Shown here one piece after another: positions 1 to 64,000 of a stretch of 64,000 nt of DNA. Under the pieces are notes generated by a model. It saw only the letters and a list, made by a program, of their open reading frames with translations. It was not told the origin of the DNA and ran no database searches. The first letter of the stretch is position 1. Every line of letters starts with the position of its first letter. This DNA comes from Vicugna vicugna (Eukaryota): NCBI GenBank assembly GCA_013265495.1, contig MU057521.1, positions 248,001-312,000 on the forward strand, in the 5' to 3' direction. A program made the translations under genes and the position numbers.

Positions 1-894
1 AAAAGAGAGCAGAGGGGCCTCTGTAGTTAGGCCATCTGGATTCTTTAAGGGCCTGGGTGAGCGCGGTCCGGGACCCGGAGGCAGGAAGAAGCCAGTCTGA
101 AGTACAGGTAGGTCGAGGGAACTGTTAAGGCCATCTTCATCATAGATTCTTCCGCTAATGATTTCACGTTTCTGACACTCAGCCTGGGCTTTTCCGTAAC
201 ACCATGGAAACTGTCCTTAAGCAGAGAACTGGTCCTTTGATCCAGGAAACTGAGGCTCTAAGGGTATATCATTTTGCTTTCTGCCAAACTGAATGTGCAC
301 CTTAATAGTTTTCTTCCAAGACTTCAAGGCCAGAGCAAAGACAGGATAGATTCAAGTGACATATATAGTTGTACACATTGTACTTTAACAGGGATAATTT
401 TTTCCTAATTGATCAAGAAAATTCAACTCTCTTTCAATAGCAATGAAAATAGAATTGATAATACTTGCTGTGCTCTAACTTAGGCCTTTACCACACTGTT
501 TGTTGAAAATGATGCAGCATACATATTATGTGGGAGCAGAGAGGTTGAATTTAATCAGCGCCTTTTGTTTTCTTGCTATTTGCTTTGATTGCTACAGGTT
601 AGCTGTTTGGCTCTGTTAAGCCATTATCTCTTCCTCCCACGCATTCCTTTCTTCTCTTTGTTTCATTAGCATCTTTATTTTGTAATTTCTTTATTGTTGG
701 AGCTGTGATGCTCAGGGTTTAAATGATTGTTTCACTTCCAAAATCCCTTTTCATCAGAAACTTTTATTTCAAACTAAAGCAGTTTGAACAAATATGATGT
801 CTACTTTGGAATTGTATTTCTTCATACATTTGTGAGAGAGTTAGTAGCATACTATTGAATGATGTGGGTAATAATGTAAATTAGCATAATTCCC

Positions 895-1388
895 TGTAGG
901 TTGGGTATGCTAAATTGATTGCCTTGATAGACCCAGTTAATGGCCTTAGTATATCCACGCTCTTTGTAGAATGATTTTGCTGCTGCCCTCACCAAGAGCT
1001 AGAGTGATTTCTCCACTCCTTGACTCTGTGCTGGGCTTCTGACTTGCTTTGACCAATAGAATGAAGCAGAAGAGATGTTTGCCAGTTCTAGCCTAGGAAC
1101 TCTAGTGGATGCCTGCATCTGCCAGGGGTATTAAACCTGGACTAGCCAATGGGAGGATTAGAGACCACATTGAAGAAGAATGGGTATTCTCAGCCAGTCC
1201 CTACACAACCCATGAACTAACTGCAAGTACTGAGCTAAACTACTCAAGATCAGTCACAGCTCTTTGTATCAGATGAACCACTGATTGATCCATAGACTCA
1301 GAACAAAAATAAATGTAAATGTTTTCCACCACTAGGATTTGTGGTTGCTTGTTACACAGCACTATTAGAGTATTAAGTAACTGATACA
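895..1388 (+). mobile_element. MaLR solo LTR, MLT1G/H-like
   Basis: MLT1 motif 'gacttgctttgaccaatagaatgaagcagaag...gccagttctagcctagg' and 3' end 'gcttgttacacagca...taactgataca'. Confidence 0.8.
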
Positions 1389-1434
1389 TCAGCTTTCCTT
1401 TTCTGAGAGGGCACACATTTTTCTTCCACCTAAT

Positions 1435-2200
1435 TATTTTGAATACTTGCTGAGTGTCATCCTATATATCAAAGTACAATGAATGGTTAGGACTAAAGGC
1501 ACAGAAACAAATAGCAATACCCTTCTCTCAGCTGACATGCTCATGTGAGAGACAGAGGGAAAAACCAGTCAACACTTTATAACAGAGTGTGATGTGTTGT
1601 ATCTGATGAGCACAGGGTTCATCAAGCTCCCATAATGGTATGTAACTCAAACAGTTATCAAGCCGTCTTCTTGAGAGTGACTGACACATGTGGAACCTGG
1701 AATTAGGAAGAGTAGGAGCTAGGTCAGTTAAAAAGATGTGACAGAAAAACATTCCAGTAAGCAACAAATTAATTTCTAAATCATGAGAGAGCAAAGGCTA
1801 CTGCAGAAATGTTAAGTACTTGAAAATAATGACATATGTGGGTTTTAGCAGAGATGATTTTGAAGAGTTAAGTAAAAAACAGATTAGAGCATAATTATGC
1901 TTGTGTTCCAAATGTTTGATCTCTATCTTGAAAATCACAGAAAAAAAAAGAAGGTTATTAAGAATTATAGTTGATGTGTTTATTCCAAGCATTTCAGCCA
2001 CGGAGAAAAATATGGAAGGGTTAAAAATAAGAGGTATGCAGGAAGAGGCTACTGCAGTAATTCAGGCAGCAGGTGAGGAGGATGTGGTGGTGTACCTGAA
2101 GCCATGGAAAAAATGCAAAGAAAGAAAAGAGTAACAAGGATAGAGACCTTGGTTGTGCTAATATTCCAGGAATGGGTCTAGGGACAATGAAAAGTGAAAG
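1435..2200 (-). mobile_element. L2 LINE remnant
   Basis: Purine-rich antisense L2 pattern ('acttgctgagtg...', 'aacattccag', 'actgcagtaattcaggcag'). Confidence 0.55.
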
Positions 2201-2469
2201 AAAAGAAGACCCACCACATATGTGGAAGGGAATTAAGCTAGCAAATGGTATCACAGTTGATAGCTTGGCATCCCATGGGAACTTCCAAAAGTTTTTGAGG
2301 GAGTGTCTGACTAAGTGACTAAATGACCACTAGAAGAAAGAAGGAGTATCAAGGGAGAAATGTTAAACTCAGAAATGTTTGGGGACTAAATTTATATCTT
2401 AAGTTATGAATAAAATTTAATCTCATGGTTATACCTTCATAATTGAGAGTTTCTCAAAGCAGGTAGAGA

Positions 2470-2918
2470 AAAGGCAAAAATGGCCACATAACCTTTCCTT
2501 CCTTCATAAGCTAGAATCTCTTCCCTTCAATCTGGAAAGCCCACGTCACTTGATTTGACTAAAGAATGCAGTGGAAGGGAAACAAGGCAAATTTCGAGCC
2601 TGACCTCAAGAGACTTTTATATGTGTCTCTCTCGGGACCGTGAGACTACTATGTGTACAAGCCTGGACTAACCTGCTGGGGGCTAAGAGGCCAACTGAAA
2701 TAAAGACAAGCCTTTCTAGTTAACATCCCCTTTGACCAGCTAGCTCCAGTCAACCAGGGAGCTTGCCATAGGTGACTGAGAGAGCCCAGCTGAGATCCGC
2801 TGAAGGACTTTCTAGCTGAACCAGATCAAAGTGCATATCCAATGACAAAAGTATGGCTATTGTTTTAAGTCATAGTGTTTAATGATGAATTTTTAAGCTA
2901 TAGAAGCCAACTGATAGA
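2470..2918 (+). mobile_element. MaLR solo LTR, MLT1H-like
   Basis: 'cacttgatttgactaaagaatgcagtggaag...gcctgacctcaagag', 'aagcctggactaacctgctg', end 'ctattgttttaagtca...caactgataga'. Confidence 0.7.
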
Positions 2919-3889
2919 AAAGTTTTCCTAGAAAGATGGTCCCGGAATATCATGGCTTCCAGTTGGAACCAAGATACTACTATTGTTCATGCTCTACATT
3001 CTGCGATAGTGTCTGCATATTGAATTCATGACATAGGAATATAAACGTAAAGAAAATGAAGCAGAGTGGAAAGAAAATGATGACTCTCTACTTAACTAAA
3101 CTAGGTAGGGATAAAATTGATAACCTTTATGGTTTGAATTCATAAGCCCATTTTACCCTCAATTTAGTTTTATGTCTTCAAAAGCTTCTGTCCAATTTTA
3201 CAGAGTTCATAGAAGAAATAATTTTCTTTTGAAATTTCAGAATTGCTTTCTGGTTCAATTAAACCTTGATGCCAGGGCAACTGAAGCTGTAACCAGTTGA
3301 CTGTCCTCCATATCTTGGCCAAGTGAATACATTCTGCATTTTTCCTTTATCTGCCTTGCATAAATTATTCATTGATTGAATTCATATTTCCAGGAACACA
3401 GTTGGAAATGGCTTTAAAATTGTGCCCTTTAATAAAGCGTTCTGTTTTTTTCTCATTAAATGTTTTCGTATAGTCAACTATTGCTTCTAACCCAACCACA
3501 GCCATGCCTTGGTGGCTCATTATCACCGTAGGTTCTTTTACTCTCCCACGGTATTCTTTTTTCTATACCTGAGTTTGCTACTCCAGAAACACATGTACAA
3601 TCCTCATATATGAAATCCTACATTTATGCAGTTTCCTCTGACAAATGAAAAGTATGAGAAGCAATACGTGGACCTGAGCAACATTCTGTTTTATTCCCCA
3701 GTACCTTTCCTCTTTTCCTTCACTCTTCCCCCGCCTTCCTTTCATCTTTCATTTATCAGAATATAAAACCATTATTTGATATGTTGTTTATAGTGTGGCT
3801 TTATATACAATTTATTCTTGAATTCCCATCTCTCTTAAATGTTTCGTGTTTTGAATCCATAAAATAATGTTTTTTTCCTCAAATTAAAT

Positions 3890-4110
3890 GTCATATAGTA
3901 GAAAGAGAAGAAAATTTGAAGTCATACAATTGTATTTAATCCCGACTGCACCATACTCTTGAAAAGAAATGTCAAGTAACCTAAATGATTCTCACTATTT
4001 TATCTACAAAATAAATTACCCTATTTTAGAAGAGTGGTATGAGAATGGCATTAATTGTCCCTATGTATTAAAAAAAAAACTTTGTGACATAGGTGGTGCT
4101 TTAAACATTG
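3890..4110 (+). mobile_element. MIR SINE
   Basis: 'aatcccgactgcacca...caagtaacctaa...tatctacaaaat' MIR core-like order. Confidence 0.5.
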
Positions 4111-4723
4111 CAGAGTTGTGTGAGAAGTTCTAGGAAGTAAAACAAATACTGAGTTCTTAAAATGAACTAAAGAAGAGAAAGCCTTCTTTTGGACTTGAAA
4201 TTTTAAATGACCCTTGCTGGGTTTAAAAAATTGATACTTTTAAGAGAGGAGAGTTCTTCTAGGGAAGAGACTTTCTAGGTATCTGGGCTTCTAATGGCTA
4301 TTTCTGTAGGCTTCTAAATATTTAAAATGGAAACTTTTGCATTTTTATGATTACTCTAATCTAGATCTCCTATTCCAAGACTGATACATGTGCACATGCT
4401 CTTACATAAGTAACAGCAAAGGTAATCTCTCTTTCATTATGGTATTTTAACTTTCATGAGAATTGTCCCTATATAGAAAGAATATATTTCTAATTTCATA
4501 TTCACAGCTTTTCTTCCATTTTCATCTATTTTTTCAATCACATTTTTCACTTCACAAGCTTGGAACATATCTTATGCAACAAAGCAGAAAGTATCATCCC
4601 AAGTACAAAGTCATATATACTTCAAATAGACACTGAGTAGACAAAAAGATGAATTCACTTTTTGTCAACCCCATCCTCTGTTTCTCCTTTGTCACATTTC
4701 TTTCTGTGCTCCTTGGTAACCAG

Positions 4724-4855
4724 GAAAGACATAGTGAGTAAATTATAAGGAAAGAACTCCTCACCTCACAAAAATCTATGCAACGAGGTGAAGTTCAGAT
4801 TCAACCTAACCATGCCCTATTGGTTGTACTACTTTGGATATTATTTATTGCAAAG
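4724..4855 (+). other. Candidate exon with ATG at 4778 (MQRGEVQIQPNHALLVVLLWILFIAK)
   Basis: Pyrimidine tract then cag| acceptor; AAG|gtaaga donor; hydrophobic stretch; non-repeat context. Confidence 0.3.
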
Positions 4856-4994
4856 GTAAGAGATACAGTTTATTTTCAAACTTGTAGCATTAAACATGCT
4901 GTTAGATGGGAGAGTCACTTGGTTTGCATTTTCTATTTGTGGCCTCCAGAGGGCAGCATTCATTTTTTCAATACTGTAGAACATTAATATCTCT

Positions 4995-5025
4995 CTATCT
5001 GTCTATCTATCTATCCATATATCTA
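4995..5025. repeat. Degenerate (TCTA)n microsatellite
   Basis: ctatctgtctatctatctatccatatatcta. Confidence 0.7.
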
Positions 5026-5952
5026 CCTTTGAATTTACATCTGTGTTTCTCCCTAGGGGAAAGGAGTCCTCCACTAACAAAAAAGACTTGTGAGAAAATA
5101 GAAATACATTGTATACTATCGTTTTAAATGCTATCAGGTATTTTCTTTGCATTTCTGAAAGAACAAATACAATGTGGCCAACAAAGCAGAATCCTTCTCT
5201 ATGAATTTTTCAGTAATACTAAAAATCAGCTAAACATGATTTTACTTTCCTTAAAAAACCCTATTTGATTTTATAAATAATTAAGCATTCAAATAGATGC
5301 TGATAATGACCCCAGTCCCTTCAAAAACCAGAAAACAAGCACAGAAAGAAAACCTGACTTTTCCAGGGCAAACAGTGAGTTTGTCCAAGAATAAAGAATA
5401 TGACATAGTGGCATGTCCTGAACAACACTCAGATCTCCGGATACACTGCAAGGAAAACTGAGATGCTCTCTTTGTAAAAGCTTTTCTTATGCATGTACTT
5501 GTTTAGATTTTTAATAAATCAAGACCGGTAAGTAACCATTTATAAACTACTGGTATTTTCCTAACTATAGAAGGAGTGCATGATACAGAGTCATTTGGGA
5601 GTGCAGGGAATTAAATGTGTGTTGCCCAACTAATGAGACTTTTAATGACCTCTCCTCTGATAAGCTATTCAAAGAAAAATTCAGAGAGAAGGTGAAGAGA
5701 GCTTTATTCTAATTTATTCTTTCTTAATTCCCATATTTTAATTTGTCTTTTAAAAATGGCAGAACAAAATGATCATTTTCACAGAAACATTTTAGTTAAT
5801 GGTAGAGGAAAAAAAATCAGCCTTGGAATTTGCTTTGAAAATTTGAAGCATCTGGAGGCGTTGGGGTTCTGGTTACAGAGAGAACAGAGACCATGAATGA
5901 GGACTATGGAGAAGGTAAAAGTATAAGACATATTATTAATAATTCTACACAA

Positions 5953-6063
5953 CAATGAATATATGTATGTTCATGTATAACTGAAAAATTGTGCTCTACA
6001 CTGGAATTTGACACAACATTGTAAAATGACTATAACTCAATAAAAAAAAAACTTTTAAAAAAC
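5953..6063 (+). mobile_element. Young, heavily 5'-truncated L1 3' end (camelid-type) with A tail and TSD
   Basis: 'gtataactgaaaaattgtgctctacactggaatttgacacaacattgtaaaatgactataactcaataaaaaaa'; flanking direct repeat tctacacaa at 5944-5952 and 6064-6072. Confidence 0.85.
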
Positions 6064-6799
6064 TCTACACAAAATCATGGCAACTAAATTTACTTCCTCC
6101 AAATTAAAGAAAAATAAAGTTGTTACTAGCGTTTAAAAATGCAAGAAATGGAAATGTATTATTTTGCTATGCTGTGCCTGCCCCCTCACCTTTGTCTCTG
6201 GTTATTTGCAGGACTTGGTCACATAAACTTTCACAATGACACATTTTTTTATGGACGAGGAGCCCACGATCCTCAAATCCACTCTCGAGAAAATTAATAC
6301 TTGGGGGAAAGTGCAGAATGATTGAAAGATGGTCTTAACAAATTATGGTATTTTTTCTTCCCACCCGTACTACGTGGGAATGAAGCTACATTTACAGGAT
6401 TCTTCTTTAACAGAAGCACTGTAATTTACACTCAAAATCAACTCAGGTGGAGCAATTCGGGGAGCCCAGGTATCACAGGATCGCTATTTGTCAGATATTA
6501 TTATTCTAGAAGGCTCCCTAGGAGAGGCATAAATTTGCCCTGAAATAACACATCACATAATAACAGCAAGGGGCTCGTCTCACAGGCTGCGCACCTGCTC
6601 AGAAGGCCCGTCCTACTGAGCCTGTCAAGCCAACCTGCTCATTCGTGTGGCAGTCTCAGCCCTTAGGAGCTGCCAGAGCAAGACCAGACCATCAAATCAC
6701 CCACTAACATGTTGTCTTTGAAGCATAGAGAGGGTAGATCTGTTTTGTTTGGAAACCTAAATATTTTAAGAAGGATGGAATGGCTAAGTGGGAAGATAG

Positions 6800-6930
6800 C
6801 AGATGCTAGAGTCGTAGAATCCCAGTTTAAAATCCTTATTTGGTCACCTTATTAGCTGTGAAGATCAGTGTCTTCACATTTAAACCAGGAATAATAACGC
6901 TCTCCACATAGGGTTATGGTGAAGATTATC
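6800..6930 (+). mobile_element. MIR SINE fragment
   Basis: 'ccttattagctgtga...tcttcacatttaaaccaggaataataacg...atagggttatggtgaagatta'. Confidence 0.6.
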
Positions 6931-8301
6931 ATTGTGTTAGGTCAGTACACACTGCATATGCCTGGACATCCTGAACATTTCTTTCTGTGCTGGTTCAGGG
7001 GACCTTTTATACACAACTACAGATGCTGTCCTTCAAGTAAGATGACAGAGAACCTCGTGAACAGCGTAACCCCATGCTCTGAGCAGTAGCACTCACCTAT
7101 TACATGTCCCTGCTCACATTTAATCTATGGATTGTGGTTACTGCAGGCTGGGTGCAATAGAGGGTGATTCTGGCCCTAGGACCGTAAAAAGTGCTATGTG
7201 ACTTTTACTGAAGTCACACTTAGCACTAATTCAGTATCAAGTTCCAAACAGCACCTTCCTGGCTAACTAGTACTCGAGCCACTTGTAAGAACATTTTAAG
7301 GCAAAGATAGCTCTTTCTTTGAAGGTGAGAGCGAACCTTGTTAATGAGTACTGTTTTGGTTCATTGCGTTATTAAACCTTGTCATCTTCACCCATTTATA
7401 GCTCTACTGTCATTTTGGAAGCGTGGCATTAGGGAGCATACTCATTCACCCAGCCAATCCTAATAGTAGGTGTGGTTTGCTCAAACTTAAATGAAAAGCT
7501 AGGCTCAGCAATTTAATCCAAATAATGAGCTACCAATTATTTTCAGAATCTTAGAGCCCCTTTTGGTTACAAATTGCTATTTGCAGATAGCAACTAGTCA
7601 ATCATTTTCACCACAAAGCTTCTTATTATGTAAAATGGTTTTAATCATTAAAAGTGTTTGGAGTTTCAAAAAGTCAGACAGCACTGAAATACCTAATAAT
7701 ACACTCCAAGCCATCTACAATGAATTTCAACTTCATCTGGCTCCAAAGAGAAAATTGACTAAAATATTTTTGGTAGATGAGTTATCAGTGGGTTTCCACT
7801 GCATATATTATTTCCAACAGGGATAAGCATATGGTTAAGCAGAAAAAGAACTGACTGATTTGATTAAAAGTTTTTTTTTTTTTTTTTTGCTTAGAAAACC
7901 ATAAATAGAGATCATGTAGAGAAACATGGCAAGATTTCTCAGGGCACTATAATTTTAGACATATATGATTTTATATATATAGTTATATATACATAGCTAT
8001 ATATGAATGGAACCCATATAAAGAATCTCTCATAAAGAAATAATTAATATTATAAAATAATATCCTCCTTAATCATTTTTAAAGTATCTTCCTTTTGTAT
8101 TATTCACCTAAAACCCCCCCAAATCACCAGGGAACAGGATCATAATAAGCATAATTAAAAAACAGGAAAACATAAACTACTTGCAGAAGATGCCCTCATC
8201 CTAGAAAAAAGTAGAGACATTTTCTAGGATTAGTTTTAGCTTGCACACTAAGTCACTGGTTCAAGAAGAGATGGTTCCAAGACTATTATCTTTTTTTTAA
8301 A

Positions 8302-8347
8302 ACCATATACAAAAATTAACTCAAAGTGGATCAAAGATCCAAACGTT
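8302..8347 (+). mobile_element. Short sense L1 ORF2 fragment, inverted relative to the adjacent L1
   Basis: 'accatatacaaaaattaactcaaagtggatcaaagatccaaacgt' encodes the PYTKINSKWIKD ORF2 motif. Confidence 0.8.
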
Positions 8348-8348
8348 A

Positions 8349-9722
8349 TTTTTTTGCATGTGGATTTATTTTCCCAACACAATTAGTGAAAATACTGCCA
8401 TTTAATGGTCTTGACACTCTTGTTGAAAATTATTTGATCACATTTTCAAGGGTGTTTCTAGGCTCTTTATTCTATTTCACTGATTTATTTGTCTGTCTTT
8501 ATGGCAGTACTACACTGTTTTATTTACTATAGATTTGTATTAAGTTTGAAATCAGGAAATGTGAAATCTCCATATTCATTTTTGTTTTTCAGGAATTTTT
8601 TGGCTACCTGGGGTCCCTCACTATTCTATGTGAATTTTAGGATGGATTTTTCTATGCCTGCAAAAAATGTTGGCATATTGATAGGGATGGTATTGAATTT
8701 GTAGATCACTGGATAGTATTGACATCTTAATAATATTAAGTCTTGCAACTATGAACATGGGATGTATTTCCATTTATTTGTGTCATCTTAATTTTTCTTA
8801 GGAACCTTTTATAGTTTTAAGAGCATAAGTCTTCTGACTCCTTAGTTAAGTGTATTCTCAAGTATTTTATTCAGTTAGATGTTACTGTAAATGGAATTAT
8901 TTTTCTTAACTTCTTTTTCAGATTGCTCATTGTTACTGTATAAAAAACTAGCAGATTTTTGCGCATTAATTTTTTTATCCTACAGTTTTGTTGGATTAGT
9001 TTATTAACTTCAAAAAGTTTTTAACTTATGTCGTCTTTACGGTTTTCTATGGCTCATGTCATCTGCAAACAGAGACAACTACTTACTCTTTTCTGATGTA
9101 AATTCCTTTTATTTATTTTTTTAACCTAATTGCAGTGGCTTGAAATTTTAATATTATGTTGACTAGCAGTGGCAAAAGAGGATTCCTTGTCTTGTTCCTA
9201 ATCTTAGAGGAAAAGCTTTCAGTCTTTCACCACTGAGTATAATGTTAGTTGTTGGTTTTCATATACAGCCTTTATTATGTTGAGGTAGTTTTGTTTTATT
9301 ACTAGTTTCTTGGGTGTTCTTATCATGAAAGGGTGTTGAATTTTGTCAGATGTTCTCTCTGCATTAACCGAGATGATCATGTGGTTTTCATTCTTCATTC
9401 TGTTAACATAGTGTATTACGTTGATTAATTTTTGTGTATTGAATCACCTTTGGATTCCAAGAATAAATCTCATTGGGTCAGAGTGTATGATCCTTTAATG
9501 CGCTATTGAATTTGGTTTAAAAGTATTTTGTTGAGGATTTCTGCATCAATAGTCATAAAAGGTACTGGTCTGCAGTTTCCTTTTTTGTGTTGTCTTTGAC
9601 TTTGGTATCAAGGTAATGCCAGATTTGTAAGAATAAGTTAGGAAGTGTTCTCGCTTTTATTTTTCGGAAGAATTTGAGAAGGTTGTTAAATGGTTGTTAT
9701 AATGCACAAGTGAAGCCATCTG
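8349..9722 (-). mobile_element. L1M ORF2 (RT region) remnant
   Basis: Antisense ORF2 motifs 'ttgatagggatggtattgaatttgtagatc', 'ccttgtcttgttcctaatcttagaggaaaagctttcag', 'gtattttgttgaggatttctgcatc', 'gtgaagccatctg'. Confidence 0.9.
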
Positions 9723-10949
9723 ATTTAAATAACTACTGAATTACTTCAAATGAGGACTAGAAAAATGGTGAGAAGGAAAGCAATGAGTCAGTGCTAATAT
9801 CTTTAAAGGAAGAAGGATACTGGCAGGAAAAAAAATCATTGAATAAAGATTGAGGAGTAGGTGGAGAAACCTGATTCCATTGGCTTCAAGGCAATTTGTT
9901 ATTTATAGAATGATCTAGAAATGACAATCAGATGCCATCCAAGATGCATCGTATAAGATGTGTTTGAGAGGAAAGTGTCATTATTTGAGAAGACTGCAGG
10001 AGTAACTATGTCTCTAGGAAAGAAACAGATTTCAACTATAGCAAGAACTTGCAGTTGAGAGGTTGAGGAAGCAGGTGTTGCTGATGAGTTGACTGTGAGA
10101 TGCTGACTACGTCTCAGTGGAAGGTTTTGTGTGAGTCAGAGAGAGGATGCAACGGGAGTAGATAAAGGGATGTATAGGACCACATGAGGATTAGAATAGG
10201 AATGAGGAGGAGTATTTAGAAAGCATGAACTTCTTGTTGGGTAGATGCAAACTGAAAGGTAAGACATGGTGTGACTATTCTACTAGTAAATGCACATCAT
10301 CATTTCTCACATTGTCCCTCTTCCTTAGGAACAATGGTCCGTAATTTTCTTTTCCTGTCATGTGTTTGGTTTCATATTAGGATAACACAGGACTATAAGG
10401 GTGGTGGTGGAACAGGCAGGGGTGTCCTCACCAGAAACAAGCAAACCTTTTGGGGCTCTTTTAAAATTGTGTTCAGTGAGGAATTCTGTAAGATAAATTT
10501 CTAAAAGAATTATTGGTTCAATATGTATGTCCTTTTTTTAAAGTGTGACTGTTGCTTATGGAAAGATGATATCCACTCTTAAAAATATTACTTAATAGAG
10601 CTAGGGCAAAAACAGAAAGAAAAACTCTTAAGTTCCACCATTCAGAAAAGAAGTACCTTAAATACTATATAATTTTTAAAGATAGTTCTGTGTATATGCA
10701 GATAGAAAAAGAATTAGAAAATATTTTATAAAAACATTGTAATGATTCTTCATGGCTATCTTAGCTTATGAAACCTGAACTTTATTTTATAAAGTTGAAA
10801 ATAATAAAAGGATTCTGAAATAAAGCGAAAGAAACTAGAACTCTTGACAAATGTTTTTACACAGAAAATAAATTGTTTTCTAAAAGATTCCACTAAGAAA
10901 ATGAAATATGATTATGACAAACACTGCAAAGTTGAAACTACCATTTTAA

Positions 10950-11640
10950 GTATGTTTGAATTTTAGACACTATTTATTTCCATACTAAAAATGATGAGAA
11001 ATTTTATTTTTTACCTTTATCCTCAGTTTCCCCAAATCTCTTCATTTTATCATTATTTTCTATTAAGGTTTGGAACATTTGCATGATAACACATTTCACA
11101 GAGTTATTTCCTCTTATTTTCATATTTAAATGGATTTAGTAGTAAATACTCGTCTTTTTTTTTTTTTTTGCCAGAGCTTATCAATTCTTGCAGTGTTTTG
11201 ATTCACATCATGGATGGCTGGATGTCATCATCAAGCAATAATCATAAGAACTGGATTCTACAGGTTATTGTATACTTCAAAATATATACGTTTTTCTTAT
11301 ATTGTGTTAAACCTTGCTTATATGGAATATTCTTGGAACACATTATCTTTTATTTAGTAATTTGTATGCATTACTATAAAGAATTCTAAAATTGGATGCT
11401 CCTATGGAGAAAAATGATGTCAATAGGAATTTTTCCTCTGAAGCTGACTAGCATTTGCTGCCTAAAATATTGTTTTTCTTTTTCCATTATTTATCTAATT
11501 TATCTAGGATATGACGGTGTCGATTGCTACATGATTTTTTTTTTCCCCTCTTGGGACAAAAGCCTTTTTAAACTGCAGGTTTACAACTTTCTTAGATTAC
11601 ATAATTTTTTTTCCTATTATAGTTTAAAAATATTTTTATT
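10950..11640 (-). mobile_element. Old L1/HAL1 ORF1-region remnant
   Basis: T-rich antisense pattern ('gttaaaccttgcttatatggaatattcttggaacaca', 'ggagaaaatgatgtcaatagg'). Confidence 0.4.
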
Positions 11641-12905
11641 AGATGTTGAGTAGTAAAATATGATATTTATAAAATATTTGCATAATATCCATGTACCTTT
11701 GACCCAATTTAAGAATAAAAGTGCTTCCATTAACTAGATACCCTCCGTGTACCCCGGAATCAATCTTCTCCTGCCCTCCCTCCTCAAGGTAACCACTGCT
11801 GTGAATTTTGTGTTAGCCATTTTTGTCATTTTAAAAATTGTTTTACATCATGTTTTTTCCCCCTGAATAACATGCTTAGTTTTTCATGTTTCTGAAATTT
11901 ATATAAATGGAGTAACATCGTGGGTATCCTTCAACTTATATTTGTTATTCAATATTATTTTCAAGAGAACCAGCCATGGTATTCAATGGAGCTCATTTAA
12001 TTTCATGGTTCTATATTATGATATTGTATATATTGTCCGTAATTTATTTATTCTACAATGAATAATATTTGGGTTATTTCCAGTTAAGAACAATACTGCT
12101 ATGAACTATCTTGTCCACAGCTTTGGGAACATTTATACAAGAATTTCTCTCAATCTAGGAGTAGAATTGTTGAGTCACAGTCGGGAGTGGAATTACTGAC
12201 TTAAAGGGTGAATGTATGTTTATCTTTTGTTAGATAGCATCAAACGTTTTGTCAGCAGTTGAGAGAATTTACACTCCCACCTAGCAAATGTCCAAGTCCC
12301 AATTATGCCACTCCCTTCTCAACACTTGATATTGGCCATTGTTTGAGTTTTAACTAATCTGACATGTGACTATTATTTTAATTTGCCATGATGGCTAACA
12401 AAATTGAAAACCATTATATATTCATCTTGGACATTTGGATATCCTTTCTGAGGTGACTGTTGAAGCACTATGCCCATTTTTTAAACATTGCATTGCTGAT
12501 TTATTTATTTACTTACATAAAAGTTTACCTTTCACATTAACCATCTGTCATTCATCTCAAATTTTTGTGTGATATAAATTCAGAATCAAGGTTCATATTG
12601 TTAAACATTTCTATACAGATATCCTTTTGCTGCAGCACAATTTAATGAATTGCATTAGTATTGTTGCTGTATATCGGGTGTGTAGGTCTGTTTCCAGGGT
12701 CTTTGTGCTAATCCATTTGACTATTTGTCTGTTTTGGGGCCAATACAACACTTCACTTCTGTATCTTTTATAGTAAGTCTTGATATTTGGTGGTATAAAT
12801 CCTCCAACTTTGTTTTTCTTCCTCCAGATTACCTTGGCTACTCTAGGTCTCTGAGATTTTGATACATATTTTAGAATTAGCTAGTTACATTTCCCAAATC
12901 ATTCT
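11640..12905 (-). mobile_element. L1ME-type 3' end and ORF2 C-terminus remnant
   Basis: 'aggtaaccactgctgtgaattttgtg', 'aacaatactgctatgaac', 'ctaggagtagaattgttgagtca', 'gtaagtcttgatatttgg...cctccaactttg'. Confidence 0.8.
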
Positions 12906-12989
12906 GTTCCCCTGTGTCTTGGAGAGACAGGTGGTCACAGAGAGCTATAAACCATGGTGCAAACTTCCTAAGTTATTATTTACATTCCA

Positions 12990-13450
12990 TAAAATATGCT
13001 TCTGACATATTTTTCCAGCCTTACTTTCCAAGTACTTCTCTTCATTAGCCTCTCACTGGCCCCCACAAGTTTATTTAAATCCCCTGCCTCTGTCATTTGA
13101 CAGCTGCTTCCCCAGCTGGAGTGCTCTCTCAATGATTTCTCAAGTCCTTTCTACCCGTCGAAGTCTTACTTCTGTTTCTGAAGTTTCTGTTTCCAGCATC
13201 AGACGCCATTTCCCCAGAGCAGCTTTCTCCTCTCCCTCTAGCCCACAGTGAACTCTGCATCATCGGACCTCCCACCGCAGTTGTTTCCTGAGCCAAATAT
13301 ATTTTGGACTAATCACATATAGCTCTGTAATTTCAGTTCTTATTTTAATGAATAACTTTTGGCAGGCATCCTACTTTCAAATTGTTTTACCTTTCACAAC
13401 CCTTAACACGCTGCTTATATGTAGAAGGCGCTGAGTAAATAAGTAACTGC
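12990..13450 (+). mobile_element. L2 3' remnant
   Basis: 'gctgcttccccagctggagtgctctc' ... 'atgtagaaggcgctgagtaaataa'. Confidence 0.55.
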
Positions 13451-14071
13451 AGATTGCTTGACTGTAGAGCTTTCAGAAGAAGAACAGTAGAATCAGCATT
13501 TGCACCACAGTATTAGAAACCACATGGTGAAATTAAAACATAACATATGTGACTACTTGAATGACTTTGCCTTCTCATTGCCTGTTGGAAACTGGAAAGA
13601 ATCCTTAATCTGTACATCCTCACTTTGCTGTAATTTGCCTCCCTAGATAGATGGAGTTGGAAAAATCAGGAGTTTTATGAAGAAATTATGTTTTATGCAG
13701 CACCACAGGAGGAAGACTTTTATACAAGAAACTATTCTAATGTGAAGCAGAATGTTCGAACCATTTAAAAATACAGGTGGTATGTAAAAGGGATGCCTCA
13801 GGGATTTGGTTTAAATGTACTGTATTTGCTTTAAAAAAAAGTGGATTATGAAGCCTAGATGAGTCCCTTGAAAATTAAATGAACACTTTGAAAGAAGTTA
13901 AATAGCTTTATTTAAAGAGCTGAAAATATAGTACAATTATCCTGTTGTTTTCTCACTAGTTCACAGTCCTCATGACCAACAGGCTAGATGCTAACTCTAA
14001 TAATACTCTTCCATTAATAAGGATGCCAAAATTTATTTTAATTAAAATTAGACCACAGACCATAAATTAGA

Positions 14072-15210
14072 CCATAAACAAATGGTACCTAATTAAACTT
14101 AAAAGCTTTTGCACAGCAAAGGAAACCATCAACAAAACAAAAGACAACCTGCTGAATGGGAGGAGATATCTACAAATGATATGACCAATAAACGATTAAT
14201 ATACAACATATACAAATAGCTCATATAACTCAATATCAAAAAACCCCAAATAACACAGTTTTAAAATGGGCAGAAGAACTGAATAGACATTTTTCCAAAG
14301 AGGAAATGCAGATGGCCAAAAGGCACATGAAAAGATGCTCAAAATCCCAAATTGCCAGGGAAATGCAAATCACAGCCACAATGAAGTATCACTTCACACC
14401 TGTCAGAATGGCCATCATCAAAAGGAACACAAACAACAAACGTTGGTGAGGATGTGGAGAAAAGGGAACCCTCCTACACTACTGGTAGGAATGGAAACTG
14501 GTGCAGCCACTGTGGAAAACAGTATGGAGATTTCTCAAAAAACTAAAAATAGAACTACTGTATGACCCAGCAATCCCTCTCTGGATATATATGAAAAGGG
14601 AACTCTAATTTGAAAAGATACATGAACCCCAGTGTTCACAGTAGCACCATATTATACAACAGCCAAGACATGGAAACAACCTAAATATCCATTGACAGAT
14701 GACTGGATAAAGAAATTGTGGTATATTTATACACTGGAATAATACTCAGCCATTAAAAAAATAAAATAATGCCATTTGCAGCAACATGGATGGACCTAGA
14801 GATCATCATTCTAAGTGAAGTAAGCCAGCAAGAGAAAGAAAAATACCATATGATATCACTTGTATGTGGAATCTAAGAAAAAGAAAAAGAGAGGACACAA
14901 ATGAACTCACCTTCAAAACAGAAACAGACTTGCAGGCATAGTAAACAATCTATGGTTACTGGGGGAAAGGGGGTGGGAAGGGGTAAATTTGGGAGTTTGA
15001 GATTTGCAAATGTTAGCCACTATATATAAAAATTGGATAAAAAACCAAATTTCTTCTATATAGCACAAGGAACTATATTCAATATCTTCTAATAACCTTT
15101 AATGAAAGAGAATATGAAATGAATGTATGTATGTTTATGCATGACTGGGACATTGTGCTGTACACCAGAAATTGATACATTGTAACTGACTGTACTTCAA
15201 TGTAAAAAAT
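14072..15210 (+). mobile_element. 5'-truncated lineage-specific L1 (ORF2 C-terminus and 3' UTR)
   Basis: 'ctaattaaacttaaaagcttttgcacagcaaaggaaacc', 'gtgaggatgtggagaaaagggaaccctcctacact', 3' end 'gctgtacaccagaaattgatacattgtaactgactgtacttcaat'; explains ORF 14335..14565. Confidence 0.95.
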
Positions 15211-17492
15211 GTAAATATGCTCAAGTATTATTTGAGGTGGCCAGTTTGGTACATAGAAACATTTCCATTTTTGAAGAGTAAATATAAATGAACAGTTGCA
15301 AATATAATTGTAGATTTTAGGGGTATATCTCTGATCTACAGAAATTAATTCCTAACTGGCTTGTTGCCTCTGGTCTGGGAAACAGACTCACAAGCAATGA
15401 TGTCAAGTAACGCTGATGCCACTGAGAACCCATAGTCAATTAGCAATCCACCTCCTCGAAAACAGGATGCGATAGAATTCAAACAGAGATATGTTTTCAG
15501 CATAATTTTTCTTTGCTATTATCACAGTCCTCAAGAGAAAGATGATAGCCTACTATTTAGAAAACATTTCTCTTAATGATTACTTATTTGCATGAAATCT
15601 TAACATACTAGAATCTGTAACTGCTCAACTTCCTGACTAAAATTACCTAACTTTATTTTTGCACAAATGTCTATTATATGCCTATCGTTTTGAAAAATGT
15701 ATCTCACTAATATCACTAATTACAGACTTATTACAATCTTGTCTGCCAAGATAATGAAGGAAATTGTACATGAACCACTCTTAAATTACACATTGGTGAA
15801 CAATAAATTTTTTTTTCTATCAATCATGATTTTTCCCCAATGCACTATGCAATTTGTGGATCCATTCATTCCTCTGAATTGTTTTGCTATCACTGGTATA
15901 TTCAAATTTGCTAGGAAGAATTGTATAGACTTTGGTTAGAGAGAAAGGACAGAGTTTCACATAATGATGTGTACTAGTGAAAATGCATGGAAAAAGTCAT
16001 TATTAATTAACTTACTGAGGTTTATTCAAGGGCAGAGAGAGGCATCACAGGAATAATAATCATTGAATAAAAATAAAACATAACAAGTGATTCCTATTAT
16101 GTGGAAATTTTACATAACCCTTTGTACCCAGGTACCCAAGTGTGAAATCGTCTTCTGGGGCCAACTTTTGGAGGGCTGCCATAATTTGCCTGTCTCACAC
16201 TTCACACTCCCCTCAAAAAAAATCAGGGGACTCATCCTTCTGGATAATACAGTTCTCATCAGTTGCAAATCCTTTGACCACACTGAATTAATAAGAGGTT
16301 TATAAAGAAAGGGGAAAATAAATAGGCCCCCAGCATCCTGCATAAAATGGTAAGGGGCACACAACGATGTCCTGCTCTCTGTGTTCTCGCGGTCTCATTA
16401 TTGTCATGACCTTGTGTCTTTTCCTTGGTTTCCTCTTTGTTTTCCACGAGACCCTTCGCACTCCTTGAAAGAAGTGTGTGCTTTAGTCATCCTTGCCATT
16501 GCTCTGTCAGCCGTGTCTAGTGCCGTGAGAGTAGGTACTGAAGAAATACTGGTTACTCTGCTCGCAGGGATTCCTGTGGTCTCTGGTGATGTGGTTTTCT
16601 CCCTGTAACATGTGGGTTCTGCAATGAACCTGCCCTCTACAGTGGGATGCATCTTCCATTCCTAAAGTAGTTCACATATTAATGGACTTGTCTACTCTTC
16701 AGGCTCTCTGGTAGTCATGAACTTGGAGTTTCTTCCTGCTGAGCCCCCTGTGCAGGGTGTCTTTGCTCCTCTCTCCTCTGCTCTGAGGTCTGTGGTTTTG
16801 GTGTTAGGGAGGGTTATTGTGACTTAGGGGGTCTCTGTTAGATTTGTAACAACTTTTACTACTACTGGAGATACCTGAAAGGGTTTCTATTGGAAAGTGT
16901 TTCGTGGGAAAAAAGCAAATCCTGTTGGTATTTCAGAGGCTTATCCTATTCTTATCTCAACTAGATCAGAACTGTGGGGCTCACATGAAATTGTATGTCA
17001 AAATTAAATTCTTTCCAATAATTCACATGGTTTAATTTAAAATAATACCCTAGGACTCCATAAGCAGCCCAAACAGAATACTTCTCCAGCTCTTTCCGGG
17101 TTCCACCTATCCCAGGAGTTGAGAGAGAACAGGATGAGAGAATTGCCTACACAAGACAGTCACAAAGGAAAAATGCTATGTTCTAAACATTTGCAAATGC
17201 AGGCAAGACATTGGCTCCTTACCGGACCATGATCTGGGCTGGTTCTCTGACCATGCAGGCATCACAGGGGACAATTACTTACTGGTTTTAAATCACCAGA
17301 ATACAAAAGTCTTTTCTATATTTGGGAAAATCCTGTATGTGTCTTGTTGGGAGAAAGAAGCCACCTCCAACTATAAAAGCTGAAAATGCTGGCTGCTTGC
17401 CTCCCTGCAGCTGGGATACAAGTGTATGATCTTGGTCCAGCCAGCTGGATGCTTTCTTATCAGATTTTGAATCTGCAGCTGGCAATATGGGT

Positions 17493-18058
17493 GATATCTT
17501 AGTTATTTATTGCTGCATATCAAATTTTATGATAATTTAGTAGTTTAAAACATATTATCTGAGTTTCTGTGGGTCCAGACTCCAGGCACAGCTTAGCTGG
17601 CCCTTCTGCTTTAGGATCTCCCTCGAGGCTGCAACCAAGGAATCCTTGGGCTACAGCCATCTCAGAGCTCGAATGGGGAGGTCCTCTTCCTAAGCTCTGC
17701 CATAGAGTTATTGGTTAGGATTTGTTTCCTCATGGGCTGTTTGACTGTGGACCTCTGTTCCTTACTGCCTGTTTGCTGGAGGCCGCTCTCAATACCTTGG
17801 GGACATGCTCACAACTTGGTGACTTGCTTCAGCAGAGCAAGCAAACAAGAACTAGAGAAAGAAAGAAAATGCAGTCAAGAAAGAAGTCACATCTTTAATG
17901 ACTTTATCACAGAAGTAACATCTCATCACACTGGCCACATTCTATTCATTAGAAGCAAGTCATTCAGTTCTGCTTACACCGGGGAAGGTGTTACATAAGG
18001 ATGTGAATACCAGGAGGCGGGGATCACTGGCAATCTTTCAGGAACTGCCTACCCACAG
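17493..18058 (-). mobile_element. MaLR solo LTR, MLT1F-like
   Basis: 'ttagttatttattgctgcat...tctgtgggtccag...cagcttagctgg', 'ctattcattagaagcaagtca', end 'gtgaataccaggaggcggggatcactgg...ctgcctacccaca'. Confidence 0.85.
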
Positions 18059-18099
18059 AAAGTATGGGATCCATTCTAGTGAGGTGCCAGAAAGGGCAG

Positions 18100-18356
18100 T
18101 AGCTACACCCAGCTTTTCAAGTCAAAAAGTACAGAAGCTCTAGAAGCAGTGGTAATGGCAATTTTGCCCTAAGAAACCATTTCTGGGGTGTGATTTTGGA
18201 TATCATTTTTGGTTGAGTAAATTTCAAGCCTGATTTTGGCCTTCTCAAAAATTGTTAAGATACGACATAGCCTTAAGGAACGTATACGTTTCTTTCATCT
18301 ACTTAAAGTAGCCTTTTTGTTTCTGCTGCCTGTAAATAAAGGACTTTGCTGAGAGA
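18100..18356 (+). mobile_element. ERVL-type LTR 3' remnant (LTR33-like)
   Basis: End 'ctacttaaagtagcc...tttctgctgcctgtaaataaaggactttgctgagaga'. Confidence 0.35.
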
Positions 18357-18596
18357 GTGAAGCAAAAACACCCGAGTGAGAACAGAGACTTCATCCTGAT
18401 CACCTAAATACACTAGGTACGTGCCGGGCAAATGGTAAGAGCTCAATATATATTTATTGCATCACTGAATAAGTAAAAGGAAATCAAGTCCAGAGGGCAA
18501 GCTGAGTCTGAAAATAAGATCAGAAGTGCAAGTGAAGGATGAAATGTGGTTTAGGAATTGGTCACGGAAAGTAATTCAAAGTGAACACCGTGAAAA

Positions 18597-18742
18597 AGAG
18601 CCTTCAGAGGAAACACGAGTCTGCTGATACCTTACTTTCTGCTTTGGGGCCTCCAGAATCTTCTGCGAGAGAGCAAGTTTCTGCGGCTGTAAGCCACCTC
18701 GCTTGTGCTAATTCGTTACAGCAGCCCCGGGAAACCGACACA
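18597..18742 (+). mobile_element. MLT1 (C/D-like) LTR, 3' portion
   Basis: 'gagccttcagaggaa...ctgctgatacc...gcctccagaa...taagccacc...gttacagcagccccgggaaaccgacaca'. Confidence 0.8.
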
Positions 18743-18746
18743 AGGG

Positions 18747-19022
18747 TGCTATGGGATTGCGCCCCCAGAGTTCATATGTTAAAGTTCCAACCTTCAGTAC
18801 CTCAAAACGTGACTTCATTTGGAGACAAGGCCTTAAAGAGGTAATTAGGTAAAATGAAGTCATGTGGATCGGCCCCAGTAACAATATGACTGGTGTCCTC
18901 AGAAGAGAAGATTTGGACACAGGCACCACATAGATGGAGGGACAACCATGAAGACACAGGAGGAAGGCAACTTTCTGCGAGTCAAGGAGAGAGGACTCAG
19001 AAGAAATCGAACCTGCCGACTT
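18747..19022 (+). mobile_element. MLT1B-like LTR, 5' portion
   Basis: 'tgctatggg...ttcatatgttaaag...cagtacctcaaaacgtgac...aatatgactggtgtcc...cagaagaaatcgaacctgccgac'. Confidence 0.85.
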
Positions 19023-21604
19023 CACACAGCTGTCCTTAGCCAGTGCCTTCTTTTTTCCTTTGCCTGGGAGTGCTGTTTACATAGGGCAGAACACTGATTT
19101 TAAAGAAAAAGAGGAACAGGGATGTTCTCGGTGGGTAGAAATAAAGAACTGGTGGTTTCCAGCAGACACAGACCTGGGAATCTATATGTTTAAGATTCTT
19201 TGCAGTTCTTCCAATACAGAGCACTAAAATTTGCCAGAAGACAGACATCCAAGAAAAACACTCAGTCTAGGAATAAACAATGCACATTTGGTTGATATTT
19301 CCCTTTCGATGTAACTTTCATGTGTTTGAAACCCATGCAATAGCAGATTTAAGAAAGACTAAGTCCTTTGGAATTTCTACAATACTATTTCCAAATCAGA
19401 CATCGCTAAAGCACAGAGATTTGGGGACAGAAATTACTGTGCAGAACAGAAATACCACAATGTTGTTTTCTTTTCTTGTAGGACAATCCAGTCCACAATG
19501 GGAAGATACTACTATTAAAGAATAGTCACATTCTCTATATGCTATATATTTTTTAAAGTAAATGTGTTGGAATGTTTGTGTTAAAAGAAGTAAGGTTACT
19601 ATATGATGTTTTTAGTTTGAATAAAAATGCATCACTATTTCAGGCACTGCATAACATCTTCATACTTTAATGTATAATTGAGTTTTGTTACACAAGAAGG
19701 TACAAACTCTAAATGCAAATGACATTTCTCAAATCTTCTGGATGAGAGACTTATGTCAGAGTGCCCTCTGGCAACACTGAGTGTATTAAGGACAAGAAAA
19801 CTTCAATTTAGAAAGAACCACCCAAACATTTTTGATTCTTTAAAAAGGAAGGTGTTGCTAAAGGGAAAAGAGCTATCTGGTTTTTTTTCAGTTTAGGTAA
19901 ACTATTTACCTCTAATTATTTGGGCTTTAAAATTTCTTTAGCAGAACCACTGTTCCATTATTTCCATTTCTCCCAGGTAATGGCCACCTTATATGAGGAT
20001 AAAATCAAAGTAAAGGTAATTTATTGTCCACTAAAATTTTCATCTTCTGTCAGCATCCAATATATGAGATCATATATATGAGCCCAAATACAAATTATAG
20101 AGATTAATTTTATTAAAATGCAGCAACAAGCAGAATTTTCCCCCAATACAATAAATCTTTTAGACAGATTAGAGACCTTGAATTTAAACCTATGATGTTA
20201 TCTTGCCCTCTTAAAAATGGTTATAAAAGCTATAGTTAATAGAGTTGTTCATAGGTATTCCCATAGCCTGATAACATTTTTCTTTAGATCTCAGGAGTAT
20301 GAAATTTAAAAAAAAAATCTAAAAGAAACCCACGATTAGAAATTATTTATGCTATAAGTATACATATGCTTTTATAAGTATGTTAACAGAATTATATAAA
20401 AGGCTTCTAAGTAAAGTTGTAAGCCTCAGTTTTAAGCAATTAAGATGGTGATAAAGATCATGGCTTGCTGGGATTTTACAATCACCAGAATCTCGGGCAT
20501 CCTTCAGAGCTCAAACAAGAAATTCTGTCGCCGCAGGAGCTAGCCAGTCCAGCTGCCTCCTATCTGTGTGGCCCTTTGTGTTTCCTCTGAGATGGCGATC
20601 TTGCACATGTCTTTTCACTTCATTATACCCAGAGTGTTGAAGTCATCAGGAGATGCTCAGAGGCACACCAGCTACCTGTACAGGAGGCATTCTGTGCTGA
20701 GGTCTGGTCCTGCTGGAATTTTGACAATCTGCTTATTATGGTGACTTGAATTTATTTGTTTTTGAATCATAGCTAATGTTAAGAATAAACCCCCTAGGAC
20801 TATAAAGTGTGACCTCTTTTGGCTTTCTTTCCTCTGCTTTAACTCAGTGTTTCTGGATATTTAAATTTTTGCATATTTAAGTTTTCTGTAGCTCGGCTTT
20901 TCTTCTTTGCAGCTGGATGACTTTTACCCATGTCCTTCTCAAGACATTCTAAGATAATTTCAGAGTCACCAAACCTATGCCTTTATGTTACCTATTTGAG
21001 AACAAGTTGTCTAGGTTTATTGTGGATTCTTCCATTAATGGTCAGTATAGGGATGATTTTTCTTAACCTTTCTAATAATCAAAGCTGTACATTTTGGCCA
21101 TATGAAGCTACCTCCAATTGTTTCAAACCTCTGAAATTCTTCATATAATAATTACAATAATAATGATAACCAAGGTGTGTGCTACTTAGGAGAGAGGAAA
21201 AACCCAGGTTTTGGGTATGGCCACCAGTGAGGCTTTCAACTCTTTAGGCATGTTGTTTTTAATCTTTAAAATGAAAATAAAAATAGAAATGTCTTTGGCA
21301 AACTGGGACAAAGGTCTTTGGAATCTGGTAGCAGTCAGCACAGGGGTGCAGGCCTTCCAGGAATGCCCACAGCCCTCTGTGTGGCAGTTCCTCCAGCCAG
21401 GGTCACAAGACGCAGGATATCGGCTGCTGTTTACATCACTGCAGCCTCCTGGTTCCCATAGCAACTGCTCAGGCTCCCCTCCACTTGTCCTTCCTCCTCA
21501 AGGAAGCCTCTTTCCTCAAATATCAATTAACTAAGTACTTGCTATTTTTTAAATCATTCACCCCTTCCTTTACTTCTTATCAGAGAGATCCTAAGCACCA
21601 AATC

Positions 21605-21838
21605 CACTTGACCCTTGAACAACATGGGTTTGAACTGTGTCGGTCCACTTTTATGAGTATTTTTTTTCAATAGTAAATATTACAGTACTACACCATCTGC
21701 AGTTGATTGAATCCAAGATGTGGAACCAGGGATATGGAAAAACCATGAATATAGAGGGTTGACTATAAATAATATGTGAATTTTGGTCTGTGAGGAGAGT
21801 TGGTACCCCTAAACTTGGCCTTGTTCAAGGGTCAACTA
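21605..21838. mobile_element. Tigger2-derived MITE (TcMar DNA transposon)
   Basis: TIRs cacttgacccttgaacaa (21605-21622) and ttgttcaagggtcaacta (21821-21838), followed by TA. Confidence 0.9.
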
Positions 21839-22239
21839 TATAGTACAATTAAGAGCACTAATATAACAAATTAAAATAGCTTATTTTTAAGAAGTTCCCT
21901 GACCCCAAATATGAACTGAATGGTTTAAGCTGATATGGAATAGTGATTGAAATAAAATTACAGATCCATTATATTGCACTGGATATACAAATTGGAACAG
22001 ACTATTCCTGAGTTAGGCACATTCTCATCCATGGAAAGGCTTAAAGCCAAATCATATTTTCATTAGGGTGATGATGTAATTTCCCCTTTATTTGTGTAAA
22101 ACTTATTTGCTTGTTTTATTTTTTACTTAAAAAGTTTTACCTAAAACTTATTTTAAGTAAATGCTTCTCTGTTAACACAATAAAATTTAAATATTGCATT
22201 AGGCTCAAAGGGTAAATGTTAAAAGGAAAAAAATGTGGG

Positions 22240-23010
22240 ATATAGCCATTATGGGAAACAGTATGGAGGTTCCTTAAGAAATTAGAAGTTAATTAATTTC
22301 CTACCATATGATCCAGCAATCCCACTTTTGGACATATATCTAAAGGAAATCAAATTAGTTTCTCAAAGAGATATCTGCACTCTCATGTTCATGACATTAT
22401 TATTCACTATAGCTTTCATCTGTAAACAACCTAAGTATCCACTGATAGATGAATGGATAAAGAAAATGTGGTACACATGTGTGCACGCACACACACAAAC
22501 TGGGATATTAGCCATAAAAGGAAGGAAATTCTGCCTCTTGCAACAACACAGATGATCCTAGAGGACATTATGCTAAGTGAAATAAGCCAGGCACAGAAAA
22601 ACAAATACTACATGATCCTACTTACACGCAGAACCTAAGAACTTCGAACTCATAGAAACAGAGTGGATTGATAGTTGCCAGGGGCTTGGGCAAGGTCGGG
22701 GAGAGGGGATCAGGAAATGCTGGTCAAAGGGTACAAACTTTTAGTTATAAGATGAACAAGTTCTAAGGATCTAAAGTACAACATTGTGACTATTGTTAAT
22801 AATGCTGCCTTGTATACTTGCAATTTACTAAGAGACTAGATCTTAAGTTTTCTCATCACAAAGAAAGGGTAACTATGTGAGGTGATGGATATGTTCATTA
22901 GCTTGATTGTGGTCATCATTTCACAATATATATCAAATCATTATGCACACCTTACAGATAAACAATTTTTATTTGTCAAGTGTAGCTTAGTAAAGCCGGA
23001 GAGAAAAGTA
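22240..23010 (+). mobile_element. L1MA (L1MA9-like) 3' end
   Basis: 'ccatatgatccagcaatcccacttttgg', 'gaggacattatgctaagtgaaataagccag', 'aactatgtgaggtgatggatatgtt', 'caatttttatttgtcaa'. Confidence 0.9.
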
Positions 23011-23488
23011 AACAGAAAATAATACGGGAAATGATAGAAAATACCATGGCTTCATTTCTTTTACTGTAAGTACATCTATAAGCTTCCTTGTCAGTGAATC
23101 AGCAGGAGGGACAGAGATGGGAATGACTGGCTTTGGACATGGGGCTAGAGGAGGCAGAAGGGCACCTGCCAAGCATGTGGGGCTTGCCAGCTTGACAAGC
23201 TTTTCTACTGGATCTACTGTGGGAGCAGTCAGGAGGTTCTCATCCTCATCCACTCTGCAATAAGGCACCACGGGAAAGAAAACTCAGCTGTGATGTGATG
23301 AGCGACTGGCTCTGGTCTTCCACACAGCCTCCTCCTCAAATAGGAGAGTGCTCTAGATTTTATCTTTTGATGGGGAGAAGGAGGGTTAGAGAAAGACTGC
23401 TCTGTGGTCATACATCGTCTTGTTAATTTTGTGTATAGTAACATGCAGTACAATTTTCACTATCTTTATACATGTGCTTTTGTTATAG

Positions 23489-23580
23489 TATAAGCTGACT
23501 GAAAAATACTCTGATTTCGCAATAACCTGTTCACGAATTTTACATGATCTTGTTATTTTGAATTCACGTATCAAATTATG
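23489..23580 (+). other. Candidate internal exon (YKLTEKYSDFAITCSRILHDLVILNSRIKL)
   Basis: 'gcttttgttatag|' acceptor, 'ATG|gtgagt' donor, one open frame. Confidence 0.3.
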
Positions 23581-24629
23581 GTGAGTTCTTTCCGCATTCC
23601 TATGGAAACTCTGTTACGGCTGCCAGAGTATTTTATATGGGACGCTTTCAAGCTCATCAGACATATTCATCTCAATGAATGATTCGTAGTAGCCCGGGGC
23701 GTTTTCGTACATATGTTCAGAAGCCACTTTCAGAGAAAGGACCCCAAACCCTATCCTCATAAGATTGTCAATCTAGGTGTAATGCCTTCCTCCACTCGTA
23801 AGCAGCCAGGCTGTGGAGGCACAAGGAAAGAAACAAACACAAGCTCTTTCCTTTCTCAAAGTAATAAAAGTGAAACTCTTAAAAGGTGAGATTTATGCCA
23901 AATGATAGCCGATGGTATCTACAATTTCACTCCTGATTTCACGTAAGAGTTCTTTATAGACGCTTCTCTTCGGAAACTTGATCATTATATTTGTTTTTCT
24001 TTAAATATGCACGGGCAGTGGGACACCATGCATGGGGTTTATTAGGCCAACAGCTAATTTTCTATCAATTCTAGGAATCCGAGATTAGCCACGTGCAGTG
24101 CATAGCTGGCATTGGCGAAAGACAAAATGTCACCTAGAAAAAGCAAGAAGCACTTTGTTCCTGAAAAATGAAAGTAATGTGAGATGTAAAATATCACAGT
24201 ACTGCTGTGAAAAAAACTAGCAAAATTCTCAGAATCAATCAGCCGAAGATAATTGTGTTATTAAGAAACCATTTGACTATGTGTATGGATGAAAAGCCAT
24301 ATTTTGTTCAATCTAAAAAAGCTTTACAGTATATCTGAAACATCTAAATTACTTTTATTAATATATATAAAATGTATAATTTCAAGTAGTATGCTGGATT
24401 AATTGCCTGACAAAGTGAGTCCCACGAGCATGCCCTGCAAATCGTTTTGTAAAAGGTCATTTTTTTTTTAAGCAACACTGGCCAAATCAAATATGCAATT
24501 TCTGGAATAATGTGGCATATAATGTGCTGATACACTCAAATCCTATGGATATTAAACCCAACAAAACCTTATAATTTTTAAAGACTAAGTAAAAAGTAAA
24601 TGAATCTGAGCTATTTGTGAATTATGCAG

Positions 24630-25090
24630 CATTCACTTATTTACTTCATGGATGTTCACTGATGATCTACTGAGTGCTCAGTCACCTCTCTTACTTATTC
24701 TGGTCTTTGCAGGTCATAGAGCATCTTATCCCCAGACACCTAGCACACAGACACAGCGGAGGTACTCAGTACACAACTGCTTCTCTCCCTAATGCAATAC
24801 TGTGGAACATGTACCGTGTACAAGATACTGCTGTAGGTCCTGAGAATATAATGGTGAACAAAATGGACAAGTTTCCTATTCTCATGGAAACCATCCTCCG
24901 GTGGGAAAGAGACCATAAAGAAGAAACAAAGAGGATCACTTCAGATAGCAGTAACTGCCTGAAGCCGAAAGGTGATGGAACAGAAGGAGACAAGTGTGGG
25001 CGTCATTTGATAGAAGGATCAAGGAAGCTGAAAACTGGCCAACGTGATCTTGTTATTTTGACGGAAATGGAGAGGAAGGGTACTTGAGGC
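24630..25090 (-). mobile_element. L2 remnants (mostly antisense, short sense piece ~24690-24790)
   Basis: 'cattcacttatt...ctactgagtgc', 'ctgagaatataatggtgaacaaaatggacaag...ctcatggaa'. Confidence 0.65.
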
Positions 25091-25199
25091 AAAAGTTGCT
25101 GAGGCAAAAACCCCATGCCCTGAGTCCATTTTTAACATTAATATTTTTCATAAGTATGGGTACTTAAAACCTCAGATGTTCCTAATTATTTATTAGGAA

Positions 25200-25749
25200 A
25201 AGAGGTTCCAAACTGGTGGCCACTGAGCTAGACGTGGACTACAAAGCTGCTTTGTTTGGCCAGCACAATGTTTGGTTGTTATTTGGTTTTGCTTGATTGT
25301 TTTAGGGCAACAGTCAAAAGCCATGAGGTTTCAAATTAAAATCCAGATTTCTGACTTTTACATTAGAAACCAGAAGGTCTGGAGTCCTGGGACCTGAATT
25401 CCAGTATAGCAGTCATCAGCTGTAGTTGGTGGTAGCTGTGCTCCACAGATGAGGTGTGAGGTTCTGCATCCCATTTGCCAATACCTCGTCGCTTTGTTCT
25501 GCCCCAGTGCTGAAACCAAAGTTAAGCTGCCCTTTCTCATCGTGCTCCTGCTGTTGGTTTTCTCCATAACTATGTTTCCATCAAAAGTTGGGAAACAAAA
25601 GCTAGGTTCAGAGAGTTACGTGTTTCAAGAAAAATGGTAAAAAAAAATTATGTAAACTAGTCTTTATGTCAGCTGAGTGCAATCCAGCTTTCCCTCTCAT
25701 TTATATTTTCTTCCTGGTTCTATTAGGCGTATGAGTCTGAAACACTTGA
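25200..25749. mobile_element. hAT-Charlie non-autonomous DNA transposon (MER102/Charlie4-like)
   Basis: Degenerate TIRs 'agaggttccaaactggtggcc' and 'gagtctgaaacacttg'; internal 'tttgtttggccagcacaatgtt', 'aaaatccagatttctgact'. Confidence 0.7.
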
Positions 25750-25849
25750 ACTAGGGTTTTAAAAATCAAGAGCTTGGTCCAAAATTGTTTTTTGGAAAAA
25801 TAAAATAAAATTAGAATCATCACATTTTTAAGCTGCTTCTGTGGGACAA

Positions 25850-26062
25850 ATTTGGGTATCTGGACAAACTGAATTAGAATTTTATTTTCAACACTTACTA
25901 AAATGATAATGGGCCAGTTAAATACACCTCTCTTTCTTCAGTGTTCTCATCTGTAAATCTATTGATTTGCATAGATAATAATTAATTTTGTCACATTAGT
26001 CTAAGAATTAAAAGAGCTAATCTATGTAATCACATAGTACATGGTAGCTGTTCAGTAAATTT
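25850..26062 (+). mobile_element. MIR SINE
   Basis: 'cacttacta...gggccagttaaa...cttcagtgttctcatctgtaaat...catggtagctgttcagtaaat'. Confidence 0.65.
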
Positions 26063-26469
26063 AAACTTCTCATTAAAACATATACAAGATGTGGTCCGGC
26101 ACCAAAGCACTCAGAAGAATGATTTACTTCACCCCTGGTTACTATAAAACCTGTGTTTGTTCCACCTTCTCCTGAGTGCAAACCCCACTTCGGCCCTGTG
26201 GTGTGCAACGTCCTCCTCCCCTGAACTGAGTGTACGTGATGAATAAATGGTTGCCCGTATCATGTGTGCAGTGTTGGGTGTTCCACCACCTTGTACTATT
26301 TAGGGCAAGGAATCCCTCTTTCACAAACAGGGTGAATAAGAGGCAGTCAGTACAAAGAATATCTATAAACCTTGAAGTTTTCAAATGTTCGCTTACTGTC
26401 TAAATGTCTCTTTCCTCTGCAATTACCCTAATGTGGAACCCGATTTTTACCTAGAGGAGAACTTGGGAA

Positions 26470-26650
26470 TCAAGACTTCTCTTTGAAGTCAATACAGACC
26501 TGGATTTAAAAGTCTTTTGCTGTGTCCTCACAACACTTCGCGAAAGTTACTTAAACTTTCTCATCTGTAAACTGGGGAAAGCACTGTTTCTGTCACAGTG
26601 CTGTGGAGATGATTAAGTTCAATACTACACATTAAATACTAAGCACACTC
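26470..26650 (+). mobile_element. MIR SINE
   Basis: 'cagacctggatttaaa...aagttacttaaactttctcatctgtaaactgggga'. Confidence 0.7.
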
Positions 26651-27299
26651 CTGAGCTGAGAAGATTAGGTGGGGATAACATAAATCAAACACTTAACTCT
26701 TGGAACTCCGGAAGAGGTAGAAATCAATAATTATCTTTGCAAAACAAACTGGCAAGTATAACCAAGATGAAAATGAAGGCCAGTCATTCTATATCTCTGT
26801 CATAGCTCAGACAGCTTTGAGCATTTGGCGTCTAGTCTTTCTAAAGTTCAAGGCTTATGGGACCTGGAAGAGGAAGTTACCACCAAGTGGAGGTTCAAGC
26901 ACCTAGAAAGACAAGAAGTTGCCCCTAAAAAATTAGATGGGTAGTCCTGGCCAGAAAACAAGGGTCCTGGGCCAACTTCAGAAGGGCTTGGTACTGAGAT
27001 GTCCAAGGAGGTCAGCATCCACCGCAGCAGAGCACGTGGAAACCATGGGGTTTAAGAGCACAGCTGGAAGATCAACCACAGCCAACGGATCCAAAGGTTA
27101 TTGGCCCAAGTATCTGTTTACTTAAAAATGAATTGGCCTATATGTTGATCACTGCATTTCATATTTGATACATTCAATATTTTAAGCGTTCTTGCTTCAT
27201 TTTTACTCTTTTGGTTCTGTACAGCCATCAAATAAAGGTAATATATTTTGAATAATCAAAAAACCCAGGAGACTATTTTCAATTTTTTAACGTCTTCAA

Positions 27300-27970
27300 T
27301 TAAGATTTCAGTGCCTGACTTTGCATATAAAGGTACTTTTTCTTCCGTATTTAGGATAATTAGTAAAGTTCAAAAAATTTTAAATCATGTTTGTTTAACC
27401 AAACTAGTTCTACAAATTACATTCCCATGAGCAGAATAAAATATTTCCCCTTTAACTAAATTTGGGTTAGACTGCTTAATATTACTTCCAACAGTTCTTG
27501 TTAATTTGATTTCCCTAATTATTATTAAATGGATGACTATTTTGATTTACTTCGGGACCAGTAATTTCTCATTTGTGAATTGACTGTCCATGTCATTCAG
27601 TCCCTTTTCAGCTTACAGGGTCTCAAGTGTTTTAGTTTCAATCTGAATGGGCTCTTTTAATAGTGAAAAGTACTATATTTGCTGCAACAGTTTCTCCAGT
27701 CTATTTTTCATCTTTTGTTTTTAATTATGCATTTTTGCCTTTTTGAAGCAAAAAAATCACACCTAAATTTAAAATAATCATGCAGGTCAATTATTGCCCC
27801 TGTCTTTTTTGCATGTCTGTCGTTTCTTTTAAACCAAAGAAGTCTTCTATCCAAAGATTTGACAAAAAGTTAATGATACATCATTTAACTTTTCTATGGT
27901 TTGATTTTTTTAATTCCTAACGCATTTGAAACCGATTTCTTAGTGTGGTATGAGGTGAGAGTTCTAAAAT
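27300..27970 (-). mobile_element. Old L1ME ORF2/3' remnant
   Basis: 'aaattacattcccatgagcag', 'tttgtgaattgactgtccatgtc', 'gtgtggtatgaggtgagag'. Confidence 0.6.
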
Positions 27971-28984
27971 TTCTGGCTTACTATTTATCAGATGAAGGAT
28001 CTTACTTTACAATTCTGAATTCTTTTTTTCATTCCTAGAGTCTTCACATTCCCCATGGCCAAGGAGAAAGAGAGATAAAAGATTACAGACAAGCGTGAAA
28101 TACTGTATTGTTGTTTCCCTAATTAACATGGAGCTAGAGTCTGTATGAGGGAATGACTTTTCTGAATATCTTTGCCTGCTGGTTATAACTTGACTTTTGC
28201 TTACTTGTAGAAAAGACTTAGGTAGATTGACCAAAACATACATAAAATACTCATAATTAGATAAAATAGAAAAAAAAATAAAGGGACATGGAAACTCTCA
28301 ACTTTTGCTAGAATCTGTCAACTATGAAAGGTAAATATGAATTTACGAGTTCTGGATTATTAGACAAACTGGGAACACAAATGTTTCTTAGGAAAATTGT
28401 GTGCAGAATGTTAGGAGACAGACGTCCATAGCTCGCTAGATTCAGGGCATCTGACTGTGAGACGGGGCAAATGATGTTAGCAAAGGCATTAATATTAGTT
28501 AAGCAGAGCTAGGAAAAAATAAGTTTCTGTCACTGCTTTTTGGAGGGTCCATGCTGTTGTTTTGGGAAGAATAACCCACCAGCACCAGTGAGGGAGGACT
28601 GATGTAGAAGTGCAAATCCAAACAGGGATTCCAGACGGCTTAAGGGTTTACAGAGAAAATGCAGAAGAGCAGTGCCTAAACTGTGAGCCCTGTTAGTCCC
28701 GTAAGATCTTTCTCTAGAGGCTCTTACTTTTGTGTTTTATCTGAGAGCAGAGAAGGACACGGTAGAGCTGGACAGCCCAGGCGGATATACCCTTCCCTAA
28801 TCACTGACTAGAAGGAATGGAAAGAGGGAAGGACAAGACTACTATGGTTAGGGAGCTTTGGTTAGCTTTCAAAACATGTTTTTGTTTCTTTGCTTGTTTC
28901 TTTGCTTATTTGCTCATGTATTTGTTGTCTGGGCCAATGTACCAAATATGGTCAGAACCAAAGACAAGTAAGTCCATATGGTCT

Positions 28985-30430
28985 GAAACTACTTCCATCT
29001 ACCATATATTAATTGAGGTCTTACTATATAGGCCATCGCTCATTTTAGAAGTTTGAAATATATGCAAGAACAATATAGATATGATTCCTGCCCTTATAGA
29101 AACTCTTCTTGTCACCTTCTCTTGAACTTTCTAAAACATAAAAAACATGGAGAATGTCACATATTCCTATATCCTCTTGAGATTTGAGAAATGTTAATAT
29201 TTTGCATATTTGTTTCAAAACTTTATTTAAAGAAATAAAATTGTATCATTATAGCAAGAGGTGCTTTGACCTCTCTCTAATTTAGTTTCTCTTCTTCTCT
29301 TCAGGGAAGTAATTAATTGTCTTAAAGTTGGCATTCTTCCGATTTTTAAAACCTGCATTACCACATACATACTTGTCCATGAAAAATAGGTAGTGTAAAT
29401 TCATATTTTGGAAATTCTGAAATAGTGTTTTTAGTATAAAATAACTTGCTTTGCACACTTGACATCAGGTTTTTGAGATAATTTACTTAATATTTATTAA
29501 ATACATTCTATGTCTCAGATATAGTTCTAAGAACTAGAATAAAGTAGTGAACAAAAAAACCCTAAAAATCTATGCCCTTATGAAGCTTATATTCTAGTAG
29601 GGTAAACAGATAATAAACAACCAAATATGAAATAGTCTATATAGGCTGCTGTCATAGACTGAATTGTACCCCACCCCCCAAAATTCATATGTTGAAGGCC
29701 AAACTTACAATGTGACTTAATTTGTAGAGGCAAGGGATATCCCATTAGTAGTATCTGAGAGTTTACATCCTTGTTCACACATGGTTCTGTTCTATTTTTG
29801 ATGGATGGATGTGAACTGGTATCACGTTCCTTGAATTGGCATTTATTATTGCCTAATAGTCCTAATAAAAAAGCGTCTTATGTGAAATGCCTATTCATAG
29901 CCTTGCCCATTTTCCAACTGAGTTGTTTTTCATCCTTATTAATTTTTAGGCACTCCTTATGCAAACTGGGTACTGACCCGGAAACACATTGCAAATCAAC
30001 GCTTCTTCCAGTGTACGACTTATCTTCTTCCTTCATCATAGTATCTCCAGTTGTACGTTAAAAAAAGTCTTTTAATAGTTGGGGGTATAGTTGGGAGGAA
30101 CTAGTTTTAGAGAGGATGGAAGACTAGCAGGTAAGTTTTATATTTGATGGCAGAGAGTACAGTGGGTTTTCCACCTGATAAGCTATTATTGCAAATAAAG
30201 AATCCATTAATGAACCCAATTATCAGTTAATTAATCCCTCAAAAGAGTAAACCAATCAGCCATATTTTGAAAGTAGAAGGCTAGTGGGTAGGGTTCTCTT
30301 GCGGAGAGAGGAAAACAACTACATTGGGAACTGAAACAAATTCTGGACAACGTTGAGAATGCAGCTGAGGTGACAGAATATAACTTTACAGTAGCTCTTG
30401 CCTATACATCTGTTTAATTTTCTCAACCTA
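28985..30430. mobile_element. Mosaic of L2(-), L1M(-), MLT1 5' fragment (29650-29730, +) and L1M 3' end (+)
   Basis: L2 'tatttattaaatacattctatgt...gcccttatgaagcttatattctagt'; MLT1 'tgtcatagactgaattgtacccc...ttcatatgttgaag'; L1 'gtgaaatgcctattcatagccttgcccatttt'. Confidence 0.6.
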
Positions 30431-30610
30431 AATTCAGCTTCCCAAGTGAAGGCACAGGGACAGCACACACTGAGATTTTTCTAGCATTGCAGTTTTCTAG
30501 GAATCTCTGAATAATAGCCCCCCCCCCAAAAGGGTTTAGATGAAGGTGGAAATGGGATGGTCTGGAAATCATATGAAGGAGTGAAGATACCTATTCTGAG
30601 GAATATGGGG

Positions 30611-30975
30611 TGCTATGGACTGAATCATGTCCCCCCAAATCCATATGTTGAAGCCCTAACACCCAATGTGACTACGTGTGCAGATAGGACTTACAAGAAG
30701 GTAATGAAGGCTAAATGACGTCATAAGGGTGGGGTCTTGATACAACAGGATCAGTGTCCTTATAAGAAGAGTCACCAAAGAGCTCTCTCCACCGTATGAG
30801 GACACAGTGAGAAGGTGACTATATGCAATTCAAAGAGAGAGCCCTCTCAGACGCTGATCCTGCTGGGACCTTGATCTTGGACTTCCGTTTCCAGAACTGT
30901 GAAAAAATAAATTTCTGTTGTTTAAGCTACCTGGCTTATGGTATTTGATGATGGCAGGCTGAGCTGACTAAGACA
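30611..30975 (+). mobile_element. Complete MLT1A0-like solo LTR
   Basis: TG...CA ends, 'tgctatggactgaat' ... 'gagctgactaagaca'; internal 'ccttgatcttggacttcc', 'aataaatttctgttgtttaagc'. Confidence 0.92.
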
Positions 30976-33900
30976 TGGCATAAGGGAAAATGAGCAGCCC
31001 CCATCCGAGAGGCCTCAGCAAGAAAGTATATCAAAAAAGAGTCAGGTTTCAGTAAAGGTAAAGAGAGAGAGGAAATTTTCTGTAAGAAGCTGAAGACATA
31101 GGTCGGGTTGTTTCCCAGGAAACCGAATCTCAATGAGCATAATTGTCTTTATTCCACAAAGATGTCCCGCAACCTACCGTTGGTATTTTTATTTTGAATT
31201 TTGGAACTCCATATTACTAAAATGGAAATTTTAATATTTATGATAGAAATATTATAAATATTTCATATTTGGAATTTTTGTATTAAAGATCAACTAGTTT
31301 ATTTTTTCCCACAAGCTTATTTTTATGATTTTTATATTATTTATCTAAATGACAAGATATGAGAGTTTCTGGATGCTATTTTTTTGTAGTTCCAATAAAT
31401 GAAACAGCCAATTCAATAATGTTTTACTATGTTTTCTGTTAGTTACACCACTAGTTTTTGACATTTAAGAGGGCACTTAATGTGCTTAGAGTAATTTTAT
31501 ATGATGAGTACTACTTATGGATTTGTTGATAATTATATCTTAAGGAAAATTAGCAGATTTTTCATTTTAGGCACTTTAATTGGTATTTCAGTATACGTAT
31601 TCCTTTGACTTCTGCTCTTAACAATTGTGTTATATGCATAAAGAACATTTACTTCAGATAACAGCATTATTATAAAATTTAAAGCCATGACAACTACTAT
31701 ATTAGCTATCAATATTCCGGGAAGGGTTAAACAGTCATGAATACACTGCTCGGATGTACACTACCTCCCAAGAATGCTAACTCATTACACACTCAGTGGT
31801 TCTATAGTTGTGTTTAAAAGGGAAAATAATTGTATGGATTAGTTTTTATCGAACTATTAATATTAGTAGATGTTAAAAGAGATGACACTAGTACCTTAAT
31901 GTAAAACCAAACTCAAGAACAACTTTTCAATTTGTTGAGGTCACAAACCAGCCTTATTCAAACACTCACATACTTAAATTTCCATCAGCATTCTCATCAT
32001 TCCTGACTTAGACACTCGTATCCCAATATATTTTAGGTCCTAGTTTTATCAGGTTCATCTCTTCATAAATAAGATAACTTCTATTGTTTTAAACCACCAT
32101 TATAAACCACAGTTCTGAGATGGTGTTTAAGATCTTTCAGAGCAGGAATGTGTATACAATCTCTCAGTGTATATGAGGAATATTTCACTTTGCTAGTGGC
32201 TTTAGAACAAGAAATTCTCAGGGTTTCATCATCCTGCAATGGCCACTAATGAGCTCCAAGGCTATAAAAGTATAATAAGTTCTAACAATTTTATGTAGAG
32301 ATGTTTTTCTCATTTAGAAGTTTGACTTTTACTATCACAATGTAAATACATCCTCTATGATAAGTCTAGTTGCTCTTGAAGAGATTTATTATTTATCTGT
32401 ATGCCTTGCAAATACCTTACCAAAATCAGGAGTAGGATAATGATCTTGGCAATAAATCTATTTTAATGTGTTATTTTTCATGTTATATAGAACTTTGAGA
32501 ACTTTAAAGACGAAAGATTCAAGAAAAAAATTGTTTAGGACAGGGTGAGAAAAAAATAGCAAATAGTTTAAACAAATCCTACGTGCAATTTTGAATTTTA
32601 AAATTTTACTGTTTTCCAAAAGTTTGAATTCATTTTTATCTAAAGAAGCTAGGCAAAATACTGAGTTGTGCATCTGCAAGGACAGCAAATGAGTAGACAA
32701 CAATGATGCAAGGGTTCACTTTGAATACTTTTTCTCATATCCTTATCAGAGCCTTTTCCTTGTTGTCTCTCAGCAGAATATTAGTGATGTAATTAGTGCT
32801 AATGGCTCTTTATCGGCAACGTGAATTCATTTTGATTCCTTTATGTTTGTGTTGCAGTTTGCCAGTTCCAGGAAGGTTCTTTGGCTCTCACAAAAGACAT
32901 GTCAAAAGCCAAGAGGGCAAAAAAGAAGGTAGAGATCACAGGCGGGAGACCAGGGCCAAGTTTGTTAACAGAACATTTATATCTGGCTGAGCTGGCTGTC
33001 TTCGGAGTGGATGTAGCCGGTGAACCTTGGGTCTACCGAACAGATGTATCCTCTCCAGAGAGTTAAAAGACCACGTACCTCCTATTTCTCTGAAAATGAA
33101 GGTGGAACATACCAGAAGACAGGACTTTCCTATTTCTTCCGTTACCTTTAATCACACTCTAAGTGTGCTAGCTGGCCCAATGAATATGCTGTTTTATTTC
33201 ACCTCGCCCCACAGAATTGAAATAAATATGCCTGCATGGAACTAACTTTACTGTTAGAATTTGTGTAGTCACTTCACTCAGTAATTATAACCTGAAGGGT
33301 ATTCCTTTCAGTTTAGCAAAAGCAAATTCTAATCTCAACTTTAAACTTGATAATGATCCTCCAGTTACTATTAGTATCATTGCAGGAAAGGAAAAGGCTA
33401 TACCCTTGCAGTGCCCAGTGGGAGATAACGTGCTTAATAAATAAAGACGCTTAAATGATCATGTTTTTAATACGTGTAAAAGGTAGTGTTCTCATTGTCA
33501 GTCTTTAATTCCTAGTTGTTTTGGTACCATCAGCAGGACGTTTCCAAAACATCCCATCCCAAGTTAAAATGATCCATTTCATTTTTAGGCAGTTGTGGAG
33601 AATTTGACACTAATGTTTCCCATAAATATTTTCTTATTCTGAAGTGGAAGTTCAGCATTTTTAATTATTTCAATGGTAATTCAGAACATATTTAAAACAT
33701 AATGTTTTCTCAAAATTTATAGCCATTTCATTTTCACTGGGAAATGACAGTTTATTATCCTAAGAAAAACTGTAGGCATTTGTTTCTACATGTTTCAAAA
33801 ACAGGGAAGAAAGGACCACGGCATGACCTTGCAGACTGTAGAACAAAGGCAAATACTACTATCCAGAACCACATTTCTAAGTTATCAGTTAATTCATAAA

Positions 33901-35249
33901 AATAATCTAGCTCATAAATGAAAATCTTGACTGACTCTCTGACAGATAAATTTGTTATGTGAGAAAAATCATAGAGAGGATGCCTGCGTACACTTTGAGC
34001 TTTTTCCTAGAATTTTAGAGAGGACCTTGTTTAAGCGCTGGGAGAATTAAAACATGACAAAATTGGACATTAATTCAAACCTCGTGAATATATTCCATTT
34101 TTGGTATGGCAAATTTTTTACATGAAAAGAATAATGAAAGCATCCAAAAAACACCCTGAGAAACTATCTGTTTTCCCCATTTTTTTTTCTCTTCTAATTG
34201 TGTTCTTAAATAGATCATTTCCTGAGAGTATAAAGAAAGAAGTTGGGTTTATCATGGATAGACTTTAATCTGGATCACCATAGGGTTATGTGCATTTTAT
34301 GTTAAATCCAAAACATATTGTTTGATAATAATTTAGCAGCTCCAAGTTAAAATGGCATCTGATTTCCCCAGCTCAGCCTTTACAATGGACTGCTGAGATA
34401 AGAGAACTAAAAAAGCGCAGAAAGCAGTTACCAACATTTCCACTATTGCCAGGACCATTGGAGCTTTGTTCCATTTTCTCCTGGTGGCTGGACTTCAAGG
34501 AGCACCCATGCTCTATTGTCCCATCACTGTCACCAGACTCACTCCCCTTCAGAGACACATGTTTTCTGGTGAGCAGAAAATCAGGAATTTGTCTTTATTC
34601 TATGTGGGTACAGCTATTTCTCCCCACCCCATCAGCACTTTTCCTTCCATTCTCAGTTGACAAGTGAAACATCTAAAGAATGTATTTTTATGAAATTGGT
34701 ATGGAAAATGATGTTGGTATATTGCATTCCAAGGACTTGGTGGTGTCAGGAACTGGAAAAACCCTGAGAAGAGTGTCTCTTGGGGTTTATTTTTTTTTGC
34801 TTCTATTCAAAGTGAAAGAGATTTAGAAGGCAGGAAATGACAATCTCATTATAGTCCATACACTTGATAATATCCTAATAATAGACATTAAAAATGAGTC
34901 TTGGAGCTGTGCCTTTTAGCTGGATATCTGGCCAAACCTCTGCAAGGGGATTTTCATCCTCCAGCACTGAAAAACCTGGAGAATAGGATCAAAGGCAAAC
35001 ACATCCTTTGTCTATCGGCAAATGGCAAGCCTGACAAAAGACACCCATCTGAGGATGCAAAAATAAAACAAGAACGACAACAAAAAATAACCATAAAGGG
35101 ACCTATGTAAAGACACAGCAGAGAAAAAAAGGAAATCATCATCCTAAAAGCTGAGAAAAGAAGCCGAAATAGTAATAAAAAAAGGAAATTGCAATAGCAT
35201 TTTAGATTCATTATAGGATGCAAAACAATACACAAAGTCTGTGATGCAG

Positions 35250-36480
35250 GTGTGAAACGTACATGTGAAGAACAGGTTAATATGGATACAAAACAGACTA
35301 AAATGAATGGGAGGCGCCCATTCCTAAAAAAAACGAAGCAGCAGAGTGGAAAAACAAATGCAATGAAATAATTAAAATCACATTAGACATTAAAACTGAT
35401 TAAAAAAATAAAATCAGTGATAAAGTGAAAAATCTCAATTATTTTCCCAGAATGCAAGAAAAATGACCAAGAGATTAAACATAAAGGGGCAGAAGGATAA
35501 AAATAAAAGATGATAGCTGCGGAAGACAAATTATGGAAGAATAATAATCTTAGATATATTAACAAAAAAATTTTGAACATCAGTAGAATCTAAAACAGAG
35601 AACAAGAATCAGAGTAAGTCAACTGAAAAAATCATCCCATGCTAAACGTAAAGTAATTGAAGAGTCCCATTCTAAAGTACCCTTGGCAAAAACTTTGAAT
35701 TTAATGGTTAAAGAAAATCCTGAAAAGACACCCAGAAAACCTGGCTGCATTTATATTTTTCCTCTGTATTTACTAAGTGCCAGAAAATTTTGGCATAATA
35801 TCTATAATTTTTTTTTAAAGAATAAGGCTGTAACTAAAGAATTTCTTAACTAGCTAAATTGTCTTTCATTGATTAGCCCAACAAAAAGACATTCTCTTAC
35901 AAGGAAAATTTTAAAATGTATACTAAGTACCTACCTATCTTGAAAACAAAAAAACTTCAAGGTATATTTCAGATGAGACAAAAATATGAATTAAGAATTT
36001 AAGAAGGTAGAAGTAGCAGTGGACATGGTAGAGACAAATTTGCATTTATTTTCCCCTTCTAGGAAATATACCAAGAAGAACTTATCTGAAATACAGAAAA
36101 AGATTTAAGCATAAAGAAACACATCATGGTACAATTAGAGCATAACTGTGAAAAATTCCTAAATATTCAACAATAGAATGCCATGCAACAAGTTAAGTTT
36201 GGGATGAATTTTAATGATACAGTTTAATTTTATGATGACATTTTTAGTGAAGAGCAGAGTAAGAAATGATAAATCCGTGAATTAACAATGTGAAGAAAAT
36301 GCTCATGAAACTTTTATCTATAACATTTTTATATCCTTAAAAAGAGATCTGAAGTAAATATTAGATATTAACTTTTTAAAAATATTGGGTACTAGGTGTG
36401 TAAATGTTTTTGTTTTCTGTTTTTCTTTTACTTCACTAAATGTAGTTTTTCAAAACTAATTTAAAAAATTCATAGAAAAT
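35250..36480 (+). mobile_element. HAL1/L1ME-like remnant (ORF1 region then 3' end)
   Basis: A-rich ORF1-like tract ('cagaatgcaagaaaaatgaccaagag', 'gtgccagaaaattttggcataatatct', 'ctagctaaattgtctttc') followed by L1ME-type 3' UTR. Confidence 0.5.
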
Positions 36481-36659
36481 AGATTATAAGAAAACTACAA
36501 AATCTATCACTTCTGGGTGCTTATAACATGGTTCTCCCCCGCCCACCCCAACTATTTTACACTTTCCATTAGTTTTTCCACACTTCCTGTAGAAAAAAAT
36601 ATGCTGTCCCAAATGAAAGCAAATCATCCACCAGGCCTCAGAAATAAGAGTTTTTCAAA

Positions 36660-36800
36660 TATTTTAACATTTACCCACTATTAGTTAAATGAAACAAACT
36701 CCCTGGCTATCAATTTCCTCATCCATAAAATAAAAGCGTTAACATTCCTGCTTGCAAGAATTTCCATGAAGTTTACATAATAAAATGCTCTGAAGCAATG
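36660..36800 (+). mobile_element. MIR fragment
   Basis: 'tcaatttcctcatccataaaata'. Confidence 0.5.
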
Positions 36801-37194
36801 CATTTTTATAAGAGGGATATTTTTTGAATGACTCTCTTTTTTGGGAGGAAGCTGACTTTTACCGGAATTAGGTTGGTTTGGTTTGTGGCTGAGAGAGACA
36901 GCAATTGTTCTCGTAGTCGTAACTAAACGAAGCTCTCTTTAATAGGAAGTGTTGTTCATTTCCCTCGGAAGATTGGGTGAAATGATGCCAGTGCCAATCT
37001 CTGATTTGGCAACATTAAAGACAACAATAGAGGCGGAAGCAGAAATTTTGCTGTAGAGAAGGAAGCCCTGATCTATTCAGTAGGCATTAGTACAAGGATC
37101 AGTACAGAAAAATCAATAAAGGGAGTGAGGGCACTGTGTTCTAAGTCATCCAAGGGGCAAGTGATCAGATCCAGAGCTGTAACAAGTGACAGTC

Positions 37195-37575
37195 TGTCTA
37201 TTTACCCGACCATGCTCCCCTCCTTCCTCAGTACACAGCTAGAATATGTTTCCCAGGCTTCCTTGCGGTTAGACTTGCCTTTGGGACTGAGCGCTAGCCT
37301 GTGACATATAAAAAGAAGTGATCTACACTTCAAAGTGATGTGCTGGTGTATGAAACCCTCCCATGAGTGATCCCTCACTCTCCTGTTCCTTTCACTGGCT
37401 TGGGACAGACTTCCACAGTGATCAGCCTGGGCTCTGATCATTGCAGAGATAAGAGATTTCTACCAATTTCTCCTAAGTACCCACACTTCAGGCTTTCCAT
37501 GAAAACAACATTAACTTTCAGTGTGCCTCCCTAGTAAAATTCTTAGTTTGTATGTTATAGTGGTTAACTAATAGA
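37195..37575 (+). mobile_element. MLT1J-like LTR
   Basis: 'cacagctagaatatgtttcccaggcttccttgcggttag', 'aaaccctccca', end 'tttgtatgttatag...ttaactaataga'. Confidence 0.7.
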
Positions 37576-38335
37576 GGTTTTTTCACATCCGGAATCAGAA
37601 AGTTGAAGATACAGACACTGAAGACCCCCTACCCAAGAGTAGAAGGGTAGAGGTCAAAAAACAAAACAAACAAACAAAAGGGAAGCCCACAAAGCCCTTC
37701 GTCTGTTGAATCAAGGTAGCAGAGTGTAAATGAGGTTCTAGCGCACAGCAGGCATGGAGCAAAGATTTGCTGATTTTAATTGCCTTGTATTGATCTTGAT
37801 ATCATACAACATTCGTAGCAAGGACAGAATCATGCTTCCCTGGAAATCAAAGGCAGCATCATATAACAGCTTATTCCTATCAGCACACAAATATGTTCTA
37901 TGGTCTCTATCATTTGAAAAACAAAACAGATTACGAAATACCTCCCTTGACTCCCTATCTTCACCGTAGCTGCCACTGAATTTTCTCTGCTCTTCTCTGA
38001 GCCAAACCTCAGCAAAGAGGAAACTCTCTACTTAGGTTATCTCCCGTCGTGTGTCGGCGAGTCCTCCTCCTGTCCTGATGTGATACCTCCTTCCACCATT
38101 CCAATTCAACATTCCTGCCAGTGGGACCAGTGACTTTCATACAGACAAATCTAACGGAAACTTCTCAGTGCTCATCAAACCAAAACTTTCATCAGCTTTC
38201 TGTAGAACTGATGGCTTGTTTTCTGCTTAAAACTATCCATTGCTTTTCACTGAGCTCAAAGAACACTGAAGAGTTTTCCAGCCTGCCTAGTCATCTCTGT
38301 GTGAGCTGGCCATTGCCTGCCCAATGTTGTACCTA

Positions 38336-38578
38336 AGCAGTATAATGTGATGGCCTAAAGCAGGGGGACTTCTACATCAAAATCCGAGTTAAGATCTTCA
38401 TTTCAACCTCTGCAAGTTACTTACTCTTTCTCTGCCTCAGTTTCCTTTATTTGTAAAATGGAGAGCATCAGAGTGCCCACATTATATATTTGTTGTGACC
38501 ATCAAATGAGATAATGAGTAAGAAGGAGTTAGAGCTATGCCTTGCATGTATTAAAAGCTCTATTATTATTGTTATTGC
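38336..38578 (+). mobile_element. Near full-length MIR SINE
   Basis: 'gcaagttacttactctttctctgcctcagtttcctttatttgtaaaatggag...tcaaatgagataat...ctattattattgttatt'. Confidence 0.85.
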
Positions 38579-38751
38579 ATTTGTATGCTTTCACACTTGT
38601 TAAATATCTTCCCACCACACTGGATTTCTCTCTGCTCCTTGAGCCAAGTGGTATTTATTTCTGCTCCCCTTGACAATTGACAATCTTGACAATTTCCATA
38701 TGCTTTATCCCACCTGGACTGGAGGGGCTTTTTCACTACCCTATCTAAAAT

Positions 38752-39129
38752 TTCTCTTCATCTTTTTTTTTTTTTCTGCAAAGAAATTTGAACTTTATTC
38801 TGTGTATCGTTGGAAACAACAAATAGCTTTTGGGCCAAGAGTGATGCAATCATGGCGACATGTTAGGAAGGTTATTCAGGAGGTACAGGGCAGAGCTGTG
38901 GGTGGAGGCTGGGAGCCTGGCCAGGGGTCTGTTGCCAGTGTCCAGGTGAAAGTTGCCAAGGACTTTCTGTGCCGGACACTGCGCTCCCTGGGTGTCCAGG
39001 TGTGCTGAGTCTCTGTCGTACCTGACGAGGTAGCCATAATTGCGGCTGAGGTCACGTCTTTCTCCAGCCGCTTCACCCATGTCCTCACAGCAGGGAGCAT
39101 CGGCCCCACCCATGATTCTCTTCATCTTT
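38752..39129 (-). pseudogene. FLAD1: L1-mediated, 5'-inverted processed FLAD1 retrocopy (TSDs included)
   Basis: 14-bp TSD ttctcttcatcttt at 38752-38765 and 39116-39129; T13 at 38763-38775; tttatt (AATAAA on -) at 38794-38799; TT/AAAG L1 endonuclease-type site on - strand. Confidence 0.85.
38962..39116 (+). pseudogene. FLAD1: FLAD1 coding fragment (molybdopterin-binding domain), the inverted arm of the retrocopy
   Basis: Translates [50 protein letters not shown]; recalled human FLAD1 is [54 protein letters not shown] at 39006-39008 fits CGA>TGA decay. Confidence 0.93.
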
Positions 39130-42116
39130 AATTTTCAGTGATGCCCCTTTCTTTTCCTTCATGGCACACACAACAATTTGTTTTGAAACGTACACTCACC
39201 CTCATCCATTAAGCGTTTTTCTGTCTTACTGAATTGATAGACTTCAGAATGTTAGTTACTATGTAGGCTTTGTTCACCTTGGGCCTACCTCAGTCCTGGA
39301 ACATGTTAGGGTGTCAATAAATATGCACTGAGTGAATAGACAAGTCAATGAATAGAAGTGCTTCCTGTATTGGGGTCCAACTTTCCCAGTCGGGGAGCAG
39401 GCCTGCCTAAGAGAAGATGAGGAGCAACAGGTAGAAGGTATTGTGGACAGAGGACACAGACAAGGCAGTGCTTCCTCTGGAAGCATCACAGAATGTGAAA
39501 CATTTCAGATGTAGGCGTGATTATTTTTACAGTAATCAAGAGCTAATTCATGTTCAGATAATACTACCTTTTTCTGTAGTAGGAAGTGTATGTTTATAAG
39601 AGTAAATTCATCTTTGTTAGATCTAGAAATGGCTTACGTTTCAAATGAGAAGCTCATGGAAGGCATAAGCGGTGCCTAAGACAAGGTATTGAATAAATTA
39701 GATGCTCAGTAAATACCAATTAATTAATAAATGGGTTAACAGTTCCCTTGAGGTGGCTGAGTAGCTGTAACTGCCTACTTGATTCTAACTGACTGGTATC
39801 TTAATTCCACATTTTGATGGAAGCAATCCTGCCAAGTGAAATTGGCTGCAATCTCTGGCTAAGCTCAGCTTATTTTAATATTTTTGGCTTTTTCCCAAAA
39901 TATTTATAGTTTTCTTTTCACCTTCAGAGATTTACTGTTCAACCATGGTTCACAGAGGCTAAAAGTATCAACCTTAATACATATACAGTGTTGCTGTCAA
40001 TGTCTTGAACAAAATTTTCTCATTCCAAGGGTATGGCAAAGAATTTCCAAGCATAAATTATATTCCTTCTCCTACTTTCATTTAGACATTTTTTACTGAG
40101 AGCAGATTATACACCAGACATTACCTTTAGAGGTGATCTCTGTGTGACATAAGAACCTTGTTCTCCTTTTAGTGATGTGCATGCTACACATGCCTCGACT
40201 TTCTCTGTGAATTTTTGAGGTGCTAAGAAAGAACATTCTAGAAGGTGTCTGGTATGTACAATGAAAAATTAAGCAGTAGTATTATTACCATTATTGATAA
40301 AAATGGTGCCAGGAAATCCTCTCCCAAAGAGTATGCATCCACCTCAAAGAGTAGGATGGGAGTTGTATGAAGACTCACTTTGGTAAGACAAATTCCTTGA
40401 AGTGAAGGGTTAACTTTTAACTGTGTAAAATACTCACACAACTCTTGGTTTTCCTAGGGACAAGCCCGTTTACTACCTCGAGCAGGGCATTGTGAGAGTG
40501 ATGGAGACTTTTTATGAGCCTCCTTCTCCATGTCTCCTTTTGCAATCTCCCCTCTACCCATTTCCTCACTCAGGTTCTCAGGGCCTTGATACTGGTCCTT
40601 AGCAAAAACTTGAACATTGTACCTCACAGACCCTAAAAATACATCCTCCTCCTTTTCTCCACCATCTTTTATCTCATGGCTCAACTCTCCATCCTGTTAA
40701 ATACCAACAGGTGACAAATCAGTCAACCAGCTCTCTCTGTTAGGAGCCCCAATCCTAAGGGAGGTGGGGGAGACACAAAGATTCTTAATGACAAATCTTT
40801 CTATTGTTCACCTTTCCTTAGTTTCTTTTATTTTCTACGAATACTAACAACTTTAGTTTCTTTCCCCCATTTGTTTCATGTGCCCCACAGTAGCAATGTA
40901 ACCTTTCTCCCCCTAAAACAGATTAGAAAAGTACATTTATTTAACTAATATTTTTAATCTGATAACTCTTTTCTTGTTTTAATCTATTCATTGCTTATGT
41001 CTCTCCTCCTTTGCACTTACCTTCTAATTAACCTCATCAAATCTCTTCTTATCCAATTGCTGATTCCAAACTAGACTTTCGAGTTTGAACTTTGTTAAGA
41101 TGGCAAAACATCTCCAATCATTCATTCAATAAACATTGATTGGATATCAGTGTACCTGAAACTAGAGTTGTCCCAGGAACGTCAAAATCCCCACCCCTCA
41201 CTCTTGTTGAGTGAAGGCATACATAAAGTACATAGTATTAATAGTAAAGAAAAGAAAGCAAACATTGACCCAGTTTGTGATTTGTTTAAATACAACCATG
41301 AAGTCAGAATATGTATCAAAACTTGAAATAGGTGTTCTAGACGTTTGAGCATTAGGAACGTCAAGTTGAGTCATACTGGTGAACTGCTGCCCCATCTTGT
41401 TTGTATTACAAAGGAGAAGTGTGTTTTGGGGCATGTTTTGGTTTTTCCCAGTCCTAATATATACAGAAGGGGAAGAGAAGGCAAGAACTCTGAATTTTCT
41501 GTCTCATAAAGAAAAGATTCAGTATCTTTCACTAACATACTATTTACAGTTAGTGGGTTTAAGTTTAAAATTCCAAACAAAAGTCTCTACCATTGAAATT
41601 TTTATGACTCAGATAGAACCCTGGATAGAAAAGAGATCCTAAGGTCCAAAGAGGCATATGAAACCTCTCCCCAGAGCCCTAGAGAGCAGCACAGGACACT
41701 GATCTAAAGTGTTGGCACATCTTATGCCTGGTCTCCCACTGACATTAACAGCATGCCTTCTGGGAGATGCAGAACTACCTCTGATAGAAGGACCAGGGAT
41801 TCATTCTGAGGGTGAAGGCCAGCAAGTTCACAGAAGCTATTGTGGTGCACAGTGGGAAGTGACTGCAAGTTGATGGTGAGTGTGCTTTTCCGGGCATGAA
41901 GAAGGGTTTTAGTACTGCAGATGCAATTACCACATAGGAAGGAACCAGCACCCTTACTGAAATTAGAACATAAAATGAGTCAGGCTGGTGGACAAATTGC
42001 AGTCCATGGCCCTGCTGTGTTAGTGACCTATATTCACTCTCCAAACTTAGTATGAAGCTCCGTATCTGGAGCTAGTGATTTAGTGGACGGTAGTAAGGAA
42101 GGTAATGTGCAGTCAA

Positions 42117-42356
42117 GGGAGAGACAGGGAATTTGGGATTAACGGATACACACTACTATATGTAAAATAGATAAACAACAAGGACCTACTGTATAGCAGA
42201 GGGACTATACTCAATTTCTTGTAATAACTTATAATGAAAAATAATCTTAAAAAGAATATATATATGTATAACTGAATCACTTTGCTGTATACCTGAAACA
42301 TTGCAAATCGTCCATATTTCAATGAAAAAGAAAAATAAATAAATAAAATAAAAATA
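42117..42356 (+). mobile_element. L1 3' end (artiodactyl L1_Art-like) with A-rich tail
   Basis: 'ggattaacggatacacactactatatgtaaaatagataaacaacaaggacctactgtatagca...gtataactgaatcactttgctgtatacctgaaac'. Confidence 0.92.
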
Positions 42357-43036
42357 GCTCCATAGAAAAAAAGTAGAGTATATATTTTGCCTAATTTAAA
42401 AAGTTGATATTGATAGGCTGATACTTGTCTGATAAATAGTCTAGTTTTCAGAGCTTAGAATCAGATTAAATTTTACATATTACACTCATTCAATTTAGCT
42501 CAATTCAGTAAGTATTTACTAAGTACCACTGTAGACACCAGGGATGGATAGACAGCATTTTAAAGAAACTTTATTTTAATGTCAGTCTTTTCTGGTTCCA
42601 ACAAATTAAAAAAACTCTTTGAGATGAAGGGCATAGTGAGAGCTGTGAGTAAACACAACTGTATTCAAGGGATTATGACAACTATTGGGAAGAGTTCATT
42701 TCACAGCATATTTTCAGTGACCAAGTGTTCAGTCTTGACTGAAGAAATCTAGGCTTAAGGAAATCCACCTACACCAAGAGGGTAAAGTTTTAAGGAATAA
42801 AAGATGGTAAACACTGTAAAATGCTCCAAATTCCAGGAGTAGGAGAACTGAAAAAACATATATAAGCTTTGGCTGTTAAGAAATGAGAGCGAATTGCAGA
42901 ATTGGCAGCCAAATTTAAGGATTTCAAAGAGGGAAAGGTCTGCAAGAAGCTGAAGCAATATCTAGTTCACTGTTTCAGGACACAAGGTAGTGAGAGCTGG
43001 AAGAAGTAAAGAAGGGCAGGAGCTTGGAAGGCACCG

Positions 43037-43060
43037 TGTATGTGTGTGTGTGTGTGTGTG
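43037..43060. repeat. (TG)n microsatellite
   Basis: Direct observation. Confidence 0.9.
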
Positions 43061-44905
43061 TTGTGATGCTCTTTTTATTGCTTCCTTACATTTAAGATTA
43101 GAATTTGGGTATAGAGATGATAGAGCCCACAGAGGAGGAGATATTGGAAATGAAAATAAAAATGTAAATAATTCAATTTATAAAATCTTGGAGGGGCAAA
43201 AATGCAATGATATCAGGAGCAGGGGCTGAAACATCCAGGTTGCACAGATGAAACAGTCCAGTGTCAGTCTGCAGGGAGAGGGTGATCTTTCTTCAGACTG
43301 AAGGAATAATCCTTCCCGGGAAGGGGTGATGAATGGATTGGGGTATGTGTAGGATGAAGAGGAGACTGAAAGGAAAAAGAGGCGGGAAATATAAGGGAGG
43401 ATCTGGACTAGAGACGAGTGAGTTGACAAGATTCATGTGTGATAATCTGCATTCTCTTGATAAAGCAGGAGGCAGAAACTGAATTTCTAACTCTGGACTA
43501 GAATAAAGGATCAATTTTGATCTAACGAACCCAGTGGCATTCTGGGCGACTGCAGCAAGGAAAGCTATTTGGATAAACACTAGATTTGTTTTCATCACTG
43601 TTTTTAACACTACTTTCTTCTTTGGTCCATTTTATAAACTACATTAGGTCTTGAAATCTCCCTCAACCTTTCATGTTTCCATTATTGTTTCAGAAAGTGA
43701 GTCAGTACTTTAAGTGCAAAATACATATTTGAGCTAATTTTTGAATAAAAAGGACATTCAAAGTGTGAATGAAAATGGAAGAAGCGAATGTTTATTGCCT
43801 AATTTCAGTAGGAGATAAGACTCCAGACTAAGTCAAAGTGAAAAAACAGAATGAGAAACACATTAACTTACTATTGGGAAACACCTATTTAAAAAAAAAT
43901 AGAATATTTCAATAGAGAGCATATTATTCAACTAACCCAAAAGTCAAATGGAAACATTATACTCTTTTAGAAACTTTCCTGTTAACAAGTTGAACTTGCC
44001 AAGTAATAATGCTCAAAGTTTGTACAGTCCACATGCAAGTGGCAATTTGATAGAATAATCTTGCTTTTAGGTCTTCAGGAAAATTATACTTCTGTTTAAA
44101 ATTATTTCAAGTAGTGGCATCTCTTCCAAAACTTTCATTATCAAGTAAAAATTCTAATTTTTCAGAACAGCAAACAGCCTCTGAAGTTCTTCAAACAATT
44201 TAGAGTTGATTGAAACAATTCTAATATTTATTTTTAAAAATTTTGGGAAAAGAAAATTCTCTGTTATCCTTCTGTAATATTTAATCAAAGATATTCTTAG
44301 ATAGGCTAAATAGTTTTCTCAAGGTCACATAATTATTTGAGAACAGACAAAAATCTGTGACCTTCTATATTCTCTCATTCAGTCCCTTATCTATCCATCC
44401 ATTTCATGCTTCTTGCTCCCATAATTACTTTGAATCCAAAGCAGCTCTCTCTTCCTCAAGGAAATGTCTCTTGGAGGGTTTAGTAATGATGTTATACACT
44501 TCATTGGCTCACTGGCTAGCGGAAATAGATCATCTTCCATACGTGGTGTTATTCTACAACTGTGATTTGGAGGGAAGAAGGGGCCAGGTGTGGGGAGAGA
44601 AAGGAAGCTAGAAAATCATGACGGCATATGCTCTCAAAATTAATGAGCATCTACTCTTTTCAGCCTCAGATTTGTGTTGAACATTTAAGAGATTTTAAAA
44701 TAAAATTGGGTACTTTAAAGAAGAGTTTTTATAAAAAAGACAAAAGGCAATGCTTCACCTCAGAGAAGCAGCACCAGTTGCTTTCAGAGGCTCGGAGCTC
44801 TCAGACGAAGGTCATGTGACTGAGGCCCCCTTTCATCCCGTACTGAGAAGACCAGCTTTAGCTGACGGGTGGTGTGTGGTCAAGAGACACTGGACTAGAG
44901 ACTTG

Positions 44906-45323
44906 TGTGTTAGTGTCCTAGAGCTGCCATAACCAAAGCACAGTGCACCGAATGGATGACAACAATAGACGTGTATTGTCTCACGGTCGTTCTCAAAGCA
45001 AGAAGTCTGAGATCGAGGTGTTGGCAAGGTTGGTTCCTCCTGAGGGCTGTGAGGGAAGGATCTGTTCTAGGTCTCTCTCCTCGGCTTGTGAGTGGCCACC
45101 TTTATTCTGAGCCTCTCCACATTGCTTTCCCTCTGTGCCTCTCTCTGCATCCAAATTTCCCCTTTCAAAGGGACACCAGCCATAGTGAATTAAGGCTCAC
45201 TCTAATGACCTCACTTTAACTTGATTACCTCTGTAAAGACTGTATCTCCAAGACTGCATTATGAGATTAGGACTTCAAAATATGCACTTAGAGGGTGGGG
45301 GACACAATTCAAGCCAGAATAAC
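44906..45323 (-). mobile_element. MLT1B-like solo LTR
   Basis: 'tgtgttagtgtcctagagctgccataac...gctgtgagggaaggatctgttctagg...ctaatgacctcactttaacttgattacctctgtaaagac...gggacacaattcaa'. Confidence 0.9.
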
Positions 45324-46121
45324 TTGATAATAGGAGGACTCTGCCTTAAACCTATTATCTAAAGTTATCAAAGAGAAGAGCCAGAAATACTGACATTGTG
45401 TGCGTGTGCACGTGTGTGTATGAAGTGCTGATAAATCTGTATCTATTAATCTATTATAAGGCATTTGTAAAAGAAGATAAATCAAGGAATGACAACACAA
45501 GCACCTGATTTGGAAATGTACAGTCAGCCAAAAGAACTACATCTGGAAACCATTAAAAGTAGTTTTCTCTGAGTTTTGAGGCAGGGGCAGGGATTAATTA
45601 TTTTCATTTTAGATCCTGTTAAATTATCTCACTTTTAATTTTAATTAAAAACTAAGCTAAAGGTATAAATTCCAGATAATTATGAACCCAACTGTCAATT
45701 ATAAGAAAATAAGAATAGTCTTAGAAGATCAAGTAGGATGACTTCACCTGATAAAAACTTGTATGACGTCCCGACGCGAGCAGTTGGCAATTGATAGTGA
45801 AACACGGAACTTCAGAGGACTGGGGAACAGGGTGCCCTTTCCACTGACAAAGGTGTTGTAGGAAATCACTGTGAGAGAGAGAATGAAACTGGAAATAGAG
45901 CCTCAGGATTAGGGGACAGAGAATGAGGCTGAGAGTATCCTAGATTTTTTTTCTCAGATATATCACTCACTTGTTCTTACGGTTTTGAACAAGACACTTA
46001 ACCTTTCTATCTCACTGCAAATATATTTCTTTTATTGTCTGTAAATTGGAAAAAAAACTATTTCCTTTGATTTATCATTTTTTCCTCCTCATTTTTAAAA
46101 TCTAAAATTTCTTATTTTGTT

Positions 46122-46212
46122 TTGTGTGTATATATATATAATGCAAATTATATATGTATATATGTATACTTGTGTGTATATGTATACTTATGTGTGTATA
46201 TAAGTAGATATG
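46122..46212. repeat. (TA/TG) low-complexity tract
   Basis: Direct observation. Confidence 0.8.
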
Positions 46213-46497
46213 TTTATTTTATTGTCAGATATAATAAAATTTTATTGCCAGACTGTACTAAATTGTCCTTCAAAGGACTTCTAAAGATAGGAAACCTCAC
46301 CCTACTTCTGACTCTTACAGAAAAGCCCTCATCATCTGAGTTGCAAGTAAGAAGTGAAAACCCAGGGCCAACTAGCAGCAATTAAACAGCAACCTGTTGG
46401 TCCTGAATATGGAAATGTGCTCACAGAACAATCCGCAATGGCCCTTAACCTAAGGGCTAATCAATTTAACTGAGTTCCATGTTGATTACCGAGAAAA

Positions 46498-46498
<1 letters not shown>

Positions 46499-46533
<35 letters not shown>

Positions 46534-46542
46534 ACAAACAAA
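46499..46542. repeat. (CAAG)8(CAAA)3 compound microsatellite
   Basis: Direct observation. Confidence 0.95.
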
Positions 46543-48254
46543 CACATCTAGGTTTGATGAGACTCTGCAAAAACTATTCCTACAGAGAACCCAGAAATTG
46601 AATCTGAGGAAGCTCTTTTCAAGCTGTAATGAGCCACCTGCCTCCAGCTATAAAACCCAAAGAGGAAGGAGAGGAAACATGCTGAACAACAAGAGGCAAT
46701 TCCCAGCATCGTGCAGCAGGGGCTCGGCAGAGAAGTAATCCTTTGTATAATGTCACCAGTCACCAGGCTTTCGGGGAACTTTCAGGCTATGAGTTGGATC
46801 AGTTTATATCTGATCATTGTTTTAAGTGTTATCATTTACTTTTTTATTCACCATCAACTTAGATGTAAAAAGAAGGTGCAAATTTTATTTTTGTGAAACA
46901 GCCATCAAATGTTTACTGAATGTTAGTTACCACAGTAGGTGCTACGGACCAAAGAGGGGGAAAAAGAAGGCGGGAATGGAATGGCCATTAAACACGGAAG
47001 CCCTCAAAGTGAAAGGAGTCTTCAGGCAGAGGAAACCATCATTACGGATCATTGAGAAGAGAAAAAAACACCAGGGCTCACATTACTGTCTATCTATGGA
47101 CACATGCATTGCAAAATTTGTTTTGTTTTGTTTTGCTACACCTAGGAGCAGTTTTCTGACCAAATTGCCATTAGACTTTTGCAAAGGGAAACGCAGAAAG
47201 CAGAACCTCTCCTCCCTTAAAATAAGGAATTAGCTCATTCTGTTTCCCAGGATGGAGCCACACTAGCCTTTGCGACCACAATGCCATTTTTGTATTACTT
47301 AGCTGCCTTAATTCTCTCCATTCTCAGCATGACAGTAAACCAATAGGTTTCTCATTAATACAGAGAGACATCTTTCAATATTCAAAAATGTAGATAAACC
47401 TCATTAATTTGGGGAGAAAAAGAAAAGAAAGCTAAAATGATTTTTTAAATCAATTTTTATGGAGTTTGATGACTTTGAGTATCTCAGGGCAAAGGTAATG
47501 CATGCATTGATTCCTTTGACCTGGAGCTACTAACACCACCGAAAAACCTTACTCATCTATTTAGGGAGTAAGTTTACCTAAGGGATTTGTATTGTTTTTG
47601 CTTTTACTGTTATTTTGTTTGTTTGTTTGTTTTCATTAAGGGAAGGATATAATCTGGGGTATTTTTTGATAAGTTACCATGATGTGGAGAAACTGAAGGC
47701 AGTAAAACTCTTAGGGAATTAGCTATCTAGGTATCCAATCCAAGTAATTGATAATAAGCCTGATATGATAGGAGAAAATTTAATACACATTACAGAGGGG
47801 AAATCAACAGAGCCATGTTTTATTTATACTGTTTCACTTTCTAAAGCACCAAGGCAAACCGTGTCCTGTATATTGAAATATTACTAATATAGGCTGGCTG
47901 AATAAATGAATACACACCCATGAAAGGGAAAATTCTTTCATACATGAATGAGTGAGTTAAAATTTATAGGATGTAGGGAGTGGGCAGCAATGCGGCAACA
48001 ATAAAATTACAGCTTTAAGCCTTAGTGACTATTGATATTTGGGTGATCTTCGGTCAGAAATGGCACATTTATTATTGAGACCTGTTCTCATCAATTTTAC
48101 AATTGTTGTTTATCCGGGGTGAGAGATCCAATTCTGGGAGTGCAGGACCATTGCACATAAAGAGCAGATTGCACAGATGTGATGCCCGAAGGATGTATAT
48201 AGTAAAACTGATAACACAGACCCAATCATGAGATTTCCTGGGGAAGGATGTAGA

Positions 48255-48335
48255 GAGAAGAGGGGAGTGAAACGGAGTGAAAGGAAGAGAGGAGAGGGAA
48301 GAGGAGAGGAAGGGATGGGAGGGGCAAAGGCTGGA
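48255..48335. repeat. GA-rich polypurine low-complexity tract
   Basis: Direct observation. Confidence 0.7.
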
Positions 48336-48492
48336 AGAACAATGTTCATAGTGGATGAGAGCTATGTGACTACGCAGGAGAATGACAGATAATTCTGGGT
48401 TTTTATGAATTAAATGGATACACAGTGAAGCAACAAAAGGATGAGCTGTATTAAAATACGTAATTTTCATCATTTTATTTTCATACATGTAG

Positions 48493-48559
48493 AAAGGCCA
48501 GCACTTAAAAACATAAACAGAATGCAGAGGCAATCTTCAAGGAATTTACGTATTGAAAG
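48493..48559 (+). other. Candidate internal exon (RPALKNINRMQRQSSRNLRIE)
   Basis: 'ttttattttcatacatgtag|' acceptor, 'AAG|gtaaga' donor; only one frame open. Confidence 0.3.
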
Positions 48560-50154
48560 GTAAGATCATTTGGACAAGGAAGCACTACCCCATTAGGAAA
48601 GGCCAGTCACGAGAGATGCACGAGGTAATACACACCAGAGAAGAGCCAAGCCCATTCACCAGCAAGGTGCACGGTAGCAACACGGCTCTATGATTCTAAA
48701 AGTATCTTGGACTCCGGCTTGTCCACCTGATAAAATCTCCCTGTAATTCTCAACTCTGCTTACTCACTACTGCTGGTCTACCTATAAGCTTCTGTAGAAA
48801 ATGTGTATTTACTCCTCATAACCAGAGAATTATCTTGAGTGATTCAGTTATCTATACAGTGCCTAGTCTAGAGACATGCATAGTGCCTACAAAATAAATT
48901 TTAAAAAAGGAGACATGATGGGGAAGATGCAGTGTCTCCTTCTTTGCTCAAACAAAGCAAAGTGAAGTCAGACTCTTAGAACGTTAAAGCAGACAATTTG
49001 AGAGATTGTGTAATTGAACACCTACCTCTCCACCTCTGCCAACATATTTTTGTAGTTGAAGTCTCAGAAAGGTTAAGAGGCGTGCTAAAGTCACCAACCT
49101 ACTTAATGGCAAAAGCAACTTGACATATTTTCTGTATGTGTGTGCTGGGTGAGGGGAGGTGGTATTTTAAGGTTGGTGAATAAGTAAAGGAGAGGCTGAG
49201 GGATGGAGGAGATACATGCTATGCAGCGCAACTTTCAAATTAAAAAAAAAATAAAGTCCAAATGCTCAATTCTCTCAATGCTTCGAGTCTTTTGATTATA
49301 AGCTCACTACTATTTCAACTGAATTTCATTCCTCAGAGAGTGATAGAGTAATCAAAGCAGTATTCAGCTCCATGAGAGTTATACTCCTGTACCGTCTTTA
49401 GAATTCTAAACTGTGTAAAAAAAAATAATAGAATACCCCAAATTTTCTAGAAACAAAAAAAGGATAAAGTCCACACCGTCTTCATTTGCTCCTCATCTCA
49501 CTTGCTCCTCCGTGCCTTGTGTTGGTGCGCGAACACTCAGTTGAGATACTTTCGTCCTCTCTCTGACACATTACGAACTCAGACATGGAAGAAGGGGATT
49601 TGGAACAGGGATTTGGAGCAACAGGAACAAACAAACAATCAGGGTGCAGGATCCGACTTCAGGTAAATGATCTTGCTAATGAAGAGAACAACTCTGGAAT
49701 GCCAACAATGACTAAATAGAACCCTCCAAAAATCCACTCTAAATTAAACCTTCTATATAAAGCCTTCTTCAAAATTTCCCATAACCTATTAAAACATTTT
49801 AATGAATATCACATCGAGATGGAAGGAGGCCATTATGGTGAGCATCCATTGTGCGGGGAATTTGCATTAACCGCCAAAAAGATTTTGGTTTCTTGCTCCT
49901 TAGCAACTGCAAGTGATTTCTTATAAATTTTTTTTTCCTGCTTTAAGATGACCTTGTTCTTTTCCTTCCTAATTTAGAGTCCCAAGGGGAGGATGGTCTG
50001 AGGAAACGGTTATTAAAAAAATGCCCGTTTCATGAATGCACTTATTGTCAGACTAATTTTCAGAAAGAAACAAACTGTTCCCTCTCACTCTCCAGGCTGT
50101 TCGAAAGAGGTGGTGTTGAGTTTGGGGAACTGCCTCGTCCTAACAAAACCAGAC

Positions 50155-50405
50155 AATAGTAATGATGCTCCATCATCTGCGGAGTGCTTAATGTGCTAGA
50201 CACTATTCCAATGTTGCCCATGTGTTAACTCGGTTATTCCTTATTACAACTCTATGAGGTCAGTGCTAATATTACCCTCATTCTACATAGGAGGAAACTG
50301 AGGCAGAGAGAGATTAAATAACTTGCCAAAGATCACACAAGTACTAAATTGTAGAAACAGGTTTGAAATAAGCAATTTGACGGTTCTTAACCTAAGAGCT
50401 ACTGG
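50155..50405 (-). mobile_element. Near full-length MIR SINE
   Basis: 'caactctatgagg...cattctacataggaggaaactgaggcagagagagattaaataacttgccaaagatcacaca'. Confidence 0.9.
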
Positions 50406-50959
50406 ACCAACTACTTGTTCCATTGTCCAACTTGGCATCCCTTCCAGGGAACTCCTAGACAGCGATCTGCCCGGAATTTAGCAACTCGGTGGAGTGTGTG
50501 AATTCTCCCATCTGGAATATTAGGATTTAAATGTACTCCAGGAATCATGTACCCCAAGGCCCCATTTTCTAACTGAGGATCCTGAGAACAGTTATGAAAT
50601 TGACACATGAAAGAACTAGAAGCAGCACACAGAGCTACATGTTGTACTCAGTCTCCTAAATGCTTTCAATCTGTTTTCTTTGATCCTGCATGGAATCTCA
50701 GAGTAATTCAAAGAGGGCTCCCTTGTCGTATGTTTGGAAAATATTCTGGACTGGTACCAATAATTTCAGTCAATGTTAACTACTACATACGAGGCAATAT
50801 GTTAAGTGTTTTTATACACAGTCTTCAACTTATCATTATTATCCCTTTATAGGTGAGAAATCCATAATGATTTGGGTTAAATGTTACAGAAAGTTTTTCC
50901 ATCTAGTTTAATTTGGAGACTGACTTTACCATGCCTCAATGTGTGTAATAAATGTTGCA

Positions 50960-51319
50960 CTGTCCCTGAGATTCCTCTGAAGACCGAAGGTCTCACTATG
51001 CTACCTGCTGCCCTCTGAGAACTGCCAAAACTAAACAGAGCGTCCAAGGCCAAGCCCCCTCCCCAGGGTCAGCTCATATCCAAAGAATGCACAGGTCAAT
51101 TCTCAAGGCCCACGTCAGCCTCCAAGCCATATGTGGGATGGTAGGGTTGGCTGAGGCCACACTGTAACTGTGTGACAGTCAAACCTCTCTGTCTGCCCAT
51201 CCTGCTTCCTTTACTTTCCTTCCCTCATAGGTGTGAATCCCAAAAGCCCTCCCTAGCAAGTTTCCTGCAGGCTGATCTCCATCTCAGAGTCTGCTTTTAG
51301 GGGGACTGGACACATGACA
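50960..51319 (+). mobile_element. LTR16-type ERVL LTR
   Basis: 'ccaaggccaagccccctccccaggg', 'ctgcccatcctgcttcc', 'ctccatctcagagtctgctttt...atgaca'. Confidence 0.8.
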
Positions 51320-51715
51320 TTTAGTTTACACTTCATTGGAATTAAGCCACACTTATCAAGGGACAAGAACAGGTCTATTTACAGGTGCAATAAACAAAAG
51401 GATGAACTTATATAAATGTGTATTAATATGTATTTATATTTTTGTTTATAGATTGTCCCAAATATAATCACAAAGAGAGAGAAGAAGAGACCATCAATGA
51501 CCTCTCTGTCTCTCTCTGACCACCCATCCCTGGTCCCAGGGCAGCAGATGCTCCTGATCATAGCATTCCTTGGAATGGATGTGCTTGGCAATGGTGTTTC
51601 ATACGCATTGCTCTTAGATCAGAACTTGATATTGCTGGGCATCTCTGTTTTGTTACTTCAGCTGTCATCCGAATGGGAATTGGGAGACCCTAGTTCAGTT
51701 TGAAAACATGCGAAC

Positions 51716-52146
51716 TGTATTATTTTCCTAGGGCTGATATAACAATTTACCACAAACTGGCTGGCTTAAAACAAGAGAAATTTATTCTCTCATCGTTTTG
51801 GAGACTACAAGTCTGAAATCAAGGTGTCTTTGGGGCACACTCCCTCTGAAGGCTCTAGAGGAGAATTCTTCCTTGTGTCTTCTGGCCTCTGGTGGCCCCA
51901 GGATCCCTCGGCTTGTGGCAGCACCACTCCAGTCTCTGCCTCAGCCTTCACATGGCCTTATTCCCCAAGTACCTGTAACTCCATGTCTTTCCTCTTATAA
52001 GGACATCTGATTTAGGCCCCACTCTAAATCCAAGATGATTTTATCTCAAGACTCTTAATTCATTACACCTATAAATACCCTGTTTCCAAACAGAGTCACA
52101 TTCTGGGTAGACATGACTTTGGGGGGATACCATTGAACCCACTCCA
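51716..52146 (-). mobile_element. MLT1C-like solo LTR
   Basis: 'tgtattattttcctagggctg...ccacaaactggctggcttaaaacaagagaaatttattctctca...ctctgaaggctctagaggagaa'; near-TSD cgaac/caaac. Confidence 0.9.
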
Positions 52147-52361
52147 CAAACAAGCAAATAAATTATTCTCCACAGCAGCTCCTCTTACTGGCGCTCAGCT
52201 CTTTTTCAGTAATCTCAGCCTCCCCTCCCCTCCCCATGGGTTCCTGGGAGTTGAGAGCATAGCCAGTTTCTCATAAGATCCTCTCCTCTGATGTTGTTAC
52301 AACAGAATTTGGGATTTACTTCCCATCAATTAATATACTCCCAGGACCCAGTTCATGGAGA

Positions 52362-52775
52362 CATTATCAGTCAGCTTTCTGTCAGAGAAACACAACCAGT
52401 AAGCTAATAAAGCAGGATGCAAAGAAATTTATTTCAAGGTTTGACTTACACATTTTTTTTTTTAAACGGGGGCTGGAAAGTCTGAAATTTGTAGAGCAGG
52501 CCAGAAGGCTGGAAGCTCCCAGGCAGGAGCTGGTACTGCATTCCACAGGCAGGATTTCTTCTTCAGGGAAACCTCACTGTTGCTCTAAAGGCTTTCAATT
52601 GATTGGATGAGACTCACTCAGATTATGAAATATAATATTCTTTCCTTAGAGTCAACTGGCTTTAGATATTGACCACATGTAAAAAATGTCTCCACAACAA
52701 CATCCAGATAAGTGTTTGATTAAATATTTGGGTCCTACAGCCCAGTCATGTTGACTGATAAAACTATCTACCACG
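52362..52775 (-). mobile_element. MLT2 (C/D-like) ERVL LTR
   Basis: 'cagagaaacacaaccagtaag', 'ggaaacctcactgttgctctaaaggctttcaattgattggatgag', 'cagcccagtcatgttgac...aaaactatctacca'. Confidence 0.85.
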
Positions 52776-53699
52776 GAAGAGGCGGTCGATTATTGTCTAA
52801 ACTACTTTATCTGACCATGGGAGACCCTACTTGGCAATATCAGAAATCAGTGAGTTTCCCTAGTAGGTTATTATAGACCCAGTGGACAATTATGTTATCC
52901 ATTGTGATTTTTTAAAAAAATATAAATGTTTACTATTTGAACCCTAAATTGTGTTCTTTTACAGAGCAGGTAAACACAGGAATATTCTGTAGAGAATAAT
53001 CCACAAAATGTAGGATGAGACCTACTGTGTCTTTCTTTATCCTAATGAAGATTAGCTATACACACAAAAAAATAGACTATTTGATAATCTGCCCAAGACC
53101 CTCAAATGATGAATCAGAGGTTTTGGATTGCCAGCCTAATGGCACGGCTGACTCTTACTTAATTTCACTAAACCAGTAAGTAGAAAGGCCAGGGTGAGAC
53201 CTCTGAGTTCCTGATTGTCCAGTGTTAATTCTCTTTCACCACATTAATGGTGTCCCGTAAACATAAAATAGAGGCACAAGGGCAGAGTGAGTGCCTGACC
53301 AAAGGCAGGACAGGCAACATAACCTCAACATTATTTTTAGCTGCAAAATGTTATGTTTTGTTCTGAGACTTGCATTTTTCCAATCTAGGCTGAGGCAAAT
53401 CCATTTAGGTTTACATAGGCTGTTGTCTTGTGTAATAACTGATAATGGAAAGAAAGAAGAATTATGTTCTGTATGAAAATCCATTCACATATTCAGTTTA
53501 CATGATCTAAAAATTAGCCTTATTATGGTTGGTAAATATTTACAAGCATAATTCAATAGTAGGTTCAATCTTCTTTTATAAGAAAGCTCCGTTCGAAGAC
53601 AATTTTCTCAGCAGTGGAGTAAAACTGTCTTAGAAATGAAAACACCAGACCATCATGACTCAGTTCCTTAATATTTTTAGATGGAAATGATTTTTATTT

Positions 53700-53762
53700 G
53701 ACATGATGATGATGGTGATGATAATAGTAACAGTAATAGTAGTAATAATAATAATAATAATA
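53700..53762. repeat. (ATG)/(GTA)/(ATA) trinucleotide low-complexity tract
   Basis: Direct observation; it creates the spurious MMMMV...IIIIII ORF. Confidence 0.85.
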
Positions 53763-54480
53763 TCCCTGAAATACTTCAACAGGCTTCACAAGAAAAAACT
53801 TATTAACAAATTTCAGCCTACTGTAATGTATCTTTCATGGTCAGGCAGCTTTGTGAAGCAAACTGAAGTCGGCTTTTGTCAGCTTAGACATATTTTCGTA
53901 ATTCTTATTTTGTGCCCACTGTTCCTTGTTAATCTCCATAGTCCTAAAATTTGACAGCAGTTACCTGAATAATCACATTAATGATTATCACAAAGAATAT
54001 TGCTTACAGTTTAGTGTAATTGCTTAGTTCTATAATTTTCTAGGAAGCCAATGGGATTTTAAATGATCAGGAGAAATGGGTTACAGAATTTAGGTCTCCC
54101 AAATTTCCTTCTGTTCTCTAGTCTGCAAGAACTTCACTAATTTCCACATTTGAAATCAGTCTCCATTGGTATGTATGTATGCCTAAGAATATTTGTCATG
54201 TATGTCTAAGAATATTTAATAGCATTTGCCTTCCTGACATATTTCAGCATTTCATTCAATCCTTTTTTCTCCTAGAGTCTCAAATTCCTACATTGCAAAG
54301 TGCTGATTTCAGCTCTAACAGCACAACAGGGTAACCATGAATAGAAATGTATATGAACATTGTAACTGAGTGTGACAAATTCAGAGGGGAAGCTTAAAGC
54401 TTATCTAAGTGAATAGTATCAGTAAGGATAATGCATATTTTTACATAAGTTTATTTGAATAATAAAGGATTCAGTGCAGT

Positions 54481-54785
54481 TGTTATAGAATGAACTGCCT
54501 TTTTCTTCAGATTCACAGACTGAAGCCTTAACTCTCCAATGTGACTATATTTGGAACAGGGCCTTTAAAGAGGCAGTTAAGGTTAAATGAGGTCGTACAG
54601 CTGGGCCCTAATCCAATCTGATGGAGATCCTGATAAGAAAAGGAAGAGACACCAGGGATGTGTGCACACAGAGAAAAGGCCATGTGGGGACCCGTGAGAA
54701 GGTTCACCCAAGAGCCTCAGGAGAAACCAACCCTATTTACACCTTGATCTTGGACTCCCAGCCTCCAGGATGGTGAGAACATACA
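54481..54785 (+). mobile_element. MLT1A/B-like LTR, 3'-truncated
   Basis: 'aatgtgactatatttggaacagggcctttaaagagg...gggccctaatccaatctga...accttgatcttggactcccagcctccag'. Confidence 0.85.
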
Positions 54786-54799
54786 GGAATCTTCTCTGG

Positions 54800-55003
54800 C
54801 CACCAAAGCTGTGTCTGCAGCAGGCCGGAAATGTCAGAGATCAAGCTCCAGTGTCAACAGTCACGATCTGCTGTTGGCTTCTTTCCATTCTTTCTCACTT
54901 CCCTGCTCCTCTGCTGGTGTTTCCTAGGGCCACCTCCCAGATAAAGGGCTTGTGGTGAATACTTGTCTCAGTGTCGACGTCCAGGGCACCCCAAACTAAG
55001 AGA
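54800..55003 (+). mobile_element. LTR16-type LTR 3' remnant
   Basis: 'ctcacttccctgctcctctgctggtgtttcctagggccacctcccagataaa...cttgtctcag...cccaaactaagaga'. Confidence 0.65.
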
Positions 55004-55574
55004 GCCCCTTAGGGTTGCTGTAGTGATTAAATGAAGTTCTATATGAAAGGCCTTTACTTGATGTTTAATAGTTGCAGCCCAATAAATGTCGATTATTGTA
55101 ATGACATGGATCCCCAGCCTTACTGCTCTAACTCGGACTCCTTCTGCTCCTCTAGCCTAAATTCTATACGAAATCCACAGCTTTCTCAGTACCTCTCTTT
55201 CCTCTGCTCATATCTTAATAGCCCTTAAGGGTTTACCACTAAAGCTGGGAGAGGAGCACGCAAAGATGAGCCAAGGAGCAAACATTTATCAAAGGACTCA
55301 GTGTGTTTCGGCACAGTGGATGGAACCGGATGTACTGGAGTAGCTCATGCTGAGAGCTTCCCATGGCCTGTGAAGTGGTTCAAGTTCATAAGCTTGACAG
55401 GTTCCTTTTTTCACTGACTTGGGTTCTTTGCTTTTCTGTGGAGTTAGAAGTGCAATGTAGTTGGACTAGGAGTTTCTGGGGGCAATAGCATTCTGCATCA
55501 GAAACCTCTAAAATGTAAAAAAAAATTTTTTTTTGACTACCCATAACAATTTGGTGACTTAATTGGCGCTGTCA

Positions 55575-55750
55575 CAAAGAACATGGAGCTGAGAGTCCAA
55601 AGCCCTGGATTTTAACTCTGGATCCCGTTACTAATTGTGTGTACCTTGAGTAAGTCATTCAATTTCCTTTGCATCTCAGATCAGATTACTCTTGTGAATA
55701 TCAGTGGGTACATTTAGGTTGTCTCAAAGTTTTCTCAAAGCCCATAAAAA
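55575..55750 (+). mobile_element. MIR SINE
   Basis: 'aagaacatggagctgagagtccaaagccctggatttt...accttgagtaagtcattcaa...ctcag'. Confidence 0.7.
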
Positions 55751-56639
55751 GCTTATGGTGCTTTTTAAGTCAACGAATGAATTTTCACAGTACTTTCATC
55801 TGCAAGTAAAAAGAGCTGGCCCAGAGCTGGAGTGTGAGACAACTATGAAAACACTGATGTGCTAACTTTAAAATTTAAAGTTTGTTTTTTAAAGAACTCA
55901 CACAACCAGGATGTGCACAGGATGTGACTTGAGCAAAATATCCTAGATTATGGTATGCATCATTCGAGACGGTGATTTCTAACAGTCTGGTAGTGTAATT
56001 CAGGGGTCTAGCCTGAGCCATGTGCTTGAGCAGTGAGTCACTTGCAGAGACCCCTGAAAGCTGCAGAGGAGAGGTGTTGTACGCAAGGGCACAAAATATG
56101 ATATGCTGTATGGATTATTTGACCAAAAATCAATAAGCTGCTCTTTTTCATGCTTCTACGTGGAAATACAAAAAAGTGAAACTGACTTGAAATCAAACTG
56201 AAACAGACTCACCTATTTCTGTTGGCCCAGATAATTAAAGAATGAGATTGACCCAAGAGCATATATGACGAGAAGTAAATGGGGTTTTAAAGATTTTTCT
56301 TCAGTATTTGAAAACACAGCATGAGTCTTTTCTTATGCCCTCCCTTTCAGCTGGTGCAAAATTACTCGATGTTTTTTCTAATCACCCAAACTTCAAAACT
56401 TGGAGCTGGCCAAACCAACTCCAGGGCCTTTGGGGAATGTGTGCACGTAAGTTAAAAGAAGAAGGGGGCATCTCATGAAAGGGAGAGTGCACACACACCC
56501 TCCCCCTAACAAAACAACAAAACCTGGCACATTTTATGCCCATACGTGGTGGGTTTTTTTTCCCCTCTGCTTTAGAATGTTCTACTTCTTTTTCCCCCAA
56601 CCTTTCCATCCAGATTTATTCAGTCACCAAAGCTTAGTG

Positions 56640-57350
56640 TTTCTCATTTCTGTCCCTCTCTTGAATCCCTGCTTTCTCTTTTACAGCAGCCACCTTAATT
56701 AAGTTCATATCTCTTAGACTTCCACAAAATCGTTATATGTGGAATTTTGTTTTTACAAATTTTCTTTCTTTGATCAGTCCAAGAATGTGTCATCAAAATT
56801 AATGTTTAAAGCACCCTTAAATCATAGACTTCTGCTAAAAAAAATGTGCTTCCCATCTTCAACAGGCTAAAGTCCAGACTTGTTACTGGAGTCTTAAGGT
56901 CAATTGTTGCCCAGAAGAAAACTACCTTTATAGTTTTATGTCTCACCCCCCCCCTTATATTCTACCTCCTAACCAACTAAACCAGTCTTTCTTCCAGGAA
57001 TATTGCGCTTCCTGTTGTTATAGTTTGACTTATATTATTAAACGCTGCTTATAATGCTCCTTTAGTCTCTCTACTTCATTTATTTAGCTCTTCCCAGCCT
57101 CTAAATGCCCAACTCATAGAAAAGTATCTTATTCCAATAAGTTTCCCCTTTCTCATGTAGATTGACGTGAGTCATCACTTACGTGAGCTGCTGTGTCATG
57201 CGTAACCCTTAACTATTACTAATTATTAATAATAATAAATATTAAATATATGCCACATGTATTAATTGCTGTGAATTATCTTTCTGTATATGTCTTTTAT
57301 CTATATTTTTATATTACATTATGATCTCTGAGACTAGAGTCTAGTATACT
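56640..57350 (+). mobile_element. L2 remnant
   Basis: 'cttcccatcttcaacaggctaaagtccagact', 'gctgcttataatgctcc', 'cattatgatctctgag'. Confidence 0.5.
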
Positions 57351-57654
57351 TCCAGGTTAGAGAAAAATTTATCTCTAAACTTCTATAAATCTAGTTAAAG
57401 GTTTTACTAAATTTATTTGTTAGCCCTGTTATTAGTTGCTAACAGGCAGAGACCTTTCAAAGTTGTGTCATAGCACACTGGTCACTGATAGATGCGTGTT
57501 AACCAGATACATATATTTATCAGAAAGTTAAAGTGGAATGTTTTGTAAATCACTTACTTAACATATATTTATAGATCAATAAACTCTACTTTTTGAATAA
57601 ATACATATAAAATACCCAGTCAATCAATTTTATTGTAATAAGCCTATTATCTTA

Positions 57655-57782
57655 TTTTGGATAATGAAAACGTCCTAAAATTTATTGTGCTGAGTGCACA
57701 ACTCTAAATTTAGTAAAAATATGCATTTAACACAGGTGAAATTTATGCTATCTGAAATATACCTCAATAAAGCTGTTAAAAT
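57655..57782 (+). mobile_element. L1MB-type 3' end
   Basis: 'gataatgaaaacgtcctaaaatt...gcacaactct...ggtgaaatttatgctatctgaaatatacctcaataaagctgttaaa'. Confidence 0.8.
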
Positions 57783-58082
57783 TGTACTATCATGCCTAAA
57801 CATCATAGTTTCTTAAATATATGTGCTTAAATTATTTTTAAAAATTCCACCATCTGACACTGACCATTCACACGCCTTTCAGCACATCACCTTCTTGAAA
57901 TGTTTGTTGCAATTACAGAGTATTATACGTGTTGGTTTACTTTCTTTTCCTTCAAACTTGACCAGGCTTTTAAAAATATGCATAAAATCTGTGCAGACTC
58001 CCCAGTTATCCATTTATCATATTTTCTGCCATGGCCATATTGAAAGGAACTGTGAAGAAAATTAGACCAAATTCATGTTTAT

Positions 58083-58113
58083 ACACAGACACACACACAC
58101 ACACTTGCACACA
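58083..58113. repeat. (CA)n microsatellite
   Basis: Direct observation. Confidence 0.85.
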
Positions 58114-59843
58114 CTTTAACACTCAGGTTTGATTTGCTTTACTAGGTTTTCATTTCACTCTGCTGAGATCATGGCAATTTCAGACAGGGTGAAGACAAAT
58201 CTAAGCTAAAATCTTCCTTTGACAAACAGCTGTATCACAGAGCTGGCTCATTCAGAACACCACCCAATTAACACTGAATATTTCTGTCAGTCAATACGTC
58301 GTTAACTTAATTCCTTTCTAATTGAACTTCCTTTGTTCCAGTATCGGCACATTAAGAGTTATTATCAAGCTGCCTCTGCCGAATGCTTTTGCTCTAAGGC
58401 TTTTCAGAACTCTCCCATCTTTCCTACTCCCAAAATACAGTGTCACTAACCGTGTCTCCTGCAGCTTAAATGGCATCGGCATATTCTAAAATAGCACATC
58501 ACATCTCTATATGGTCAATATGGTAATTTACTGAAAGTAAACCTTTTCATTTAATTAAATAAAACAAATATACCAGCACACCCAAAACAGCTGTCGTCAG
58601 TACTCTGCAAGACTAGAATCCGACTCTTTCAGTCCAGTAGTTTCCCTAGTCTTGCAATTTTGTACTTATCTCTTCCTTAAATTTGAACTCACCCCTCCCA
58701 ATTACATTTTAAGTCATCATGCATGATGACGGTGCAATGAAAAATGCAAACAATGAGTTCAAAAGTTGTGTTTTCGTTCCTAATAACCCAGACTTGAAAC
58801 CTCACACTCATGATTTTTGACTTTTTTCTCCTTGACTATACATCTGATCAGCTGCCCCTGCCTATGTTTCTTCTTCCCCAGACAATTTGGCAGCGGCATG
58901 AGAGTGGGGTTGAGTGGGGAGACTGGTGGAAGGAATAAGCAAAGGAGAAGGATGTCCTAAAAGAAATGAGGACCTTCTATTCCACTTTACTTTAGCTTGG
59001 TTTTCCTCTCATCATCTGGCATTTGGATTAGGTCTTCACACCCAGAATAGCAGGAAAATAATTATTCTTCATTTAACAGTGATATGAAAAATCTAATCAA
59101 AGATGGATCTACTGTGGCTTAAAGTTAGTATTCCTGAAGTTATAGCAGCAGACGAGGGGCTGACTTGTGCCCCAAAGAACTTGATTACAGGTGTTTGATC
59201 ATACTTCAGAAAAGGTATTTAATGTTTTAAATTCATAAGCTTTGCTGAAAAAGTGCAGCAGAAATTTCTACAGAAAAAAGTTTGCTTGTAGAAAAATTAA
59301 CAATACATGTAACTCACTAAGAGTATCGGTAACCTAAGAACAGCATGTGTTATCTGTGTATAGGGGACTTTGAGTGTATACATAGCATATTACAAATCAC
59401 AAAATGAACTGATGAAGCACAGTTAAGTGAACTTTTAAAATTATTAAGCTATATTGAAGATTTTCTATCAAATTATTAAAAAAACATAATGAAAAATAGA
59501 TGGTTCCGTTTCTATGATAAAGACTAGATATTTTGTACTGCTGCTGTATTATTTAAATATGTGACATTGTTTTTAAAAGAAAAAAACATTCTGCAAATTG
59601 CAAAAGCATTCTACAAATTGCAGTGGCATTTGCATCCAAAATCACTGAAAATTGTAGAGTTTGATTATCTAAAGAAATCAAGTACGAATGATAAAATGAA
59701 TATACTTGTATTTAATTGGAATATTGTGAAGGTTAATGAAATCAAACGACCTTGAAGGGATGTAGGTGATGGTTAATATACCACATTGAATTTTTGGATT
59801 AATAGTAAAAGAAAACAACCTGATTCATTTCTGTTTATTCCAG

Positions 59844-60010
59844 CATTCAAACCAAGTGAAACTCCTGGGAATTATTACAGAGACAAATTAAAACAACAGA
59901 TGGACTTGCAGTTGCCTGCATAAGAATGTCTTTTCACAAAGCCTCCTGACAATTTCAGAGATTCTAAGGTGTTCTATTTAATTTCAAATAAAGAACACTA
60001 CATTTTTTTC
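59844..60010 (+). other. Candidate terminal exon (FKPSETPGNYYRDKLKQQMDLQLPA*, stop 59921-59923)
   Basis: 'tttctgtttattccag|' acceptor; AATAAA at 59987-59992 with a T-rich tract downstream. Confidence 0.3.
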
Positions 60011-60659
60011 TTCTTACCAGGCTGTCAATCTCTGAGGGCCCCAAAGAAAATGATTTGAAAACATCATGAAAGTATTTCTCGGGCTTTTCATAAGACACAT
60101 CTTGTAAGACAGGCATAACACTCACTATTTTTTAATGATAGAAGAAAAAAGTATAAGCGATTTCTATCTCCCTAAGTATGAATCTCTATTTTGGGTATTA
60201 AATGAGAACAATTACTTTTATGGAATACAATTTTGACATGGATTTTAAAGAGAAAATACCCAATGTCCCACTGTACTTTTATTTTGTGTAATTAAAAGAT
60301 TTCATTCTTATTTTATGGATCACAGAGTTAAATCAGCCAAACAGCGACTGTGGTAGCACCTGACTCATATGTTTTGCATTTATATGCAGACTCAGGTCTG
60401 TAGACAGGTAATTCTGTTCTGCATTGTTATCAAAGATGTTTTGGATAAATAAGTATTTAGGTCACTCAATAATCTATCTTTTATAAGACAATGTTTTTTC
60501 ACGTTCTGATAGAAGATTCATGCAGATACCCAAAATATATAATGGGGGCTTCTAGTTGGAGAAAATGACTAATTTCAAAGGGTTTAATTGTACTGGTTGT
60601 GCTAAAACTCCATGTAAAGAGGTCTAGGGACTTACAAAATAATTTTTAAAATAAGTCCT

Positions 60660-63400
60660 TGGGATTTCTTCTTCCTGTAAGTGCAGAGTGGCTTTTTGCT
60701 GACTGACTCTCCTTCTGAGAACAACTAGAAAGGCTGGATTTAAAAAAAAAAAAATCTGTCTGAAAGCATCTGCGAGGTAAAAGGGGGCTTAAGGGATCAC
60801 AATCTCAGAAGGCATGAGTACCCAAAGAAATGAGCCTCACATTCATCACCACATTTCTTTTTGAGGAAATTGTTGATTCTCAAGAGGTGATGGAGGTTGA
60901 GAAGCTGAGCAGAACTTCAGCCAATGTTATGTGACTGGGAGCAAGCAAAAATTTGAGTATATAGACCACAAAGAAGAAGGGACTGGGGTAAAAACTCTAG
61001 ACTCTCAGTTGGAACTGATGGAGGATATAGCCCAAGAGTATGTGTAGACAAATGAATTGGCTCTCAGAGACTGAACTCCAGCTTGAACTCAGATCAATTT
61101 TGATTGGATTAAGGGAATCTATCCCTGGCTTAAATGCTTACCAAAAGCAAAACTAAATGCTCTAAATGCTCTTTAGACAAATTTAACATTATTATCTCTA
61201 AATGTTCTCATAAGTTATATGGAGAAATCTAACAATTTACATTGCATTCCATGAGACAAAGTAACAGAATGAACATAAAAAAAGAAGAAGAAAAAGCCCT
61301 TCAAATAGTAGAAACAAACACATAAAACATATTCAAGTTATCCAATATAGATTTTTTAGTAACTATTATTAATATGCTAAAACACAGTAGCCCCCCCTTA
61401 TCCACGGTTTTCAATTTCCAGTTTCAGCTATTCGTGGTCAACCATGGTCTGAATACGAAGTGGAAAATCACAGAAACAAATAATTCATAAATTTTAAACA
61501 TTGAGCTGTTCTGAGTAGCATGATGCAATCTCAAGCCACCCTGCCTGTCCCGCCCAGGGTGTGACTCGCCCCTTTGTCCAGCACACCCCACTCTTTAGTC
61601 ACTTAGCAGCCATCTTAGTTATCAGATTGACTGTCTCGGTATTGGAGTGCTTGTGGTCAAGTAAACTTTATTTTACTTACTAATGGCCCCAAAGTGCCAG
61701 AGTGATGATGCTGGCTATTTGGATACACCAAAGAGAAGCTGTAAAGTGCTTCCTTTGAGTGAAAAGGTGAGGCTCTCAACTTAATAAGGAAAGAGAAAAA
61801 AAATCCTATGCTGAGTTTGCTAAGATCAATGGTAAAAATGAACCTTCTATCCGTGAAATTGTGAAGGAGGAAAAGAAATTTGTGGTAGGTTGGGTCTTGC
61901 ACCTCAAACTGCAAAATGGCCACAGTGTGTGATAAGTGCTTAGTTAATACGGAAAAGGCAATAAATTAATACAATAAGATATTCTGAGCAAGAGAGACCA
62001 CTTTCACATAACTTTTATTGCAGTATATTGTTATACTTATTATTCCTATTGTTGTTAGTCTCTTATTGTGCCTAATTTATAAATTAAACTGTATCATAGG
62101 TATATACGTATAGGCAAAAACATAATATAGGGCTCAGAACATCCACTAGGGGCCCTGGAATGTATCCCCCTGTGGACAAGGGGGATTACTGTATAGATAA
62201 CATAATGAAAAATTTTATCAGAGAGCTGGAATTAATAAAAAGAATCAAAAGAAATTCTACAATTGAAAACCACGATAGCCTAAGGGAAGAATTAATAGTT
62301 GGGTTTGACAACAGATTAGAAAAACCAGAAGAGAGAATTGGCAAACTTAAAGATAATTCAGTAGAACATATGAATAAAACATAGAAAAAATGATAAGATA
62401 TAAAGAAAAAAGTAAAAAAGAAAGTAAAATAAAAAGAAAATAGCAAAAATGGTACAAAATCTGTTGTAATTAGAGTCAGCAAAAAAGAAGGAAAAAGAAT
62501 GGAGCAGAAGCCATATTAGAAGAGAGAATGACTAGGAAATTTTTGACACCAATAAAAGAAATCACAGTGCTAAGAAGCTCTATGTATGGAATCATATAAA
62601 ACACCAGAACTAATACATTCTGTCAGAAATCGAGATGATGATTGCTTTAGGAGAATAGAAACTGGAACAGAACATAGTGGAGTCTTGTGGTTTAGGCAAT
62701 TTTTTTTTTCTTGATCAGGGTACCTGATCTAGGTACAAAGATGTATTTGGTACATGAAAATTCACTGTGCTGCACATTGAAGATATGTGCACTTTCTCTA
62801 TGTATTTTACAGTTCAAATAAAGTTTAAAGAATGTATATTAATAATGTTAATATCAACAATAATAAGGCTATACAAATTCCCAACTAGGATTAACACAAT
62901 GAAAACCACCCTGGGGCACAACACAGTAAAATTTTTGAAAACAAAACCCAACCATACGCTGCTTACAGGACAGACATCTTTAATAAAAGGGCAAAAAAAG
63001 ATTGATTGTAGAAGAGTTAAAAAGGATAATTCAGACAACCCTCATCAAAAGAAAGCTTATATAACTATACTGATATAATACAAAGTAGACATTGATGCAT
63101 AAAGCATTACTAGATACAAAGAGAGACATTTCATGATGATAAAAGGAATCAATCCACTAAGAAGATATAACAATTCAAAATTTGTATGCAATACAAAAGG
63201 TAGCTTCAACTTATGGAAAGAGATATTTTCACAATCTCTTTTTATGGCTGATAAAATAAGCAGACCAAAAAGTAAGTTAGACTACAGAAAATCTGAACAA
63301 TGCGATTACAAACTCAAGCCAAATGTCAATTTTGACATATGTAAAACAAGACAGCATATATTATTTTCAAGTACTCACAGAATATTTACCAAAATTGACC
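60660..63400 (+). mobile_element. Fragmented old L1M (5' region, ORF1, ORF2 endonuclease), interrupted by MER44 and an L1 3' fragment (~62600-62830)
   Basis: ORF1-like GFDNRLEKPEERIGKLKD; EN-like 'cccaaccatacgctgcttacagga', 'agagagacatttcatgatgataaaagg', 'ttttcaagtactcacagaatatttaccaaaattgacc'. Confidence 0.8.
61385..62191 (+). mobile_element. MER44/Tigger7-derived DNA transposon
   Basis: TIRs cagtagcccccccttatccacgg and ctgtggacaagggggattactg, then TA; remnant transposase start MAPKCQSDDAGYLDTPKRSCKVLPLSEKV at ~61683. Confidence 0.9.
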
Positions 63401-63404
63401 TGGT

Positions 63405-63480
63405 CAGATTTTTACCTAGTCATTTTACAAATGAGGAAGCTGAACTAATCATCTCTGAGAGCAAGAGAAATGGAACAAAG
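63405..63480 (-). mobile_element. MIR fragment
   Basis: 'cattttacaaatgaggaagctga'. Confidence 0.6.
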
Positions 63481-64000
63481 ACTGTAATGACAGTGACAGG
63501 GCTTTTATCGGAACATACATCTGGACTCTGGTCCTCAGTACTTCAGCCTCCTCAATTAAAATAAGTGAGACCAGAAGTATATTCTAATAAATGCTTTGCA
63601 ACTGATCTGCTGGCTTCCTACATACGAAGCAGCTGTTATGGAGATTGTGCCATAAACATAGAGGAAAAAACTCTAGGAAGTGTCATTTTCTTTTCTAACT
63701 ACTAGTAGAATGGTGTCACATTACAGGCAAATTCAGTGCCATAAATGCATTGAGAGGAGCTTTCAATTTATATTGGACAACATGATCAGGGTAATGATGA
63801 CTCCAAAATAGCTTATAACAAATGACTGTAATTCATTCTTGCTTGACTATATATCACCAGGTATATGTATATGTGTACGAATCTCCTAAACCTTAAACCT
63901 CAAGCTACTATGACAGTAACTAGGAGGTCTACAGACAATTCTGCTGAGTATTTATTGGGCAGGAGTACTACTCTGCCCTGAATTTCTTTACAAATAGGAA

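Follow-up and report, generated by a model that had tools for sequence, protein, structure and literature searches.

The insert at positions 38752-39129 of the window (the whole stretch of 64,000 nt of Vicugna vicugna DNA that was analysed) is very probably a 5'-truncated, LINE-1-made processed retrocopy of a spliced, polyadenylated RNA that was antisense to FLAD1, and not a copy of FLAD1 mRNA. Four observations carry this reading: the hallmarks of the insertion, the co-linearity of the two arms with the antisense strand of the parent FLAD1 locus on contig C10312, the exact loss of a GT-AG intron between the arms, and a tail that is placed at the parent's AATAAA site. The features of the insert are given below in their order on the minus strand.

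39130-39131, minus strand: TT of the LINE-1 endonuclease-type target TT/AAAG, just 5' of the insert (read from the sequence).
39129-39126, minus strand: AAAG of the same target, which opens the 14-nt duplication (read from the sequence).
39116-39129, minus strand: 5' target-site duplication, AAAGATGAAGAGAA (repeat search, sequence and alignment to the parent).
38964-39115, minus strand: copy of the upstream exon of the putative antisense transcript, 152 nt, or 153 nt with the shared position 39116 (parent C10312:1530355-1530506, plus strand).
39006-39008, plus strand: TGA in the FLAD1 reading frame, in place of the parental CGA (Arg), a change at a CpG.
38962-38965, minus strand: exon-exon junction ...AA/GT..., between 38964 and 38963, where the parent has a 513-nt GT...AG intron.
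38774-38963, minus strand: copy of the terminal exon of the putative antisense transcript, 190 nt (parent C10312:1531020-1531209, plus strand, inside a FLAD1 intron).
38794-38799, minus strand: AATAAA polyadenylation signal, in the same place in the parent and 18-20 nt ahead of where the A-run departs from the parent sequence.
38766-38773, minus strand: remnant poly(A) tail, 8 A that have no template in the parent, and up to 3 further A that also belong to the duplication.
38752-38765, minus strand: 3' target-site duplication (repeat search and sequence).

Intron loss, a tail that follows the polyadenylation signal, a target-site duplication, a TT/AAAG target and 5' truncation are together the established outcome of LINE-1 target-primed reverse transcription, and the consensus target of the LINE-1 endonuclease is TT/AAAA-like. 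The two copies of the duplication, each reading TTCTCTTCATCTTT on the plus strand (38752-38765 and 39116-39129), are identical at 14 of 14 positions and came out as the top direct repeat family in the repeat search. The last A of the 5' copy, at 39116, matches the parent as well, which leaves 1 nt of microhomology at the 5' joint. At the other end, the last base of the insert that matches the parent is 38774 and the A-run starts at 38773 on the minus strand. The insert and one copy of the duplication together measure 364 bp. A first-pass annotation of this DNA had listed the TT/AAAG target, the 14-bp duplication, the AATAAA, the A-run and an antisense FLAD1 piece, and we found every one of them at, or within 2 nt of, the place it had given. 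Its view that a FLAD1-related processed RNA had been copied in by a LINE-1-type target-primed insertion is likewise borne out by the intron loss, the tail, the duplication and the target site, and LINE-1 is the likely agent.

The complement of the upstream-exon copy encodes a fragment of a FLAD1 coding exon (FLCRTL...GPTHD). Read on the plus strand, positions 38964-39125 give a FLAD1 fragment with one TGA, which the Pfam model MoCF_biosynth recognised above its curated cut-off (E = 1.6e-7). When the genome was searched in six frames with the protein of the parent FLAD1 exon, the insert was found at E = 2.3e-23 and 91% identity with 1 TGA, and it was the sole match besides the parent gene. Together with a parent that carries the FLAD1 domain set, these results establish the FLAD1 identity that had been proposed for 38962-39116. 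It had also been remarked that the piece has a single stop and few amino-acid changes and that the open reading frame track hides it; we count one TGA and one amino-acid change, and the piece does form the tail of the plus-strand ORF 38643-39008.

The parent is an intron-containing FLAD1 gene on the minus strand of C10312, with Pfam hits on separate exons. MoCF_biosynth (7.3e-22) and FLAD1_M (3.9e-25) fall in one large exon at 1529781-1530533, and PAPS_reduct (6.3e-7) falls in downstream exons. The closest named relatives of the large exon are mammalian FAD synthases, at 94-96% identity, and over the aligned part it is 100% identical to Camelus FAD synthase isoform X1. On the opposite strand, the antisense splice donor falls 27 nt within the MoCF-domain coding exon, and the FLAD1 intron that separates the exon ending in ...DEILK from the one starting with GHTQ... 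contains the 190-nt terminal exon. The FLAD1 stop codon and last coding exon are found at L004 6064-6291, about 4 kb from the 190-nt arm.

Two alternative upstream coding exons of FLAD1 were also seen, at L002 2801-2977 and 2332-2721 on the minus strand (C10312 ~1531850-1532500). One of them reads MASRASE...IIIVGDEILK, as in cattle, and the other corresponds to the N-terminus of P0150, the isoform X1 protein of Camelus. Between these alternative exons and the MoCF-domain exon is the intron that holds the antisense terminal exon.

To place the two arms, we used window:38766-39115 (minus strand) as a query against the 2.03 Gb assembly, in which the window is C317:248001-312000. The insert matched exactly three places in its own genome: its own position and two plus-strand pieces of C10312. 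Query positions 1-154 aligned to C10312 1530355-1530508 with 98% identity and positions 153-342 to 1531020-1531209 with 99% identity; the E values of these DNA matches (1.2e-68 and 6.3e-91) are far beyond chance. Both arms therefore keep at C10312 the strand and the order that they have in the insert, with a spacing of 513 nt, and the strand in question is antisense to FLAD1. Since the arms share orientation and order with their source locus, no inversion has taken place.

A spliced parent was then built by script, with 1530354-1530506 joined to 1531020-1531209, and aligned to window 39116-38774. Over 343 nt there was no gap, and the 4 mismatches were all transitions, 2 of them at CpG. Three lie in the upstream-exon copy (39096, 39006 and 38993) and one in the terminal-exon copy (38932), and the change that makes the TGA is at a CpG. 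The 513 nt omitted from the copy (C10312 1530507-1531019, plus strand) begin with GTAGGT and end with CAG; the 2-nt overlap of the arms permits three placements of the joint, one of which is the canonical GT-AG. The acceptor is not a textbook one, as its pyrimidine-rich tract is set back to 16-30 nt before the AG and purines predominate in the last 15 nt. Because the omitted stretch has GT...AG ends on the antisense strand, the gap is a removed intron and not the joint of an inversion. The 3' end of the parent reads AATAAA, 14 nt, and GCAGAA/CGTTCG, and the copy carries the A-run in place of CGTTCG. On the 5' side the parent exon runs on beyond the end of the insert (...GPTHDDVTFEAV on the FLAD1 strand), so the copy is 5'-truncated.

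The first-pass annotation had interpreted the insert as FLAD1 mRNA with a twin-primed 5' inversion; the 3' arm would then be the sense end of the 3' UTR, and the 5' arm would be coding sequence from further upstream that had been inverted. A 5' arm that is antisense to the FLAD1 coding sequence, with the poly(A) on the other arm, is what such an event would leave behind, and twin-primed inversions are known among processed pseudogenes. However, twin priming needs two arms in opposite orientation relative to the source RNA, and here both lie on the plus strand of C10312, in the insert's order, with a joint that falls exactly at the GT...AG ends of an intron on the antisense strand. Nor can the 190-nt arm be the "sense arm" of FLAD1 mRNA for which it was taken, as its place is not the 3' UTR but the opposite strand of a FLAD1 intron, some 4 kb away from the stop codon; apart from itself and the C10312 pieces, the insert matches nothing in the genome. 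We consider the twin-priming explanation extremely unlikely and reject it. Another possibility is an event at the DNA level, with a duplicative transposition of FLAD1-locus DNA followed by a deletion of 513 bp. Nothing specific speaks for it, and it is raised only because both arms follow genomic DNA in a co-linear order. Such a deletion would need to hit GT...AG exactly (a chance of ~1% by our own estimate, which takes uniform base use and three placements), the copy would have to end 18-20 nt past the AATAAA and gain an A-run that is not templated, and a flanking 14-bp duplication at TT/AAAG would be needed as well. We give this explanation practically no credence.

Independent support for the antisense template came from a second species. 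As a query for proteins of 48-154 residues in a large protein collection we took the minus-strand frame (window:38853-39116) that stays open across the junction. There was one candidate and one match, DAA31853.1 (TPA: hypothetical protein BOS_2864 [Bos taurus], 76 aa), which is identical to the frame of the insert at 57 of 74 residues, with no gaps and straight across the junction AQK/VLG. Unspliced read-through of the parent gives a different peptide (plus-strand ORF L002 754-1041). Codon by codon, all of the first 50 residues of DAA31853.1 (50/50) are compatible with the reverse complement of cattle FAD synthase over its residues 37-86; the same test against camel FAD synthase gave 48/50, and the best other offset gave 16/50. 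Past the junction the cattle protein has 26 residues, 24 of which align with the camel terminal-exon reading. From the codon register and the alignment it follows that DAA31853.1 reads the cattle FLAD1 exon backwards and then enters the homologue of the terminal exon at the same donor. Donor position and reading of the terminal exon are thus common to the cattle model and the putative vicuna template.

Cattle FAD synthase is DAA31852.1, the accession that precedes DAA31853.1, and both are on a contig of 121430405 bases; the consecutive accessions and the equal contig size suggest that DAA31853.1 sits at the cattle FLAD1 locus. According to the available text of PMC3120881, the UMD2/UMD3 cattle annotations were made via the NCBI pipeline and every transcript in them is at least partly backed by mRNA, EST or protein. 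DAA31853.1 probably belongs to this annotation set, to judge from its TPA label and locus tag. Taken together, the vicuna and cattle data point to a FLAD1 antisense transcript that is common to even-toed ungulates.

It could be speculated that the template was instead a one-off, an aberrant or cryptic antisense read-through or a chance-spliced transcript, and that the retrocopy records transcriptional noise and no regular conserved gene. The genome holds just one copy, the acceptor is of moderate quality, and our literature search found, among the matches listed, no paper describing a FLAD1 antisense RNA, all of which is compatible with noise. However, this is unlikely, as the donor position recurs in the cattle model together with a terminal exon that is homologous (24 of the 26 residues beyond the junction), as the accession of the model directly follows that of cattle FAD synthase, and as the template had a proper AATAAA and a canonical GT-AG intron. 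A more far-reaching proposal is a conserved spliced FLAD1 antisense gene, present in at least camelids and cattle, that makes a small protein or acts on FLAD1 isoform choice, with the copy as a source of trans-acting antisense RNA. The antisense frame keeps exact codon register with FLAD1, and chance alone would be expected to leave such a frame open over a GC-rich coding exon. Camel and cattle moreover have their stops at different positions. For these reasons the coding reading is weak; we regard the proposal as a whole as quite improbable. If it were true, the retrocopy would duplicate that antisense gene, and the trans-acting RNA that it might provide would be directed against FLAD1 mRNA. 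We favor the reading of the insert as a processed copy of a spliced antisense RNA, and the copy itself is probably non-functional ("dead").

The antisense frame that is open across the junction extends in the window over 38850-39134 (minus strand, 94 codons) and in the parent from L002 754-1041 (plus strand) into 1501-1614 (plus strand).

The phrases 'FLAD1-AS1', 'FLAD1 antisense' and 'antisense to FLAD1' had 0 occurrences among the papers matched and listed. Literature searches on lncRNA retrocopies under several phrasings found no paper, which shows only that those phrases are unused. The AL451085.x lncRNA names may be a lead to a FLAD1 antisense RNA. No location for the AL451085.x lncRNAs is given in the available text of PMC11129764.

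On the reading that we favor, the target would have been nicked at TT/AAAG and the poly(A) tail of a cellular RNA would have primed on the T-rich nick. Reverse transcription would have copied 343 nt before the cDNA was joined through the 1 nt of microhomology, and a staggered second cut would have given the 14-bp duplication. The upstream exon of the template would run antisense through the MoCF-domain coding exon, and its terminal 190-nt exon, with the AATAAA, would lie in the adjoining upstream FLAD1 intron. With this layout, the template was probably a cis natural antisense transcript of FLAD1.

The insert resembles the processed pseudogenes made by LINE-1 in its intron loss, its poly(A) after an AATAAA, its 5' truncation, its 14-bp duplication and its TT/AAAG target, and also in being a single dispersed copy on a contig other than the parent's. 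In contrast to ordinary processed pseudogenes, its template would not be the mRNA of the coding gene that it resembles but a spliced transcript of the opposite strand. At first sight it is also like the twin-primed insertions of LINE-1, Alu and pseudogenes, as its coding piece is opposite to the poly(A) arm and abuts the 5' duplication; unlike in those, a single strand of the parent carries both arms in co-linear order and their joint is the removal of a GT-AG intron. With cis natural antisense transcripts the putative template shares its course across a coding exon (that of FLAD1) on the opposite strand, its splicing and its polyadenylation, but in vicuna it is known only through its DNA fossil. 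Retrocopies can themselves give rise to antisense RNAs, as the available text of PMC5408686 and PMC7290577 describes; the insert would be the reverse situation.

The copy differs from its parent at 4 of 343 nt (1.2%), in agreement with the earlier judgment that the insertion is young. At least 2 of the differences are derived in the copy, a change of Arg to stop and one of Gly to Ser, both at positions where camel and cattle share the residue. By our estimate from mammalian neutral rates, this would put the insertion at a few million years ago, roughly 10^6-10^7 years, and the Poisson range is wide.

In the left flank, an old dispersed repeat was seen only at ~38404-38563, about 190 nt from the insertion site; a search of the own genome gave 26 matches to it, which are 70-95% identical and have a well-kept core of ~50 nt. 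For the right flank (39130-39600) no second match was found in the own genome. The suggestion that an L2 element reads through the insertion site was not confirmed by these own-genome searches of both flanks. In the whole window (1-64000) no Rfam family reached its gathering score.

G+C content in the window varied from 32 to 43% in 2-kb steps and was highest at 16-18 kb and 50-52 kb. Word shares of the insert region were 0.64-0.79 in DNA runs of organisms A-E and 0.12-0.36 in RNA runs, some of them labelled reproductive-system; these shares are not diagnostic. A genome that lacks the insert would still contain most of the words through its flanks and the parent gene, and the words of the FLAD1 exon alone would by our count account for ~0.13, so that the RNA runs are at most a lead to expression.

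For the annotation of this locus, a plausible twin-priming mechanism is replaced by another origin, in which the coding piece opposite to the poly(A) arm came from an antisense RNA. As a rule, coding fragments that are oriented in this way should be mapped back to their parent locus before an inversion is called. Protein-based retrocopy finders would see here just a short, reverse-oriented FLAD1 fragment with an unrelated tail. The kind of event is an ordinary one for genome biology, and the unusual point is the antisense template. The copy is, on our reading, a DNA fossil of a spliced, polyadenylated FLAD1 antisense transcript. Because it is heritable, that transcript must have been present in germ-line cells while LINE-1 was active, and the template RNA was thus probably expressed in the germ line.
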